Positions 1 through 64,000 of a stretch of DNA of 64,000 bases are shown here, piece by piece. The position numbers and the translations under genes were made by a program. The stretch comes from Selaginella moellendorffii. Lineage: Eukaryota > Plantae > Lycopodiophyta. The DNA lies in the NCBI RefSeq assembly GCF_000143415.4, contig NW_003314392.1, positions 282,390 through 346,389 of the forward strand, written 5' to 3'. Positions within the stretch are counted from its first letter, which is position 1, and the number at the start of each line of letters is the position of its first letter. Below the pieces are notes generated by a model. The model worked only from the letters and a program-made list of their open reading frames with translations. It searched no databases and was not told where the DNA came from.

Positions 1-2274
1 GCGCTTTTTGGGTAAGGTGCAGTATCTCGGTCGTTTTGTGGATCATCTTTCCGATCGCACTACACCATTGCGAGCGTTGCTGAAGTCATCAACGTCATCT
101 TTCATCTGGTCTCCTGATTGTGAGCGGGCATTCGTGAATCTCAAAGAGCTATTGACGACTCCTCCGGTTTTGGCATATCCTGACTACACTCGACCTTTTA
201 TTTTGCGCGTGGATGCTTCTGACATTGGTCTTGGAGGTGTGTTGATGCAAGAGAGCTCGAGTGTGCCTGGTCAGCGCCATCCCATTGCATACATAAGCCG
301 TACATTACAACAAGTGGAGATGAACTACTCCACGACGGAGAAGGAGTGTTTAGCAGCAGTCTGGGGTTTCGAGAAACTTCATGCATATCTATATGGTTCT
401 TGGACGTTACTTGAAGGTGACCATGCTGCTGTTACTTCATTATTGAAACGGAAGAACCTGGTTGGTCGTACGGCTCGATGGGCTTTGAAGCTTCAGATAT
501 ATGATTTCGATGTTGTTCATTGCCCAGGGAGTTCAATGGCTAATGCTGATGCCCTTTCTCGAGCTCCTCTTCCTTCTCCACTCCATTCTCATGTTTATGA
601 CGAACCTGTTGTTCCAGCATCTGTGGATTTTCTAGATGAGGATTCTGTGCCGTCGGCGGTTGCTGTCCTTGACGTTCAGTGTCCACAGGGCGTAGAGCAA
701 GATCTACCTTCTCTGGATGAGGTTCGCGAGGCTCAAAAGATTGAGCCGTGGATTCGAAGGCTTCGAGATGGGTTTGAGAATCCTGCATCACTTGCTGATG
801 ACTTGCCTTTTCGGCATTTACATTCTCAATATCGCCTTGAAGATGGCCTTCTTTATTTTGTGGGGACGGATCCTGATGATCATTTACGGCTAGTGGTGCC
901 TTCGGTGTTTATTCCGCGGTTTCTCCATGCCTACCATGATTCTCCTATTCTAGGTGGGCATATGGGACACCGTCGTGTCACCGAGAAGCTGCGCAGATCT
1001 TTCTATTGGCCAGAGATGCGACGTGATATTATCCGGTATGTGCGTAGCTGCGTTTGGTGTCAAGCTCGTAATACTCCCCCTTGTGCTGCGGAAGGATGGT
1101 TGGAGTCAATTGCAGTTTCTCGTCCGTTTGAGTTGGTGGCGTTTGATCTTATGGGACCTTTTCCGCGATCAACTGCTGGCAATGAGTATGTTATTATTGC
1201 TTCTGACTACTTGACTCGTTGGGTGGAAGTTGGTGCTCTTGCTAGTGCCTCTGCAATTGCTGTTGGATACTTCCTCCTCAATCGAGTGGTGTTCCAGCAT
1301 TCTTGTCCAGAGCGGATTCTTTCGGATAATGGTCCTGCATTTATGGCTGAGGTATTTCATGTTTTGACATCTCGGTTGGGGATACGCCACACTTTTACGA
1401 GTGCTTATCATCCACAATCAGACGATCTGGTGGAACGGCTCGTTCGGACATTCAAAGGGATGATTGCGAAGTATGTGAACTTTCAACATTCGGATTGGGA
1501 TGGTTATTTGCCGTCTCTTCAGTATGCTTATGTCACAGGGGTGCAGAGTTCTATTGGTGCTTCACCATATAAACTTCTATATGGTCATGATCCAATATTA
1601 CCAACAGAGCTGGGTTTACCTTTGCGATTGCCACGAGCTCCTGATGCTAGGTCATGGGATCAATATTTGACAAGCATTCTTCCACTTGTCCGAGCAGAGT
1701 CTGTTGAACACTTAAGCCGCGTACAAGTGGGACAACAACGGCACTACAATTCCCATCATCGTCCACCTGCGGAGTACAAAGTGGATGATTTGATGTTAGT
1801 CCGTTTTCCCCATCTTACGGTACGTGGTTTATCTAAGGGGCTCCTTGCGCAGTGGAAAGGACCGTATCGGGTGTTGCGGCAAGTTGGACCACAAGTTTAT
1901 GAGGTTCGGCATAACATTCAGCAGGCCGATCCTCCGGAGATTGTGCATGTGTAGCAGTTAAAACGCTTCATACAAAGGGATCAGGAGCAGTTAATACTGT
2001 CTACAGATCCACCGATGCCTCCTCCTGACGTTCCTCCAGATCCCGGCCCATCTACAAGAGAACTTTGACGGCCTTCCATTATTCAGAGAGGAGGGGATGA
2101 TGTGAGGGCCAAGTGTACGGCTACGATGCCGTATACTAATATTAGCGTAGTGGATTTTGGTAGTCGTCGGATTGGTTTCAATCCGGACCACTCGCTCCTG
2201 TATATAAGCTAGGGTTTTTGGGCTAATTGAGATGCACATTTCTGTATTCCCTTTCCATATTCCATGCACTCACA
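1..2274 (+). mobile_element. Ty3/Gypsy LTR retrotransposon, 3' part (RT end, RNase H, integrase, PPT, 3' LTR)
   Basis: ORF 8-1954 has RNase H (VDASDIGLGGVL, NYSTTEKECLA), HHCC (GGHMGH...CVWC), DDE (FDLMG, SDNG, LVER) and GPY motifs in Gypsy order. The TAG at 1952 splits the conserved HV-x-QLKRF motif and is probably a nonsense change. Confidence 0.93.
2101..2274 (+). repeat. 3' LTR of the Gypsy element (174 bp)
   Basis: Follows the purine tract AGAGAGGAGGGGA (about 2085-2097); starts TGTGAG and ends CTCACA (6-bp inverted termini); TATATAA at 2201. Confidence 0.75.
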
Positions 2275-2341
2275 CATCCATTTAAACCTTAATTAATATA
2301 CTTATTCCCATGCCAGTCTTTTAAGATGGGACTGGCACTTT

Positions 2342-3325
2342 ATGATTTACAGTTATATCCACAACGAGTATATAAAGAAGGCTAAGCTCCTTTTTACTCC
2401 AATGTCATACAGGGGCATTGTCTCCTGGACTGCTATGCTAGCTGCGTATGCCAAGAGAAAGGAAGCCAAGGAGGTCTTTGACATGATGCCCCTGAGAAAT
2501 CTCTTCCCCTGGACGTTGATGCTGGTTGCACATTTGCTTGACACAAAACTTATGTTTCTTGAGTCCCCTGAGACCGACATGGTATCTTGGACGGTTGTTT
2601 TCGAAGAGATGCCCAAACACGACATTGTTGCCTGGAACGCTACCTGTGCCCAAAACGGGTTTATGGAACTGGCTCTAGCAACTTTCTCCAGAATGCCCGA
2701 GAGGAGTTTGACCTCGTGCAACACAATATTAGCAGAAGGACCACGGCTACATTCGTCTGACCACTCTTCAACGAAATGCCAGAAACTAACCTTATCTCCT
2801 GGACTTCTTTGCTAGCAGCTCACGCTCGAAACGGCCATCTGAAGTTATCAAAGTGTACCTTTGACTCCATGCCCGAGTGGAGCACTGTGACCTGGAACGC
2901 ACTTCTTTCGGTTTACAGCCGTGGAGATTCGACAGAGCAGACCGACAGCTTGTTTCACAGAAAACCAGAACCTGGCATCATACGCTCGAAACAGCCACGT
3001 TTCTGAAGTGATCGACGTCTTCCACCAAATGCCGGCTCGAAACATTATTTCATGGACTACGGCTTTAGGTGCCTTGATCCAAGACGGGAACCTGGAACTT
3101 GCTTCGAGGATGCTAAACCAAATGCCCGAGACCGATCTCATCTCCGTCAGCCAGCTTCTCTCCACTTATGCTGTAAACGGACATATGCTTGAGGCATTTC
3201 AGGTGTTCTTCGCAGCAAACCTAGCCAGGTCGGGCTACTTGGACGATGCCAGAGAGCTCATCCACACAATGCCATTTTTTCCCGGAACTTTGGAGTGGAC
3301 GTGCTTGCACTCCGTCCGTGCGTGA
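2342..3325 (+). pseudogene. PLS-class PPR pseudogene fragment
   Basis: MPxxxxxSW-type repeats spread over three frames; E-domain remnant MPFFPGTLEWTCL. Confidence 0.85.
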
Positions 3326-3339
3326 TCAATCTTATTGCT

Positions 3340-3630
3340 AGTTTGCGAGAGAATTTTCCATGTTATATTATCAGCTTCGACAGGCATCTCTTCCATCATG
3401 ATCATGGCCTCGTCAAGCTCATCCGCCCTGGCAAGAAGATCAATGACACAATGGTAATGAGCCGTGCTTGGCAGGACTTCATACCAGGAAGACATAAGCC
3501 GGAACCTAAGCTTCCCCTCCTTGACGAGGCCGCAGTGGTTGCACACAGCGAGAATGGACAAGAAGGTTGCACTGTCTGGCTTCAAGCCTGCATCTAACAG
3601 TTGATAAAACTCTTCAAACACGACGATCAA
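3340..3630 (-). pseudogene. PPR L2-S2-E fragment
   Basis: PDSATFLSILAVCNHCGLVKEG...HYHCVIDLLARA...MPVEADNITW, with no upstream gene body. Confidence 0.8.
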
Positions 3631-3689
3631 GGTGAGATTGCTCTGGAGCTGTTTGAGTCTCTCAGAGTCTGGCTCTCACGTTTCCTCAT

Positions 3690-4235
3690 GTGCAGCATCG
3701 AACTCTTGGACTTTCATTGCAACACTGAAAGCTTGCTCTAACCTTGCGAGAAAGGAAGATGGATGTGAGCTCGGCAATAGAGGAAAACTTGTCAAGATGA
3801 TGGCACTGCACGCAAGGGGGCAGATGTTAATGTTGCAAACTGCGTGGTTGACATGTATTCCAAGTGTGGTAGCTTGGTGGACGCACGCACTGACATTCAA
3901 GAGCGTCTCCAGGACTATGTTTCATGGAACACTATGCTTCTTGGGTATGTTGAAAGAGTTATACCAGGAGATGGTGTCTGGTGATCGGCGATGCAGGCCA
4001 GATCTTTGGACGTGCTCCTGTGCACTCAAGGCCTGTGTGATCCTTCTTCGTTGCAACTTGGAAAAACGATCCACCGCGAGATTCACAGGCATGCTCACTT
4101 GTTTGCTCGATCTCTATGGCAAATGTGGCAACATGGCTGCCGCTCAGCATGTTTTCGACTCCACGTCCTTGAAGAAGAACTTGGTAAGCTGGAATGCTCT
4201 ACTGGAACGATATAGTCAGGAGGGAGACTCCACTC
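3690..4235 (+). pseudogene. PLS PPR fragment, frameshifted
   Basis: TFIATLKACS and LLDLYGKCGNMAAAQHVFD...NLVSWNALL, with frameshifts. Confidence 0.8.
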
Positions 4236-4806
4236 TCGTCAGCATATCCCAGCATCAGCGTGTTCCATGAAACCACGTCCATCTCTTCGAAGGCTCGCCT
4301 TGCGTCTTGCATGCTCCCACACTTGGAGTACATGTCGATGAGGCTGCTTCCAACGTAAAAATCCCTCGAGATGAGGCTTTGCATTCGAGATCGAGCATGA
4401 ATCGCCATTCCTCTCTCCAAGCTTGTCATCTTCCAGGGATTTGCTCCTTCCGCAGCAAGGCTCGTGACGGGTGACGAAAGTGCGACCATTCGCCATGCAC
4501 TCCACTTCCATGGCAAGGAAAAGCTCTTTCGGAAAAATGCCCGCTCACAGCATAAGCTCGAATGAGCGCATTCCATGCAATGGCGTCGCGGTGCTTCATC
4601 TTGTGGAACACTTTGCTGGCGTCCACGAGACTGCCACACCTGGAGTAGACCGTGACAAGGTTGCTAGCAACGTAGAGATCGTCTTCCAAACCACTAGCAT
4701 GGATTCTCCTTGCCTCGTCTATATCTGTGCACGAAAGGACGAGCACGATATATCTCACACTTGCATTGCTCGAGTGATGGAATGAAGCCACCGGCCATGG
4801 CTGCAT
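4236..4806 (-). pseudogene. PLS PPR fragment, frameshifted
   Basis: LVTVYSRCGSLVDASKVFHKM and LIDMYSKCGSMQDARRAF lie in different frames. Confidence 0.8.
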
Positions 4807-4957
4807 TGCAGGAAGAGCTATGGAGAGCTCGAAAACTGGAACTATATTTCATGCGAAAAGGGAGCCCATCAACATTATATGGAGGGAAAAAAAGAAGCTC
4901 GAGCGAAAAAAGAACGAAGAACAAGCAGAGGAAGAAGAAAAGAGAGAGTATAGAGCG

Positions 4958-7900
4958 TCACCTTCGATTGCAGCTGCCACTCTTGTGGTTTCCAAGCCGA
5001 CGCTTGTACCGCTTCAACACCGATGCAAGGTTCTCCTTCCCTTTCGGAAAGGCGACGTCTCCAGCAGCAGTCCCTGTTCTTCCCTTCCTCGCTCCGACGG
5101 CCGTCTCCACCTCCTTGATCATGTCCAGGTAGAGGTTGCCGCTCGCGGCCTTTCCACTGGGATTGCTTGTGTTCCGCCCCCACGGCCAGGGGAATGGATA
5201 CGACGACCAGCCAGCCGCATCGTTGCGCCTGCCAACGAGTTGATACCCCTGCAGGCATATGCACGGTGGCAGCACGGTTCTCGGACTTAGAAACGCAGGA
5301 TCCAGAATTCCCTGTAAGCACCAAGAGCGATGGATGAATGAGAAACGAAGAACTGGAAAATAAGAAAGCAAGGAGTACCTGGAGACGATTGAGTACGTAA
5401 GTGTACTTCCCCCACAGCTCGGGCCTGCTCTCCATGAGTGCCAGCTCCAGCACACGATGCACACACCACACTCCGAAGCTGACGAGGAGGCCGCTTCCCC
5501 AGACGCAGGAGTCGCCACAGTGCGGCACCCCGGGCACCACCACCTTGTTGACGCTCCAGATGGACGTCCCGTTGCTATATACACTGGCGGCCTCCCCAGG
5601 CTCCGACAAGTCGAGCAGGGACTTTTCTCGAGCAGCGACACCGGCAATGACATCTTCGTCGCAGCCATTGTCGATCTGGAACAGCCACTCGGATCCTTCC
5701 TGCTGTAGCAGTTTCCTCACGCACAGGCGCAGCTGCTCCAAAGTGTCAAGCCCGAACTCAACCCCGGTGGAGAGTCGGAATGCCTTGGTGTTGTTGTTTG
5801 CGTTGTTCGTCGTAGCCACGGACTTCTGCTCGCCGGGAGCTCCAAAGAGGTGCTCGACTGGTCTCGACCACAGTGACTCGGTCTGTTGCGCAGCAGCCTG
5901 TATCGAGAAGCCGTCTCTGTGTGTTTGCGATGGAGAGATGTCGTCGAAGGACAAGGTTGTTCTCTCCGAGTTCTCCGATCTCCCAATGGGATGCGAGAGC
6001 AGGGACTTGTCCAGCTCCCCGGTAGCCCTGTATACGAGTGGATTCCACTTGTCTACCGAGTTGTTCGAGAAGGAGCTCCACTGCTCGTAGTCCGTGGACC
6101 TTGGTAGCCAGGACGACGTATCATCAACGCCTCGTTGACCACCTTTGGAAGCCGAGAACATGTCTTGCGTTGGCTGAAAGACACGAGTCATGGTGTCGGA
6201 CTGATCAAAGTTTGACTTGGCGTAATAAGAAGCGGGGACTTGGGAAAGGCAGCCACCTGTACGCGAAGCCACGTCCAAATGCAGGGACGAGCGTGCTCGA
6301 GCGCTTGACTGCTGCTCCACGCTGCCTGGCCTAGTGTAGGAAGCGATGTTGTACCCGTGAATTGTCGCTGGTTGGCAGTCCAGATCTTCGTGAGCTGCAA
6401 AGCTTCGCAAACTCGAGTACCGCTGGTCGCCACCTGAGTAGCCACTTTTGTAGTCGAAGCACCACCTGTTGCTCGGGCTCTGGGACGACGTAGAAGCGGC
6501 CAAGTTGGAGTGCACCCGTCCAAAGGGATCCACGGAGCCGGAAAAGCAACTCTTGTAGTCCCGCTTGGCAGCTTGTCGCGGAGAGACGAATGGACCATTG
6601 TCGGAGTGCGTCGTCCGGCTGTTCTGAGAGACGCTTGGTTTGATCACCGAGTCGGACCTGACGGGTTGGCCGTGTAAGTCGAACAGTCGTCCCCAAAACT
6701 CATCCAGAGTAGCAGCAAATTGTCTTCGTGATGCACGGCCCAGTCCAGACAACCTCGAGAGGCTTCCGCTTTCGCTTCCATGCGAGCATCCGTCGCTCGA
6801 CTCCTTCCTGGTACTTATTACTGATTCAATCCCTTCGTAAGTTAAGCTCAGAGCTGAGCTCATAACCGCGCAGTCCTGCTCGAGATTCTCCCAGCTTTCG
6901 GCTTCTTCATCGTCCTTCTCCAGGGAAATAGCGTCCTTGTCTAGTCCGCCAATTTCAGAGGAGGCTACTGCACTTGTTTCGCCGCTACTGTATGGAACGT
7001 TGTCGTTAGTTGGAACAGAAGTTGGCTCGGGCTCGATATGATGGTCGATATGATGGTGATCAACACGCGAGGACGGGCATTCTTCAGTACCAACATCGGA
7101 GCTGTTGGAAGTTGCGGTAATGCTGGCTTCCTCTTCACCTGTATCTTCACGTACACTGTCGCTGAGATGGCTGGCGTCAACTTTACTTTGCTGTAACACT
7201 GGCAGGCACTCATCGGCTTCAGACTCCACCACAGTCACAGTCCCGACCTCACTCTCCGATATCAGCTCGGCTCTTTCAGTGTTGATGATGTCCTCGACGG
7301 TTCCTACATCACTACTCCTGGAACTGTTGCCATCCAAAGGAATGTAATACACTAGATCCTTCTCCTTGTCCATGAGCTGACCATCTTTCTCTTCAACAGC
7401 GAAAGCCGGAGTGTCGGACCTGATCGGAGCAAAGATGAGCCAGACTAGAAAGCCGACCGCAGCAGTCACCACCGTGAGAGCGACTGGCACGGTCAGAGAG
7501 TTGGAATCAGAACCAGCCACAAACTCCCAGTTTGTAGACCCCCCGAACTCCTCGCTCTGGCTAAAGAGCGTACTAAACACCAAGCAGAGGTTGAGTGATA
7601 TCACGAAAGCCAATACTGACCACGCGAGCACTTCCCAAAGTGAAGAGATCTTGTTCTTCCCCATGTAAGCCGCAGACGACGTTAGCCGAATGAGAGGAAC
7701 CAGTGTGAAAGGAAGCTGAAGAGCGAGTATAACCTGAGATAAGACGAGCAGCTGGTAAATCCCCTCGTTGCCATACGACCAGGCGCAAAAAACTGCGATG
7801 GTCACTGCTGCCGCTCGCATCACAAGCCGGTGACGCCATGCGTCGATACGTTTCCCGAGAAGTCCCTCACTAGCAACCTGGCTGACCAACGTCCCTGTTA

Positions 7901-9179
7901 GTGTCGAGAAAACTCCAGCAGCAAGCAGAGCTGAGCCGAAAGCCAGAGGCGCCACCGACCGGCTCAGAGCCTGGAAGTAAAAAGATACAAGAGAAAGTAA
8001 GAAAGGTGTCACAAGAGCATCTGTCATAGCATGCATACCTGTTCCATAACAACGCAGCCGTCCTGAAGCGTAAGGACGGCAAAGCCCGCACTGTGGAAAG
8101 TTGATGCCGCTACTACCATAACAGCCAAATTGATAGCGGCAGGCATTCCGGCAGTCAGTATAAAGTCAAGGATAGTGGGAGCACAGCAAATCCGGTCGGG
8201 CTTTCGCTGCTCCTGCGACAAGACAAGGGAATAACATGAGCAAGCTTAGATACTCCTTTCTTCATTCTCTCTCTCTCTCTTTTCTCTGTTTTCACTCGAG
8301 AGCGTACCTGGCCCAGTGCGGAGTTAAGATAAAGATTGTGGGGCATGATATTAGCTCCCAGGAGACCAACGACAGCGTAAAGGCTGTCACTTTTAAGCCT
8401 GGGCCACAGCCCTCCCAGGATGGGCACCACTGGAGGCCTGCTCACAAATGCATTCAGCACAAAAACGAGTACCATGGACAACACGATGACGCCGAGGATA
8501 ACTTCGGCCTTTCCGGGGCCCTGCGAAGAACCATAACGCGGCGTGTCAGCGCAAAAAAGTTTTGGAAGAGAAAAGATCTACGCACCAGAAAAGGCACAAA
8601 TCCCATCAGGAAAAACACGTCTAGAGCAACTAGCAGCGCCCCCACAAGCACGGGAAGCCCGAGCACCATATTAAGTCCCACTGCGCTACTGAGGACCTGG
8701 AAACAAGAAGATCCGAGCATTACTCGCTGTCTCGGAGCAAAGAAGTTCCAAACTTTACGTACCATGGCACTGTCGAGAACTACCAGCGACAGCTCTGACA
8801 AGAAGAGGAGTAGCAGACACACGCCGCTGGGATACTCATCGTGACAAGCCTTTGAGAAGACCAAGTTAGCGAAGCGCTCGATCGATCGAGAAAGAAAGTG
8901 AAAGACACAAAAAGAAGGAGAAATCTTTCTCGACTGAAAGAGCTTCCCAAGTACCTGAGCTAGATGCTTGCCGCTGACGAGATTGAGATGCGTGGCCAGC
9001 GAGCGGAGCAGCAGCGCGATGAGATTGGCGAGAAAGACGACCCAGACGAGCTCATAGCCGAAGCGCGAGCCTCCCTCGATGGAGGTGGCCCAATTCCCCG
9101 GGTCGATGGAGCCAATTGAGACGAGTAGCGCTGGCGCCAGCAAGGAAATGTAGCTGCCGCTGGGCACGCCAATCCTCAT
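4958..9179 (-). CDS. EIN2: Ethylene-insensitive 2 (NRAMP-like N-terminus plus CEND domain), multi-exon
   Basis: [18 protein letters not shown]; [11 protein letters not shown]; [25 protein letters not shown]; [17 protein letters not shown]|GILDPAF; [32 protein letters not shown]. Short GT-AG introns, e.g. 5314-5378. Confidence 0.96.
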
Positions 9180-9263
9180 AGCTGAGCGCTTGCCTGCTTA
9201 GCCCGCCGGAATCCAAATCGCGAGCTCCAGTCGCTGCTTCGCCATTGTCCTCCTCGGGATTCC

Positions 9264-9287
9264 GAAACCCTAGCTAAGAACCCTAAG
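9264..9287. promoter_or_regulatory. Telo-box elements in the ~190-bp divergent EIN2/MBD4L promoter
   Basis: AAACCCTAG and AACCCTAA lie between the two ATGs. Confidence 0.45.
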
Positions 9288-9366
9288 GGCTTTGGTGTCA
9301 TGCATGAATGGCGCGCCGCAGCGTGGAAATGTGGAGGCGCGCGTGATCGATCCAGGCGCGCTTGCG

Positions 9367-10518
9367 ATGGGGAAGAGGAGAAATGTAAGAAATCTCATCT
9401 CATCTGCGAAGAAATCTCTCATTCTTTCCTTTTCTCCTCGCAGAGCGATGAAGACTCCTCTTGGTCTTCTTCGTCCTCCTCTTCTTCGTCCTTGTGTGGA
9501 GCTTGCTCGAGTCGCCGGCTTCGGGCGATTGAGCTGCCGGCACCGCCGATCCACCGCGAGGAAGGGAAAGATCGTCCAGTTCCAGCACTAGATGCTCGAA
9601 AGTTCACGGAGATGCTAGCCCAGTTCGTGCACACGAGCAAGAGGCAGGATGATCCAGCTCCAAGGAAGGAGATGAGCATTCTGGAAAGGAAGATCCAGCA
9701 AGCCGAATTGCTGGGCAAGGCCACTTCTCGCTCCTCCAAGAAGATGCGACGCACCTGGAACAAGGAGGAGCAGTGCTACTACATCACCACTCCATACTTC
9801 CCCAAGCCCGACTTCAGCAAGAAAGCCAGGAAGAACAAGAGGCCTTCTTCGCCATGGATTGCTCACGAGGGGAAGAGCCACCGAGAGATCATCGCGTCTA
9901 TCCAGCAAACGTCTTGGCGAGTCGCGGATAAGTTCCGGGTGGAAGAGAAGAAGGCCGAGTTTGAAAAGAGGAAGCGTCGGCTACGCAAGAATCTGTCGCT
10001 GCTGGAGTGCCCAAGGACGAATTTTCCCCTCCCGGCTTGGATTCCTCCTCGCTCCCCTCACAAGCTCATCCAGGAGAAGCTCTTCCACGATCCTTGGAAA
10101 GTGGTCATGGCTTGCATCTTCCTCCATAGAACCACCGGAGCTCAGGTAAGTCTCTTATCTTCTCGCTAAAGTGCCAAGGCCTTCCACGCAGACCAAAAAA
10201 ATGCTGTGGGATTTCTTCAAGCTCTTTCCCGGTCCTCAACACTTGATCGATGCTCCAGCCGAGATGGTCGAGCCGCTCATCAAGCCGCTTGGCTTGCACA
10301 AGAAGCGTCTCGAGCTGATTAAGCGCTTCTCGCACGAGTATCTCTACACCGACTGGACGGACATCTCTCAGCTTCACGGTGTTGGAACGTACGCCGAGGA
10401 TGCTTATATGATCTTTGTGGAGGGCCGCTGGAAAGAGGTGATACCCGATGACGCGATGCTGGAGCAGTACTGGAACTGGCTTCACGTAAATAGCGAAGAA
10501 AAAACTGGTCTTTGCTGA
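9367..10518 (+). CDS. MBD4L: MBD4-like DNA glycosylase (HhH-GPD), no MBD domain
   Basis: [36 protein letters not shown] and [15 protein letters not shown]...YWNWL. Predicted introns 9385-9443 and 10146-10191; alternative start at 9300. Confidence 0.9.
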
Positions 10519-10589
10519 TAGCTCTCCATCTATACTTTTCTGCGGGACGTATGCCGACCACATCTGTAAAATAAAAAACGATTTTTAAG

Positions 10590-13500
10590 TTATACTGTCT
10601 CGGCAAAACTGTGAATATCAATCCTACCTGGACGACTTACAACAGTAGCAGCATCGCTTTTCGACACAGATCTTGGAAGCGTTGTTTTTGTTGCAGCCCA
10701 CGCACTTGACATGGCACTGGGGATTCCATTTCTTCTCCCAGTCAGGCCTCTGCTTGTACAACGGCGTAGATCTGGGGCCTGTCCATACAGAAGAGTTACA
10801 AAGGCCGTAATGCGTTTGACAAGGAACGTACCATCAACTGGCTTGTTGGATAAAGCTTGTTTGTATTGAGATGACCATGTCAAAGAAGAAAGCTTCAGTA
10901 CAGCACAGAAAGGCATACCTTTCTTTTTGCGAGGCTTCGGAGCTGGTACTGGTGCTTCGAACGAGTTGTCAACTGAGACACAAAAACATTCTCGTCTTTA
11001 CAGAACAAATAAAAAGAAACACAAACCTTTGTGGCCGGCGGTATAGGTGTTTCGTTCCTCGCCTGTGCGAATACAAAGTCAGAAGGAAACAATGCAAAAC
11101 GTTGACGTACTTTCGCCCTTTCGGTTCAGCTTCTTCGTTTTGCCTAAAGAAAGCGAGTGAGACCCAACACACAAAGAACAACCAAATCTGAGATTAAAAC
11201 CTTTGTGCCGCGCGTGCTCCTGCTCGCCTGCGTGCATGCAAAATAGATCAGAAGAAAATCTACGAAGTTACAAAACGACATACTCTTGGCATCTTGGTCC
11301 CGTCTTTTGCTTTTGCTTCCATGTGTTTCTTGGTTCGATTGAGCTGGTGCCACAACACGCACGCAAGTTAGCTTGATGGGAAAATATTCAGCACGTACTT
11401 TCAAATGACTGATTTCTCCTTCTGCCTTTAATTTCGACACCCGGTTCACTGTCAGTAAAGTTGATAACGCGGCCAGTGTACATATGGCTGTGATCTGCTT
11501 CAAAGACGAATAACATGAGCGCTACCAAGAACGCTGAACTCATAACTTACTTATGGGTTCTTTGGACAGCTTTTTCCTTTTGCCCGACTGTCGGGGACCT
11601 TCAGCTGCATCGACTATAATAAATTAGTTTCAAGTTCGACTATAAAATGTTCAAGTTCCACCTTCTTGATTTCTGCCTACAACCTCAAAGTTTTGGACGA
11701 CTCGTTCGCTATCGCCAAAGTGGAGGATACGGCCACTGTACATCTCCCTCCCACCTGTCATAAGAACAAGAAAGCTCAATGCGGGTCCAGCAAAAACATA
11801 TGGCTTACTCTCGTTGTTCCGCTTTCTCCTTTTGCCTTCTAGCGGTGAATGTCGGGGACCTTCAGCTGCTTTTCCACGGGTAAGTTAATTAAAGATTGAC
11901 AACAGAAATTTCAGGCTTCACGTACATTCCGCCTTTTTCTTTCTTTTCCTGCGTTCAGCTCCAATGTTCCGATCGATTGGTTCGGTGTACATCTCGCTCC
12001 CATCTGCCACAAGAACGACCAAACTCAATAGTAAGAAACTCACATGAAGATATCACTTACAATTTAATTCTTTGTCGCGCTTCCTTTTTCTGCCTTCAGA
12101 GCAGACTTCACGGGGAGTTTCAGCTGCTTCCATGCGATCAGTTAGTTGGGGATCAACAGTATAACTAACGCTCTACGTACATTTGGCTCCTTCACCTTCA
12201 AGGTTCAGCACGACCGGTTCATTGTCGTCGAAGTTGAGTATGCGGCCGGTGTACATCTCGTTTCCTACTATTGCAAAAGAACGATCAGAAGCATGTCTAA
12301 TGAAAGACGTACCTCTAGCCCGCATTGTCTTTTTGTCTTCATTAGAAACCATGTGTAGTTGAGCTTCACCTGTGCACAAGTTAGCCGGAGCTGAAAACAT
12401 TCCAACTACACATACTTTCAGGAAGATTTCTCTTTCTGCCTTCAGCTTTAAGATTTTGATCAACCGGTTCATTGTCGTCGAAGTTGAGAACCCGACCGGT
12501 GTACATCTCGTTTCCATCTATTATTGCAAGAACGATAAGGACTATGTCTAACTAAATGCAAGACGTACCTCTAGCCCGCATTGTCTTTTCGTCTTCAATA
12601 GAAACCATGTGTAGTTCCGACCGAGCTTCACCTGAGCACAAATTAGCCGGGGCTGAAAACATTCCAACTACACGTACTTTCAGGTAGAATTCTCTTTCTG
12701 CCTTCAACTTTAAGATTTTTATCAACCGGTTCACTGTCGTCGAAGTTGAGAACCCGACCGGTGTACATCTCGTTTCCATCGTCAAGTCTTCTCCTTTTGC
12801 CATGTCCGCTAGCTGCAGCTACTTCCACAAATTAGTCGAAACTCAGAACCTTTTAAGAGACACGTACTTTCAGCGTCCTGATTCCTCCTCTCTTCGCCTT
12901 CGAGGTTCTGGACAGCCGCTCCGTCGTCGCCATAGCAGGGAACACAGGCGTCTACCAAAAAGGACCCCGATAAAATTTCAAAATCCAAGAAGTTTGATAC
13001 ACGTACTTCCAGCTTCTTGATCCAGCCTTCTCTTTTCCACGTCAGTCCTTCTTTCGGCTTCAAGGGGTTGGCGGTCGCCAGAGTCGAGGACAAGGCCAGG
13101 GTCACCGTCATCTGCCACAAGAAGTTAGTTTGGTCGAACTCCATAAAGAAAATAAGCACCTTCCAGTTCCTCGCCACTTGAAGGATACGCCGCAGTCAAA
13201 GGATCTGTTGCCAGTATGAGAAAACAACTGTATTATAGTAAAGCACACGCGTGAACCTGCATTAGTGCTCGCTCCTTCCCTTTGCGCTACGTGTGCTACT
13301 ATCGCTGTGGAAGGGCCTGCACCTGTAGTCCGTGAAATTGGTAGAACACCAAAAAACGGGAGGAATTGGAGAGAACAAATTACCATCACCCCTGGAATGT
13401 TGCTCGTCACGGGCAGTGGAGTTCTTGGCTTTGTTGCGGACTCGTTCTGCGTATAAATCGTGTTCAGGAGAATAATTGCGAGCACTACAGACCTGGTCTA

Positions 13501-14431
13501 AGCTGTTTCCTGGTTAAATCAGATGCCTTTTCTTGCTCTGCTAGTTTTAAAAACTGTGATTGAATCGACTTTGCATTCCCTGAAAGACTTAATTAGCGTC
13601 TCATGTGCCTATTGACCTCAAAACGAGTACTTTTCCTGAGATCTTCGTCCTCTGCCGGCTGGAAAGAAGATAGTTAACTTCTCCGTCAAGCGAAAACACA
13701 CCTGACTTACTTGTCGAGTGCTTTGGAGCTGGCCGATCTTTTGCCAGGGAAAAGAATAGTGGTGGAAAGCTTTGTATGGTGCCATTCCTTCGCTCCATAA
13801 AACGTCCAACTGCAGCGATAACGAAAAGCTTCAATCTCAAGACAAGCGTGTGATAAGTTTCTCACCGTAAACTTGCGGCATTGGCGGGACACAGAAAGAA
13901 CACGGGCCGCAACCGTCGAGTTCCTGGAACAACACATACACAGGAACAAACAGATAAGAGTTTTTAAAAGAAGTAGACTCGCGCATAAACGTACATGGAA
14001 CTTTTAAAGAGGATGACATCGTCCGGACACACAACTTTGCAAAAAAAAGAGAGCTTTAGTTCTAGCGAAAACTACAATGCTGATATACCTCCATCACAGG
14101 GAAGAACAAAGGAAGAAGGGGGATATGAGTCCCTGAGAGTTCCACACTTTCGGTACCTGCATTCGATCGGGCCAATTCGCAAACAAGGAGGCCAGTGCTT
14201 ACTTGATATGGTCACGGATGCGGCGGAGGAGTTCGTGCTTGAGCCCCACGTCCGGAATCTCGTGGTATGTTAGATAGGCTTTGGCTACATTTGTCTTGAG
14301 CTTCTCCACATCAAATCCCTCTGGAGAAGAATGGAAAAGAAAACCAAAAGCTGTGAGGATGGATGGATGGATCATCCGCTACCTTTAATGTCGTGGATTG
14401 ACACATCGTTGGTGGAGCCGCGCAGCGCCAT
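10590..14431 (-). CDS. SAP-domain protein (C3H62-like SAP plus downstream conserved domain) with a long C-terminus built from many small exons
   Basis: Manual splicing from ATG 14431 gives MALRGSTNDVSIHDIK|EGFDVEKLKTNVAKAYLTYHEIPDVGLKHELLRRIRDHIK|YRKCGTLRDSYPPSSFVLPCDG|VVCPDDVILF|TVAARVL..KFT|LDVLWSEG..STRQ|PAEDED. This parallels my recollection of plant C3H62-like proteins (VEKLKVDQCKVYL..G.K..LIQRIKEH..YP.SSFV.NCKGD..IEVLWSKG). I traced in-frame exons down to about 13.0 kb; the 3' end is approximate. Confidence 0.7.
12213..12780. repeat. ~250-260 bp tandem duplication of an exon pair with its introns (about 2.3 copies)
   Basis: ACCGGTTCA(T/C)TGTCGTCGAAGTTGAG...GGTGTACATCTCGTTTCC recurs at about 12213, 12463 and 12725. 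Confidence 0.9.
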
Positions 14432-14490
14432 GGCCGCGCATCGGCCAAGCACAAAAACCTCTGCTAAAGCCCTGCCCTAGAATGGAGCCG

Positions 14491-14501
14491 GGATTCGAAC
14501 C
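14491..14501 (-). promoter_or_regulatory. Isolated Pol III B-box (GGTTCGAATCC), no tRNA body
   Basis: Exact GGTTCGANTCC in the divergent SAP/CW promoter. Confidence 0.4.
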
Positions 14502-14904
14502 GGGGACTGCCACGTGGCTGGTAAAATTACCATTAGCTGGGAGGAGATTAGGACTAAGCGGGGGCAAGGGTTGAGTTTCCGTGTGTATTGTCTCCGCCAG
14601 GGCGGCGCAGGGAAGCGCGAGCGATGCGATGACGGGGGCGAGCGGCGCCGCGCGCTGGATCAGCGGACGCTGCTGCTGATTCCCGCGAATTCCCAGGGAA
14701 TTGGCGCTCCAGAGCAGGGAATTCCAGAATTGGATCGTGGTTTAGGACGATTTCTAGGACAGATAGGAGCTCTTGGATTAGGCTTGGGCGCTGTGGATTG
14801 CCGAGGGGGGTTTTTGGGAGGATTGACAGCAGACCCCAGGGAGCAGGGAGGGGCGGATAGAGGCGTCGCTCGATCGATCGCGGCGGGGAGGATGTGACGA
14901 CGCA

Positions 14905-17900
14905 ATGGCATTACAGGTATCAGCTGGGTACAAAAGGGATGTGTTAGCTGCCATGGAAGGCAACGAGGAGCTCGAGGAAGGCGAGGCCTGCGATGCCAAC
15001 GATTCCAATTACGGTTCCGACCTTTGCTTCCCACACCTTGTACGTTTGCCAGAAAAACTTTCCTTCACTCCTTGGAGTGCTTTCTTCTGTGCGTTTTTGA
15101 GACGCCAAGGTTTCTCTCTTGCTCTTGCAGGAGCACAAGCTGGCGGAGTTTCTGGGTCACGCCCGCAAGGATTTCGAAGGTGGCTACTACCCGGAGAAAT
15201 TGGGTAGGCTCCTCGCTCTCTCCCTCCTAGCACCACCGACACCAACGTTTGACATGGTTTGCAATGCAGGATCGAAGTATGGAGGCTATGGAACTTTCCT
15301 ACCAACAGTACCCGCGGTTCCACCTCCGGCAGCTGCCGCTGGACGAAGATTGTCACCTCTTACGCCTTGCAGACCGCCAGGGATCACCAACTTGGAAGTA
15401 AGAACTGCATTTTGTTGTCGTGGTCAGTGATAGAGTTTGATGATTTCTAGGTGGCGAAGCAGGCTACCACCACGATTGTTTCGGACATGGCAACTGATCA
15501 GCATGCCTCTCCGTCCGCAAAGCCCAAGCTAATCCCCGACTCTACTGGTACTGAAGTGAAGTCTTCGATCACCCTGAGAATAAAGATGGGGAGCGAAGGT
15601 CGGGGCAGGAATGCTGCTATATACAACAGGCTCGGTTTCTCTTCGCCTTCGGCTTCCGAAGGCGAAGACGACGATTTGTCTGGACCCGAGTCCAGCCCCG
15701 ACCGAAGCCCTGCATCCATGATACAGGTAAAAGTTGTTTTTTTCCATCCTTATCTACTGTTGTTCATGTCTTCATTTATGTTTTACGCTGCCTTGCAGAT
15801 CATTCTATCACATCGGCTTCCTCCGGATGGACTTTTATCACCTTTGCCCGATCTTACGCTCAGGCCAGTCGGAAGATCCATAAAGGTGGCCGACAGTGGC
15901 TCGACCAAGACAAAAGAACGTAGGCAGTCTAGAATCACGAAAATGGAAGATGACAACTTGAAGGACTTATCAGAGGACAGTGGCAGAAAGGACATGGAGT
16001 TGGATCGTAGGCAGGCGCAGGTTAAGCAAGAGGTGCAAGAGGTGAGGAAGGAGAAGATCAAGGTCAAAAGCCAGGACGAAGCATGGAAGTTTGTTTCTAT
16101 TCCTGCAAGGGCGGAGGAACAGAAGATGCCAGCGAAGGAAGTTTGTGATCTTGCAGCAGAAGACAAGGCTACATCGAGAAAAGACTATGCTCCTGTAAAG
16201 GAACTTCTTTCTGTCAAGGATGTGCCTACGACGAAGTTACAACGCGATGAGGCATCTGTTCCGGAAGTGCCCAAGGAAGCACATCCGGAAAAAAGAAAAC
16301 AAAAAGAAAACGAGTCCGAGAAGAGAGCCAAGAAGAGGCCGAAAGTAAACAGCTCATCAGGAATGGAAGCGAGTGCAAGTAAAGAAGGGAAGAAGTCTCG
16401 GGCTGAGGACAAGCCACCAAAGTCGAAGGACGAGAAGAAAAAGGAGAAGTCTGCTAAACAACAGACGAAGTCGGAGCTATCTTCTGAAGCTCTCAGGAGG
16501 GACAACCTTAAGGAGGACCCGGTTTCAGGCAAGGCAAGGGGTGGAAAATCAAAGGGAGTCAAAAGAAGCAAAGACTTTAGCGAGCCTTTGCCTTTGGAAA
16601 TGACAGATTGCTCTGATATCAAGTTCTCGGAACCGCCTCTCCAACTCCAACAGCCGGTTGCTCCTCCAGATGTTGTCCCTCTACCACCGGCAATCATTAA
16701 CGAGAATTGGGTAGAGTGTGACGATTGCCACACCTGGCGACTTCTTCCTCCGACTATGGATCCTCCCAAGCAGTCCGATAGGTGGCGGTGCGAGATGATC
16801 ACATGGCTGTAAGTTCTTTTTCTCTTCTTGGCTTTCTTCTTTTCGTTATATGCGTCGTCATTTTGGCCAGGCCTCCGGGAATGAACAACTGCAGAATCTC
16901 CGAGGAGGAGTCGACAAATGCTGTCTACAACGCCCTTGGAATTTCGAGTGCTAGTTTACCTGCGGTTCAATTTTTGGCTCCCCCCGCACATCCGCCACCT
17001 CCTGTAGCAGAAATGTCTTCCAAGCTTAATCACACTAAAAAGGCTCCGAGGCCAGATTACAATGAGGAGGCACCTGGGAAGTCTCGTGCTTTAGATGTCA
17101 AGCCCGCGAAGCATGCCGTTAAGAAGAAAGAAAAGTCCAAGAAGCATTCTGAAGGTCTGTTCTTTTATATCTTTCTTCTCTGGTTCTTACACTTGTGGTT
17201 TTCCAGTTGACGAGTCTCGACTAGCTAAAAACATTCAGACTCAAGAAGAAAAATCTAAAGATCCGCACGACAAAGCGAAAAAGAAAAAGAGAGCCTTGAG
17301 TGAAGAGATCCACATGTCCAAGAAGATGAGACCCGAAGATGGGAGTTTACATCAACGTGGACGATACCCCCATGCGGACATTTCCAACGAAGAGACTTTT
17401 GCGGACGAGGATGCTGAGTCGCACGAGAAATCTGCTGGCAAAAGACCGGTTGATGCCAAGGGTGGCAGGAAGGACAAGCCAGACGAATCCAGAAAGGATA
17501 GGAGGGTTCAAGACGTGGAAGGAAGCAGCCAGCGTGCAAGGTACGAGGACAGCGAACGGGAGGAGGCAGGGAAGGCTTCGAAGCTTTTCAAGCCCGAGAA
17601 GAGTAGTACAAGAGGGAAAGCGGTTCGCGTGGTTGACAGGCACGCGGATATCCAACCGAAGACTTCTTCGAGGCTCAGCAATGACGGCGTGGAACCACGA
17701 AAGAAGAAAGGATCGGAGAACTGCTCGCCATCCTATGAGTCTGTAGACACGTTCAAAGGCCGGGGGGCTGACGACGCGAGGAACGCAGGCGACTTCTCCG
17801 AGAAGGAAGCCAGAAGGAGTCATCCTGAGCACGGGAAGCTCTTGAATGACTGGGACGAGTTTAATGAGCAAAGCTCATGGGACGAAGATATGGATAAAAA

Positions 17901-19236
17901 GCAACAGGCTCACCAAAAGGCAGGCGACCAGGACAGGTACAGGCACGGTGAAGATAAACAGGATAGGGAGGGAGCTCCAGACGACAGGGACACGGATAGG
18001 CGTCTTTCCACCGGGGCGAACGGTTTGGAAGAACGAGGCAGAGCAAAGGAGGACAAGAGCAGCAGGAAAAGCGTCAGAAGTTCCGAGGGTCGGTTGAAAA
18101 ATGCAGAGGCGCTGAAAGGCGAGCACGAGGAGTTTGACAAGGCTGAGACGTACGCAAAGGTTGAGGCTGACAGGGATAGGAGGTCTGGGAAAGAAGCCCA
18201 GAGAACAAATCCTTCCGAGGAGCCAGGCAAGAAAGGAGTGGCTGAAATTCTCGAGGGGAAGCACGACGCCAAGGATTACTCCCTTGCAAACAATGCTATC
18301 AAGGCGGCTAAAAACTTGAAGCACCACGCGGACCGTCTAAAGGTGAGCGATAGTTTTTCACTCTTAGCTGACATATACTTACACTTCCGTTCGTTTCAGG
18401 ACGAAACTGCGAAGGATATTTATTTACAGGCAGCTCTCAAGTTTTTGCAAGGTGGAGCTCTTGTGGAGAACGTGTCTCTTTACAACGACACGGCGGATCT
18501 GTTCAAGTGAGTAGACTATCCCTGACAAAGAGACAGCAACCAACACCGTCTTTTCCAGATTTTGTGCATCGCAGTACGAGCGTGCAAATGACATGCCGGG
18601 GGCTCTTTTGGCCTACAAGTGTGCCGCAGTAGCACGCTTTCGAATGGCGCTGCTAAAGAACTCGTCCCTGAGCCGAGACCGCCGGGAACTCCACTCGGCT
18701 CTCCACCGTGCACCCGCGGCAGTCCAGGCGACTCCTCCAACGGGTACAAAAGTTTGGATCGTTTCTGTGCGTGACCGGTTTCCTCTTTGCAGGAGAGTCG
18801 CCATCCTCTTCTTCGGCATCCGACCTCGACAACCTCAACAGTCAGATGCTCCCCCCTGTCGATAAGACGTTCTCGAGCACCGGGAAAGGACCCGTGTCAC
18901 CGCTCATCCAAAGCACCGGCACTGTACCTCCGGCACTCCAGCCAACGCTTGCTCGTTTCGTTCGGAATGTAAGTTCAGTTCTCTTGCTTGGATTTGGATC
19001 ACTCCAGTTCCAGCCATGGATGTAACGCTCTCGCTTCCTTGTTCCAGACCGCAGACGTGTTTGAGGCCTTTGATATCTGGAATAAGGCAGAGAGTGTGCT
19101 GGCGGCCGTGGTTGCGGCCAAAGTCCTGACCCCAGACAAGGTGGCTGCGCTGGAGAAGGTTTGCAGCATTGGATTCAGCGACGTGGAAGCACTGGTACGC
19201 CTTGTCAACCAAGCATTAGAGGCACTGGGGCGATAA
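14905..19236 (+). CDS. CW-type zinc-finger protein (CWZF3/5/7-like), multi-exon
   Basis: N-terminal ELEEGEAC..LGHARKDFEGG..KYGGYGTFLPT; CW finger ENWVECDDCHTWRLLP..WRCEMITWL|PPGMNNCRISEEE; C-terminal helical domain AKNLKHHADRLK..YLQAALKFL..LAYKC. Confidence 0.92.
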
Positions 19237-19383
19237 TCAAGCAAAGCGCGACACACAGAGAAGGATGGGGAAATTTTTGATTTATGTAACATATATATGG
19301 TCAACAGCCCAACAATGTATCAAAATTCAAGCAGGTTTTTTCTTACAAAATAAAACACTCGATCTTTTAAAACCTGTATACAG

Positions 19384-19421
19384 TAAACCCTAAACCCTAA
19401 ACCCTAAACCCGAGGGTTTAG
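19384..19421. repeat. Interstitial telomere-type repeat (TAAACCC)4 followed by one inverted unit
   Basis: TAAACCC x4, then GA GGGTTTAG. Confidence 0.8.
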
Positions 19422-19469
19422 TACTTGGGTGGTATATACAAGGTATATTCCAAATCATGACGAAACTTC

Positions 19470-20957
<1,488 letters not shown>

Positions 20958-20971
20958 TCAAAGGCAAGGGC

Positions 20972-21124
20972 AATAATCAAGCAAAGCACGACACACAAAG
21001 AAGGATGGGATGTATATGGTCAACAGCCCAACAATGTATCAAAATTCAAGTGGATATCATCTATTGTTGGGATAGAATTCCAGCCAGAAGGGCGGAGTGA
21101 CGTTTCAAGGCTCCCAAAATCCCC
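20972..21124. pseudogene. Shrunken copy of the CW-gene 3' end joined to a kinesin 3' end
   Basis: 20972-21050 matches 19233-19331; about 21073-21124 matches 39350-39447 (GAATTCCAGCC..GGGCGGAG..TCAAGG..CTCCCAAAATCCC) with deletions. Confidence 0.75.
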
Positions 21125-21239
21125 TGGGTAAAGCAGCAGCAACCAACATAAGCAAGTAAAGCAGGAGGAGAAAACTTTCTCAGAACTTCGTGCTGCCATA
21201 AAACAGTGCACAGTGATGCACGACCTAGAAAGGGAGACA

Positions 21240-22045
21240 AATCCATGCAGCACTGATTGCTACCAGGCTGCAGATCAACCAGTATTTAGCACATGCCTTG
21301 ATCAGAATGTACGGAGCATGCCGGAACATGGAGCTCGCAGAGCAGGTGTTCGATGAGATGCCTGAGCGGGATCTCTGGGCCTGGTCCTCACTGATAAAAG
21401 GGTATGTCGACAATAGGGAATGTTTGAAAGCCTTAGATGTGTTCACGGCCATGGACTGCAAACCAGATAATTTCACATATATGGTAGCACTTATGGCGGT
21501 TGGTAAGAGAGAAACAAGTAGAAAAGCAACAGTGGCTGAACATGGGACTTTCTATTCATAAACAAGTGAAGGATTCGGGATGTCATGTTAATACATTTTT
21601 ACAGACATGTCTTATTGACGTGTATGGACATTGTGGCAGGATGGACTTGGCTACTGATGTCTTTCACAAGATGGCAGTTAAAAATGTTGCTAGTTGGAAT
21701 AGTATGATCCTAGGCTATGTAGAGAGTGGGAAATGGGCAAATGCCATGGATCTGTACGCAAGAATGGACTGTAAACCGAACCATATCACATACATTGCGG
21801 CTCTTAAGGCATATACAGGTTGTGCTAGTGAAAAATTATCAACGTCAGGCAAAATATCATGTCTTCAACAAGGCATTGATATCCATAAGAAGACTGAAGC
21901 TGCTGGCTTTGATCGTAACATTTTTGTGGCTAAAGCTTTGCTCAATATGTACTGTAAATGTGGACAAATGAAAGTTGCCGAACAAGTGTTTGTTAGCATG
22001 AATTGTAGAGATACATCCCCACAGCTCCTTGGTACCTTTATATGA
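21240..22045 (+). pseudogene. PLS PPR fragment
   Basis: LIRMYGACRNMELAEQVFDEMPERD and LIDVYGHCGRMDLA; frameshift near 21520; truncated. Confidence 0.8.
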
Positions 22046-24009
22046 ACCATCACAGGTTATAAACATCAAGTATAATTTCAACATAACTGTGCCTGGAGTG
22101 GCGACGAGGGTGGGCAGGCGAGCCAGCCCAGGGTGTGCCCGCCTGCGCACCCTCGGCCCCAAGGTGGCCGCCATGTAGCTGGGAGGCCTTGGCCAAGGGG
22201 CCAGGGGAGGGGCCGGGGTCTCGTACCCTGCCCATGGCAGAGGCCAAGGACTTGGCCACGGGGGGGGATGGGCAGGGTCTCGTACCCTACCCATCCTGCC
22301 TGCCCCCAACCTGCCCATGGTCCCCCTCGCCGGATCATCCATCTAAACCGCTAAACATTGCCAAGGAATGCCAACACCGGATCATTAGAAGGACTTAGAA
22401 GCATTTGGAGCACTATAGATGAGCATAGCACTATGCATGAATTTTTCAGGAATTCTTGACTAGCCTGAATGGTAGAACCTGATTGAGCATTTCAAATAGT
22501 ATCATATAGACAATAGGCATAGCTTGCATAGGTAACCCCATTAGCAGTAGACCAGCAATAGCAATAGCAGTAAACCTCAGGCTAAACAGCAATAGCACAA
22601 CTTCCAATCTAGCTTATATTTCTCATCTGTTTGATTTCTTAGAACTGCACCTAGATATCCATTACATAAACTAGGAGAGAAATACATTGCAGTCTAGGCA
22701 TTAGGAGAATAAACATACTCAAACCACTAGGGCAATAGAATAAGCATACTGACGACTGAACAGCATTAGGTACCTTTTCACCGGCTTCCACAAAGATGGT
22801 GCTGTTGATAAGCCATATTGGCTTGGCCTCCAAATGAAGGCTTACATTGCAAAATCTTGGAGAAATGCTATGGAAATTGAAGGTGCGGAAATGTTTTGTT
22901 CTGCATACTATTGCTGTTCTAGGAGTCAGGACGGACACGTAGTTGCATGAAGCGCCTTCAATTCCCACATTGATTGCTCAAAACTTTCGCTGCTTCCGCC
23001 GCGCAGGGAGACGAGGAGCAAGTGTCCTGGGAGTATGAAGCAGGTGCGTGGGATGGGGTGGCCCCTTACGTTTTTGTCTTTGCATGGATTTTTTTTCTTC
23101 TGGAAGAGAAGCTGGAAGAAAACCTGCAGACGTTTCGACTAATGCGGATTTCCAGCCGATAAGAAACCGATTTTTGCCAGTGCGATTGCTCAAGTGGCTG
23201 CAGCCGAAGCTGAAGCTTGCATGCCAGCTGGGACACAGGCTGGATGCTGTCCATACACGCAACACTGGCTGGCACATGAAGCGATGGAAAAAAAGAGGTG
23301 GGGGCACTGTCCAATGCTATCGACTTTGGTGAAACGAAAAAGAAAAATAAGGGAGGCATATGGTGACCCCAGATTTTGCGAATTTGTGTAAGTACTTCTG
23401 ATTGTGCCCCGGTCCAGGCAAAGCGACAGGGGGATGTAAGCAAAGCGTGACATAGCCACACCTCGAAGATAATCCAAACAACGAAACAGTAAGGTACTCG
23501 TCGTTTTTAAGTCCTTTTGGTTTTGTGAATTTCATGAGTTTTTATTTTATTTTTATTTTTTCAGGTTTCTGTGGGAGGGAAGCGGAGTCCAACCTCTAGC
23601 GGCTGAAGGTATTAGCTTTGGTGCCTTCTTTGGAAAGGTGGCTCAGGATCGGACTGCAGGTGGAACTGGACAGTGGCACATGATGCTGCATGTTGAGGAG
23701 ATTAACTTTCTTCCGGGCAAAAGCCGGGTAGAGGCAAATGCTGCTTGGCGATTGCTGCTACCTCTCCAATCTTGTCATTCTTCGGTATGGCAAGTTCAAT
23801 TCAGGAAAGGATTGTGAGCGAGCTCGATAAGGACATGGCAACCGCAGTCGATCGTCTTAACTTTGTTCAGGTACTCTCAAGCAGCGAGCAACCGGGAGTG
23901 GGAGCGAGCTCCAACTCCATGGTTGCTCCACTAGAGGCCATGCCACTAGTGAGTCCTAGCTCCGAGCTGGGATTGAGTTCCGGGACTCCTCCCGGTGGAA
24001 TCCTCGCTC

Positions 24010-24696
24010 GATGGTGAGTCCGACACCGAGCTAGCCTCGGTTACACAGGAGTGGATTCGGCTATCCCCACGGTAGAGATGGTGGTACCTGCGCATACATT
24101 CGTCCTGTATCCTCTCAAGCTCCTGAGCGAGGGGATAGCTTATCGCGTAGCCGGCTCCTCGATAGGCCATGTTGGAACTGAAGCCGAGCACATTCTGGAA
24201 GTGGCTCTCCGAGGTGGTGCCGATGTAGTAAGGCTGATGGTGGTCGTACTTGCTCAACACCTTCACCAAGTTGTAGGGGAAAACAACCGTGTCGTCGTCG
24301 GCCATGACAAACCAATGCACGTCGGGGAGCCGGAGACGAACCATCTCGGATCTCGAACACCATGATCGGAGGCAGCGTGGATCGGTCCGTCTCCTCCTCG
24401 GCCAGGTCGGTCGTCCATCCAGACGAACCCCCGCATCCTTCCAGGCTCCCACCATGATCGGATGTAGTTCTTGCGGGAGTTCCACGCCTGGGAGCTCGAG
24501 GGAGGCCGAAGAGGAGATTGTGGAGCGTGGTCGGCTCTCCCGATGCTGCGGAGCTCAATTTCGCTGGGGATCGTGAGGAATCCGTGAAGAATCGATGGGG
24601 CCAAGTGATGATCCAGCAGGCGACTACCACGACCATGATCGCGCATTTCTTGACAAGCGCGGCGTTCGAGGGAGGAGGGCGCGAGGGTTTTTGCAT
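24010..24696 (-). pseudogene. DUF604 / fringe-like glycosyltransferase pseudogene
   Basis: WNSRKNYIRSWW..RGFVWMD and WFVMADDDTV..YYIGTTSESH..GAGYAISYPLA lie in different frames; truncated. Confidence 0.85.
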
Positions 24697-25223
24697 CGCG
24701 GCAGCTATGGCGTTCCCTTACTTGGAAGCTGTTGTCGGTAAGGATTTTTGATGGTTCGTGTTCGCGAAGTGTTGTTGTTTTTGTTGTTATTTTCTCCGCA
24801 GGTTTTATGATATTCATGTACTTCTTTGAGAGCTACTTGCATTTTCGATAGTACAGGGCTCTGCAGCTCCCGACTTTACCTCCAACCTTGAAAGGTGTAG
24901 TTAGCCAGGAGACGTTTGAGAAGTCTCGCGCCTATACTCTCGAAAAAAGGTTAGCTTCCTTATTTTATTTGCGAATTTATTTCTTGCATGTTACTGATGC
25001 TTTCATATTCTTTGTGACAGTCGTTTCCAGTTCATTCATTCGACGTGGTCTATAATCGAGGAGAGTGCTATTTTACTTTTGAAGGCGTTGCCTTGGGTTT
25101 GGCTGGTAAGTGTGCTGTTGTATGTCACCGTAATGTCATGTTCTTTTATGATCATTTTTTTGGACATTCAGAAATCGGAAGCTATAGTTGTTTGGCTAGG
25201 TTTTGATCCGCAGAACGAAATCG

Positions 25224-25373
25224 TCTAACGAAAGGTGAAACCGTGTGATGGTGCTCAAGATCCGTTATAGCATATATGGAATGGAAAATGTACATATGTG
25301 TGACATGGTGAACCGGTGAAGACTCGTGTCTCTCCACGTGGACTAGCCACGTGGCACAGGGCCACTCTCAACA
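25224..25373 (-). repeat. Copia 3' LTR (150 bp)
   Basis: Near-identical to 29610-29748: one 10-bp indel, one substitution and one terminal 1-bp indel. Confidence 0.93.
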
Positions 25374-28300
25374 CTCCCACTGGCACTGTGGCCATCACGA
25401 GTGATACTCATCAGTGGAGAAAGTCCCAGCCCTTCGCGATGGACTTGAAATCAATCTCGGGGTAGTGCTTTTGTGAAGATATCTGCAACCTGAGTGGTCG
25501 TGTCGCAGTAGATCAGCTCAATTGTGCCATCTTCCACTTTCTCACGAACAAAATGATGATGAATCCCAAAGTGTTTGGTGCGTGAATGAAAGCGAGGATT
25601 GGCCGCTAACGCAATGCAGCTTTGATTGTCACAGAAGAGGCGAGTGGGAGTCTTCACACTCACACCAAGGTTAGAAAGTAGTGAGCGTAACCACACACCT
25701 TCTTTGGTAGCTTGTGAGGCTGCCAAATATTCTGCTTCAGTACTAGAGGTTGCCACTGTACTTTGCTTCCTGCTGCACCACGAGACTGTCGCACTGCCCA
25801 GGGAAAACGAATAGCCAGAGGTGGACTTGCGTGTGTCACAGTCTCCCCCAAAATCAGCATCACAGTAGCCCGTGAGGGTAAGCGCTTTTCCCTGGTAGCA
25901 CAATCCAAGGTAAATAGTACCTCGAAGGTACCTGAAGATGCGTTTCACCGCTGCCCAATGTTGAGATCCAGGATTAGCCAGGATTGGCTAACTTTGCTCA
26001 CGGCAAAGAAATATCTGGGTGCGTACAAACAGCTGGATACATGAGACTGCCAACAGCTTGTCTGTAAGGGATGGAGTCCATGGCTCTCTTGTCGTCCTCT
26101 GTCTCAGGAGACATGGCTCGTGAAAGCTGGCAGCCTAGTTCCATTGGTGTCGCCACTGGATTAGAGCTCGTCATAGAAAACCTGGCCAGCATCTCTTCTA
26201 TATACTTGGCTTGGTGAAGATAGATAGTGCGTTGAGAGCGATCACGCACAAGTTCCATGCCAAGAAAGTAGGAAGCCGAGCCAAGAGTTTTCATCTCAAA
26301 TTGGCTGCAAAGATCTCACTTAACCTGGAGAAACATTAAGTGATGATTATGGATGACAAGAGTATCATCAACATAAAGAGCGATGATCACAAATGATTCA
26401 CCCTCCACCTGAATATAAAGATTCGGGTCTGCCTGGCTACGGGAAAAGCCCACACTTAGTATAAAATCGTCAAAGCGTTTGTACCAAGATCTGGGTGCTT
26501 GTTTCAAGCCGTAGACAGCTTTCTTGAGAAGCCAGAGATGATCCTCTTTTCTAGCGGCTAGAAATCCTTCTGGCTGTGCCATATAGATTTCTTCTTCAAG
26601 CGCGCCATAAAGAAACGCCGTGGTCACATCCATCTGTTCCAGATCAAAGTCTCCCACCGCAGCAAAATTAATCAAGGAACGAAGAGTAGAATGCTTAACC
26701 ACTGGAGCAAAGGTGTCGTTGTAGTCAAGTCCAGGAACTTGCGAGCATCCTTTCGCCACCAATCGCACCTTGTAGCGAACCGAGCCATCAGGATTAAGCT
26801 TCAGAGCATACACCCACATGCTCTTGATAATCTGGCGATCGGAAGGCACAGTTGGAACAAGAACATGTGTCTCGTTCTTTTGCTGTGAAGCAATCTCGGC
26901 TTCCATTGCTACACGCCAGTAAGACGCTTCCTGTGAGGCCATGGCTTCTCCATAGGTCCTCGGAACAGTAGGAGTCCCAGCTGCACGAGAGGAGACCATG
27001 GTCTCGATGAGACGCTCAGTAGGCCGCCTTGTGCGGATCGATCTGCGTAGAGGATCTGGAGGAGGCGGCGGGGTTGGTGGTGTTGGAGTAGAAGCGGCCA
27101 TGGGTTGTTGTGTAGGGACTGTTTGAAGCGGCACAGTGATCGTGCCGACAGTCAACTGATCTTGTTCCGCTTCAACGTCATTTTCTTCGGTCAAGGTAGG
27201 TCTGGAAGTAGAACCTTGACTAGAAGGAAGAAACGAATTCTCGTTGAAAACCACATCTCTGCTCAGGATCTCCTGCTTCGTGATTGGATTCCAGAGACGA
27301 TAGGCTTTGTGATCGAGGCTGTAGCCCACAAACACAGCCTTCTGGCTCTTGGGATCCAATTTCTTGCGCATTCCATCAGGGATGTGTGCCCACGCTTCAC
27401 ACCCGAATATTCTCAGATGCGTAACTGTAGGTTTCTTGCCACTCCATGTCAGCAAGGGCAGAGGTGGAGAGCCGGTTCTGGAGATAGTTCGCCGTCAAGA
27501 CAGCGTGAAACCAGAAGCTGCGAGGCAAACCACTGGAAAGTAGCATTGCCCGAGCACTCTCCACTAGTGTGCGATTCTTGCGCTCAGCTACGCCATTCTG
27601 TTGTGGAGTCTCTCGCGTTGTAAGTTCTCGCACAATCCCTCCTTGCTCACACAGCTGGTTGAAAGCATTGGAAGTGAATTCGCCTCCACCATCACTTCTC
27701 AATCGCTTGAGCATTTTCCCAGTTTGTGTTTCTCCCATATCCTTGAAAGTCTGGAAGTAGTGTAACGATTGGGATTTGCGAGCCATAGGGTAGATCATAG
27801 TGCGACGACTGTAGTCATCAATGAAACTGATAAAGTATTGGATACCTCCCACTGCTGTGGTGGCCATCGGGCCACACACATCAGTGTGTACAAGTTCCAT
27901 GAGCTCTGTAGCTCGAGATGCTCCAGTCTTGGGGAAAGGTTGGCGAGTAGATTTTCCTAGCTGACAGCCCTGGCAAAATGGAAGAACGGCTCTTGGGTCC
28001 AGGTCTAGACCTTCAACCATCTGCTCGCGTGCGAGCTGCTTGATTCTATCAGCACTAGGATGCCCCAGGCGTGCGTGCCAAAGCTCCAGTGAGTGACTGG
28101 TCGTTGTCTTTTGTGCATGTAGGCCCAGACTCCGTCCAGCAAGATCTGGCAGCATGGTAAGGCGGTAGAGGTCACGCCGTCCAGGCCGGGACGCTGTGAG
28201 GATGGCTCCTGTGGTCGAGATCAGCTGGAATTGGCGAGGTGTAATGGCGAACTGATACCCATCCTCAGCAAATTGTCCCACAGAGAACAAATTAGCACAT

Positions 28301-29455
28301 AAACCAGGAATATAAAGAACCTCGTGGATCTTTACGACTATTCCTTGTGGTAAAGTGAACTTGATGGTTCCAACTCCTTTCACAGCAAGCTGCTGGGCAT
28401 TGCCAACGATGACATACTCCTCTGTGGCTGTAGGAACATAGGCTTCAAAGTACTTATCACTGTTGAACATATGGTCTGTAGCAGTAGAATCCAGGTAGAT
28501 GCACTCTGCAGACAGTGCTGCCACAGCCATAGCTCGTGACAAGATGAAGGCGTGTACCACCTTTTTCTTTGCATTGTTCCTTACAGGCTTGAGAGATGGA
28601 TTTTTCACCCAGCATTGAGCTTCGTCATGGCCTTTCTTGTTGCAATGAGAACACTTGGGCTTCTTGGATGAAGAGGCTCCTTGTTTCCCTTTGTTCACTG
28701 TTTCTTTCCTGAGAGAAGAGTAGAATGCAACGGCCTCTGATCCTGTTGTTGCTCTTCGTCTCAGATCATCGTCCTGGAGGCTACTGATCACGCCATTCAG
28801 GGTTAGAGGAGTTCCAGTGGTAGTGAGGCTACGTATGAGAGGATCAAAGGATGGAGGAAGTGTGACGAGCACCAGCTCTGCTTCTTCTTCATCCTCTATG
28901 TTTGCACCCACATCCTTAAGATCATCTAAGATGGTTCTCACACCAGCAAGATGATCCTTGAGGTCATCCCCTTCAGCCATCACCAATGCATGAAGCTGCT
29001 TCCGTAAAAATATGTGATGGGATGTTGAAGGGATCTGGTAAGTCTGCTTCATGGCCTCCCACGCTTCCTTTGCACTCTTGCACCGTCCAATGCAATGGAA
29101 TTCTCGCCCCTCCAGCGCTGCATGGAATTTGCCCAAAGCTCTCTGGTCCTTCTTGCGATACTTCGCAGTTTCATCCACTGTAGCTGTATCTGGAAGTGTC
29201 TCAGTTCCTGTGGTGATGTCCCAGAGGCCTCGTTCATCCATATAGGATTCGAATTTTGTCTTCCAGAAGCGCCAGTTCCTCCCATCAAATTTTGGTGGAT
29301 TTGCGTCCACTGAAACGATATCCGCTGTAGGCACAGTCGGATTTGTGATGGGAGGGGAAATAGGTGGTGGATTTGGAGGCGGGTTTGTAGGAACAGTGGC
29401 TGCCATGGGTGCCGACACCCAATCCCACCACTCGTTCAAGTCTAGGTCCAGATTC

Positions 29456-29596
29456 TTAGTCGTCCAGTGCCTCTTGCAAGGCCTGCAGCGTTTGGATTAG
29501 GGCACGCCTCTGTCTACGTAGACGGAGGCTCCGATTCACCCTAGCAAGTGTCGCTCTGATCCTACGGTTTCGAATTCTTCTCGCTCTCCCAGGCAT
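29456..29596 (-). CDS. Putative 46-aa Arg-rich leader ORF of the Copia element
   Basis: ATG immediately after the PBS; MPGRARRIRNRRIRATLARVNRSLRLRRQRRALIQTLQALQEALDD*. Confidence 0.5.
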   Translation of the reverse strand: MPGRARRIRNRRIRATLARVNRSLRLRRQRRALIQTLQALQEALDD

Positions 29597-29609
29597 TGCT
29601 CCGATACCA

Positions 29610-29748
29610 TCTAACGAAAGGTGAAACCGTGTGATGGTGCTCAAGATCCGTCATAGCATATATGGAATGGAAAATGTACATATGTGTGACGGTGAAGACT
29701 CGTGTCTCTCCACGTGGACTAGCCACGTGGCACAGGGCCACTCTCAAA
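29610..29748 (-). repeat. Copia 5' LTR (139 bp)
   Basis: Direct repeat of 25224-25373 and directly adjacent to the PBS. Confidence 0.93.
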
Positions 29749-30139
29749 AATCGCTCATACGTTGGCGTTTCTTGGACTTACGATGCTATGGTCTCAAGTA
29801 AACAAACGTCTGATTTTCGCCTTTTCCTAGTAACTGTGTATTCTGTATGCAGATAAGTGAGATCCCTTTTTCTTTGTATGCAACATTCGTCATTGAGGAC
29901 CCCAACGAGCTGCCAGGCTGGGAAGTACGCATCTGGATCCAGCGATCGCTGGCCAACTCGTGGAGAGGCACAACACGCCATCACCCTTGTGCTGTGGGGC
30001 CCGGGGCGGCACAAGGGCCGCGCGGGCTGGCCGAGGGGTGTGGGGGGGCGCCAGGCCGCACCCATTTAGCCCCAACATAGCCTGGATCCCTCCCACCGCC
30101 ACAAAAGTGTTGTACCCTACCTCGAGGGCGGGTTGGTGT

Positions 30140-30862
30140 CACAAATCGATGGGAGTGAGGGATGAACTTTAGCGGATCCTAGTATCAAGGCCACTCTGCC
30201 GCTTACAGTACCCCATCCTTTATTTAAGTCGTTTGCAAAGGATTTATCTCCCTGCTCGTTCAGAATTGCAATCCGAAACCAGTTCACTTCATGTGTTCTC
30301 CGGGCCACCCCTACAACATTGGGTAACAACCAGGGAGGTCGACAGTGCCACTTCTAGCACAGATTCTGACTTAAAGGTGTTTTGTTATAATCCCCTGCAT
30401 GGTAGCCACTTCTAGCACAGATTCTGACTTATAGGCATTCTGTTATAATCCCTTGCATGGTAGCCACTGGCTTGTGCAATGACTAGTGATGCAAATCAAT
30501 GGTTCCTCTCATACTATTAATGTGGCGCCACGCATCAGTAGAGTAAAATTAACTTGTCTCATGACAGTCTAAACCCAACTCACGTTCTCTATTGGTGGGT
30601 GAATAATCTAACATTTGGTGAATTTTGCTTCACAATGATAGAAAGAGGTGACATCAAAGGATCAAAAAGCAATGTCACAAACCAATTATCCCTATGGTAA
30701 CTTTTCTGAAAAATTCTGAAAATCAAAAGGATTGATAAGCCATGCTTTCTGTATTGAAGATCAAAATTAAACAATTTTTTACCCTTTTGTTCCACATGGG
30801 ATTTCTATTCTTGTTGAGCTTATCTTAGGACACCTATGTTATCTTTTAACAGATGTGCTGCC
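30140..30862 (-). pseudogene. Degenerate 26S rRNA 3' fragment; the GC-rich stretch 29897-30140 is probably 3' spacer
   Basis: Reverse complement of LSU 3' sequence (plus strand reads AAGGCCACTCTGCC, TATTTAAGTCGTTTGCAAAGGATT, AAGGATCAAAAAGCAA, CTTAGGACACCT..TCTTTTAACAGATGTG). Many transitions, deletions and a 59-bp tandem duplication at about 30347-30468. Confidence 0.9.
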
Positions 30863-30864
30863 TA

Positions 30865-31405
30865 GGGAAACTTACCAAGTCCAAACATGGTGGTGCATGG
30901 CTGTTCTTAGTTGGTGGATTGATTTGTTTGGTTAATTTCGATAATGAATGAGACCTCAACTTTACATGGAGGCTTGCTTCCATGGCCAGCTTTTTAGAGG
31001 GACTTTTCGCTTCCAATGGAAGGAAGTTTGAGGCAATAACAAGTTTATGATGCCTTTAGATGTTCTGGGAAGCATGCACACTACACTAATGGACTCAATG
31101 AGTGTGTGCTTGGGCTGAAAGGCTTGGGTAATCTTGTGAAAATTCATCATTATGGGGATCATTGCAATTATTGATCTTTAACAAGGAATTCTTAGTAAGT
31201 GTGAGTCATTAGCTTGCGCTGACTACATCCTTGCCCTTTGTACACACTGCCCATTGCTCTTACCGATTGAATGATCTAGTGAAGTGTTTGGATTGTAGCG
31301 ATGTCAGCAATTCACCACTGGTGACAATATAAGAAGTTCATTTAACATTATCATTTAGAGGAAGGAGAAGTCATAACAAGGTTTCCGTAGGTGAAAGGAT
31401 CATTG
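30865..31405 (+). pseudogene. Degenerate 18S rRNA 3' fragment
   Basis: GGGAAACTTACCA..GGTGGTGCATGG..GCCCTTTGTACACAC..GAGGAAGGAGAAGTC(A)TAACAAGGTTTCCGTAGGTGAA..GGATCATTG; CpG-depleted. Confidence 0.93.
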
Positions 31406-31507
31406 ACACATATCTGTAACTTCTGCAGACTATGAACTTATATTGTACCCTGAGGGACCACACCCAGAAGTGCAGTTGGCCAGCGTTGTGGGCTCACAAC
31501 CTCCCGC

Positions 31508-31900
31508 CTGTGGGTGATGCCACAGGTGGGGGTCACAGCTGTGGGTGATGCCACGGTTGGTGGTCTGCAAGGCTGGTCAGGTGGAGGATGCAGCTGTCCT
31601 GCATTCGGGTTAATCCGGGACTTTCCACCTGTGGGTGATGCCATGGGTGGGGGTCCCAATTGCAGGCCTTATCAGCAGTGGTTATTCCTGGCATGGGTCA
31701 GTTGTGCTGGCTGCTTGGCACTTCTGGATGTGCAACCTTCCCACTTGTGGGTGATGCCATGAGCGGGGGGGTCACAACTGTGGGTGATGTCATGGTTGCC
31801 AGGCAGCTTCATCTGCCCAGTGTGCACAGGCAATGGGACTTCTCGCTTGTAGTGATGTGGGTGATGTGGGTGGGGTCACCGGCTGTGGGTGATGCCATGG
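31508..31900. repeat. Array of TGTGGGTGATGCCA-like motifs (about 7 copies, irregular spacing)
   Basis: Copies at about 31509, 31540, 31630, 31747, 31778, 31857 and 31885. Confidence 0.8.
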
Positions 31901-33617
31901 TTGTGATTCAGTACCTATATGGTCCTTATTAACCATATAGTTACCAGTACTATGTGGTTGATCATAGTTAACCAACAATTATATAACCAACACCATAATT
32001 ATTGTAGTTCCTCTATATTTATGCTAGAATGAAAATCTACATACAACAGCTACTTAATATTTATCACAACAAAATTTTGGTAAAACCTTCACCTTCTTTT
32101 ATCCTCCTTTCTTTATAAATATATCTAACATATAATGTCATATTTATGCATATTAAAAAACTATAAATGGGTGCAAGTTTTATTCCTTGTTACAATTTTA
32201 ACCATTGATCTATTTTAAACATATAATAACTTAAATATATACATATTCTAAAAAATATTCTTTATGAGTTGAGTGTAACCACTACTTTAAACCACTATTA
32301 TGATTACTAAACCAAAATTTAGTGAGAAGAGATATTAATTGTCAATTCAAAAAATATATTAGCATATACTAGCATTTACTTAAAATATTCATTAAAGTTC
32401 GAATCTATACTAGCAGAGAGCTGTAGCAAACTTGTCCACTACTCTGCGATATGTCAATACAAAAATGGCCCCTCCATTATGCACATATTGAAGACATGGC
32501 TGTTTTTATATCTTGATTAGCTACTTTAAGCAAGGGGAAGTAGAAACCATCCCGAATACAAATTGGTTTCAGTTCTTAGTAGAATCCAAGCAACATCAGC
32601 TTCATGGTGGACACCAGCCCCAGATCCCCAAAGAAGCGTCCAGAGCCACTGACATATTTCATATCATAAAAGGAAAGACAGAGAGAAGCAACCTTTTTTG
32701 GATGCAATGCTCTGCCAGTCACAGTGTTTCTTCTCGTGGTCTTGCTGACCACTCAATTTGTCAAAATGATGTTGAATGTATATACAATAGTAGCTCCCGC
32801 GAATGACGAAGTGCTGAAGATTGTTAGGCGGTACCCTGGACCAGGTATTTTTTTATTTCACCTTTGACGAGGTAGTTTTCAAGGTTTGATCGATCTTTGA
32901 CAAAATTGTTATAGTCAGATCAACTCCACTTTTATAGGAGTAGAGGTCTAGCTCACTGGTTACTGTTACCTAGTAAGTGACTCCACAGAATTGTTAAGTT
33001 GTGTTTTCTTTTTTTGCAGTCCAATAAGCGACTCTTCTTCACAGGTTATCACCTGTGACTTGAACTCTACAAAGAACTGTACATAGCCTGAAACTCTGAA
33101 ACCATACTTACCGGCAAACGCGTTTGTGAATATACCGAATATTCTTTCTTTTAGGGTTCTTAGCCGTGATGAAGTATGAAGCTTTGCATGTGCAACATCT
33201 GAATGATGAATGCATGAGCTTGCATGATCAAATGCAACTACTGAGAGATGGATAGAGAACTAACATGTCTTGCCTTGCTTCCGCTTGATAATCCTTTCCA
33301 GCACGGTCCATAGCCGCCAAGAGAGAGGAAACCCTAATAAGCAAAGACAAGCTTCTCGGTAGCAGAGAGAGAAAATCCTAATATACAACCTCCCGCGGAG
33401 AAATCTGATCCTGATCGTGAACAGGGGCGAGATTGCGTGCCGGATCATCACTTCGTAACTTTTTTTAGTGATACCGTTTGCAGCAAATTTTTGCATTTCC
33501 ACGTTTGCAACATTTGTGCGTTTGCGTGGTAAGTATGCTCTGAACACATTTTCGAGTGTGAGGTTCTTCAAAACCTCCAGAGTCCAGGAAGTTTAGGAGG
33601 CCTTAAAGGAAGGAATC

Positions 33618-36086
33618 ATGCTGGTGCCAGTGGTGTGCTTGTGGATGCTGCTGCTGAGCAGGGCAGAAGCTCAATCTCTAACTCCAGGTAGCATTCTCAC
33701 GCCCGGAAGCAATCGCTTCTGGACGTCCTCCAACGGCATGTTCGGCTTGGGATTCTTCAATTCATCAGCCCCCACCACTGAAATTCATGTCGGGATTGCT
33801 TTCGTGGATCAGATGCCTCCGACGCTGGTATGGATGCCCAATAGGACCCAGAGTTTGAGCAGCAACAGCAGCTTGCAAGTCACAGACTCCGGTCTCGTAA
33901 TCATCGAGTCTGGCGAGACAGTGTGGCGGAGCGGTGCAGCTGGAGCGGTCGTAGCAGAAGCCGAGCTCCTGGATGTGGGAAATTTCGTGTTGAGATCTGC
34001 AAGCTCCAACATAGTGTGGCAGAGTTTCGATTTCCCCACGGATACTCTGCTACTGGGACAGAAGCTACTGCCGATTGCTGGCCAGGCTCTTTCATCTTGG
34101 AGGACCAAGGCTGATCCAAAGCCAGGGCCGTTCTCGATGGTCATGGACGGGGACATGTCCAAGCCGCGGCTGCTGTACCAAGGTGCAATCGAGTACTGGA
34201 GCTGGACCACAGCGAAGTTCAATGAGTTCAGATTCTCGGATGATCCTGGGAACGAGACTACCGGGAACCTTACTGTTGGTTCGATCATCCAGGATTCATA
34301 CTGCGACGCGCAGCTGGTGAGCACCGAGTTCGCGAATTACAGGAAGAGGCTCACACTCGATCCGGACGGTAACCTTCGGTACTATGTCCGAGCACCGAAT
34401 TCAACCAAGTGGGGGGTGGTGTGGAGAGCTCTCTTTGATGCCTGCGATGTGTACAGCACCTGCGGTATTAACGGCTTGTGCGACTTCAATTCTCCAGCCA
34501 ACTCCAAGCCTCCCGCCGGCTGTCCCGTGGCTGATGAAGATCCACACCCGTGCAGTTGTCCACCCGGCTACCGTCCCGTCGACTCCAGTGAGCCGCAGAT
34601 TGGATGCCAGCCCCAGGAACCGCTCAGGTGCCCATCGAGAGACTTCCAAAAGCTTAACGACACTGTGTTTGGGGAGCTCTTACCTTCAAAAGAAGCCGAC
34701 TACAGAAACATCAAGGAGTCCGAGTGCGTAATCAACTGCGGGAACCAGTTGAACTGTAGCTCCTGCGCTGCTGCCGTGTATTCCACGGCTTCTTCCGAGT
34801 GCTGGCTCGTGGCGTCACCTCTTGTGAACGGCAGCATCTCTTCGAGTTCAGGTAAGCTTGTTTACGTGCGAGTGCCACCCTCGAATTCATCATCTGGTGG
34901 GGGTTTGACGCTGGGGGCGAAAGTTGGGATCGGGATAGGCACGCCGAGCTTCTTGTTGGTACTGCTGCTGTGTTCTGTGCTCGGGTCATATGAATACAAG
35001 CGGTACAGGAAAGGTCAAGTCCTGAAGCATGGAGTCTCGGAGGGTGTTGGAGGATTACAGAAGTTCAGCTATGACTATCTGAAGTGTGTTACGAAGGACT
35101 TTGCGAATGTGTTGGGACAAGGTGGCTATGGCGCTGTCTACCTCGGGGTGTTACCGGACGATACAAGAGTAGCGGTCAAGCTCCTGAATGAAGGTTTTCC
35201 ACAAGAATTCGATTCAGGCTCAAACGAGGACAAGAGTTTCTTGGCAGAGGTGGCAACTCTCGCGAACATACGCCACTCAAACGTGGTACACTTGCTGGGC
35301 TTCTGTCTGGAGGCTCCCAAGCATCTACTGGTGTATGAGTATTTGGAGAATAAGTCGCTGGACAAGGTCCTCTTCGAGCCGACCACACCGCTCACGAAGT
35401 GGAAGACCAGGATGCAAATTCTCATAGGTGCAGCCCGAGGGATCGAGTACTTCCATAGTTACAGCGGTGACAGGAGAGTTGTTCACCGGGACATCAAACC
35501 GGCCAACGTGCTCCTGACTGCCGACTTCCACGCCAAGGTTGCGGACTTCGGGCTGGCCAAGATCATGGACACTGCGACTCATATCACCAACTTCACTATG
35601 CCTGGGACAGTCGGCTACCGGGCTCCGGAATGCACCATCATCGGCGACGCCATCACCGTTCAGGCCGACGTCTTCAGCTTTGGAGTCGTGTGCATAGAAG
35701 TTGTATCCGGGAGGCGGCTCGTGTACGTGGAACAACAAGGACGGACTCGGGTCCTGCTCTTCAGGAGGGCTCTGGAGCTCATGCTGCAGGAGGAGTACAT
35801 GAAGCTGGTCGACGAGAGGCTTGCAGAGGACGGGATCGATGAGGACGAGGTGCGGAAGGTGGTGAGAGTTGCCGGCTGGTGCTTGCAGGAGGATCCCAAG
35901 CAGAGGCCCACTATGGACGCCGTGGTAGCACTGCTGAACGACGATACCAAGGCCGTTGAAATGCCACCGTTGGAAGGCAGCCTGCCGGCCTACGTGTTTA
36001 GGAACTTTGAGAGCGAGGATGAAGTTTCGGTTGCAAGGTTGACCGGCGACACCCTTTCCGTCGGCTCAAGCTTGGCTCGTGAATGA
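33618..36086 (+). CDS. G-type lectin S-domain receptor-like kinase (intronless, 822 aa)
   Basis: Signal peptide; B-lectin (GNFVL..WQSFDFPTDTLL); RLTLDPDGNLR; EGF and PAN cysteines; TM; kinase GQGGYG, VAVK, HRDIKPAN, DFG, APE. Confidence 0.96.
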   Translation: MLVPVVCLWMLLLSRAEAQSLTPGSILTPGSNRFWTSSNGMFGLGFFNSSAPTTEIHVGIAFVDQMPPTLVWMPNRTQSLSSNSSLQVTDSGLVIIESGETVWRSGAAGAVVAEAELLDVGNFVLRSASSNIVWQSFDFPTDTLLLGQKLLPIAGQALSSWRTKADPKPGPFSMVMDGDMSKPRLLYQGAIEYWSWTTAKFNEFRFSDDPGNETTGNLTVGSIIQDSYCDAQLVSTEFANYRKRLTLDPDGNLRYYVRAPNSTKWGVVWRALFDACDVYSTCGINGLCDFNSPANSKPPAGCPVADEDPHPCSCPPGYRPVDSSEPQIGCQPQEPLRCPSRDFQKLNDTVFGELLPSKEADYRNIKESECVINCGNQLNCSSCAAAVYSTASSECWLVASPLVNGSISSSSGKLVYVRVPPSNSSSGGGLTLGAKVGIGIGTPSFLLVLLLCSVLGSYEYKRYRKGQVLKHGVSEGVGGLQKFSYDYLKCVTKDFANVLGQGGYGAVYLGVLPDDTRVAVKLLNEGFPQEFDSGSNEDKSFLAEVATLANIRHSNVVHLLGFCLEAPKHLLVYEYLENKSLDKVLFEPTTPLTKWKTRMQILIGAARGIEYFHSYSGDRRVVHRDIKPANVLLTADFHAKVADFGLAKIMDTATHITNFTMPGTVGYRAPECTIIGDAITVQADVFSFGVVCIEVVSGRRLVYVEQQGRTRVLLFRRALELMLQEEYMKLVDERLAEDGIDEDEVRKVVRVAGWCLQEDPKQRPTMDAVVALLNDDTKAVEMPPLEGSLPAYVFRNFESEDEVSVARLTGDTLSVGSSLARE

Positions 36087-37718
36087 AAATGATTGTCTTG
36101 TCAAGTGTCAAGTCCGACCAAATTGAATTCAGCTCAAGGCATGAACTTGGTGTACAACTGCATCACACTGCACAACGCCAATCAAAGTGTCAATCATGAC
36201 CTCGCCACCCTGTGACTTACCTCGTTAACAAGTTTTTGCCTTTCATCTTCCTCCTCCTTCTCCGGTCTCTGGTGGAGGGACAGGTGCTCCATTTGCATCA
36301 TCTGGTCGGGATAGTCAAGCCTTGAACTCAACAAACTGAGTTTGGCGCCCGCTTCTTTGAATGTTTTCTGGATAGGCAGAATTTTCTTGGAATCCAGGTC
36401 CATATAGAGGCATTCCCGGCATGGGCGGAATGATGGTTGCCGCAGCCAAGTGGTCAGCCGAGTACAGGTCCTGGTGGAGTGGTATAAACGGCCTCTGTTC
36501 CTCGATATGGTGGTGGTGATCCCGATATCGGGGCAGACAAGACGACAACCTGTATTGTTGCCGTGTAGACTCTTCGTGAGGTCTCCTCGCATATTGATGT
36601 TCCACTGGATTTCCCGCATATGCTCTGTGTGCTGAAGTTAGAGGTTGCTGGTGAAGACCTGGATGTCTTCCATCACGATAAGCCACACGTGGTGAGGATG
36701 GTGAGGATCCAATCTGGTAAGTCGCGCTGCATGTCCACTTATACCACCACCATCCACATGAGAGGAGCTCCTTTGATATATATGAGCCGGATCATAATCC
36801 TCAGGAAGCTGAAGATGATGCTGCTGAATGTACTCGTGTGTCGGATATGTGGCTCCATCGTCTGGAATCTGGTGGCGATGGTGCTGAGGGAATTGGCCAC
36901 CACCGGTTCTGTACACGGGCTCCTTGTGGTACACCATCGGTTGTGCAGAAGGCTGTTGATGTGATAAAATATGAAAACTACCGTCCGAAATTGCATATTC
37001 TTGTCTTCTGCACTCCTGGCTAGCGTCCAGTGGGTGCTGACGTACTGGTAGAGCATGCTCCTGTAACACGAATCTCGGTCGGGGCTCGTGAGTTAACAAA
37101 TCCTGAGGACCATCATCGTGTTGATCCTGCAGTCTTGACAATTTCCCATGTGAGCCAACTCGTGGAATCTTGCTTTCAGCACCATATCCTCGGACCATTC
37201 TGTCGAGGTCATGACTTTGGGGGTAAGACTTCAGGTCGTAGATTCCCGTAGTAGTGATCCAGATCAGAGTAACTGCTAAAGTCTTGATCAGTTGGTATCT
37301 CCCATTACCAACAAGTGACCAGTACCATTTGAATTTTTTTCTCATCTTAACTAATTGTAGTTTTTGTGGCAAACAAGTAAATAAACACAGTTAAATATTT
37401 TCTAGGGTTCTGAGATGAAAAGAAGAAAATGAGATGTAAGAAATTATTTCACATTAGTACAGGGTAACTTCAATTTTATTTCTGATTACAGATCTATAAC
37501 CGTCTTCAACTTTGATGTTGTAATTCAAGAATGGAAGGCAGCTATAAATATTTACAGTAGGTGATGTTTATGAACTTCCTTGGATTTGGTAACTTAATTC
37601 TTGACAAAAGGATCAAGTTGGTATAACTTCTGTTGATCCATTTTGTTTTTCTGGTACAAAAAAAAAGTTAGACACTGAAGTGATGCCTAGGAAACACCAT
37701 CGCTACAGCATTTTACCT

Positions 37719-37900
37719 CACCGCGTAAGACAAACGTTCTCCTCGTCAGTCACAGTCGTTCTTGGCAAACTCCTCTTGCACCCACAAGAGCCTTCGGAAC
37801 TCCACCTCCAGCGTTCTGCTCGACTCAATGTAATGCTTCTTAAAGCTTGATCGCGGCTGGAGAAGTCCTCCAGCGGCGTTCCCCCAATGAGCGGAAGGAG
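37719..37900 (-). pseudogene. Decayed copy of a C-terminal kinesin exon
   Basis: [18 protein letters not shown] matches 39702-39960 ([18 protein letters not shown]). Confidence 0.8.
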
Positions 37901-39146
37901 AGGATGAGCGCTCCATAGTCGGCCGGGCGTTGAGCACATAGGCGATTGGACAAAGGAGATATTTGACACCATCTTCAGCGAGCTTGCAACTTGCCTGTGA
38001 TGGAAGCTGAAGAAGCACGAAACCTTGGGCAGCGTTAGGAATCGAGTGATCGCAGGAAACACTGGAGCCGATTTGTGAAGGACACACTAGAATATTCTGT
38101 GGCAACACCAAAAAGATTGATATCCTCACTGGTATCATCAGCCAGGCATTCATTTCATTCAAGAAGAGCAAGAAGCATTTCAAATACTTTCGCAATCTAT
38201 GGCAGCCATGTTTGTTTGTTCATGACCATGGTCGCAGCAGCAGCGCTATGGAAAATTTGTGTCTCCGCAAGAGAGAAGAGAGGGCACGATTTCTAGTGTC
38301 GCTCCACCCCAGCTCCACCCGGTGAGAGATGCACAAAGGTACTTGTACTCGGTGGAATTCCCCTTCCGCTGGCAAAAGGTGCTCGAGTTTGGCACCATCC
38401 GCACACTCCCTGGGATCACAAATCTGCTCTTCAGGACAAGGGGTCCCCAGAAGCGCGCTGCCGCTGAGACCAACATTCTGGTGAGCGATCCACCACCACG
38501 TCGACTGCGATCGCGGCTCGTACGCGGTGAGGAGATTGAATGGAATCCACAACAAATTCCAGATCCCAAACGACCAATTCGCCTACGTCCTCTGCCTCAA
38601 CGTGATCACGTGATTTCTCCAAGAGGTTTGGATTCCGCAAGTGGACTGAAAACGAGAAGGAGGCCGACAAGAGCACGCCGCGATGGCAATAGCCGCAGCA
38701 GCATCGGAAATCTAGCCCCCGAGAGCGCGATCGCCATTGGAATCACCGAACGGAATCACCGAACGGAGCCACCGAACGGAGCTGTCCGACCGTTCGGCCG
38801 ACCGCGTTCGGCGGCGGTCGGGATCCCGCCGAACGCGGTCGGGACCAACAGTGCCGGAGCATCGTCCAGGATCTCAAGCATCTGGTGCTGGACGCTTTTC
38901 CTCGCCAATTGCAGCCGCTGGTGGAAACTGGGGATCTGCGCGCTCATCGATCCCACAATCAGGAGCGCTGTTGGATTGGAAAGCCCCCCGTGATCGTGAA
39001 CTTGGAGTGGGTGCGTTCATGCTGCTGGCCGGGAGCTGTGTCCGCAAGCTGGCGGAGCTGGGACACTGAAATCAGGCATTGCTGCTCAGAACATAATGAT
39101 TTAATTTAATTTGGCAATTAAGGTATATAAGGCGTATAAGGCTATC

Positions 39147-39255
39147 AGAGAACAAATCCTTCCGAGGAGCCAGGCAAGGTTGGAAGCCCAAGGATTACTC
39201 CCTTGCAAACATGTTATCAAGGCCCGTCTATAGGTGAGTGATAGTTGTTCACTCA
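39147..39255 (+). pseudogene. Shrunken copy of CW-gene segment 18200-18363
   Basis: CAGAGAACAAATCCTTCCGAGGAGCCAGGCAAG is identical, followed by CCAAGGATTACTCCCTTGCAAACA and the donor GGTGAG.GATAGTT. Confidence 0.85.
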
Positions 39256-39324
39256 CATTTATTGCATTAAGCTTACATACAATAGGCTATAATCCTCCTC
39301 TATCTATACAAAAATCTTCTTTCC

Positions 39325-42300
39325 TCACAAGTTTAGCATTGTGGAGATCGAATTCCAGCCGAAGTGGAACGGCTTTTGGCTGGAGGGCGGAGCGAAGTTC
39401 AAGGCAAACATCTCCTTGGAGGCGCTGCCTGGCTCCCAAAATCCCACGATCATGGCCACCACCTCGGCGCTGTCCTGGATGTGCTGCATGTCGCGAGCAT
39501 CCGTCCATAACTTCTCGATCAGCTGGAGCTTGCGCTGCTTGGACTCGAGGGGTATCTCCCATTTCACCAGCAGCTCGTCCTTCATCTCGGGTGGCATCCG
39601 CCGCATCCGCTTCGCGAGCATCTCTCGTTCTCGTCGCAACGCCTTGACACTGCAAAGAAAACAAAAGTGAGCCCTTGGAAATACCATCGCTTAAGCTTGT
39701 CTACCTCGCAGCGTAGGACGAAATGTTGTCCTCGTCAATCACACCCGGCCCCTGATTCTGGTCGTTCTTGGCAAACTGCTCTTGCAGCCACAGGAGCCTC
39801 CGGAACTCCACCTCCATGTACATGGCGTCGGCAGGGTCCCCTCTGAAGAGCAAATAGAACTGTGTCCTGTGAATGATCGAGACCTGGCACACGTCCCATA
39901 GCTCGATGATCTGCATTCGTTGCTTCTCGAACTGTAGCCTCCATCCCGAGGGAGAATGCAAGGAAGGAGTCATCTCTCCATACTCGTTCTCTCCGCCAGT
40001 GTTGTTGGATTCCAGCTCCAGTACCTACAAGCCAGAGTCACATATATTGCATTTCCAAAAGTTTGCTAGTTACCTGGCAGACGAGAAGCTGCTTTTGATA
40101 TTGTAGCTTGGCCACCCGCTCTTTGAGCTCGGTGACATACGCCCGGATGCTCTTGATGTTGTCTTCGGCAGCAGTTTTAAACATGTTCTGCATCTTCCGG
40201 ATGTCCACAGAGTTGCTTCTCCGGTGTCCTCCGGATGGTGGCGTGTTCTCTGAGGAGCGAGGAGGATTGTTCTCGTTGTTCTCTTGGAGAGCGCTCCTGG
40301 TTGTCTTGGGTGAGCACGGTGGACTGTTGGCAAAAAGCTGTCTGCTACTGCTGGTGGTGCTGCCCATAGTGGAAGGTAGCAGCTTCCTTCTCCGGGTTGG
40401 AGTCTTTAGCTTTGGCGACGAAACATCGGTGCTGACAGAGGTTTGAACCTCGATCTCGTTCTCGTCCTTCCGGTGTTGTACGTGCAGGTTCTTGATCTCT
40501 TCTTGGAGCTTCGTGATCGTTTGTACCGCATCCTGGTTCATATCTACCTGAGCCAGACGCAGGCATTCGACTTCCTTCTGCAGGGCCTCCAGCGCTCTAC
40601 TTGCGTCCTCTCCAAGCTCGTCTTGTAGCTTTTCTAGCTTTCGAATTTCTTGTATAAGCATGAAAGGAGCCTTCGAGGGGCAGCCTAGCTCATCCACCAG
40701 CAACTGCTTTTTGGTCGGAGTGCATAACTCCTAAAGCGAAAACGCTCATGTGAGATACTGACTAAGTCAGAAAACACTCTATTATCGTACCTTTGGATCT
40801 CTCTGCTCGTCTCCCATCTTTGCAAGAACTTCATTGAGCTGTGTCTTGGCAGCATCCCTTTGACGAATGAGCTCCTTCATTTCGGATTCCATCTGCAGGA
40901 CGATGTTAGATGGGAAATTGCAACGACGAAGGACAGATTGCCAACCTTTTGAATTTGCTGCTCCTTCTGATGTAGCAAAGCGTCGGAAGACAATGCAGCC
41001 TCTGGAATTCGCAGCTCAGCTTCAAGCCTTGCAACTTCTTTCTGCAGCTGTTTTACAAGGTCCTTGTCCGAAACAACCTGAAACAAAATAATTACTCGTG
41101 AATCAAATCATTATACAGACTAGGATGACTTACCAGATTCACATGAGCATTATTTGTAACTTCCTTCGCGCGCGTGGCGAATGCAAGCGTGTTACGCGAC
41201 TGTTCAACATGGGCCCGCGCGGGACTCATCGTGCATATGATCGCTGTGCGAGCATTTCCGCCGAGAGATAACTGGAGAATCCTGGTCAGCTTCGAATCCC
41301 GATAAGGAATATGACCACTTTTAGTTCGATTGCTCCCACTGCAAAAGATAATTATGAGCGAAAACCGTCGAGCGGCCAAAGTACCTGAGTTTCCGAATGA
41401 CTGTACTTAAAGTGAGCAAGCTACGATTGATATGGCATCCTTCCTTCAACCGAGTTCCGTCCGAGAGTGTTTGAGACGCACGTTCACTACCTGCGAGATC
41501 TACAAAATTCTGTCCGCATAAAAGTCAATCAGTAAATGACGAAGCAATCAGTACAAAATGTTACCAGCGTTGCAACCATGCTATTGACAGTTCCATTTCC
41601 GTTTCCATTTTCGCGAGGAATACTTTCCACAGTCTGTTAAAACTCAACCTTAATCCTGAGAATTTAGATTTAAAGGTTTGCGTACCAGCCTTATAATCTG
41701 ATGGGATCTCGAGCTGGCATCGTTGAGCATCGTCTCCCCAACTTGTCTTTGAGCTAACGACATTCTTCATTAGAAAAAAGTACTATGGCAAAAAGAGCAA
41801 AAGAACAAACCTTCACAAATAGACAGGACCTGCCGTAAATGCTTGCAGTCACGAACAATTGTGTCTGTAAGTTTCTCGACGATGGTTCCCCGCTGCAAGG
41901 GAAAAGCAATGTAAGCTGTAGCGTTCAAACCTTCTGTACCTCAGGATCGTCTAGAAGTCGCAACGCTCCAGTATCTGGGTTAAGAAGATCACGAACAACC
42001 TCGTTGTAGATCTCCAGCCCGGCTATCTTAAGAATGTACTCTCTTTGATGGTTCTGTAAAGCCACTGTGATTCAAAAACTCGATGTGCCTGACCAGCAAA
42101 CCTTTTCTATAGCGTCGTAAATGTCGACTATAGCATTCTCAATCACACCCCTCATCGTGAACGTTTTTCCACTACTGGTTTGTCCATAAGCAAAGATGGT
42201 CGCTGGGAAGGAGAATAAAAAAACGACCATGACTTAAAGAATTCCAACAATGGAGGCTTCCAACACTCACAATTTATCCCGCTTAGAGCAGAGAGCGCTA

Positions 42301-42659
42301 CATCCTTGGCCCCTTCTTCGTACACAACTTTCGTGGAGGATTCGGGCCCAAAAACGCGATCTGCAATAAAACACGGATGCCAATCTTGAGAGATGCGGGA
42401 GATTCGCTCACTTACCAAAAGAGTAGCGCGCAGGATAAGGAGATCGATCCGGCTGCTGCTTATAAGACACAGTATGATCATCTGGACACTCCCAATCTGC
42501 GGTGTCCCGCTGAGCGATTTCCCTAGAACTCATCGGCCTCACCCTGACTGTGACAAAAATCTTCTCCTCCTTGGATCTACATTTCCCCGGAGTGGAGAGA
42601 ATTCCTATTCCTCCTGCCTTCTCGCCACTCCGTGGAGTCAGCGCATTCTTCTCTCCCAT
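39325..42659 (-). CDS. NACK1: Kinesin-7, NACK1/HINKEL-like, multi-exon
   Basis: [17 protein letters not shown]; YGQTSSGKT; [12 protein letters not shown]; [28 protein letters not shown]; [50 protein letters not shown]; C-terminal DUF3490-type domain. In-frame upstream ATGs at 42668 and 42689. Confidence 0.93.
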
Positions 42660-42738
42660 AGCTACCATTGCCGCAGCGAGAGCCGCCATAGCCGCGCTCG
42701 CTCGCTCGCTCTCTAGGGTAAAAAATTCCGAATGTTTG

Positions 42739-42749
42739 CCCAACGGCTA
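42739..42749 (+). promoter_or_regulatory. MSA element (MYB3R site) upstream of the kinesin
   Basis: CCCAACGGCTA matches YCYAACGGYYA exactly; NACK1 genes are known MSA targets. Confidence 0.65.
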
Positions 42750-42770
42750 CATTGGCGAACAAAGGACCCA

Positions 42771-42781
42771 GGTTCGATTCC
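42771..42781 (+). promoter_or_regulatory. Isolated B-box GGTTCGATTCC
   Basis: Lies in the divergent kinesin/PAP promoter; no tRNA fold around it. Confidence 0.4.
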
Positions 42782-42883
42782 TCTCCCCAACTGGCATTTT
42801 CCAACCCGCCAAAAACCATTGCTCTTGCCGGTGGTATATTTTAGGGCTCTTACGATCCATTCGCTCGCCAGAGGATGGGATTC

Positions 42884-44214
42884 ATGGCGCAGATCGTGGC
42901 GCTGCTGCTGCTGATCGATGCCGCAGTGGCAGCAGCACGGTTGTTGCAGTTCAATTCTCACGGCGCCTTCAAGATCTTGCAGGTAGAGGTAGATTCTTGT
43001 GGAACCGAGGCGATCGAAAAAGTTTCCAGGTTGCTGACATGCATTTCGCGAATGGAGCAACGACCAAATGCTTGGATGTTCTCCCGGAGCAGTACGCAGG
43101 GTGCTCGGATCTCAACACGACGAGCTTCGTCAAGAGGATGATCGACGCGGAGAAGCCAGATCTCATCGTCTTTACAGGTATTCCCTCTCGATTTCCTTTT
43201 GTATGAGATCGCCATGGAATGTTTCTTTCTTGTCTCGTACAACAGGTGACAATATATACGCATCTGACTGCTCCGATCCGGCCGAGTCTCTCGATGCCGC
43301 GTTTGCGCCAGCCGTCGAGGCAAAACTTCCCTGGGCAGCTGTTCTAGGCAACCATGATCAAGAATCGTCTCTCAAGCGCTCCGGAGTCATGGATCACATC
43401 GTCCAGATGAACTACACGCTCGCACAGGTGAATCCTGCCGGGGTCGCCACCATTGACGGATTTGGGAACTACAATCTCGAAGTTCTCGCTCCTGGCCAAG
43501 ACTCGGAACAGGAGAGCCTTCTCAACTTGTATTTCGTGGACAGTGGAGACTATTCCACTGATCCAAGCATTCCAGGCTATGGTTGGGTCATGCCCAGTCA
43601 GCAAGCGTGGCTGAGAAACCTCTCGTCGTCTCTCCAGGTCTGCGAACTTGCTTTCATCACTTGAGACTCTTACTAATACTTCTTTCGTCTTTCTCCTTTC
43701 GCAGGGGAGTGCCAACCAAAGCCGTCCAGCGCTAGTGTTCTTTCACATTCCTCTCCCAGAAGTGAACAACTTCACGTCCTCTCAGATCGTGGGAGTGAAG
43801 CAGGAGATGGTGGCGTCGCCAACGTTCAACTCTGGTTTCTTCCAGACGCTTGTGGAGATGGGAGACGTGAAAGCAGCTTTCACTGGTCACGACCACGTCA
43901 ATGACTTTTGCGGCGAGCTGCAACACATACAACTCTGCTACGGCGGCGGCTTTGGCTACCACGCTTATGGCAAAGCGGGATGGTCTCGGAGGGCCAGAGT
44001 GATCGAGGCTTCGCTGAGCGATGGCGGAGGAGGAGTGGAGAAGATCGTGACTTGGAAACGTTTAGACGACGAGATGCTGAGCACCACCGACAAACAAGAA
44101 CTGTGGCGACGAAGGTACGAAGATCATACGATTCTCATCGAGAGTATAGCTACAGCAGGTGTTGAATTTCCCAGATACGATCCTTCGTTCTCGAGCTCGA
44201 ATCAAGTCTGGTGA
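42884..44214 (+). CDS. Purple acid phosphatase, PAP14/28/29 (DCR2-like) metallophosphoesterase
   Basis: FKILQ|VADMHF; PDLIVFTG|DNI; LGNHD; FFHIPLPE; GHDHVNDFCG; GYHAYG. Confidence 0.93.
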
Positions 44215-44436
44215 CCGTACGTGCGGAAATAAAATAGCTTGGAGCTATTCCGAAGTTGCGACGTGTCGAGAGGGAGGTATGTGGCACCACTGTGCCAAGC
44301 CACGCGAGGCAGCTGGACCTCGCCTTACAAAAGCCACTTCTCGGAGGTTTGTGTTCCAATTGCATTCGGTTGTTGATCGATAAATCTCATTCGACTTCTC
44401 AGTTGTTTTAATCGATTGCTAGAGAGATAGATAGCG

Positions 44437-44954
44437 ATGTCGCAGCTGGTTGGCAAGGCGAAGAACTTCGTAGCGGACAAAGTGGCTCATATGGAGAAGC
44501 CCGAGGCAGATCTCACTTGGGTGTCGGTGAAGGACGTGAGCCGATCCTCGGTTCTGCTGGAGAGCGATGTCCTCATCACCAATCCTTACGACCACGATCT
44601 TCCAGTCTGCGAGATCTCCTACGCCTTGTTCAGCAACAACAGGTAAACTTCGCTCTCTCTGTTTTGAGCTTCTGTAAGATCGATCTTATGGCTTTGTCTT
44701 CGATCCACAGGGAGATTGTCAGCGGCAAAATCCCCGACCCCGGATCCGTCAAGGCCAATGACAAGACCGCGATGAAGATCCCGGCTAAAGTTCCATACAA
44801 TGTGCTCTTCACCATCGTCAAGGACGTGGGAACCGACTGGGACCTCGACTATGAGATGAGAGTGGGATTGACCGTCGACATTCCCATCCTCGGCAACTTT
44901 ACAATACCACTCTCCAAGAAGGGATCCTTCAAGCTCCCCCTCCTCCCCTTCTAA
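44437..44954 (+). CDS. LEA14: LEA14 / LEA_2 desiccation-related protein (2 exons)
   Basis: KAKNFVADKVAHMEKPEA..NPYDHDLPVCEISY; SGKIPDPGS..DWDLDY..FTIPLS; intron 44643-44710. Confidence 0.92.
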
Positions 44955-45058
44955 GCTCCAAGCTCTCTAGCTGGAATATTCAAGGATAAAAGGCTATTTC
45001 TATATGACACGAGAATATACCTTGTCTAAGGGTATCTCAGTTCTCTCTTGTGTTCTCC

Positions 45059-45565
45059 ATGGATCTTGGGCGATGCCTCGCCTTTGCGATCTTCTTCTCG
45101 AGCTTGGCGGCTGCGCGATCGATTCCAGAGAAAGTGGGTGTAGCAGCAATGAGCAGTGATCCTCCCACGGCATACGAGGAGCTGGAATCGTTTGGATTCC
45201 CCCCGGGATTGCTGCCACACACTGTAGTGAACTACACTCTCAATTCCAATGGCCGATTCAGCCTGGCGCTCAACAGGACGTGCTCAGCGATGCTCCAGGG
45301 CACCTATCTCGTCACCTACAACTCCCAGATCTCCGGGACCGTGAGCCCACGCTACATCAAATCGCTGCGCGGGGTGAGCGTCCGCGCCTTCTTCATCGAC
45401 TGGAGCATCTCGGGCATCCGCGTGAACCACCAAGATCTTGTTTTCGAGGTGGGTTTCGCCAGCGCCAAGTTCCCCATCTCCAATTTCGATGAGGCGCCGG
45501 AATGCGAGAAAGAATCGATCGAAGTTCCGCCATCGTCGTCGTCCTCCTCGCGAGCCAGCGCTTAG
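45059..45565 (+). CDS. DUF538 family secreted protein
   Basis: Signal peptide; AYEELESFGFPPGLLP..V.NYTL..I.G.V....I..L.GV..FEVG..FPISNFDEAPEC. Confidence 0.9.
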   Translation: MDLGRCLAFAIFFSSLAAARSIPEKVGVAAMSSDPPTAYEELESFGFPPGLLPHTVVNYTLNSNGRFSLALNRTCSAMLQGTYLVTYNSQISGTVSPRYIKSLRGVSVRAFFIDWSISGIRVNHQDLVFEVGFASAKFPISNFDEAPECEKESIEVPPSSSSSSRASA

Positions 45566-45595
45566 AAAGATTTGCCCTAATTTCTTCGTTCGTCC

Positions 45596-45612
45596 CAGGG
45601 TTCGAATCCCTG
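45596..45612 (+). promoter_or_regulatory. Isolated B-box forming a perfect tRNA T-arm hairpin
   Basis: CAGGG-TTCGAAT-CCCTG, about 40 bp upstream of the PPR-DYW ATG. Confidence 0.45.
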
Positions 45613-45653
45613 CCCTGTCACAGATATAAGATCAAAGCATTTTTCTAGGGTTT

Positions 45654-47729
45654 ATGGTTTCCAAGGCTACAGAGGAATGCTTCGCGCGGCTCCTCCGATC
45701 GTGCAACACGCCCAAGCTCCTGCCCGAGGGCAAGAGGATCCACGCCCGGATCGTCGAATCCGGCGGACCCACGCGCTTCCTCGGCAATCTCCTCGTCCAG
45801 ATGTATGGCAAATGCGGCAGCCTCGACGACGCGCGCGCGGCATTTCACTCCATCCCGGGCCCCAACATCTTCTCCTGGAGCATCATGCTCGGCGCCAGCA
45901 TCCACAACAGGGATCTGGGCGGCGCGCGGCGGCTGTTCGAGGCGATGCCGCGGCGCGATGCCGTCACCTGGAATGCCATGATCTCCGCCTACACGGAAAG
46001 GGGTGAGATCGATCGCTCGCGAGCGGTGATGGATCGAATGCCCCACCACGATGTCGTGTCGTGGACGAGCATCCTTCTCGGCCACGCCAATTGCCTCGAC
46101 ATCGCCCAAGCCTGCCGGGTGTTCCAGTCGATGCCCGCCAGGAACGAGGTGAGCTGGGCGACGATGCTGCAAGCCACCGCCCAGATCGGGGAGCTCGCAG
46201 ATGCCGAGGCCATGTTTGCGAGGATGCCCGCGAGGACGATCGTGCACTGCAGCTCCATGCTCTCGGTATATGCCCGGAAAGGGCATTTGCGGAAGATGGA
46301 GAAACTCTACGAGCAAATGCCCGAGTGGGATGCGATGTCGCAAGCGTTGTTGGTATGTCGCTACGCGCAGCTGGGCCACGTTGACAAGGCGAAGGAGATG
46401 TTCGAGGCAATGGAAGAGAAGGACGTGGTTGCTGCAAATGCGATTATCACAGCACTTTCCCGAAAGGGGGATTTGGATCACGCGAGAGAGGTGTTTGACG
46501 CGATGGCGGAGGAGGATCGCACGGAGGTGTCGTGGCTCGCGATGATCCAGGGCTACGCTCGCCACGGCGCACTGCGCAAGGCGGCGGAGCTTCTCAAGTC
46601 GATGCCGCGGCCACACAAGGGCGCGGCGGCTCACAACGCGCTCATCACAGCATTTGCCGAGAAGGGGCATCTTGTGGGCGCCAAGAAGACATTCGATTCC
46701 ATGGCGGCGGACGAGCAGGACGTGGTGTCATGGACGGCCATGATGGCGGCGTACGCCCAGAGCGGACGGCTGGATGAGGCCGTGGCGGTGTTCGAGGATA
46801 TGCCATGGCGGGACGTGGCGGCGTGGAACGCAGCGGTGGCGGCGCTGGCGCACTGCGGGCAAGGGAAGGAATCGGTGGGGAAGTTCCAGCGGATGATCCA
46901 GGAGGGAGTGGCGGCGGACGAGATCTCCTTCGTCAGCGTGCTCACGGGATGCAGCCGCGAGGGATTGCTGGCCAGTGGGCGAGAGATCTTCACGTCCATG
47001 AGCGCCGATTTCGCGATCCAGCCCGGGAGGGATCACTACGGCTGCATGGTGGATCTTCTTGGGCGATCGGGGGAGCTCGCGGACGCGGAAGATCTCATGG
47101 GATCGATGCCCTTCGTCCCCGAGATCGTGACATGGATGGCGCTGCTGGGCGCGTGCAAGAATCATCGCAGCGAAGAGATTGGCGCGCGGATCGCTCACCG
47201 GATCATCGAGCTGGACGCCGCGAATCCCACCACGTACGTGCTGCTCGCGGGGCTCTACGCGTCGATCGGCAAGCGCGAGAAGGCCGAGGCTGTGAGAGAA
47301 GAGATGAGGAAGAACAAGAAGGGTAGCAGCGCCACCGCCGTGGCTGTCATCGAGATCGATGGGAAGCAGCATCGATTGGTTGCTGGGGAGTGGCGATCGC
47401 ATCCTCGCAGCGGCGAGATCGAGGCTGAATTGGAGCGGCTGGAGAGATCGATCCAGGAGGCCGGATACAAGCCCGATGATTTGCAGCTGGGAGAAGAAGA
47501 GGGCGTTGCATCTTCGCATCACAGTGAGAGGCTCGCGATCGCGCTGGGGATGATCGCGACGCCCAGCGCCACGACGTTGCGGATCGTCAAGAATGTGCGC
47601 GTCTGCGCTGATTGCCACGCCGCCGCGAAGATCATCGCGAGGATCTCTGGCAGGAAGATCGTGGTGAGGGATTCTAGCCGGTTCCACTACTTCGACAAGG
47701 GGCAATGCTCGTGCCAGGATTATTGGTGA
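45654..47729 (+). CDS. PLS-class PPR-E-DYW protein (putative organellar RNA-editing factor)
   Basis: Intronless, 691 aa; HSERLAIA, KNVRVCADCH and CSCQDYW*. Confidence 0.95.
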   Translation: MVSKATEECFARLLRSCNTPKLLPEGKRIHARIVESGGPTRFLGNLLVQMYGKCGSLDDARAAFHSIPGPNIFSWSIMLGASIHNRDLGGARRLFEAMPRRDAVTWNAMISAYTERGEIDRSRAVMDRMPHHDVVSWTSILLGHANCLDIAQACRVFQSMPARNEVSWATMLQATAQIGELADAEAMFARMPARTIVHCSSMLSVYARKGHLRKMEKLYEQMPEWDAMSQALLVCRYAQLGHVDKAKEMFEAMEEKDVVAANAIITALSRKGDLDHAREVFDAMAEEDRTEVSWLAMIQGYARHGALRKAAELLKSMPRPHKGAAAHNALITAFAEKGHLVGAKKTFDSMAADEQDVVSWTAMMAAYAQSGRLDEAVAVFEDMPWRDVAAWNAAVAALAHCGQGKESVGKFQRMIQEGVAADEISFVSVLTGCSREGLLASGREIFTSMSADFAIQPGRDHYGCMVDLLGRSGELADAEDLMGSMPFVPEIVTWMALLGACKNHRSEEIGARIAHRIIELDAANPTTYVLLAGLYASIGKREKAEAVREEMRKNKKGSSATAVAVIEIDGKQHRLVAGEWRSHPRSGEIEAELERLERSIQEAGYKPDDLQLGEEEGVASSHHSERLAIALGMIATPSATTLRIVKNVRVCADCHAAAKIIARISGRKIVVRDSSRFHYFDKGQCSCQDYW

Positions 47730-47795
47730 GGAACCTTAAAAGCAAGCGAGAGGCTAGTCGGTCGATCGATCGATTCGGTTCTTGGCGCAGATTGG

Positions 47796-47900
47796 ATCAA
47801 TTCACTCGGCGTCAGTTCTTGCGGATCTGGCCGCTGGTACCCGTGCATCTTCACCATGCTTTGGACGAAATCCGCGTCTTGATCGTCGCGGTAGCTGTCT
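47796..47900 (-). pseudogene. Peroxidase 3'-end remnant
   Basis: Matches 51619-51746 with deletions. Confidence 0.8.
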
Positions 47901-47914
47901 TGTCGCACAGTTTC

Positions 47915-48310
47915 ACGATCCACAACAGAGCCACTAGACTTTGAGTACAATAGTATCCAGACAATGGATCTCGAAAGAGCGATGCGCGCAGCCTCTTAGA
48001 CACAAGCCCCACCTCCAAGTAGATGTAGTCGCGATTGGATTCATCCACCCGTCACTCCCAGCCACAGGAAGAGCTCCTTGGCTTGGATCCCCGATAGATT
48101 CTAGATCTTGCCATAGCCCAGCTTCTCAGAGATGGCAGTGCCATGCCACACCAGATTCTCGAAGTGGTGGTAGCATTTGTGCTGAAGATGGACGATTGTT
48201 GTCGACCAGATTGGAGAAGACTGCCGGGGAGCCATGATCTTCCGCTCTGGCAGAATCGCGTCAGCGACGAGGGTCAGCGAAGAGCGCAACATCTCTCAGC
48301 TGGGCGCGAT
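47915..48310 (-). pseudogene. DUF538 pseudogene (inverted copy of 62309-62785)
   Basis: VHLQHKCYHHFENLVWHG and DESNRDYIYLEVGLVSKRLRASLFRDP; frameshifted. Confidence 0.88.
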
Positions 48311-48359
48311 TCGGTTAAGGGGGGAGGAAGAGCTCCAGGAGCGATGCCAGTGCCCCCAA

Positions 48360-48606
48360 GCAGGATGGCGCTGCTATATAAGCGCCAGAGGATCGCTGCT
48401 AGATTTCTTCCCCAGCCATGGCCATGGATCGTCTTCTCGTGCCGCTACGCATTCTTTTCCTTGTTCGGACGATTTGCGATGTCCCCAGGATTTATCCCGC
48501 CTGCTGTACTTTTTCTGGGAGCTGGCGGCGCGCAAGAGTTTCCTCCTTTGATCCCAGAGATCACCATTCCGATTCCCAAGATCCCGGAGATCCCCAGCAT
48601 TCCGTG
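48360..48606 (+). pseudogene. 5' remnant of the Pro-rich/peroxidase gene (inverted copy, TATA retained)
   Basis: CTATATAAG..MAMDRLLVPLRILFLV..EFPPLIPEITIPIPKIPEIPSIP matches about 57440-57728. Confidence 0.88.
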
Positions 48607-50711
48607 AATGAATGAATATGGTGCCGATAAATGATAGAAGTCATATAGAAATTATTGGCTTAGTATTTGTTCATGTTTGGGGATTTGGAGTAATTGTAAT
48701 CTTAATGTTGTTAGGAAAAAAAAACGAGAAAAACCAAAAGATAAGCAAATGCATCATAGAGTTAGATGTATGTTACCTTGAAACTACATTAAAAGTTTCC
48801 ATGAAGATTATAATTGGAGCTGAAACAAAAGTCCTGAAGCAAAACATGAGAATAAACATGAAGGCAACATGAACAAGATAATGCTTTCTTGGTTCCTATG
48901 CGCCTGTGAGAATTAAAAATGGAATAGGATGCCTCTGTTCCTAAGCTTTGTGCAGATGCTGCAAGCAAGAATTGCTACACTGCCACCAATGTAAACAATG
49001 GCAAATCCGGTGCCAAGATCGACAAGAGAAAGAGCAAAATCGTGGCCGAGACTCTCGTCTATGAGGTCGGCCCCTTCACGTTCACTCCAGCGCTGCCAGC
49101 TTACAAATCGCCCTCAGCTCCTCTCAGTATTTAATCTCTCTCACAACAAGACTTTGGTAGCATTGGTAGAGGCGGACTTTCGTCAGTAGCAATGTTCTAG
49201 ATTTACATCTCGGATCGGAGCCTCCCGGGCGTGGAGGTGAAAGGCAATCCGTGTAAACAACACATAAATGTATTTTTATTAAACATAAATAGTGATGACG
49301 TGGCACGACCTTATATGGATTAGGGTTTAGAAAGCTGAAAATGGCTGCAATGTTTTGTCTCCCAAGGAAATCCATCTGATCAGGGAGCATCTGTCCTCAT
49401 CAAAAGTGGTTGAAGAGGACATAGTCTACATCTAAGTGACAAACAAGTTGGAGGCATTGTTGGCAATTAAGAGTGGAGTTTCAAGCTATTATACACTTTT
49501 GATTGATAAACATGTATGTGCATTCCCCATGTCTCAATTAGATTAATACAAAAATTAGGCATGCCACCTCTTAACAAGCTATTTTATGTGATTCTTTTAT
49601 GTCTCAATTAGACTTAGTCTTGAAGTAAAAGCAATCATGGTCATCTATTGTAGATCAAGTTGATATCCAAATCTCCCCCTTGAGCTAAACATAGATTAGA
49701 GTTGGGGAGGCACCACTGCTAATGGATCTCATTGTCAACCACCCTATTGAAACACATGAGCCATTTATTCCTCCACTCATCTAGTTGACTAGGTTTCACC
49801 TGCTCTTTCAGAATAGACTGGTGTAGTGAAGGCACACAATTGCAAGGGTAAGTCTCCACCATGAGGCCAGAATGGCAAATAACCTCACTTGATGTCCATT
49901 GAAGTGATAATAGTTATATACTTCCTAGAGTGCTTATATTTATGTTGTTTTCCATATTGCCCAATGCTTTTGACCCATTGCCTCCCAAACTGACATGCCA
50001 ACTTTAGCTTTTGTCACATCCCACCAAATTTGCATTCCCCAACCATGTCATCCTTGACATTAAATGCATCTCCAAAGTGACTTGTGGCCAGACCTCTTGT
50101 TCCTTCAAACCAATGAAGAATATCCCCACTTCTAGCTTCAAACTTTAGAATATCCTTGCCATTTTGAGAATTTGTCTCTATATCTCTTTTGCCATATCAC
50201 AATCCCAAAGTATGTGTTACAATATTTTTATCTTTCTACATTTTTGCACTATCAATATGTTTCATCATGAAAATGTTGTACCTTAATGTAGTGAGGTATT
50301 TATAGAGTAGCTTAGTTCCATAAAATAACACTTTTGTAAAGAGTTTCTATGGAGCTTGCTGGGAGCTTGCTTGAGTCACAATGATCTAGAATTCCCATTA
50401 GTTACCCATTATCCACCACTAACTTCTAAACAACCAAAAAGAATAATTTGAAAAAAAATTTATAAAAGTTTGAATATAGAAAGAAAGAATTTATTACACC
50501 TTATTTTCCAATTAGTTAAAAGTCGAAAGTGTCTAGAATTAAAAGTGCATTTTCTTTTCCAATCAATTAAAGGTTTTAGAATTCTTATGGTTAAGCATCT
50601 TGAATAGTATTGGGAAAAAAAATTCTAAATTTAGGAGTTATAAATTCAAAAGTTTACATAACCAAATAGTTTCCAATATCACTTGTTTGAACTCTTTGCT
50701 TACCACAAACC

Positions 50712-50833
50712 TCCTCTCACACTTCTTTAACCTCAAACAAGACAAAGCTCCTTGCTCACACTTTGTTTACCTCAAACAAAAAGCTCCTCACTCACACTTC
50801 CTTTACCTCCAACAAGAGGAAGTTCCTTACTCA
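50712..50833. repeat. ~36-39 bp tandem repeat, 3 copies
   Basis: CTCACACTT..ACCTC(A/C)AACAA..A(A/G)(G/T)..CCT repeated. Confidence 0.65.
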
Positions 50834-51228
50834 TGGTTTCTATATTGTATGATCCCAGTCTAAGTCCTCGATCAAATGCTGTTGCCACCATCTAAGTATT
50901 CCTTCCCCCTTGAGCATGGTCGTTGATTGAGCTACTGTCAACTGTTTCAGGGCCTGCCATACCACTCAAATCCTCCCCTACCTTGTCGTCCATTACCATC
51001 AGCATGTTTTGCTCATCACCCACCAACAGCAACATATCATGTAGCCTACATTCCTCGCCAGGAACACTATAAACCACACCTCTATGTTGCCATCCTCCTA
51101 AGCTGCCATGAACTCTGGTGTCCAAACCCTCAATCTAACTCGCTCTTTATCTAGTTCCACTTTTCATTGCACCGCCACAAAGTCTCTAGGTTTAAGACAC
51201 CTCTTGCACCTTCAATTGAGATTGAGGG

Positions 51229-51530
51229 GTGGCTGGGGAGTTGGTAATTGCATTTAAGATCGAGGCCGAATTGGAGTGGCTAGAGAGATCTATCCAGGAG
51301 GCTGGATACAAGCCCGATGATTTGCAGCTGGGTGAAGAAGAGGGCATCACATCTTCACAAGGCTCGCGATTGTGGGGGATGATTGCGACGCCCAATGCCA
51401 CGACGTTGTGGAATGTGCGAGTCTGCTCTGATTGCCACGCCACCACTAGGATCTCTAGCAGAAAGATCGTGGTGAGGGATTCTAGCCGATTCCACTACTT
51501 CGACAAGGATTGCTTGTGCCAGGGTTATTG
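51229..51530 (+). pseudogene. Decayed copy of the DYW-domain tail (47377-47726)
   Basis: IEAELEWLERSIQEAGYKPDDLQLGEEEG..VCSDCH..VVRDSSRFHYFDK; the HxE motif is deleted. Confidence 0.9.
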
Positions 51531-51619
51531 GAGAGGACAAAAAACGAAGAACCCTAAAAACAGAGCGCTGCGCGAGAACGAAGAGGCTATTCGATCGATC
51601 GATTCTAAGATGAGAGGGA

Positions 51620-52756
<1,137 letters not shown>

Positions 52757-52871
52757 TCAATCGTCGAGCTAGAGAGAGGGATGATCCTGTTCTTGCACAA
52801 AGAACGTTTCGGTTTTTATAGCGAGACCCGGTCTGATCTCCGGTTCCATCCACTCGACCAAACCCATAGCC

Positions 52872-52907
<36 letters not shown>

Positions 52908-53308
52908 GGAGCACCGCAAGCTTGAGACGTCGCCGCGAGCGATCAGCCGCGTCAAAATCCATCCAAAACGGAGCGCGCCAACCGCGATCTCGATTGACGA
53001 CGCTTGCGACCAATCCATTCTCTCCAGCTTGTGAGAAACTTCTTCTTTCTGTTCGATCTGCTCCACTGTGACGAAAGGTGAGTCGTAGCGAGCGAGCGAT
53101 CGCGCGGCGCCGTACTGCACGAAACGATGCCCCACGAACAGACAAGGATCCCCAGACACAAATTTTTTTAAATGGAAAAGCCGCGCGCGAACTCCCATAC
53201 AAACCTAAGGAGTTTATTGTCTGGAATGAATCTAATAGGATGGTTTGCTCGATAGAATTTGGTCGTAAGACTCGACGTAGGCTTTTCCAAGTTATACGTC
53301 TTTGTTCT

Positions 53309-55303
53309 TTAGGTGGTGTATGACCACATGTTGGCTATCAGCGAGTAGAAAGCACTGGTAGGCACTGACGGATAGCTTGAGTTCTTCTTGCCATCGTCAT
53401 GGTCGAAAACTTTGTCATTGTCTCGCGAGAGATTGCTTCTCGCGTAGCCTCCCAGCAAGCACGTCCACTCTAGGTCGCTGGGCACAAACGGCATGTTTTG
53501 GATGGCATCCTGGGCATCTCGCGAGTGCGCAGATCGGGCAAGCAGATCCACCACGCCAGTGTAGTGGTCTTTAGAAGGCTCCAGCCCAAAGTCCACCACC
53601 ATCGACATCAGAAACTTGCGAGCACTCGAAACCTTCCCGGCATGGCTGCAAGCGATGAGCAGCGATGTGAAGCACGAATCACTTGCGCGGCCTATCGTCA
53701 CGTCGCCACCATTCGTGATCATCGTGTGAAATGTGAGCATCGTCGCTGATTCCAGTTTGTTGTAGGCATAGCCCGCGATCATGACGCTCCACGCAAGTCC
53801 ATCTCTCTCCGGCATGGCATCAAACACTGCCTTGGCCTGATGGATGTGCCCGTTCCATGCATACGCTGTCAGCATTGCCGTCCACAGCGCTGGGTTCCTC
53901 TCGGGCATTGCTTCCAGGGAATGTCTTGCCTCGTCAAGATGCCCATCAAGCCCATACAGTGGTAGCATCACTGCCCAGCTCACAGCGTTTTGCTCGGGCA
54001 TCTCTGCTAGCAGCTTCTTGGCCTCCTCCACACACCCGTTTCTAGCGTAAGTCTGGAGCATCGACGTCCAGGAGATCAAGTCCCGGAGAGGCATTGCCTC
54101 AAACAACCTCTTGGCTTCGCTCAAGCACCCACACTTTCCATACACGAAAAGCATTGAGTTGAATGACGGAAGGTCCAGCTGAGGCATCGAATCCAGCACA
54201 CGCCTCGCCTGCTCCAAATCTCCAGCTTGAGCATATGCAGCGAGCAACGAGCTCCATGAGAGCACATTCACTCGCGGCATTCGATCAAAAGTGGCTTTGG
54301 TCTCGGCGACGTGATGCCGGCTGTAGGCGGCGAGCATGGCGTTCCACGCGATTAGATCTCTCTCAGGCAAGCGATCAAAGAGGAGCTTGGCGTCCTCCAA
54401 GCGATCGCTCTGAGCATACGCATGCAAGAGTGTAGTCCACGAGACTAGATCTAGTTGCGGCATGGAGTGTAGAATGATCCTAGCTTCGTCAACCCTCTCG
54501 CACTGTACGTAGGCCATTAGGAGCGCATTCCAAGCAACTAGATTTGTTTGAGGCATTGAGTCGAACAAGGCTTTAGCGCTTTCCAAATGCCCGTGCTGGG
54601 CATAAGCGGCAAGCATTGCAGTGCAGGATATGAGGTCGTGCTCTGGCATTTCTTCGCTAAAGAATGCCCATGCACGCACGAGATCTTTTCTATCAATAAT
54701 GGTTCCCAGCATTGTCGTCCATGACACGATGTTCCACATCGGCATTGTCTCAAACAAGTCCATGGTTCTTACAACATGCCCTTCACGGGCATATGCAGAC
54801 AAGAGCACGGACCAGGAAACAAGATCCTTTTGTGGGAGCAAGTCGAAAGTCCTCTTTGCTTCGTCTTGAGATCCATTCTGTGTGTAAGCAGCCAAGATTG
54901 TGTTCCATGAAACAAGACTGTGCTGAGGCATAGAATCAAACACTTCTTGGGCCTCAACAAGATGGCATGCTTCGGCAACTGCACGAAGAAGAATGTTCCA
55001 TGAAACGACGCTGGGCTGTGGCATCGCGCGGAAGAATTCTCGGGCCTGGTCGAGCTGCCGGTTGCTGGTGTAGGCCAAGAGCATCATGTCCCAGGAGAAG
55101 GAATCATTTTTGACTTGGTTCTTGTCGAAGATCTGGCGTGCCAGGGCGGGGCTTCCACACCTGGCGTACATTTCAATCAGCTTGTTTGCGAGGAAGGAGT
55201 CGGAGCTTGCGGAGAGAAAGGAATGGGCTGCCAAGTGAATCTCTTTTGCATCATTGAGCGTTTTGCAAGATTGAATGGCTTCCACAAGCTGCCTCCTCTC
55301 CAT
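53309..55303 (-). CDS. PLS/SS-class PPR-E protein without DYW (664 aa)
   Basis: 31-aa MPxxxLVSW repeats; ACSHAG; MPFVPSDLEWTCLL. Confidence 0.92.
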   Translation of the reverse strand: MERRQLVEAIQSCKTLNDAKEIHLAAHSFLSASSDSFLANKLIEMYARCGSPALARQIFDKNQVKNDSFSWDMMLLAYTSNRQLDQAREFFRAMPQPSVVSWNILLRAVAEACHLVEAQEVFDSMPQHSLVSWNTILAAYTQNGSQDEAKRTFDLLPQKDLVSWSVLLSAYAREGHVVRTMDLFETMPMWNIVSWTTMLGTIIDRKDLVRAWAFFSEEMPEHDLISCTAMLAAYAQHGHLESAKALFDSMPQTNLVAWNALLMAYVQCERVDEARIILHSMPQLDLVSWTTLLHAYAQSDRLEDAKLLFDRLPERDLIAWNAMLAAYSRHHVAETKATFDRMPRVNVLSWSSLLAAYAQAGDLEQARRVLDSMPQLDLPSFNSMLFVYGKCGCLSEAKRLFEAMPLRDLISWTSMLQTYARNGCVEEAKKLLAEMPEQNAVSWAVMLPLYGLDGHLDEARHSLEAMPERNPALWTAMLTAYAWNGHIHQAKAVFDAMPERDGLAWSVMIAGYAYNKLESATMLTFHTMITNGGDVTIGRASDSCFTSLLIACSHAGKVSSARKFLMSMVVDFGLEPSKDHYTGVVDLLARSAHSRDAQDAIQNMPFVPSDLEWTCLLGGYARSNLSRDNDKVFDHDDGKKNSSYPSVPTSAFYSLIANMWSYTT

Positions 55304-55753
55304 TCATCATTCAAAGTTTCTCTCGAGTTTGAGAGACGTTGGAGCAATAAAGTAAATCGACCCTTAGGGTTTTCTTGTTCCAGACTTAGATTTTCACTTG
55401 TATTATTTGTCTCTCTCGTGATGGAGAACTTCCAGAGCTCCAAATGATCTATTGAAAGCATTAGAGAGCCTTTGAAAGTTCTCCATGGCGTCTTGGGAAG
55501 GGGAGACATGGACATGGACATGGACATGGCGGGTCTTCTTTGCATGCTTCATGAAATCATTTCTCTCTCTGTTTGTTCACCCGTGTTCTTGCTCACAATA
55601 AATTTGAACAGCCCCTATCTGAGAATCAAGAAAATGCATTCTACTTTTTTTCTTCTTTTAATCTAAAAGGATTCACTTCACAAAATCTTAGTACTTACTT
55701 GGAAGAATGAATGAATCAAAAGCTAAAAACGCTAGAGCAACTAAAACCCTGCT

Positions 55754-57666
55754 TCAGTACTTGTGATTGACGAACCGGCACTCCTTCCTGATCTGGCCCT
55801 CCGATCCCAGCAGCGGCTTGATGGCAGCCATCCTCACCATGGACGCTACAAACTCCTGGAAGAACTTTGCCTGGTCGTAGGCAAATGCCGTAACCAGTGC
55901 GCTGGTGGGAGCATACGGCGCAAACAGCACCTGGTCCGACGTAAGAACACCCTTGTGAAGCTCCAGATCGACGAAGAAGTGATTGTCAAACTTGGTGGGA
56001 GTGACGATGTCCAGAGGCGTCGTCTCCTGCGCGTTGCCTTTGGGAGGACAAATGTGCTCGAGGCTGCGGAGGAGCGCCGGGTCGATGCTCGGATCTGGCC
56101 GACGAGTTCCCGCAAAGTTGTAGAGGCGCTGCCGGAAGCTGGCGCAGCGTGACACGCCGATGGTGTGAGAGCCCGTCAGTGCTACCAAGTCCACGATGGA
56201 CAGGCCCTTCTTGGCAAACGCGGCGATGAGCTGCGGAAGCGTCGAGTTGGGAGGCGGGATGTCTCTGTTGGCCAGGCTGCGGCTCGCAGTCAGGCTGTCT
56301 CGACGACCAAGATGAACTTCCCACGACGGGCCTCCAGTCTGATTCATGCCACACAGAAAAGAAGTGAGATCAAAGTCTAGTATCGAAGTACGTACCAGGA
56401 CGACCGAGTCCCGTGCAGCAATGGCGAGAACGTCGGCACAAGAAACAACACCCTCGCATTCCTTCTCCAGAGCAGCCTTGATCTCGTCAATGACTTCGAA
56501 GCCACGAGCCGAGTTCCTGTTGGGATTGGCGGTCTTTTCTCCTTTGAAAGTATGCGTATCGTCCAGAAGTATGGAAGCATCACATCCCTGCAAGAAATTC
56601 ACATCTTATTCTCATCAAAAACAAAGAAAAACAAAGAAAAAAGAATGCAACAACTTACCAGAACGAAACAATCGTGGAACTGAAGCCTGAGAATGTTTGC
56701 AGCAGTTCTAGAATCCTTTTCCACAGCCTGCTGCAAGACTTTCTTCACGATAGACTCGGCAGCGGGGCACTTCTCCTTGTAGAAGCCAGGCCGCAACACA
56801 GCAACTCCCATCTCCGCAGAAGTAGCACCACCGGGAAATGGAAATGGTCGTCCTCCTGGGAATGGAAAACCCCGTCCTGCTGGGAATGGAAAGCCTCCCA
56901 CGCCAGGCCTCGGTATCATGCCACCGGGAAGTAAACCCGGGATGGCTGGAAACTTTGGAACTTGCTCCTTCGGAACTACTGGATACTCCGGAACCTTTGG
57001 AACTTCGGGGACCGGCTGCTTGGGAGGAATCTCGGGAACTACTGGATACTCCGGAACCTTTGGAACTTCGGGGACCGGCTGCTTGGGAGGAATCTCGGGA
57101 ACTACTGGATACTCCGGAACCTTTGGAACTTCGGGGACCGGCTGCTTGGAAGGAATCTCCGGAACTACTGGATACTCCGGAACCTTTGGAACGGGAACTT
57201 CTGGAACTTTGGGAACTTCTGGCACTTTGGGTGGAATTTCTGGAACTGTAGGTATTTCTGGAGGAACCTCCGGTACCTTGGGAATGATTGGAACTGCTGG
57301 AACTTTGGGAACCTCCGGAACCTTTGGAACTTCTGGAATTACTGGAACCTCTGGAACCTTTGGAACTTCTGGAACGACTGGAACTTCCTTCGGCGGGACC
57401 TTTGGAACGATCGGAATCTCTGGAATCCTTGGAATCTGTGGAATGCTGGGGATCTCCGGGATCTTGGGAATCGGAATGGTGATCTCTGGGATCAAAGGAG
57501 GAAACTCCTGCGCACCGCCAGCTCCCGGAAAGAATCCAGCGCCAAGCTGTGGCGGAATAAATCCTGGGAACCCCGCAAATCCTCCTTGCTCGGCCTGTCC
57601 ATCCACTGCCCAAGCAAGAACAAGGAAAAGAATGCGTAGCGGCACGAGAAGACGATCCATGGCCAT
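55754..57666 (-). CDS. Class III peroxidase with a ~260-aa N-terminal Pro-rich (PEVPK/PEYP) repeat domain
   Basis: Exon 1 (57666-56659) runs without a break through signal peptide, repeats and LRPGFYKEKCP..LRLQFHDCFVL. Exon 2 is 56587-56396; exon 3 is 56338-55754 (GSHTIG, FDNHFF, GQIRKEC). TATATAA at 57709-57703. Confidence 0.9.
56972..57191. repeat. 63-bp coding tandem repeat, about 3.5 copies (VPKVPEYPVVPEIPPKQPVPE)
   Basis: Near-identical units start at 56972, 57035, 57098 and 57161. Confidence 0.95.
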
Positions 57667-58703
57667 GCCTGGAGAAGAAATCTCGCAGCAATCCTCTGGC
57701 GCTTATATAGCAGCTCCATTCTTCCTGCTTGGATCGTGGCTGACTTCACACTTCACCTAGAAATCTTGACTAGCCACTGGCATGCGAGAAGAAATCGAAG
57801 AAGAAGAAAAAGAAGAAGAACAAGAATCCACCGCGTCGCGCCTTCCCTACTAGCGAACAGCTAACCCTAACCTAATCGCGCCCAGAGAGGTGACAGATGA
57901 TGTTTGTGCTTTGTATTTTGTCAGCTCCAACCTAAAACTCCACATTGCATCTAATATTGCATGCTACACCAGGTAACAAATTGATGGAATCATTCGAGTC
58001 TTGCATTTACCAAGTTCCAAGCTTTCCTGTGAAAAACGAATTCATACACGATAGTGGAAACTGACGAAGAATCCCATTCATAAACATTGTAAATTTGTAT
58101 GTGATGAAATGCATAGTACTCACTAGACGTCTGCTGCCATTCACTGGAGAAATCCATAGCGAGGAACCAGATGTAAAAAAGAAAAAAACATAGAGAGTGA
58201 TACACATACCGTATGGTAACAAGAAGCGCAGGGGATCGCAGTGGTGCAATCCTCCAGATTAACTACCTTGCTTAAGTCATGCCTATATCGTACCATTCCA
58301 TGTTTAGGAGCTCCTTTAACATGGGTTCGTGGGCGTGTTTTTGAAGCGTGGTTACCATAAAGATTTTGCTTCGGTCTTTGACTGGTCCAACTATAGATTT
58401 ACACGCCTCTTTGAAAACGAAGTATTTGGATGGAGCACTGATCTTTCCCTGCCTTGTCACGTTCTTTTGTCTTCTTTGCTGTGCAAGTTTGAACATGGCA
58501 AAAAAAATGAGATTTAACGGGAGGCCTCTAGTTTTGAATACAAGAAAAGGACTGTTGACAGTGTTTTGGAAGTCGTTCTTGTCACATCCGGGAAATTAAA
58601 AGAAGCCGTTCCAATGGTCCTTCCTGGCGGTGGCGACTTGGAAGTCTTGCCATTACACATATTGGGGCTGCCTGAAGCCATTTATCGATAGTCGAATTGT
58701 TTG

Positions 58704-60617
58704 ATGGCTTGGATCGTCGCCCTTCTCGTAGTGGGGATTCTTCACATTCACCTGGGAGCAGCGGAAGTATCAGTGCAACGGGGTGAACTGGCTGGAGTAA
58801 ACAGCTCCAGAGCACTTCTAAGCATGAGCGGTGATACGTCTCAGAAATCCATCTGGTGGCAGTTCATTCCGCACCTCAAATCGCATCCAGAGGTCTTCTT
58901 GAGGTACTTGGTGTCGATTCCCATTCCAGAAGAGGAGCTGGGCAGTGTAGAACAGGTATGTGACAAGGACTATCTGAAAGAGATCCGTGATAGGGGAGGG
59001 CTCTTAGCAACCAGGAATGCATCCATAGCAGAGTATGAGTCCTCCGAGCACGTCAAGGGTCTGGGAACCATGAAGATCACCATGTGGCTGCTGGCATTTG
59101 TCTGCCTGCAGGAAAACCAGCAGGCCGCATCTACAGCAGATGCCGCCTGTGAACCAATTGCACCAGTTGTTCTGCGGGTTACTCCTCAAGATTATGATCA
59201 GGAAATCAGAAACTGGACAAGGTACTCACCAACATACTTCAGCTTGTGGGAGGTAGTCAGTGACAACAGTAATGTCCAACAGGTCACAAACACGGTTCCC
59301 TCCAGGATACTGGAGTTTCCAACTGAGTACTATACAAACACACAGTCAGAGTCAGGGTTTCAAGCTAGAACTCTAGCAAGGGAAAGCTACAAAAACTTAC
59401 CAAACTGTGGCAACTTAGGATTTGACATCTTTGCTGATCGAGGTGAGGTTGCGCTGACTGATAAAGGAGCCCGCTTACCATCTCCAAACGTGAGAAAAGC
59501 TCCTGAAGCAGGTGTGTACAACTATGGTGGAGCCGCGAAATGTTATAGAATGGATGAAGAGTTCAAGAACGCCACAGGCAGTGAGCTTCTCACTGTCCTG
59601 GGACCGGCCTTTCTTCCGGGCAAAATTGTTGGAGGCTGCCAAAGCGAGTCACCCTTTCTGTTTTCCAACCAGTCGGGCTACTACGCTTGCTACAGTGAGG
59701 AGCTGAATGCTACTGGAACCACACTCAGCTCGTGGAGATTCCACTGCGTACACTTCGACTGTGGCGAGAAAGAAGTGAAAGCCAGTCTGGTGCCGTATTT
59801 CAAAGCCGTCTATGAAGCTTCCAGGAACGAGACCAATACACTGGTGCCTTTGCAAAGACAGAGCTGCTCAGGACTTTCATCTATCTGGGTGCGAACGACG
59901 AACAGTCCGTCATCCAACTTTCCTCTCTATGATGCACCAGTATGTGAAAATAGAAGAGCAGCCAAGCCGGAAATGTGCTTGTGGGGCATAGATCCACCCC
60001 AGGATCTGCTGCAAACAAGTTCGGACATAGACATTCTTAGCTCGCTGCTCTCTCAAGTTAAAGCGTCGTACATTGCTGAGCATCTCTCGCTTTTGAACCT
60101 GGAGCAAGGTTCCCCGGCGGAGTTCTGGGTGGTGGCCATAACTCTCCCCAGTGCTTTCATCGCAGTTGTTGCGGGAGTGGTGCCATTGACAGATGCACAG
60201 TTGAAGCTGGTGCGAGGTGTGAGAGTCTCTTCACGCTTGAAACTAGGGCTTTTGTGCTGCTGCAACCTGGTCCTGGCCATTGTTTCCTACTCCGCTGTTG
60301 TGGCTTTGACGCCGACTGAGTTGCAAAGAGAGAAGAGTTTCAGGAGCTGGGCACTACACGCTGACCAAGTGCAGGTGACAAGCCATGGATTGCGAGTGCT
60401 GGTTGTTGCTCAGGGCGAATCGACTTACAAATCAAATAGTCTCCTGCTCGCATGGGTGTCCACAGCGGTTTTGATGCCAGTGGTCCTTTTGATCACCTTC
60501 CTGAGATGCAGGCAGGAGCTTAGAACTCTTCAAAGCCATAGGAGGAGCAGTTTGGGTGGGATGCAGCTTTCTTCACGAACGCCAAAGAGGTTTCTGAGAT
60601 CCTATAGTCTAATATGA
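58704..60617 (+). CDS. Uncharacterised intronless surface protein: signal peptide, ~450-aa Cys/N-glycan-rich ectodomain, 3 predicted TM helices
   Basis: Clean 637-aa ORF in AT-richer flanks; hydrophobic stretches FWVVAITL.., LGLLCCCNLVL.. and LLLAWVST..; no family recognised. Confidence 0.8.
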   Translation: MAWIVALLVVGILHIHLGAAEVSVQRGELAGVNSSRALLSMSGDTSQKSIWWQFIPHLKSHPEVFLRYLVSIPIPEEELGSVEQVCDKDYLKEIRDRGGLLATRNASIAEYESSEHVKGLGTMKITMWLLAFVCLQENQQAASTADAACEPIAPVVLRVTPQDYDQEIRNWTRYSPTYFSLWEVVSDNSNVQQVTNTVPSRILEFPTEYYTNTQSESGFQARTLARESYKNLPNCGNLGFDIFADRGEVALTDKGARLPSPNVRKAPEAGVYNYGGAAKCYRMDEEFKNATGSELLTVLGPAFLPGKIVGGCQSESPFLFSNQSGYYACYSEELNATGTTLSSWRFHCVHFDCGEKEVKASLVPYFKAVYEASRNETNTLVPLQRQSCSGLSSIWVRTTNSPSSNFPLYDAPVCENRRAAKPEMCLWGIDPPQDLLQTSSDIDILSSLLSQVKASYIAEHLSLLNLEQGSPAEFWVVAITLPSAFIAVVAGVVPLTDAQLKLVRGVRVSSRLKLGLLCCCNLVLAIVSYSAVVALTPTELQREKSFRSWALHADQVQVTSHGLRVLVVAQGESTYKSNSLLLAWVSTAVLMPVVLLITFLRCRQELRTLQSHRRSSLGGMQLSSRTPKRFLRSYSLI

Positions 60618-61249
60618 CCAGTTTTAATCTGAAAAGACAAATTGTCTGTCTAATTTTAAAAGACTTCTGCTTTCATCATGGAGCTAGATCTACCCTGAAC
60701 CACGGTAACTTGAGATGACCAAAAATTGCACGGACCACATATTATAAACGTCCATAGATTTTTTGATTGATGTTAAGTGAGTGGCTGAAAGAATTCACAT
60801 ATTAAACAGCCTGAAATGTGATCTCTGCTAGATCACTTATAATTACCCATTCTCTTTCTGTTTGGTACATTTCACAAGAGGTGATAATAAAATCTAAATT
60901 TCTTATTATAATAATTCCATCATGGTTATGTTAGGTGAAATTTGCTATGTTATGCAGAAGCAATAGCACAATCTCATGTACAACAAGAACCACAGCCAAA
61001 GAGCATTATGCTATATCAATTCATCCTTTTGTGGAGGAAAACTAGATTTATTTATTTTATTAGAATATTTAATTGTATTATCTTTGAATCATGATATTTA
61101 GTTTTTTTTATTAGACTTATATGTTATTAAATTTATCGGATTCAAGATTGAAGTCCTGAAGATCAAGTTTTATATTTGGTGCATTATGTTGACTTCTGTT
61201 GGGTTGACTTGAGCTCATCGAATGAACTGAACTCAAAAACTACCTAGCC

Positions 61250-62147
61250 TCTTGAAGCCACGAGCCAGAGTTCCAGTTCGTCCATAAAAATCACATCTTC
61301 TTGTCAAATCCAAAGAAAAAAAAATGCAACAAACTTACCAGAACGAAACAATCATGGAAGTGAACCCTGAGAATGTTGAAGCAGTTCTTGGATCTTTTTC
61401 CACAGCCTGCCCTTCACAGTGGACTCGGCAGCAGGGCACTTCTCCTAGTAGAAGCCAGGCCGCAACATAGCAATGCCCATGCAGAAGTAGCACCACCGGG
61501 AAATGGCCTGAGAATGGAAAACCCTGTCCCTGACGCCAGGCCCCGGTATCATGCCACTGGGAAGCAAACCCGGTATCACTGGAAACTTTGGAACTTTGGG
61601 GACCGGCTTCTTGAGCGGAACCTCGGGAACTACTAGATACTCCGGTACCTTTGGAACTTCGGGGACAGGCTTCTTGGGAGGAATCTCCGAAAGTACTGGA
61701 TACTCCCGAACCCTTGGAACTGGAACTTCTGGCACTTTGGGAAGTTCCGGAACTTTGGGTATTTCTGAAGGAACCTCCGGTACCTTGGGAATGACTGGAA
61801 CCTATGAAACTATGACCGGAACCTCCGGAACCTCTGGAACCTCAGGGATGACTGGAACCTCCGGAACCTCTGGAACTTCTGGAATGACTGGAACCTCTGG
61901 AACCTTTGGAACTTCTGGAACGACTGGAACTTCCTTCGGCCTTTGGAACGATCAGGATCTCTGGAATCCTGGGGATTTCCGGATATTAGGAATCGGAATG
62001 GTGATCTCTGGTATCTCTTGCGCGCCATCAGCTCCTGGAAAGAATCCAGCACCAAGCTGTGGCGGGATAAATCCTGGGAACCCCGCAAATCCCCCTCATC
62101 CACTGCCCAAGGAAAAGAATGCGTAGCGGGGCGAGAAGACGATCCAT
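61250..62147 (-). pseudogene. Decayed tandem copy of the Pro-rich/peroxidase gene
   Basis: Same promoter, repeats and LRPGFY*EKC..ILRVHFHDCFVL plus intron 1; frameshifts; 3' part lost. Confidence 0.92.
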
Positions 62148-62308
62148 GGCTGGAGAAGAAATCTCGCACCAATCCTCTGGCGCTTATATAGCAGCTCCAT
62201 TCTACCTGCTTGGATCGTAGAAATGCGAGAAGAAATCACCGCGGGAGATCCTTCTCCCCTACTAGCGAATAGCCAACCCTAACCTAATCGCGCCCGGAGA
62301 GGTGAGAG

Positions 62309-62785
62309 ATGATGTTCGTGCTTGCGCCATTGCTCTTCTTCCTGGCATCGCTGCCTCGATTGTCCCTCGCCGCTGACGCCATTCTCCCCAGCGCCGAGGT
62401 GTCGCGATTCTTGGAAGAGCATGGCCTTCCCGGCGGTCTTCTCCCCAATCTGGTCACCAGCTACTCGCTGCGCGACAACAATTCCACATTCGTCGTCCAT
62501 CTCCAGCACGAATGCTACCACCGCTTCGAGAATCTGGTGTGGTATGGCACTACCATCTCTGGGAAGCTGGGCTATGGCAAGATCGAGAATCTATCGGGGA
62601 TCCAGGCCAAGGAGTTCTTCCTGTGGCTGGGAGTGACGGGAATTCGCGTGGATGAATCCAACCGAGACTATATCTACTTTGAGGTGGGGATTGTGTCTAA
62701 GAGGCTGCGCGCATCGCTCTTTCGAGATCCACCATCGTGCTCAAAGTCTAGTGGCTCTCTTGTGGATCTACACGAGGCAATCTAG
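62309..62785 (+). CDS. DUF538 family secreted protein
   Basis: Signal peptide; FLEEHGLPGGLLP..ISGKLGYGKIENLSGIQAKEFFLWL..FEVG..F..PPSC. Its 3' end is re-duplicated at about 62828-62895. Confidence 0.92.
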   Translation: MMFVLAPLLFFLASLPRLSLAADAILPSAEVSRFLEEHGLPGGLLPNLVTSYSLRDNNSTFVVHLQHECYHRFENLVWYGTTISGKLGYGKIENLSGIQAKEFFLWLGVTGIRVDESNRDYIYFEVGIVSKRLRASLFRDPPSCSKSSGSLVDLHEAI

Positions 62786-62997
62786 AGTTTTAGTTCCTGT
62801 CTACGTATAAGCGCTCTTTCAAGAGCCTCCATCGTGCTCAAAGTCTAGTGGTTCTCTTGTGGATCTAGATAAGGCAATCTAGAGTTTTGGTTCCTCGTGT
62901 TCTTCGTGTTCTATGTATCTTTTTGTTATTAAGATAATTCGAAGTGTCACACTCCTGGTGTTCTTGGTGTCACTTCGATCCATCGAGAAGAAACGAA

Positions 62998-64000
62998 CTA
63001 GAAGATCGAGGATTGCTCCAGCCTCCGTCTCTCCTTTTGCCTCGCGCGTCGAGCTTTTCTCCTGAGCGTTGCCACCGACGGCGGCCTCACCTCCTCGTCC
63101 AGTTCCACGTAGTGTTTCTCTGGCATGAGACCACCATCCCACTCTATCACCGCTTGAGCTCCTCCATTTCTATCCCAGTGTTCTTGCTCGCTGAAAGTAC
63201 GCTTCTTCTTCTTCCGCTTGGATTGGAGCTCCATTCTCTCCTCTTGCTTTTCCTTCTCCAGTCCTTGCTTCTCGTGATATGGCCGCTCCTCCTCGTGAAC
63301 TTGCTGCTGCCCATCCTGGATCTGTTCTAGTGCTTGACGCTTCTTCTTCTTCTTCTTCTTCTTCGGGTTCTCGGAGAGCTCAGAATTTTTTTCCTCCGCA
63401 AAAACCAGCTGGTTCTTCTCTTTCCCCTCGGCCACCAAAGTTTCCTTCTCCACTCCATCCGGTTCAAGCTCCTTCCGCTTCTTCTTCCGTTTCTTAACGT
63501 GCTCTACATTCTCTTCTTCTGGTTGAGGCTGCTCTTGCCCCTGCTCCACCTGAGCTCCTCCATCTTGTTTTAGCTCCTTACGCTTCTTCTTCCGTTTCTT
63601 GACGGGCTCAGCTTGAAGCTGGTTTTCCTTTTGGTCCTCAATTTGCTGCTGCTCTTCCTGTTCGACTTCCTTCCGCGTCTCCTTCCGGTTCTTGACGACC
63701 TCAAGACTCGGTTGAAACGGATTTATCTCTTTTTCCGACAAAGTTTCCTTCTCCGAGCACTGTTCTTTCTGCTGCTGGTCCGTCTGAGTTCCTCCATCGT
63801 ACTCCAAACTCTTTTGCTCCGCTTGACCCTGGATTTGTTTCTTCTTGCCTGCAAGCTTTACTTTCACTGGCCACTCCCGCTCTTCTTGCTGCTCCTGCTG
63901 CGCCTGAGCCCCTCCATCCTGGACTAGCTCTTGTTCTGTCTCCTGGCTTTCGGACTTCTTGCGTAAATATTTCTCGGCCTGAAGCTTCTCAGCCGCGAGA
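62998..64000 (-). CDS. Lys/Glu/Gln-rich low-complexity protein, C-terminal part (runs off the window)
   Basis: Frame is open from the window end to TAG at 62998; repeated DGGAQ..Q and KKRKKKRKEL (NLS-like) units. Confidence 0.75.
   Translation of the reverse strand, partial: LAAEKLQAEKYLRKKSESQETEQELVQDGGAQAQQEQQEEREWPVKVKLAGKKKQIQGQAEQKSLEYDGGTQTDQQQKEQCSEKETLSEKEINPFQPSLEVVKNRKETRKEVEQEEQQQIEDQKENQLQAEPVKKRKKKRKELKQDGGAQVEQGQEQPQPEEENVEHVKKRKKKRKELEPDGVEKETLVAEGKEKNQLVFAEEKNSELSENPKKKKKKKKRQALEQIQDGQQQVHEEERPYHEKQGLEKEKQEERMELQSKRKKKKRTFSEQEHWDRNGGAQAVIEWDGGLMPEKHYVELDEEVRPPSVATLRRKARRARQKERRRLEQSSIF

What the first reader, a model, noticed from the sequence alone, without database searches (positions are those of the whole stretch)
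55754..57666. Peroxidase fused to its own candidate substrate: a Tyr/Lys/Pro repeat domain plus F/P/G modules
Seen: one exon encodes a signal peptide, GFAGFPGFIPPQLGAGFFPG, about 200 aa of PEVPK/PEIPK repeats including four VPKVPEYPVV units, then GFPFPAGRGFPFPGGRPFPFPGG, then a complete class III peroxidase with distal Arg/His and proximal His intact. There is one upstream TATA and no second signal peptide. The decayed copy at 61.3-62.1 kb has the same fusion, so it predates the duplication and is unlikely to be an assembly artefact. Known: class III peroxidases are normally ~300-350-aa single-domain proteins; they cross-link Tyr in separate Pro-rich wall proteins; PELPK-type proteins are standalone; plants including Selaginella have repeat-precursor/enzyme fusions (BURP peptide cyclases). 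Inference: this is either a self-cross-linking, self-anchoring wall enzyme or a heme-peroxidase analogue of a fused RiPP precursor, with Tyr-containing or FPFP cores as products.
Basis: partly seen in the sequence, partly recalled or inferred. Interest (0 to 1): 0.85.

Follow-up and report, generated by a model that had tools for sequence, protein, structure and literature searches.

The report
Peroxidase with built-in proline-rich wall domain
A Selaginella gene really does encode a secreted wall peroxidase carrying a 257-residue proline-rich, wall-protein-like repeat between its signal peptide and the enzyme. It is made as one spliced mRNA, public annotations truncate it, and what the extra domain does is still unknown.

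Summary
The core observation holds. On the minus strand, 57666-55754 is one gene of 594 codons in Selaginella moellendorffii. It encodes a signal peptide, a Gly/Phe/Pro module, about 200 aa of PEVPK/PEIP repeats with four PEYPVV units, an FPFP module, and a complete class III peroxidase.

Two details are wrong.
- The gene has three exons, not one. Introns of 71 and 57 nt lie inside the peroxidase part. Only the repeat plus the peroxidase N-terminus up to the distal His share exon 1.

RNA contigs from four studies carry both splices. One contig runs from the 3' UTR 350 nt into the repeat, past the proposed internal start. The 5' contigs have similar depth, and no joint lies inside the repeat.

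The other haplotype has no indels, with pN/pS of 0.14 in the extension and 0.09 in the enzyme. The nearby copy is a truncated pseudogene with the same layout.

All public protein models found (309 and 345 aa) start at internal Met and lack a signal peptide.

The repeat has nested 9/18/36/63-bp periods, so it looks expanded in place rather than captured from another gene. Other class III peroxidases have gained unrelated low-complexity N-extensions.

The most likely function, which is inferred, is a wall tether or self-anchor. A RiPP-like role is unlikely.

The parts
57667..57863 (-). Transcribed 5' leader. The ATG at 57783 opens an 8-codon uORF. The ATG at 57719 opens a 75-codon out-of-frame uORF that overlaps the main ATG.
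   Evidence: RNA contigs reach 57718 (X4), 57771 (X12) and 57863 (X1). The uATGs were found. The proximal 75 nt are identical in the other haplotype and nearly so in the decayed copy.
56659..57666 (-). Exon 1 (336 codons). It holds the signal peptide, the whole N-extension, and the peroxidase N-terminus through the distal Arg/His (RLQFHDCFVL).
   Evidence: ORF and splice model. The donor at 56658 is seen spliced in 4 RNA runs.
57595..57666 (-). Signal peptide, codons 1-24 (MAMDRLLVPLRILFLVLAWAVDGQ).
   Evidence: Hydrophobic core with Kyte-Doolittle values up to 2.6. It is the only signal-like segment in the protein.
57511..57594 (-). N-side Gly/Phe/Pro module, codons 25-52.
   Evidence: Translation.
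56911..57510 (-). PEVPK/PEIP proline-rich repeat domain, codons 53-252 (34% Pro, pI about 5).
   Evidence: Nested tandem periods of 9, 18, 36 and 63 bp. It is 51-54% identical to the repeat of an angiosperm PELPK1-like protein.
56972..57192 (-). 3.5 copies of a 63-bp (21-aa) unit at 98% identity. These carry the four PEYPVV tyrosines.
   Evidence: Tandem Repeats Finder, score 428. Units are printed. The decayed copy has only two such units.
56824..56910 (-). Linker plus FPFP module, codons 253-281 (pI 12).
   Evidence: AlphaFold2 gives pLDDT below 40 for this stretch, while the enzyme scores above 90.
56588..56658 (-). Intron 1 (71 nt, GT..AG). It lies after FHDCFV-L, the classical first intron position of class III peroxidase genes (from my own knowledge of the family; the only comparison made here is the second Selaginella gene).
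   Evidence: Joint 56586/56658 in all 4 RNA runs.
56396..56587 (-). Exon 2 (64 codons), GCDAS...DSVVL.
56339..56395 (-). Intron 2 (57 nt, GT..AG).
   Evidence: Joint 56338/56396 in all 4 RNA runs.
55754..56338 (-). Exon 3 (194 codons plus stop). It contains the proximal His458 and the C-terminal half of the peroxidase.
55628..55753 (-). 3' UTR.
   Evidence: RNA contigs end at 55628-55640.
61245..62330 (-). Truncated pseudogene copy. It keeps the same leader, the start codon (62147), the signal peptide, the repeats, an FPFP remnant, the peroxidase N-terminus, the start of intron 1 and a scrap of exon 2. Similarity then ends.
   Evidence: 88% identity over aligned bases, 15 deletions and several insertions, most not multiples of 3, and in-frame stops. 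The public model SELMODRAFT_449384 (214 aa) sits on it.

Best explanation
This is a real, expressed and so far mis-annotated Selaginella moellendorffii gene. It encodes a 594-aa secreted class III haem peroxidase. Between the signal peptide and the mature enzyme sits a 257-aa intrinsically disordered, proline-rich domain. That domain is a PELPK-like PEVPK/PEIP array flanked by Gly/Phe/Pro modules.

Shown:
- the three-exon structure;
- a single spliced mRNA;
- an intact catalytic machinery;
- conservation of the frame, with low pN/pS, between haplotypes;
- decay of the duplicate copy.

Inferred:
- The array arose by tandem expansion in place of a short 9-bp-based motif in the pre-mature region. 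It was not captured from a wall-protein gene.
- It acts as an extended wall-interacting tether that holds the oxidising domain at a fixed place in the wall matrix. Binding would be non-covalent through its alternating Glu/Lys and Val/Ile/Pro surface. It could also become covalent through peroxidase-driven coupling of its four Tyr.

The confidence of 0.5 is for the functional reading. The structural part I hold at about 0.9.
For: Gene structure and expression:
- Gene model and residues.
- RNA: one contig per run joins the 3' UTR, both splices and 350 nt of the repeat (55640-57009). It crosses Met286, Met250 and the FPFP module. The 5' contigs have similar depth (X1 8.7 vs 9.5; X12 88 vs 88-98; X4 84-93 vs 69-111), the flanks have zero, and there is no joint inside the repeat. 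This holds in four different studies.

Conservation:
- Second haplotype: 21 SNPs and no indel over 1913 nt. The extension has 2 nonsynonymous and 5 synonymous changes (pN/pS 0.14). The enzyme has 2 and 7 (0.09).
- Further alleles seen in RNA are substitutions only.
- The pseudogene shows what neutral decay looks like here.

Need for the upstream start:
- Only the upstream ATG gives a signal peptide. The public models of 309 and 345 aa lack one, and a class III peroxidase needs the secretory path.

Nature of the repeat:
- It resembles wall proline-rich proteins: PELPK1-like at 51-54% identity, and plant HRGP/PRP clusters by language-model features.
- Expansion in place is suggested by nested periods, 2 versus 4 units between the paralogues, and no standalone relative in the proteome.
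Against: - No experiment or proteomic datum shows that the extension is kept on the mature protein or touches the wall.
- It lacks the known cross-link motifs (0 YxY, 0 VYK, 0 SP runs).
- The pN/pS figures rest on 7 and 9 changes.
- Frame maintenance is needed simply to translate the enzyme behind the signal peptide, so it does not prove a function for the repeat itself.
- Contigs break in the 63-bp repeats (57009-57163). No single contig in any one run spans the whole mRNA.
- The leader contains a strong-context out-of-frame uATG at 57719. In the longer transcripts this should depress translation from 57666.
- No orthologue with this extension was found in any other species, so the function could be marginal.
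Confidence: 0.5

Rival explanations
1. Cleaved pro-region or spacer. The extension is translated but removed or degraded during maturation. Its only role would be in folding, trafficking or latency, and the working enzyme would be an ordinary ~310-aa peroxidase.
For: AlphaFold2 predicts the FPFP stretch to be disordered and not docked on the enzyme. The solved mature peroxidases begin exactly at the residue aligned with LRPGFY. The sister paralogue carries a short ~30-aa pre-mature stretch after its signal peptide, so a pro-region seems ancestral.
Against: 257 aa is very long for a pro-peptide, and no dibasic or other recognisable processing site precedes the mature N-terminus. The repeat shows as few amino-acid changes between haplotypes as the enzyme does.
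Confidence: 0.2
2. Tolerated neutral repeat expansion. Replication slippage inflated a low-complexity segment that is harmless because it lies between the signal peptide and a self-folding domain. It has no function of its own.
For: Nested 9/18/36/63-bp periods and 98% identical units show recent slippage. The copy number differs between the paralogues. Several unrelated low-complexity N-extensions occur in other class III peroxidases, and those placed in the tree lie on separate branches. No orthologue with the same extension was found.
Against: pN/pS is 0.14 in the extension. There is no length polymorphism between two haplotypes that differ at 1.1% of sites, nor among the RNA alleles. The composition is not random: it has a regular Glu/Lys/Val/Pro pattern like known wall proteins.
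Confidence: 0.2
3. Fused RiPP-like precursor. The peroxidase oxidatively cross-links Tyr- or Phe-containing cores of its own N-terminal repeats, and these are then released as modified peptides. This would be analogous to BURP-domain peptide cyclases.
For: The only support is the formal analogy of repeats fused to an oxidising enzyme, plus four identical Tyr-containing 21-aa units.
Against: There is no BURP domain; only PF00141 is found. No protease-recognition flanks are visible. The decayed paralogue has only two Tyr units against four here, and the 63-bp units in this gene are 98% identical. Class III peroxidases generate diffusible radicals without peptide specificity (established knowledge of the family). 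The FPFP module shows no predicted contact with the enzyme.
Confidence: 0.03
4. Annotation or assembly illusion. Under this reading, two adjacent genes (a proline-rich protein and a peroxidase) only seem joined.
For: Both public annotations start the peroxidase at internal Met and called nothing upstream.
Against: Spliced RNA contigs run across the junction in four studies. The same frame is intact in a second haplotype scaffold. The same layout is present in the pseudogene. The truncated models have no signal peptide.
Confidence: 0.03

Closest known systems
Plant class III secretory peroxidases (PF00141; e.g. horseradish C1A, banyan peroxidase 4CUO; Arabidopsis PRX72/PRX49/PRX9-like sequences)
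   Same: The C-terminal 310 aa align end to end with solved enzymes (E 7e-102). All catalytic, Ca-binding and disulfide residues are present. The best single-domain hits are 56-59% identical. Two introns lie inside the peroxidase part.
   Different: Ordinary members are 300-350 aa with the mature N-terminus right after the signal peptide. This one has 257 extra residues there. No clear orthology to PRX9, PRX40 or PRX72 emerged. Identities are uniform, and the tree places it only weakly (SH-aLRT 89) beside a Selaginella paralogue.
PELPK proteins (Arabidopsis PELPK1/2 class; Newman and Cooper 2011, PMC3149072)
   Same: A secreted protein with tandem P-E-[VIL]-P-K units. It is 51-54% identical over 135-175 aa to a PELPK1-like repeat.
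   Different: The PELPK class is described as angiosperm-wide, standalone, and with conserved non-repeat termini. The three angiosperm examples fetched share a G-A-R-x-L-x-E-S start after the signal peptide, which is absent here. The exact PELPK motif was neither counted nor seen in the translation. The similarity may be convergent low complexity.
Chimeric proline-rich wall proteins (hybrid PRPs with a lipid-transfer domain, Pollen Ole e I fusions, LRX, PERK)
   Same: The logic is the same: a Pro-rich tandem-repeat domain joined to a globular domain behind one signal peptide. The repeat is thought to fix the globular part in the wall (for the LT and Ole e I fusions; LRX and PERK from general knowledge).
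   Different: The globular partner here is the oxidising enzyme itself. I found no paper that describes a Pro-rich/peroxidase chimera.
Other N-extended class III peroxidases: S. moellendorffii XP_024515020.1/XP_024516686.1 (475/493 aa), transcripts P0040/P0184, and a Lithospermum/Escallonia group
   Same: A low-complexity stretch lies between the signal peptide and the mature enzyme. In the Selaginella case it is in the same exon as the peroxidase N-terminus.
   Different: Their extensions are Gln/Asn/Pro-rich, Gly/Asn/Pro/Tyr/Ser-rich or acidic, 75-150 aa long, and unrelated in sequence. They lie on separate branches of the tree.
Animal peroxidasin (a haem peroxidase with matrix-binding domains that cross-links collagen IV)
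   Same: The working analogy is an extracellular peroxidase that carries its own matrix-targeting modules (general knowledge, not tested here).
   Different: It belongs to a different peroxidase superfamily, has different partner domains and uses different chemistry. There is no homology.

Membership tests
Class III plant peroxidase | Peroxidase domain (PF00141) over its full length | tested here: met
   4.9e-68 covering profile positions 28-235, plus 1-29 on exon 1. Residues 6-306 align to 2-303 of 4CUO. AlphaFold2 pLDDT is above 90 over the domain.
Class III plant peroxidase | Distal Arg/Phe/His, proximal His, distal Ca ligands (HDCFVxGCDAS), and eight Cys for four disulfides | tested here: met
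   R327, F330, H331 and H458. Cys at 300, 333, 338, 380, 386, 465, 497 and 587. These are invariant columns in the 36-sequence alignment.
Class III plant peroxidase | N-terminal signal peptide for secretion | tested here: met
   It is met only with the start at 57666. No SignalP-type tool was available, so the judgement rests on hydropathy and n/h/c layout.
Class III plant peroxidase | Single-domain protein of about 300-350 aa | tested here: not met
   594 aa, with a 257-aa extension.
PELPK class of proline-rich tandem-repeat proteins | PELPK-type pentapeptide repeats | tested here: inconclusive
   The extension has 7 PEVPK and 7 PEIP. PELPK itself was not counted and is not seen in the translation. 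Repeat identity to a PELPK1-like protein is 51-54%, but in low-complexity sequence.
PELPK class of proline-rich tandem-repeat proteins | Conserved non-repeat N- and C-termini, standalone architecture, angiosperm distribution (PMC3149072) | tested here: not met
   There is no GARxLxES-type start. It is fused to an enzyme, and the organism is a lycophyte.
Extensins / classical PRPs | Ser-Pro(3-5) blocks with YxY or VYK cross-link motifs, or PPVYK/PPVEK repeats | tested here: not met
   0 SP, 0 YxY and 0 VYK in the extension.
BURP-type fused RiPP precursor/cyclase | BURP domain with repeated core peptides in the same polypeptide | tested here: not met
   Pfam finds only PF00141.
BURP-type fused RiPP precursor/cyclase | Released, cross-linked peptide products | not testable with these tools
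   This needs LC-MS/MS.

The most novel reading that the evidence does not exclude
The proline-rich domain is the enzyme's own substrate and anchor. With H2O2 the peroxidase couples the Tyr (and perhaps Lys) of its tether to neighbouring copies or to wall polymers. The protein thereby builds itself into the wall as an immobilised oxidase. This would be a plant counterpart of peroxidasin, and the first case of a wall structural protein and its cross-linking enzyme in one polypeptide.
Probability: 0.2. Interest if true: 0.75.

Novelty: new variant of a known kind. Interest (0 to 1): 0.55.

Why it matters
Class III peroxidases are among the largest plant enzyme families, and how individual isoforms are positioned in the wall is largely unknown. 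An isoform that carries its own wall-protein-like domain offers a natural experiment on targeting by tether. It may also test enzyme-plus-substrate coupling.

There is a practical lesson too. Both public annotations cut this protein at internal Met. At least three further Selaginella peroxidase models are affected: one drops the signal peptide, two of its RefSeq/GenBank versions mis-splice the distal-His segment, and one carries a doubtful C-terminal tail. N-terminal low-complexity extensions of peroxidases may therefore be systematically under-annotated.

Tried and rejected
- **Looking up the truncated model's locus.** P0002 is not on record. The pseudogene model P0001 led instead to the second-haplotype scaffold.
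- **An unexplained 594-aa product.** That scaffold lists a called gene with a 594-aa product spanning 831-7042. I could not retrieve it. It did not appear in either protein search, so I do not count it as prior annotation.
- **Orthology to the extensin peroxidases PRX9/PRX40.** PRX9 is 56% identical, no better than PRX72-like sequences at 57-59%. The tree gives no supported placement. The idea was dropped.
- **P0040 as an orthologue.** This is a Logan transcript with a Gly/Asn/Pro/Tyr extension, considered as showing an ancestral extension. The tree puts it elsewhere, and the extensions align only by composition. Its species could not be found.
- **Docking of the FPFP module on the enzyme.** AlphaFold2 gives pLDDT below 40 there, so there is no signal.
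- **Full-length structure prediction.** It was not attempted, because the spliced protein has no reference and long letters may not be typed.
- **Literature.** Seven of the nine searches were aimed at a proline-rich/peroxidase chimera or an N-terminal extension of class III peroxidases, and none found a description.
- **Long hits in the protein searches.** Most proteins above 450 aa are tandem peroxidase mis-joins or mispredictions, not extensions.
Full report
**Identity and gene structure**

The window is from Selaginella moellendorffii. The nearest database proteins are SELMODRAFT models and RefSeq XP entries of that species.

The minus strand from 57666 to 55754 does not form one exon. The 355-codon ORF that starts at 57666 runs past FHDCFV-L into an intron, and a second ORF resumes at GCDAS. 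Two GT..AG introns, 56658-56588 (71 nt) and 56395-56339 (57 nt), give a 1785-nt CDS of 594 codons.

- Exon 1 (336 codons) carries the signal peptide, the whole extension, and the peroxidase N-terminus including distal R327 and H331.
- Exons 2 and 3 carry the rest of the enzyme, including proximal H458.
- All eight Cys of the family are present.
- Pfam PF00141 covers the domain.
- The domain aligns end to end with solved plant peroxidases; 4CUO scores E 7e-102.
- AlphaFold2 folds it at pLDDT above 90.

**The extension**

After a 24-residue signal-like segment come four parts:
- a Gly/Phe/Pro module (codons 25-52);
- 200 residues of PEVPK/PEIP repeats (34% Pro; 7 PEVPK, 7 PEIP, 4 PEYP);
- a short linker;
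- the basic FPFP module (codons 253-281).

There is no Cys, no Ser-Pro run, no YxY or VYK, and no N-glycosylation site in the extension.

At the DNA level the array has nested tandem periods of 9, 18, 36 and 63 bp. The four Tyr lie in 3.5 copies of a 63-bp unit that are 98% identical.

Because of this regularity, two of the three minus-strand frames and one plus-strand frame are free of stops inside the repeat. The long antisense and alternative-frame ORFs are by-products of this. The strand and frame are fixed by the splice orientation and by continuity with the peroxidase.

**Transcription**

I laid Logan contigs of four RNA runs from four studies on 55400-58100.

- In three runs, one contig of about 1240-1260 nt joins 55628/55640-56338, 56396-56586 and 56658-57000/57009; in the fourth (X4) two contigs between them carry the same two joints. 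This contains both predicted splices. It continues 350 nt upstream of the exon-1 donor, across Met286 (56811), Met250 (56919), the FPFP module and the last Tyr unit.
- Contigs break in the near-identical 63-bp units. Short contigs from different runs tile the gap (56971-57064, 57037-57189, 57163-57337).
- The 5' contigs have about the same word depth as the 3' contig.
- No joint lies inside the repeat, and coverage is zero in both flanks.

Nothing in it argues against a single transcript. What is still missing is a single molecule that spans the repeat.

The leader reaches at least 57718, 57771 and 57863 in three runs. That leader holds two upstream ATGs. One, at 57719, has a strong context, is out of frame, and overlaps the main start. 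This is unexplained and is a caveat for translation efficiency.

**Conservation**

The alternate-haplotype scaffold GL377928.1 carries the same gene (L001 5130-7042).
- There are 21 substitutions and no indel in 1913 nt.
- By Nei-Gojobori counting, the extension has 2 nonsynonymous and 5 synonymous differences (pN/pS 0.14). The enzyme has 2 and 7 (0.09).
- The numbers are small. My own binomial estimate is about 0.02 for 2 of 7 against a neutral expectation of 0.74.
- Further alleles seen in RNA are substitutions only.

The copy at about 62330-61245 shares the leader, start, signal peptide, repeats, FPFP remnant, peroxidase N-terminus and the beginning of intron 1.
- It is 88% identical over aligned bases.
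- It has 15 deletions (10, 13, 19, 13, 4, 10, 1 nt and others), stop codons, and only two of the 63-bp units.
- It loses similarity after a scrap of exon 2.

The architecture therefore predates the duplication. One copy has been kept and the other has decayed.

**Annotation status**

The GenBank models EFJ04367/EFJ11137 (309 aa) start at Met286. RefSeq XP_002987834.2 (345 aa) starts at Met250. Neither has a signal peptide. The pseudogene is annotated as a 214-aa hypothetical protein.

The full-length protein did not appear in a word-indexed search of 5.8 billion clusters.

**Distribution**

- With exon 1 as query, the only significant relatives were the two models above. The rest were compositional hits to PELPK-like, periaxin-like and bacterial surface proteins.
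- An exhaustive HMMER search with the peroxidase part gave 4922 hits. Most over-long proteins among the best 150 are tandem or mispredicted models.
- A few carry genuine low-complexity N-extensions behind a signal peptide:
  - another S. moellendorffii gene (XP_024515020.1/XP_024516686.1; Gln/Asn/Pro-rich; same exon-1 arrangement);
  - a transcript family of unknown species (P0040/P0184; Gly/Asn/Pro/Tyr/Ser-rich);
  - an asterid group with acidic repeats.
- An earlier, unchecked note of this scan reports a third such gene in this genome.
- In a quick maximum-likelihood tree these lie on separate branches. The present gene sits weakly (SH-aLRT 89) beside a normal-length Selaginella paralogue, whose true start gives a signal peptide and only a 30-aa pre-mature stretch.

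Such extensions thus seem to arise repeatedly. This PEVPK array has no known orthologue.

**Interpretation**

I consider the structural conclusions secure, at about 0.9. For origin, I favour expansion in place over fusion with a pre-existing wall-protein gene. The reasons are the nested periodicities, the copy-number change between paralogues, and the absence of a standalone relative.

For function, the best-supported reading is a wall-interacting tether on a secreted oxidase.
- The repeat looks like PELPK-type wall proteins, at 51-54% identity, and like plant HRGP/PRP clusters by language-model features.
- It is not a member of the PELPK class as defined by Newman and Cooper (PMC3149072).
- Covalent self-anchoring through the four Tyr is possible but has no motif support.
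- A cleaved pro-region and a neutral expansion remain serious rivals.
- The RiPP analogy has nothing beyond form in its favour.

**Novelty**

Searches of the paper library found no description of a proline-rich/peroxidase chimera, nor of N-terminal repeat extensions in class III peroxidases. The library is incomplete, so this is absence of evidence only. I rate the finding a new variant of known kinds: a class III peroxidase and a chimeric proline-rich wall protein.

Noticed in passing
window 57492-57719 (-) and 57760-57783 (-): The transcribed leader holds two upstream ATGs. One has a strong context (GAAGAATGG), is out of frame, and opens a 75-codon uORF that overlaps the main start codon. 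The proximal 75 nt are identical in the other haplotype and almost so in the pseudogene.
   Followed up: partly
window 57787-57826: A CTT/GAA microsatellite in the leader varies in length. It is 15 nt shorter in the other haplotype, and one RNA contig has a 12-nt gap there.
   Followed up: partly
window 58701-60617 (+): A single 638-codon ORF lies between the gene and its pseudogene copy. It has a hydrophobic N-terminus and hydrophobic C-terminal segments, and no Pfam match. It is called as a 618-aa gene on the other haplotype.
   Followed up: partly
window 62309-62785 (+); 53309-55303 (-); 62998-63867 (-): The neighbours are a DUF538 protein (1e-30), a 664-aa PPR protein, and a Lys/Glu/Gln-rich 289-aa ORF with no Pfam match.
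   Followed up: partly
L003 2501-3280 (GL377632.1): A second S. moellendorffii class III peroxidase (XP_024515020.1, 475 aa) has about 150 aa of Gln/Asn/Pro-rich repeats between the signal peptide and the enzyme. These are in the same exon as the peroxidase N-terminus. The haplotypes differ by 18 aa in repeat length.
   Followed up: partly
L004 2950-3456 (GL377583.1): The nearest paralogue's public models (347, 336 and 330 aa) start at an internal Met without a signal peptide. An ATG 17 codons upstream restores one. The 336- and 330-aa versions also mis-splice the distal-His segment.
   Followed up: partly
window 56918-57760 (+) and 56708-57691 (-, other frame): Long Gly/Thr/Ser-rich and Ser/Arg-rich ORFs overlap the repeat. 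They arise because the repeat unit lacks stops in several frames, and they are not genes.
   Followed up: yes
proteins P0178, P0110, P0189 (Lithospermum, Escallonia): An asterid group of class III peroxidases has acidic N-extensions. One Escallonia sequence (P0189) repeats a WIHGE(R)PGNEEPDKQDERD-type unit, while the Lithospermum extension is acidic and Gln/Gly-rich without that motif. This looks like another independent extension.
   Followed up: no
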